This document shows, piece by piece, positions 1-10,061 of a DNA stretch of 10,061 nucleotides. Position 1 is the stretch's first letter. Each line of letters begins with the position of its first letter. This DNA comes from Clostridia bacterium (lineage in GTDB: Bacteria; Bacillota; Clostridia; CAKSNL01; HGM11501). Position numbers and translations under genes: made by a program. The stretch lies in NCBI GenBank assembly GCA_045545475.1, contig JAZQAZ010000013.1, positions 1 to 10,061 of the forward strand, read 5' to 3'. The notes below the pieces were generated by a model, which worked only from the letters and a program-made list of their open reading frames with translations, was not told the origin of the DNA and searched no databases.

Positions 1-299
1 TGAATGTGAGCAGAATCCTGAAGCATTATATTACAAAGCCTATGTGTTGCTTCTGTACAATACACGGGACCTGTGTATCCTTTTGCAACCATTGCCGGAA
101 TCTTTCCTGAATGGTCTATATGTGCATGAGTAAGGCAAATCCCATCAACCTCTGACGGAGCAACAGGCAATTCGCAGTTTTCATATGTATCGCCGCCTTG
201 TTCCATACCGCAGTCAATAAGGATATGCTTTCCACAAGCTACAAGCAAGGTACAAGAACCTGTAACCTCATGAGCTGCTCCTATAAATGTTAATTTCAT
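1..299 (-). CDS. MBL-fold metallo-hydrolase, beta-CASP/RNA-metabolising family (N-terminal part; runs off the left edge)
   Basis: Not in the ORF track. Manual translation from ATG at 299 gives MKLTFIGAAHEVTGSCTLLVACGKHILIDCGMEQGGD...ICLTHAHIDHSGKIP..., containing GAAxEVTGS, LIDCG and the HxHxDH metal-binding motif. GGAG RBS at ~309-317. Confidence 0.92.
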   Translation of the reverse strand, partial: MKLTFIGAAHEVTGSCTLLVACGKHILIDCGMEQGGDTYENCELPVAPSEVDGICLTHAHIDHSGKIPAMVAKGYTGPVYCTEATHRLCNIMLQDSAHI

Positions 300-305
300 A
301 TTCAC

Positions 306-479
306 TTACTCCTCTCCTAATATTTCTCTTCCTTCATCTTCGGTTATGTATTCAACCTCTACCATACATTCTATGACTTTTTTCTGTCGCTGTTTTGCAA
401 GGTCAAGTCTGTTGTTTAACGAATATGCTGACGGTGCGTTTGGTCCTCCAACAAGTAAAGTACACTCATAGTCCGTCAT
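306..479 (-). pseudogene. C-terminal remnant of a GT51 (monofunctional) peptidoglycan transglycosylase
   Basis: MTDYECTLLVGGPNAPSAYSLNNRLDLAKQRQKKVIECMVEVEYITEDE resembles the C-terminus of transglycosylase domains (ExxLLxGxPNAPSxY...LAxxRxxxVxxxM...YI). The N-terminal catalytic motifs are absent, and the in-frame upstream residues (to 548) overlap the HTH gene and look unrelated. Confidence 0.7.
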
Positions 480-507
480 ACCATTCCGCATTTTTTGCAT
501 ATGTATA

Positions 508-717
508 TCATACAAGTGTCTTATCTTTAACCTCAACAACATCTCCAATCTGACAGTTAAGAGCTTTACAAATCTTTATAAGAATGGTCAATGCTACTAT
601 CTCATTTTTATTAAGCTTTGTTAAAGTTGTTGAGGATATATCTGCAAGTTCCATTAGGTCATGCTTGCGAATATTCCTTTTCTTCAATGTTTCCCATAGT
701 CTTCGATATGTTACCAT
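508..717 (-). CDS. Cro/C1-type (XRE/HTH_26-like) helix-turn-helix transcriptional regulator, 69 aa
   Basis: MVTYRRLWETLKKRNIRKHDLMELADISSTTLTKLNKNEIVALTILIKICKALNCQIGDVVE fits the typical YxxLW...ISxxTLxKL...ICxALxCxIxD pattern. GGAGG RBS at 726-730, 8 nt from the ATG. Confidence 0.9.
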   Translation of the reverse strand: MVTYRRLWETLKKRNIRKHDLMELADISSTTLTKLNKNEIVALTILIKICKALNCQIGDVVEVKDKTLV

Positions 718-746
718 AGCATAAGCCTCCGAAAATTTATGTATTA

Positions 747-791
747 ATTATACACCTATCCAACAAAAAAATCAAGACTTCGCTTGATTTT
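747..791 (-). promoter_or_regulatory. Sigma-A promoter of the HTH gene with an overlapping inverted repeat (candidate operator)
   Basis: Minus strand TTGATT (775-770)-N17-TATAAT (752-747). The inverted repeat AAAATCAAG-N6-CTTGATTTT (768-791) overlaps the -35. Confidence 0.65.
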
Positions 792-838
792 AGTATATTG
801 CATTTCAGTTTACAATTGAGGCTATCTTGGCAACTCAA

Positions 839-866
839 GCGGGACGTCGGGGACGCCGTCCCCTAC
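839..866 (-). repeat. GTAG-type REP-like hairpin (copy a)
   Basis: Minus strand GTAG-GGGACG-G-CG-TCCC-CG-A-CGTCCC-GC: GTAG followed by an imperfect GC-rich palindrome. Confidence 0.75.
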
Positions 867-876
867 AAATTCTCAC

Positions 877-1000
877 AAAAAAAGACGGAACGCTTGTTTT
901 AAGGTAGCCTTGCAATTCACCCGAAGCGGTTTCCGAAACCCAATCTTTCGATTGTCGGAGGGCTTGCCTTTAAATGGTGGTCCCATACATTTGTTCCGTC
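877..1000 (-). ncRNA. Candidate stand-alone structured small RNA (~120 nt), family not recognised
   Basis: Perfect promoter directly upstream. The 5' end GACGGAAC (1000-993) pairs with the 3' end GUUCCGUC (891-884), followed by U7 (883-877). Internal helices include CAAUC-GAAA-GAUUG. No credible ORF or RBS inside. Confidence 0.7.
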
Positions 1001-1007
1001 AGATATA

Positions 1008-1036
1008 ATTATATAAAATATGTGTTATTTTGTCAA
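1008..1036 (-). promoter_or_regulatory. Consensus sigma-A promoter driving the candidate ncRNA
   Basis: Minus strand TTGACA (1036-1031)-N17-TATAAT (1013-1008). The predicted TSS at ~1001 coincides with the start of the terminal stem. Confidence 0.85.
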
Positions 1037-1070
1037 CTCCGTCCCCTGCAATTGCACCACTACAACACAA

Positions 1071-1096
1071 GCGGAATGCATAAATGCATTCCCTAC
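1071..1096 (-). repeat. GTAG-type REP-like hairpin (copy b)
   Basis: Minus strand GTAG-GGAATGCAT-TT-ATGCATTCC-GC. Positions 1072-1096 are identical to 9859-9883. Confidence 0.8.
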
Positions 1097-1116
1097 AATT
1101 AAACACTCATTACACC

Positions 1117-1141
1117 GTAGGGCGGGGATTTATCCCCGCCG
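1117..1141 (+). repeat. GTAG-type REP-like hairpin (copy c), inverted partner of copy b
   Basis: GTAG-GGCGGGGA-TTTA-TCCCCGCC-G, 20 nt from copy b in the opposite orientation. Confidence 0.78.
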
Positions 1142-1158
1142 GAATTCAACATCCCATC

Positions 1159-1190
1159 AAAAAAGCAGTCAACCTTCGTTGACTGCTTTT
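1159..1190 (-). terminator. Rho-independent terminator of the SLH-protein gene (possibly bidirectional)
   Basis: AAAAGCAGTCAAC-CTTC-GTTGACTGCTTTT hairpin with A/T tracts, 8 nt downstream of the stop at 1199. Confidence 0.88.
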
Positions 1191-1198
1191 ATATTATC

Positions 1199-4100
1199 TT
1201 ACTTATTTCCCTCGATGAATCTGTGAAGGATTGCCGCAGTTTCTGCTCTTGTGGCATTCTCTTCGGGAGCAATGTTATTTTCGCCCTTTCCTTTGAAAAG
1301 ACCTGAATTTACCGTCCATGCCATGGCAGTCAATGCATATTCAGAGATTTCTTCATAGTCATTAAATTCACGAATAAGCATTCCGCCCTGAGTCACGTCA
1401 TAACCCTTATATTCAGCGAACCTATGCATAATGGTTGCTATCTGTTCACGGGTAATATTGGAATCGGGTGCAAACTCTGTATCACTTACGCCCTTTACTA
1501 TTCCAACCTGCTTTGCCCAGGAAACCGCATCTGCATAGTATGCACCCATATCAACATCCGAGAATGGGATTGATTTATTTACCGCAGGCTCGCCCTCAAG
1601 TCTGTAAAGAACGGTAACGAGCATTGCTCGTGTGAGTGATGCCTCGGGAGCAAATTCAGTTTCCGATATACCCTTCATAATGCCATTTTCATACACATAG
1701 TCAATGTCTTCCGTTGCCCAGTGGCCGAAGGGATGAACATCTGTAAATTCCTTCTTTGCCGATGTCTGACCGCTATCTTCGCCCGATGCAGGCGTTACCG
1801 GCAATGTGGGTGTACCTGTAGGTATTTTTATACCTCCGGATGAAGACGAACCCTTGCTGCTTCCTCCGCCACTGCCTCCGGATGACTGCTTTACAATTTC
1901 AACCTCTTTTGCTCCTTCGCCTTTTTTACCGACTGCCACGCCCTCAGCGAAGTAATCTGGGCCTGCAAACATAACATCAATAATCTTTGCATTTTTCGGA
2001 ACTTTAATTTCCAGCTCCTTGTTAATATCTATATCTTTGAGCGCAAAGAGTGCGTAGCCTTCCGTAACCGTAGCATTAACCTCTCCGCCATCAATACAGA
2101 TAGTTCCTTTGCTGTTTATAATGTCTGCCGCTTCAATACCGTTTATAGCAGCGGTGATGTCAAGAGTTCCGTCTTTCATTTCAAACTCATCCAAAACCCT
2201 GATACCTTCGCTTGTTTCACTTACAAGCGTTATTTTTCCGCCTTTGATATACACACTGTAAGCATCTATGGGCATATCATAAGCTGTTACATTTATTGTG
2301 CCGCCTGTGATTTTTATATGTTTCTCAACGTCAAAGCCTTCGTCGCCTGCATTTATTGTTATCTTGCCGCCTGTAATGGTGACATTTCCGCCGTCGGGAC
2401 TATCTGCACTTGCACTGATATCCATACCATGATCATCGGTGGTGATATTAATTGTGCCGCCCTTTATATAAAGATTTCCGCCGTCAACATCAATACCGTC
2501 ATCGTCTTTTGTCTCTAAAGTAAGTGTGCCGCTCTTTATTGTAACGTCACCCTCGTATATGTTAATTGCATCGTCGCCTGCAATTAATGTAAGAGAGCCT
2601 TTTCCGCTTACTGTAATATCCACGCCGTATGTCCAGATACAGTCGGATTCTTCCAGGGTAGTTTCTATTTTGCTTTCACCGGTAATTACAATATCAAGAT
2701 CATCTTCTGTATAAATTAATGCATTTCCGTAATGGTACTCGTCATATTCATAGTCATAGCCCAGACCCTTAAATTCAAAATCCTTCAAGGAGAGAGTGCC
2801 TTCATTATAATATGCATAGCCGCCTCTTGGCTTTTCATAGGATAATGCACCGCCTGTGCTTAAGTATTCGCCGTTTGCAAGGCCAACACCGCCGATATAA
2901 ATTTCAGCTTCCTTATTTACATCGTATCCGCAGATGCATTCGCCATCTTCGCTGTGAGGCTCATATCCCTCGCAAGCGTCAGGATAATCGTTTATTATGC
3001 AACCCTTCGTGCAAGAATTCCAGTGGTGTGTGGAATTAACCCTGTATTCTTCGCTCCAGTTATGCTCACATACCGGTGCAAGAAGAGCATATTTTACAGG
3101 ATTTCCTTCGCCGTCACGGATTTCGTGGGGGAGTCCTTCTGCTCTTATAATTTCTCCGTCCGAAGGAAGAATAAGCTCAAGGTCTTCGGAAATTGAAACA
3201 TCCATAGCCTCCATAAGTGCATCCCATGTTTCAAGTTCAATTGTTCCGCCACTTAAAATGACTTCGTATGACCAGATAGCTACGCCTTCAGCAAAAACAT
3301 CCACTTTGCCGCCTGTAATTTCAACGGTTTCGTCAGCTGTGATACCGCAAACGCAATTTAGATAAATTTCGCCGCCCTCTATATAGACATTGCCTTCTCC
3401 CGACATAATAGCATCAAAGGCTACAAGGTCAAGCTTACCGCCCTTAACCCTTATATCTCCATCGGCATATATCGCACCATCTTCTGCCTCCACATAAATG
3501 GTGCCGTCACCGCTTATTGTAAGCTCTGCGGCGGATTCACTAATAATGCCGCCCTTTACGTCATCTCCCCCATAATAATAGTCGCTTACAATCTTATTTG
3601 TTCCCTCAAGCACTATACCAAGCGGGCTGTTTGCATATATGAGTGCATAGCTTTCCACGCCATCTTCCTCGTTTGTATGGAAATGATAACCATCGCCTTC
3701 GTAGCTGTAATCATTTAAGGTAAGGGTACCGTCTTTATAATATGCATAGCCGCCGGAAGGCTTTTTCTTTGCGGTTTCAGAAGCGCCGGATGCAAGATAG
3801 GTGCCGTCTTCCATTCCTGTACCGCCGACAAATACATCATAAACCTTTTTAAATGTTGCCGTTACAGTAACATCAGCTTCAGGCATTGTAAATTTGTTTT
3901 CATTTATTTCAACATCTTCTGAATCAGAGTCCTCAACGCTTAAAGTGTCAAGCTCATAGCCTGTCGCAGGCGTAACAGTCAGAGTTACTGTTTCGCCCTT
4001 GCGAGCTTCCGAAACATCCGCTTCGACCGTGCCGTTTATTGTTTCTTCGATTGTAACCTTGTAGCCCGGCTCAAATTTAAGGAGTATGGCGTTGTTTCCG

Positions 4101-4822
4101 TATTCATCTGTGGCAGTATTGCCGCTGCAGTCAACCCATCCGTCTACGTCGATTGTAAATTTCTCATCCTCCGGAAGCACATATCCCACAGGAGCATCTG
4201 CCACATGAAGGGTGAATTCCACGCCGGTGGGAATACCGCTAAGTTCATGACTTTCGCTTGTCATATCCAATGAGCTGACACTTGATCCTTCTGAATTTAA
4301 GAAGCAAATTGTCACTTTGTCTGATTCATCGTCAAATACAACGCCTTCTGTCATTATGACAAGTTTTGTCTTATCAAACCCAACAAGTATTGTTCCCTCT
4401 TCATCAACCATACCTGTTGAAATCATCTTTCCGTCATCATAAAAGGAGAAGGTCCTATCGGAAGAAAGAATAAACCCTTTGGGTGCTGTAATTACGCGAA
4501 CGGTGTATTCGTTACCTGCTGCAAGACCTTCTATGGTGTGTATTTCTTCTGTCGATGTCCACTCGTCTACTACTCTGTCCTCGGAATTAAGCAACTGCAT
4601 TTTTGCACCGGCAAGTCCTTCTCCGTTTGTATAACTAACCGTATGAATGTCAGCACTGAATGTAGGAGCACTTATTTCTTCCGCCATAAGCTCAACTTCG
4701 TCAACTTCCGTTATTTCGAAAAAGTCCGTTGCACCTGCCCCTATGGTAAAGCCTGGGATAAGCGTTATAAGCATCGCCAATGTAAGCATCCACGCCGTTA
4801 ATTTCCTTAAGTCTTTTTTCAT
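1199..4822 (-). CDS. Large secreted S-layer homology (SLH) domain protein, 1207 aa: signal peptide, 2 SpaA/Cna-B-like Ig folds, bacterial repeat domain, 2 beta-helix (Cthe_2159-like carbohydrate-binding) modules, Cys/His linker, Gly/Ser linker, 3 SLH
   Basis: Signal peptide MKKDLRKLTAWMLTLAMLITLIPG. LAGAKMQLLN...VVDEWTS...YTVRVITAPKGF is SpaA-like. GETVTLTVTPATGYELDTLSV...FTMPEADVTVTATF is a repeat domain. Many ITGGKI/IKGGTI beta-helix rungs follow. C-terminal FTDV..HWA...F.P...LTRA / ITREQ / ATRAE SLH motifs. Start moved from 4828 to ATG 4822 because of the GAAAGGA RBS at 4832-4838. Confidence 0.9.
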   Translation of the reverse strand: MKKDLRKLTAWMLTLAMLITLIPGFTIGAGATDFFEITEVDEVELMAEEISAPTFSADIHTVSYTNGEGLAGAKMQLLNSEDRVVDEWTSTEEIHTIEGLAAGNEYTVRVITAPKGFILSSDRTFSFYDDGKMISTGMVDEEGTILVGFDKTKLVIMTEGVVFDDESDKVTICFLNSEGSSVSSLDMTSESHELSGIPTGVEFTLHVADAPVGYVLPEDEKFTIDVDGWVDCSGNTATDEYGNNAILLKFEPGYKVTIEETINGTVEADVSEARKGETVTLTVTPATGYELDTLSVEDSDSEDVEINENKFTMPEADVTVTATFKKVYDVFVGGTGMEDGTYLASGASETAKKKPSGGYAYYKDGTLTLNDYSYEGDGYHFHTNEEDGVESYALIYANSPLGIVLEGTNKIVSDYYYGGDDVKGGIISESAAELTISGDGTIYVEAEDGAIYADGDIRVKGGKLDLVAFDAIMSGEGNVYIEGGEIYLNCVCGITADETVEITGGKVDVFAEGVAIWSYEVILSGGTIELETWDALMEAMDVSISEDLELILPSDGEIIRAEGLPHEIRDGEGNPVKYALLAPVCEHNWSEEYRVNSTHHWNSCTKGCIINDYPDACEGYEPHSEDGECICGYDVNKEAEIYIGGVGLANGEYLSTGGALSYEKPRGGYAYYNEGTLSLKDFEFKGLGYDYEYDEYHYGNALIYTEDDLDIVITGESKIETTLEESDCIWTYGVDITVSGKGSLTLIAGDDAINIYEGDVTIKSGTLTLETKDDDGIDVDGGNLYIKGGTINITTDDHGMDISASADSPDGGNVTITGGKITINAGDEGFDVEKHIKITGGTINVTAYDMPIDAYSVYIKGGKITLVSETSEGIRVLDEFEMKDGTLDITAAINGIEAADIINSKGTICIDGGEVNATVTEGYALFALKDIDINKELEIKVPKNAKIIDVMFAGPDYFAEGVAVGKKGEGAKEVEIVKQSSGGSGGGSSKGSSSSGGIKIPTGTPTLPVTPASGEDSGQTSAKKEFTDVHPFGHWATEDIDYVYENGIMKGISETEFAPEASLTRAMLVTVLYRLEGEPAVNKSIPFSDVDMGAYYADAVSWAKQVGIVKGVSDTEFAPDSNITREQIATIMHRFAEYKGYDVTQGGMLIREFNDYEEISEYALTAMAWTVNSGLFKGKGENNIAPEENATRAETAAILHRFIEGNK

Positions 4823-4851
4823 AAACAACCGTCCTTTCTTAAATGCATTTA

Positions 4852-5532
4852 TTAAATTCTTTTAGCAAACTTATCAAACATTTCATTTGCGATTTTGCAA
4901 AGGTCAAGTGCGATGACCCGCTCCACTGTTTTTTTCCGCTCCTCTTCGCCGATTTCGTATACCTTCAGCATCGACTCCAAAAAGAGGGCAATTTTATCAT
5001 TCATTGTAAAGTATCTGTCCGTGGGGGTGGTAAATGCCGCAAGCTCCATTCCGCTTATGACGTTTTCGATTTTTCTGAAATCCTCTTCCGTCTTTCCGGG
5101 GAACCGCTCCTTTAATAAATGGAAGTTTTTCTTTGCTCCCCAGTCCTTGATATAGTCAAAGGTGGCAGGGTGGCTGTATGCCGCAAAGTACAAGTCCCAC
5201 GCCTTCGGGTCGTTGTCGCAAAGTGCAATCTGCACCGCAATCTCTAACGCAAAGGCGAAAAGCGGATCCATTGTTTCTTCCTCCGACTCCTCTATGATAT
5301 CCAGGTGGAAGTCCATAAGCTCCTCAATCAAAACCTTTAACATATCTTCCTTTACTCTGTAATGATATGTTATTGTACCAAGGCCTATGCCCGATTCTGC
5401 GGCAATCTGCCTGTGGGTGGTTTTTGAAAAGCCCTGCTCTAAAAAAAGCTTTGTCGCCGCCCTCACTATCTCTATCTCGGTTTCTGACAGAGGATCGATT
5501 TTGCTGTGCCTTTTGATAATACTTTTAAGCAT
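4852..5532 (-). CDS. TetR/AcrR family transcriptional regulator
   Basis: IVRAATKLFLEQGFSKTTHRQIAAESGIGLGTITYHYRVKEDML is a TetR HTH. Start set at ATG 5532 (AAAGGGG RBS at 5544-5550) because the longer ORF start at 5574 falls in the -10 box. Lies 29 nt upstream of the SLH gene, so the two are likely co-transcribed. Confidence 0.93.
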   Translation of the reverse strand: MLKSIIKRHSKIDPLSETEIEIVRAATKLFLEQGFSKTTHRQIAAESGIGLGTITYHYRVKEDMLKVLIEELMDFHLDIIEESEEETMDPLFAFALEIAVQIALCDNDPKAWDLYFAAYSHPATFDYIKDWGAKKNFHLLKERFPGKTEEDFRKIENVISGMELAAFTTPTDRYFTMNDKIALFLESMLKVYEIGEEERKKTVERVIALDLCKIANEMFDKFAKRI

Positions 5533-5562
5533 TTTTCTCACGGCCCCTTTCGCATATATTTC

Positions 5563-5605
5563 GTACAAGTACAATTATATACTAAACGCATATTGATGTC
5601 AATAT
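5563..5605 (-). promoter_or_regulatory. Consensus sigma-A promoter of the tetR-SLH operon with candidate operators
   Basis: Minus strand TTGACA (5602-5597)-N17-TATAAT (5579-5574). Inverted repeats are ATATTGA-TG-TCAATAT (5590-5605) over the -35 and GTAC-AA-GTAC (5563-5572) at the TSS. Confidence 0.8.
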
Positions 5606-5643
5606 AATTTTGAAAATTTTTACAGCTTTTTTGAGCCAAAGTC

Positions 5644-5672
5644 TTGCTCTGCTTATCTTTTTATAGTATACT
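5644..5672 (+). promoter_or_regulatory. Putative sigma-A promoter of the DUF2157 operon
   Basis: TTGCTC (5644-5649)-N17-TATACT (5667-5672), 34 nt upstream of the ATG. Confidence 0.55.
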
Positions 5673-5706
5673 CATCTTAAAGAAACCATAAAAAGGAGTG
5701 GTGCCA

Positions 5707-6972
5707 ATGAAAAAAGAAAAATGGATGCTGGGCGAAATTGACGCCTGGGAAAAGGAAGAGCTTATATCATCCGATGTTGCCGAAACCTTAAAATCCCGCT
5801 ATGTGCCGAAAAAGAACATGGGGCTTTTAACCGTTCTTTTCTCAATTATCGGAACCGTTTTCATCGGTCTTGGCATAATTTTAATCGGTGCAAACAACTG
5901 GTGGTATGCCCTGCCTACGGCTGTCCGCACAGTTATTGCCTTTCTTCCCCTGCTCCTCTCCCAGGCACTTATCATTTATACTCATCTTAAAAAACGTGAA
6001 AGCGCCGCCTTCCGGGAAGGTGCCGCAATTCTTAATTCGGCGGGTATTTTTTCAACCGTTGCCCTTATTCACCAGATTTTCCACATCCCCGTTGACCTTT
6101 CCGACTATCTTTTAATATGCGGAATACTTACCTTTCCTTCGATGGTTCTCATTAACTCCGTATCACCCCTCATCGTATGCTTCTGGGCGGCATTAAACGG
6201 CGGCTTTTGTCTGGCAGGGAACAACGCGCCCTTAATCACATTGTTTTTACTTATCCCCTGTATTGTTTATGCCGCATCCAAATTTAAGGAGGAAAGCGCA
6301 AAATCCATCTATCTTTCCGCACTTACGGCTGTATCGGTATTTATATACATCCTCACCGCGACAATTTTTGAGCATGACAATTTCTCGCTCATCTTACTTT
6401 CCTTTATGACCTTGCTATCAAGCCTTTCCTTCCTTTATGAAAAAACAGGAAAGCTTTATAAGGCACTTTCAATTGGCGGCACAATAATTACTATGTTTAC
6501 CTTAAGCACCATATGGCTTTGGGAAGACAGCGATGCTTTCCGCGGAACACTCATTCCCGTACTCACCGCCGTAATAATGCTTTCTGCGCTTTTTGTCGAA
6601 GGCGTGAAAATAAAAAAGGAGAAAACGCCTTCCCTTGCCTTTATCCCCTTTACGGTTTTCATCGTCCGCGGCATATGGCTTCTTTTCGGGCTAGACAAGG
6701 GAATCGCTCCCACAGTCTTTATGATTATTATGAATTTACTGCTTCTTGCCTTAAGTGTATATTTCATTACAATCGGAGTAAAGCGCGTAAGCCTGATTTA
6801 TTCCAACGTGGGAATGATTTCCTTCTGTTATCTTGTGCTTATCCGTTTTCTGGATGTTGACCTTCCCTTACTTGCAAGAGGCTTTATCTTCCTTTTCCTC
6901 GGAATCGGATTCCTCTTATTTAATCTTTATCTCACAAAAGCGAAAAAGGCAAAGGAGGCAGAGGCAAAATGA
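5707..6972 (+). CDS. DUF2157 domain polytopic membrane protein
   Basis: N-terminal W..E.LI...AE.LK.RY...LFSIIGTVFIGLGIILIGANNW..LP pattern and ALIHQIFHI motif, with many TM segments. AAGGAG RBS 8 nt before ATG 5707. Typical partner of GDYXXLXY proteins. Confidence 0.85.
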   Translation: MKKEKWMLGEIDAWEKEELISSDVAETLKSRYVPKKNMGLLTVLFSIIGTVFIGLGIILIGANNWWYALPTAVRTVIAFLPLLLSQALIIYTHLKKRESAAFREGAAILNSAGIFSTVALIHQIFHIPVDLSDYLLICGILTFPSMVLINSVSPLIVCFWAALNGGFCLAGNNAPLITLFLLIPCIVYAASKFKEESAKSIYLSALTAVSVFIYILTATIFEHDNFSLILLSFMTLLSSLSFLYEKTGKLYKALSIGGTIITMFTLSTIWLWEDSDAFRGTLIPVLTAVIMLSALFVEGVKIKKEKTPSLAFIPFTVFIVRGIWLLFGLDKGIAPTVFMIIMNLLLLALSVYFITIGVKRVSLIYSNVGMISFCYLVLIRFLDVDLPLLARGFIFLFLGIGFLLFNLYLTKAKKAKEAEAK

Positions 6973-7463
6973 AAAAAGCTTTAACGATACTTATAATTCT
7001 AACCGTTGTTCTCCAGCTTATCTATCCCTGCTATATGATATGGGATAAATACGGCGTATTAATTTACGGCGAAGAGATAAAAATGCTTGTGGAGCCCATC
7101 GATCCTTATGATTCCTTCCGCGGAAGATATGTTTCCCTTTCCTATCCGGGGGAAACCTATCCCGAAAATAAAAGCGGCAGATACGGAATTTTAAGTGAGG
7201 GCGAGGACGGATTTTTCTACATTTCCGAAACCGTTTCTGAAAAGCCCGAAGGCAAGCTTTATCTCGTAAGTGAATGGGAAAAATCCTTCCGCATTCCCTT
7301 TGACAGATATTATATGGAAGAAACTCTGGCCCCGGAAGCTGAAAAGGTTTTAACCGACGATACACTTAAAACCTATGTGACTATCCGCATAAAGGGCGAC
7401 CGTGCCGTTATTTCCGGGCTTTTCGTTGGCGACGAGCCGATTGAAAAATATCTTACAAAATAA
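6969..7463 (+). CDS. GDYXXLXY-domain membrane-anchored protein
   Basis: N-terminal TM, PIDPYDSFRGRYVSLSY (motif variant GRYxxLxY) and FDRYYMEE..APEAEK. ATGA overlap with the upstream stop. Confidence 0.88.
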   Translation: MKKALTILIILTVVLQLIYPCYMIWDKYGVLIYGEEIKMLVEPIDPYDSFRGRYVSLSYPGETYPENKSGRYGILSEGEDGFFYISETVSEKPEGKLYLVSEWEKSFRIPFDRYYMEETLAPEAEKVLTDDTLKTYVTIRIKGDRAVISGLFVGDEPIEKYLTK

Positions 7464-7466
7464 AAG

Positions 7467-7494
7467 AAAGTCTTGGCAAAGCCAAGACTTTTTT
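7467..7494. terminator. Bidirectional intrinsic terminator between convergent operons
   Basis: AAAGTCTTGGC-AAA-GCCAAGACTTTTTT lies between the stops at 7463 and 7494. Confidence 0.85.
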
Positions 7495-8108
7495 CACTTC
7501 TTTCTTCCCACTTTAATTCCGTAAATCAAGCCTGTCAAGGCGTAGGGAATTAAAAGGATGATGCAATATACGGTAAAAATCGGCGGAAGGAAAATGCTTA
7601 TTATGAAAAGAATACCCATAATAAAGGACATATAGCCGATAAAACGATTTATTTTCTTTGCCTTTTCCGCATTCACATCATAATTTTTGATATAGTCAAA
7701 CTTCGGGAGATAGTTTCCCATTATAAGAAACATTGCACCGACGATTAATGCCACAACCCTTCTTATGTCGATGTTCCACCCAAGGGCATAGCCGAAGGTT
7801 ATTGTCTGAAGAACGATGGACATTACGGGAAGTATCCACTTTGTCACAAGGGTAAATTTTTTCCGCTCCCCGTGAATGTGGGTGTTTATGTCGTTTATAA
7901 AACAGCAGAAAAACTGAGCAAGCACCATCAGTACGGGAATTAAGAACACCGCAACGCCCTTTGCTGCATAATTGTCGGGATTTCCCGCTATGTCAAAGTG
8001 AATTGGGATGCTTTCGGGCAGGCTATCCCAGAGCGCAAGCCCCAATAAAATGGGTAAAAGGCAGAAAAGAGCCGTTATAAAAAATATTTTCCATTTCATA
8101 AATTTCAT
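7494..8108 (-). CDS. SdpI-like / DUF1648 immunity-type membrane protein
   Basis: WDSLPESIPIHFDIAGNPDNY (DUF1648) and GAMFLIMGNYLPK (SdpI motif), about 6 TM segments. Overlaps the stop of the upstream ArsR gene. Confidence 0.85.
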   Translation of the reverse strand: MKFMKWKIFFITALFCLLPILLGLALWDSLPESIPIHFDIAGNPDNYAAKGVAVFLIPVLMVLAQFFCCFINDINTHIHGERKKFTLVTKWILPVMSIVLQTITFGYALGWNIDIRRVVALIVGAMFLIMGNYLPKFDYIKNYDVNAEKAKKINRFIGYMSFIMGILFIISIFLPPIFTVYCIILLIPYALTGLIYGIKVGRKK

Positions 8109-8374
8109 TCGATATGCCCCCTTAAATTATAAATCCACGCCAGGATATCCTCGAAAACCGAGGTATTTAAGCTGTAATAGATAAAGTTTTTCTCCCTATC
8201 CTCGCTTACAAGGTCGGCACCTTTAAGCTTTGCAAGGTGATAGGAAACGGTCGCTCCCGTCAGATTGAATTTTTCGCCGATTTCCCCGGCTGACAGCCTT
8301 CCTTCCTTAAGCATGAAAAGTATGTCACGGCGTACCGGGTCCGAAATCGCTTTCAAGGTTTCATTTATCCCCAT
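8105..8374 (-). CDS. sdpR: ArsR/SmtB family autorepressor, SdpR-like
   Basis: LKAISDPVRRDILFMLKEGRLSAGEIGEKFNLTGATVSYHLAKLK..DLV..REKNFIYYSLNTSVFED. Start set at ATG 8374 because the AAGGAGG RBS (8381-8387) abuts ATG 8380 but is 6 nt from ATG 8374. Confidence 0.88.
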   Translation of the reverse strand: MGINETLKAISDPVRRDILFMLKEGRLSAGEIGEKFNLTGATVSYHLAKLKGADLVSEDREKNFIYYSLNTSVFEDILAWIYNLRGHIE

Positions 8375-8393
8375 TTTCATCCTCCTTATTCGC

Positions 8394-8478
8394 TATTTAG
8401 ATAATTATCTAAATACATATTAGCATATGTCCTTTAAAATGTCAACACCTATTTAGAAAATTTTCTAAATAGGTGTTG
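8394..8478 (-). promoter_or_regulatory. sdpR promoter flanked by two perfect palindromic operators
   Basis: Minus strand TTGACA (8445-8440)-N17-TAATAT (8422-8417) with extended TG. Perfect palindromes at 8394-8415 (22 bp) and 8443-8478 (36 bp) share TATTTAGAWAATTWTCTAAATA. Confidence 0.85.
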
Positions 8479-8550
8479 TTTCATATTATAATGCGATTTT
8501 TAAGTGATTATTTCTATATATAAATTGCGAATAGTTTTATGTAAATTATT

Positions 8551-8621
8551 TATAGGGGGCTTTAGGCAAACAACATTGTTTGCCGATAGGGGATTGCGAT
8601 TTCCCCCTTATGCCTCCTACA
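8551..8621. repeat. GC-rich branched palindromic element (REP/MITE-like three-way junction)
   Basis: An imperfect outer stem TATAGGGGGC / GCCTCCTACA encloses the hairpins GGCAAACAA-CA-TTGTTTGCC and GGGGATTGCGATTTCCCC. It begins with GTAG on the minus strand and sits in otherwise very AT-rich DNA. Confidence 0.5.
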
Positions 8622-8674
8622 TAAATTACTTTAACATATTTAAGCAACTTTCTGAAATTCAGTTCAAACAAAAT

Positions 8675-9817
8675 TTATCCTAATAATTCCTTACATTTTT
8701 CCATTCTTTCTGTTACCTTTACGCCAAAGGGGCAACGCTCCTCGCACGCACCGCAGCCGATGCAGTCGGACGCCTTTGCCGACAAATCGCCGTAATGCTC
8801 CTTAACCGTGGCAGGCACATCCTCCTTAACTGTTGCAAGGTCGTAAAGCTTATTCACCATTGCGATGTCGATATTTACGGGGCAGGGCTTACAATGTCCG
8901 CAGTAAGTGCAGTCCCCTATGTAAGCGTGGCGGGGCATTTTTGAAAGAGCGGTTGCATAGTCCTTTTCTTCCTCAGAGGCGTTTTCATAATAAACCGCCT
9001 CATCCACCTGCTCGGGAGTTGAAAAGCCGATTAAAACCGAGGAAACGGAAGGCCTTGTAAGTGCGTAGTGTATGCACTGACAAGGAGTTAATGCAACGCC
9101 GAAGGGCGAACGCTTTGCATCCAGCAATCTTCCGCCGCCAAAGCCTTTCATTACGGTTATGGCAACGCCTTCGCTTTCGCAAAGCTTGTAAAGGTCGGCT
9201 CTCTCCTTTGCTATGCCGGAAAGCCCCTCTTCATACTGTTCCACGAAATAATCGTCGATATTGTCCGTGGCGGGAAGCATATCGTAGGCGGGATTTAAGC
9301 TGAAAAGAATTACCTTTACTTCCCCTGTTAAAACCGCAAGGCGGGCAATTTCGGGGTTGTGGGTGGAAAGCCCGATGTGCTTTATCTTCCCCTCGGCTCG
9401 CAAAGACTTCATATAGTCCATAAAGCCGCCAGTCATTACTTCTTCCCAGTCGGCGAGCTTATCCACAAAGTGAATCATTCCAAGGTCCATATAGTCGGTA
9501 TGAAAGCGACTGAGTAAATCGGCAAACGCCGCTTTGGTTTCCTCTAAGTCCCTGGTTCTAACGTACTGACCGTCCCTCCAGGCAGAGCCGATGTGTCCCT
9601 GAATTATCCACTTTTCTCGGTCGTTTTTTATGGCGTTTCCGATATTTGACCTGACGTTTGGCTCCGACATAAAGCAGTCGATAAAGTTTATTCCCATATC
9701 GCGGCAGCGGTCAACCACGGCCGTTACCGCTTCAGGCGTCTGGCGTTCAAGCCATTCGCCGCCAAGGGCAATTTCGCTTACCATTAACCCTGTATTTCCA
9801 AGTTCTCTATATTTCAT
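8675..9817 (-). CDS. Aldo/keto reductase family oxidoreductase with C-terminal 4Fe-4S dicluster domain, 380 aa
   Basis: MKYRELGNTGLMVSEIALG, GKIKHIGLSTH, VMKGFGGGRL, then CTYCGHCKPCP and CIGCGACEERCP. Start set at ATG 9817 (GGAGGGA RBS at 9823-9829). The track's N-terminal extension runs through REP hairpins. Confidence 0.93.
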   Translation of the reverse strand: MKYRELGNTGLMVSEIALGGEWLERQTPEAVTAVVDRCRDMGINFIDCFMSEPNVRSNIGNAIKNDREKWIIQGHIGSAWRDGQYVRTRDLEETKAAFADLLSRFHTDYMDLGMIHFVDKLADWEEVMTGGFMDYMKSLRAEGKIKHIGLSTHNPEIARLAVLTGEVKVILFSLNPAYDMLPATDNIDDYFVEQYEEGLSGIAKERADLYKLCESEGVAITVMKGFGGGRLLDAKRSPFGVALTPCQCIHYALTRPSVSSVLIGFSTPEQVDEAVYYENASEEEKDYATALSKMPRHAYIGDCTYCGHCKPCPVNIDIAMVNKLYDLATVKEDVPATVKEHYGDLSAKASDCIGCGACEERCPFGVKVTERMEKCKELLG

Positions 9818-9833
9818 ATAAGTCCCTCCATAT

Positions 9834-9883
9834 GCAGGGAACGAATTTATCCGTTCCCCGGAATGCATAAATGCATTCCCTAC
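9834..9883. repeat. Convergent REP doublet (copies e and f)
   Basis: Plus strand GCAG-GGAACG-AATTTATC-CGTTCC (9834-9857) abuts minus strand GTAG-GGAATGCAT-TT-ATGCATTCC-G (9883-9859). The latter is identical to 1072-1096. Confidence 0.78.
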
Positions 9884-9886
9884 GAC

Positions 9887-9915
9887 ATTTTACCATACAA
9901 ATATTTTTCTTGCAA
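9887..9915 (-). promoter_or_regulatory. Putative sigma-A promoter of the aldo/keto reductase gene
   Basis: Minus strand TTGCAA (9915-9910)-N17-TAAAAT (9892-9887) with extended -10 TG. Confidence 0.65.
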
Positions 9916-9920
9916 GATGC

Positions 9921-9955
9921 AAAAAGGGGCTGTAAAATAATTACAGCCCCTTTTT
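9921..9955. terminator. Bidirectional intrinsic terminator
   Basis: AAAAAGGGGCTGTAA-AATAA-TTACAGCCCCTTTTT. Confidence 0.85.
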
Positions 9956-10061
9956 CAGGAGATAGGAAAAAATGCTTCAGAACGGACAAACTGAATTGAG
10001 AAAGTCTGTTTACAGACTTTTCGAAAGTTACCCGAAGGCGTATATAGATACGTTGAGGGTG

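Follow-up and report, generated by a model that had tools for sequence, protein, structure and literature searches.

We identified a 170-nt segment (1038..869) that carries a consensus promoter, a candidate RNA of 117-124 nt, a T-run and a further 8 nt, and that is absent from the syntenic site of three congeneric species. We tentatively read it as a young small-RNA transcription unit that is specific to this strain and was gained through rearrangement at a REP hairpin, and put the chance of this reading somewhat below even. The window, i.e. the whole stretch of DNA analysed, comprises 10,061 nt of a Clostridia genome (contig JAZQAZ010000013.1 of assembly GCA_045545475.1; hereafter G000, 2.74 Mb, 41% G+C). 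The gene call draws solely on transcription signals, and the locus is presented as a candidate, not as a finding.

Promoter and predicted transcription start

The promoter TTGACA-N17-TATAAT lies at 1036..1008 on the minus strand (-35 hexamer TTGACA, 1031..1036; -10 hexamer TATAAT, 1008..1013; 17-nt spacer) and was recovered by promoter scan as well as by direct reading. With a 12/12 consensus match, it is the perfect minus-strand promoter that the preliminary description of this DNA had reported, and it provides the candidate with a promoter of its own, a generic criterion for small-RNA genes. Judged from the spacing after the -10 hexamer, transcription would start at about 1001/1000; the sequence GACGGAAC (1000-993) begins 7 bases past the hexamer.

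A perfect promoter is commonplace in G000, not unusual. There are 130 perfect TTGACA-N16-18-TATAAT sites, compared with about 3.5 predicted from base composition by our own arithmetic (a roughly 37-fold excess), and many of them precede tRNA genes or a ribosome binding site (RBS) with start codon. Because such sites are over-represented and often stand ahead of tRNA genes or an RBS, the promoter at 1036..1008 is probably, perhaps very probably, functional. Given these 130 sites, a perfect promoter alone is therefore a weak argument for similar finds, and a perfect -35/-10 pair by itself should not raise their rating in this genome.

Closing stem and T-run

The 124-nt stretch 1000..877 (minus strand) reads as it had been quoted before. 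Its 5' end (GACGGAAC, 993..1000) is perfectly complementary to GUUCCGUC (884..891), and a T7 run (877..883), the putative termination point, abuts this 8-bp stem immediately 3'. The terminal stem followed by U7 of the preliminary description is thus present, with computed pair probabilities of 0.97-1.0. The 5' arm has no partner in the predicted fold of the 109-nt nascent RNA. Unlike a canonical intrinsic terminator, the stem encloses a branched loop of 101 nt; it was not listed by the terminator scan, and its pair probability is at least 0.97.

The agreement of predicted start, structure edge and U-tract, also pointed out earlier, was evaluated by counting 8-mers located 0-2 nt before a run of at least six T whose perfect reverse complement occurs 20-300 nt upstream. 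G000 contains 223 such stem and T-run events in 5.48 million strand positions, which corresponds to an expectation of 2.8e-4 per promoter (7-nt start window) and 0.037 across the 130 promoters. Two cases of promoter, stem and T-run were seen in G000, the candidate and one on contig C25, and the coincidence at the candidate is unlikely to be chance.

The second case (G000:C25:15355-15470, plus strand; about 1056-1170 of L065) has a perfect promoter directly before a unit of about 70 nt, composed of a hairpin with an approximately 13-bp stem and a T7 run. It is located antisense within an ORF of more than 821 aa, has no Rfam match at E<=1, and could be an antisense RNA or chance. Because this case sits antisense in a long ORF, a coincidence of promoter, stem and T-run need not mark a gene.

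Interior fold

The ViennaRNA minimum free energy (MFE) structure of the 124 nt (-36 kcal/mol) is a branched junction with no central bubble, and its helices inside the closing stem are identical to those proposed in the preliminary description. The 101-nt interior (892..992, minus strand) without the closing stem has a z of -0.53, with 59 of 200 shuffles folding as well or better, and the 109-nt nascent RNA a z of -0.02 (91 of 200). Inclusion of the stem brings z to -2.09 for the 124 nt (7 of 200) and to -2.25 for the 117-nt core (24 of 1000); in windows shifted by 20 nt, z is about 0 to +1 and the signal is gone. Because interior and nascent RNA are at shuffle level, the whole structure signal is the 8-bp end-to-end stem, and any sequence of like composition would yield helices such as the GNRA hairpin and the rest. 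The label of a structured RNA does not survive these comparisons, in which the stem alone beats shuffles. G+C content rises from 20% in the promoter to 49% in the RNA core; the neighbouring spacer has 31%.

Known RNA families and coding potential

Rfam 15 at gathering scores yielded no family match across the window, and at E<=10 the region 700-1250 had unrelated sub-threshold matches only, the best being snR13 over the promoter (24.8 bits, cut-off 47). Positions 870-1005 alone (136 nt) had no match at E<=10, riboswitches and leaders included; the preliminary description had not assigned a family either. The c-di-GMP-I riboswitch (RF01051) and other Rfam cis-regulators were likewise rejected, with no covariance-model match at E<=10, and ARAGORN detected no tRNA or tmRNA in the window.

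6S RNA is about 180 nt long and imitates an open promoter by means of a large central bubble. A loose resemblance to it had been proposed for the candidate, which has 117-124 nt and a branched junction and is without a match to RF00013 at gathering score or at E<=10. The true 6S RNA gene of G000 was located at C15:112625-112807 (95.1 bits), and we abandoned the comparison as an assignment. An RNA antitoxin had been named as another option. Type I antitoxins have a small toxin ORF beside or overlapping them, and type III antitoxins consist of tandem repeats accompanied by a toxin gene. Among the ORFs of at least 20 aa on both strands of 720-1200 there was no hydrophobic peptide and no Pfam match, and the antitoxin option found no support; a tandem repeat was not seen on reading the stretch by eye. 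Retron msr/msd RNAs, which have end-to-end inverted repeats and adjoin a reverse-transcriptase gene, were rejected as well: the ten window ORFs scanned (HTH, MBL, SLH, TetR and others) include no reverse transcriptase.

The earlier statement that the stretch has no credible ORF was nearly right, yet a 37-codon ATG frame exists at 986..873 on the minus strand. We saw no GGAGG-like RBS in the 14 nt ahead of its start codon, the frame does not reach a stop until past the T7 run, and Pfam gave no match for it at E<=1. Peptides encoded by the three small ORFs overlapping the candidate have no exact counterpart among about 15 billion predicted proteins.

Search for relatives

The candidate is single copy in G000. 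When the 124 nt were compared by BLAST with 60 relatives (11 of them congeners), no match exceeded 46 nt in length, and the best non-self match (26 nt) had E 0.0105. Positions 870-1040 had no match in 13 other genomes of the order. At the level of the class, 10 of 399 scored genomes (one further genome was left unscored) had matches at E<=0.001, all of 35 nt or less, of which seven covered the promoter only, one the -10 hexamer and first RNA bases, and two a coding region. Two 31-nt class matches of 87% identity, in an open frame with what we take to be a TsaC/Sua5-like motif, were treated as chance; G000 has no second copy.

A covariance model built from the single candidate sequence and its MFE structure had no match at E<=1 in 100 relatives and one match (E 0.049, 23.6 bits) in a partly overlapping set of 149 class genomes. 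This match is inside a 478-aa ORF and is without promoter or T-run. Comparison by blastn with 50,697 phage and 72,556 plasmid records gave no match, and exact-word scans of viral contigs and of GTDB genome contigs gave none either. Two loci in a 20-mer scan of JGI metagenomes matched over 20 and 26 nt only and were dismissed as chance. The segment is known from this genome only, among collections that may omit records very near it and thus leave strains of the same species unsampled. The preliminary description had called for homologues with covarying stems; no homologue turned up wherever we searched, and there is therefore neither conservation nor covariation.

RNA libraries and target ranking

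A search of RNA libraries returned three metatranscriptome runs of one study, with 0.09-0.15 of the sampled words. On positions 500-1400, their contigs cover the HTH block (500-819, with 10 differences, followed by unlike sequence), the REP hairpins (836-870 and 1072-1103) and bits of the SLH gene. No contig piece lies over 875-1057, and the contigs represent related strains or multi-copy repeats, so they are no evidence either way. Contigs from many unrelated contexts in these libraries contain the REP of the type found at 866-840.

A crude duplex ranking against 2953 self-called start regions placed the neighbouring HTH gene 831st, with energies that look unrealistic, and was uninformative. 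On visual inspection, 11 nt of the RNA can pair with the RBS of the HTH gene (5+5 bp with a one-base bulge), at a rough chance of about 0.02.

REP hairpins and the 170-nt indel

The GTAGGG hairpins around the candidate belong to the REP elements: in G000, GTAGGG precedes a 6-9-bp palindrome at 23 places, with loops that are mostly TTTA or CTTG and with compensatory differences that give four or more stem variants. The window contains one copy of the GTAGGGGACGG... type at 840..866 (minus strand; further copies on C33, n = 2, and C47), one with an 8-bp stem and TTTA loop at 1072..1096 (minus strand), one in opposite orientation at 1117..1141 (plus strand), and a fourth at about 9883-9859 (minus strand). 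Two of these, 1117-1141 and 1096-1072, are arranged head to head as a pair. Alongside the GTAG head, the compensatory palindrome and the many copies, G000 has the Y1 transposase that goes with REP elements: its only Y1_Tnp (IS200/RAYT-like) ORF is located at C30:129615-130124 (L064 1357-1866, plus strand), encodes 169 aa and scores 28.7 bits (cut-off 23). Two REP copies in opposite orientations, about 60 nt apart, lie in frame within this Y1_Tnp coding sequence. PMC3733652 uses the GTAG tag to define a REP superfamily and reports that REPs serve as insertion targets and that DNA is inserted between dimer partners.

In the three congeneric species G002, G003 and G010, the flanks are kept and 1038..869 is missing. 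Over the 3' part of the SLH gene and the adjoining flank, G000 and these genomes are 89-90% identical, and identity extends to window position 1039 in G002, 1063 in G010 and 1125 in G003; the G010 contig ends 12 nt past the equivalent of 1063. The next recognisable piece in G002 and G003 is the repeat that G000 has at 868-822. In G010, a REP tail joins directly to the motif GTTGCCAAAGATG, which in G000 follows the REP at 866..840.

The segment is flanked by a 13-nt direct repeat. Its left copy, TTGCAGGGGACGG (1051..1039, minus strand), is a truncated, bare REP head, whose homologue in G002 heads a full hairpin repeat at the equivalent position, and the right copy, TTGTAGGGGACGG (856..868, minus strand), is the start of a complete REP. 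With a bare REP head on one side and a complete REP on the other, the flanking repeats are the footprint of insertion into, or recombination at, that repeat. A deletion in the other species would not leave such repeats.

At the same site, G002 and G003 each have two tandem copies of a unit of about 150 nt, which consists of a REP hairpin, a conserved GTTGCCAAGATAG... tail and two more hairpins (contig coordinates about 939-1235 of L041, G002:C13, and about 3171-3470 of L043, G003:C395). Partial copies of this unit occur elsewhere in both genomes, and a tRNA gene is near the tandem units in G003. Homology of the candidate to these units is not shown: they have one 11-mer in common, and shuffles score as well as the candidate in 14 of 500 cases for unit 1 and in 484 of 500 for unit 2.

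Neighbouring genes

The upstream gene (4828..1199, minus strand) encodes a 1209-aa SLH/Cthe_2159 surface protein, and the terminator scan placed its terminator hairpin at 1161..1190. Downstream, positions 1..821 form a block of an MBL-fold fragment, an 80-aa ORF and an HTH_26 gene (717..508, minus strand; Pfam E 6e-18). Variants of the HTH protein (a 90%-identity cluster with 67 members) are found on up to 91 public contigs. The 80-aa ORF (306-548, minus strand) has a sub-threshold C-terminal Transgly match (20.9 bits, cut-off 27) and may be a gene fragment. Aligned over 822 columns, the block shows 96.0% identity to contig C24 (L033 992-1812) of G009, which belongs to a different species of the genus. 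Homology ends at 821/822; sequence upstream of the HTH gene in G009 is unrelated and holds no such RNA. The block is shared with G009 at 96%, while the SLH-gene flanks differ far more, which suggests that it may have been shared laterally in recent time.

The HTH gene has its own promoter, TTGATT-17-TATAAT (747..775, minus strand), whose hexamers and spacer length are the same in G009. At 10/12, it confirms the separate HTH promoter that had been noted before. A second barrier to read-through, a small A/U-rich hairpin with a T-run, was read by eye at 765..788 (minus strand) and is not listed by the terminator scan, which needs three G-C pairs. The 3' arm and T-run of this hairpin contain the -35 hexamer of the HTH promoter and lie within the block shared with G009; the hairpin could insulate the HTH gene from upstream transcription. 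A 26-nt motif at 795-820 has a single copy in G000; in G009, two copies spaced 81 nt apart precede the HTH promoter. It could be an operator-like repeat. With an HTH promoter of its own, a separate history of the block, and a hairpin and T-run in between, the independence from the HTH gene claimed in the preliminary description is upheld.

Proposed origin and alternative explanations

An independent RNA unit is plausible at this locus. In the proposed mechanism, a sigma-A-type consensus promoter would start transcription at about 1001/1000, and the first 8 nt would stay free while the interior is synthesized. This 5' arm would pair with the last 8 nt (891-884) as they emerge, whereupon the U7 run would release an RNA of 117-124 nt with both ends in one stem, and the end-locking stem should shield the ends from exonucleases. 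We infer that the promoter fires, that the branched stem and T7 terminate transcription, and that the RNA is stable; that this putative RNA acts in trans by base pairing is a guess. The 170-nt unit (1038..869) would have arrived via rearrangement at a REP hairpin, leaving the 13-nt REP-head direct repeats. A bolder version, which we consider very unlikely, takes the unit as a portable promoter-RNA-terminator cassette that inserts into REP hairpins, duplicates the REP head and was caught before spreading; its movement might perhaps proceed through REP/RAYT single-strand DNA machinery.

Almost as likely as our preferred reading, and itself a distinct if lesser possibility, is that the segment is a functionless, promoter-bearing scar, a 170-nt fragment left by REP-mediated or illegitimate recombination, whose promoter may fire without the RNA having a role and whose 8-bp repeat would be fortuitous or a relic of the setting from which the fragment came. 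A single copy, the lack of relatives in any collection searched and absence from three congeners at the same site are what such a fragment would show, as are its position between three REP hairpins, 48 nt from the 821/822 junction with the laterally shared block, the chance-level interior fold and the reports of REPs as insertion targets (PMC3733652). It accounts poorly for a full-consensus promoter, for the sharp rise in G+C within the RNA and for a coincidence of start, stem and T-run that is expected 0.037 times over 130 perfect promoters. The small RNA of our preferred reading could alternatively be the leader or attenuator, with upstream promoter, of an HTH-MBL operon, in which some transcripts pass T7 into the HTH gene. 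This seems rather unlikely. The HTH gene is on the same strand, 283 nt downstream, a branched stem with T7 may terminate poorly, and the 283-nt read-through RNA folds with z -2.15, other pairings replacing the closing stem; however, the HTH block is homologous to G009 only up to 821, which means that the RNA and the HTH gene have not evolved together, and no riboswitch or leader family of Rfam matches. Because the REP hairpin, the second hairpin with its T-run, the promoter retained by the HTH gene and the separate history of the block all stand against it, read-through into that gene is an unlikely purpose.

The bracketing of 101 nt by an inverted repeat, within an indel that is itself flanked by direct repeats, would also suit a MITE-like miniature DNA transposon with the 8-bp repeat as terminal inverted repeats. 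We regard this as highly improbable, since the inverted repeat is internal, at 38 nt and 15 nt from the ends of the indel, the element has one copy in G000 and none in the other genomes searched, and a 13-nt direct repeat that is a REP head fits REP recombination better than target-site duplication. Least probable is a small-protein gene, in which the 37-codon frame would encode a very basic peptide: the frame is open and begins with ATG, but it is without a GGAGG-like RBS in the 14 nt before that codon, its stop after T7 would leave the terminated RNA stopless, and it has neither a Pfam match at E<=1 nor an identical entry among the predicted proteins searched.

As it stands, the small-RNA candidate is one orphan locus with good transcription signals and without conservation, and not a discovery. 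If the RNA is made and functional, the locus would show a small-RNA gene of very recent origin in the act of being gained, at a rearrangement hot spot rich in REPs in an uncultured gut lineage of Clostridia, and would be a concrete example of how a regulatory RNA gene originates or moves.

Comparison with known systems

The candidate resembles 6S RNA (RF00013) in the pairing of its 5' and 3' ends in a closing stem and in its internal loops, and differs from it in length (117-124 nt, compared with the 187 positions of the model) and in the lack of a match at E<=10. The Correia elements of Neisseria are MITEs that carry promoters and terminators and have long terminal inverted repeats and many copies. 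Like them, the segment is a small insert that is non-coding, supplies transcription signals and is able to fold from end to end; unlike them, it has an internal 8-bp repeat and one copy. REP, BIME and REPIN elements with their RAYT (TnpA-REP) transposases are represented in its flanks, which are GTAG-headed palindromes, one of them interrupted by the segment, whereas the candidate itself has no GTAG head, is single copy and bears a promoter.

Bacterial small RNAs that are strain-specific and have their own promoter and U-tract terminator form a general class found in variable or mobile regions. With them the candidate shares a consensus promoter, a length of about 120 nt, the lack of an ORF, a stem with U-run, an intergenic location and restriction to a single lineage. 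In contrast to members of this class, its putative terminator stem closes the whole molecule in place of a local hairpin, and it is known from sequence alone, with neither homologue nor predicted target. The candidate is at most a new orphan member of this ordinary class of strain-specific small RNAs.
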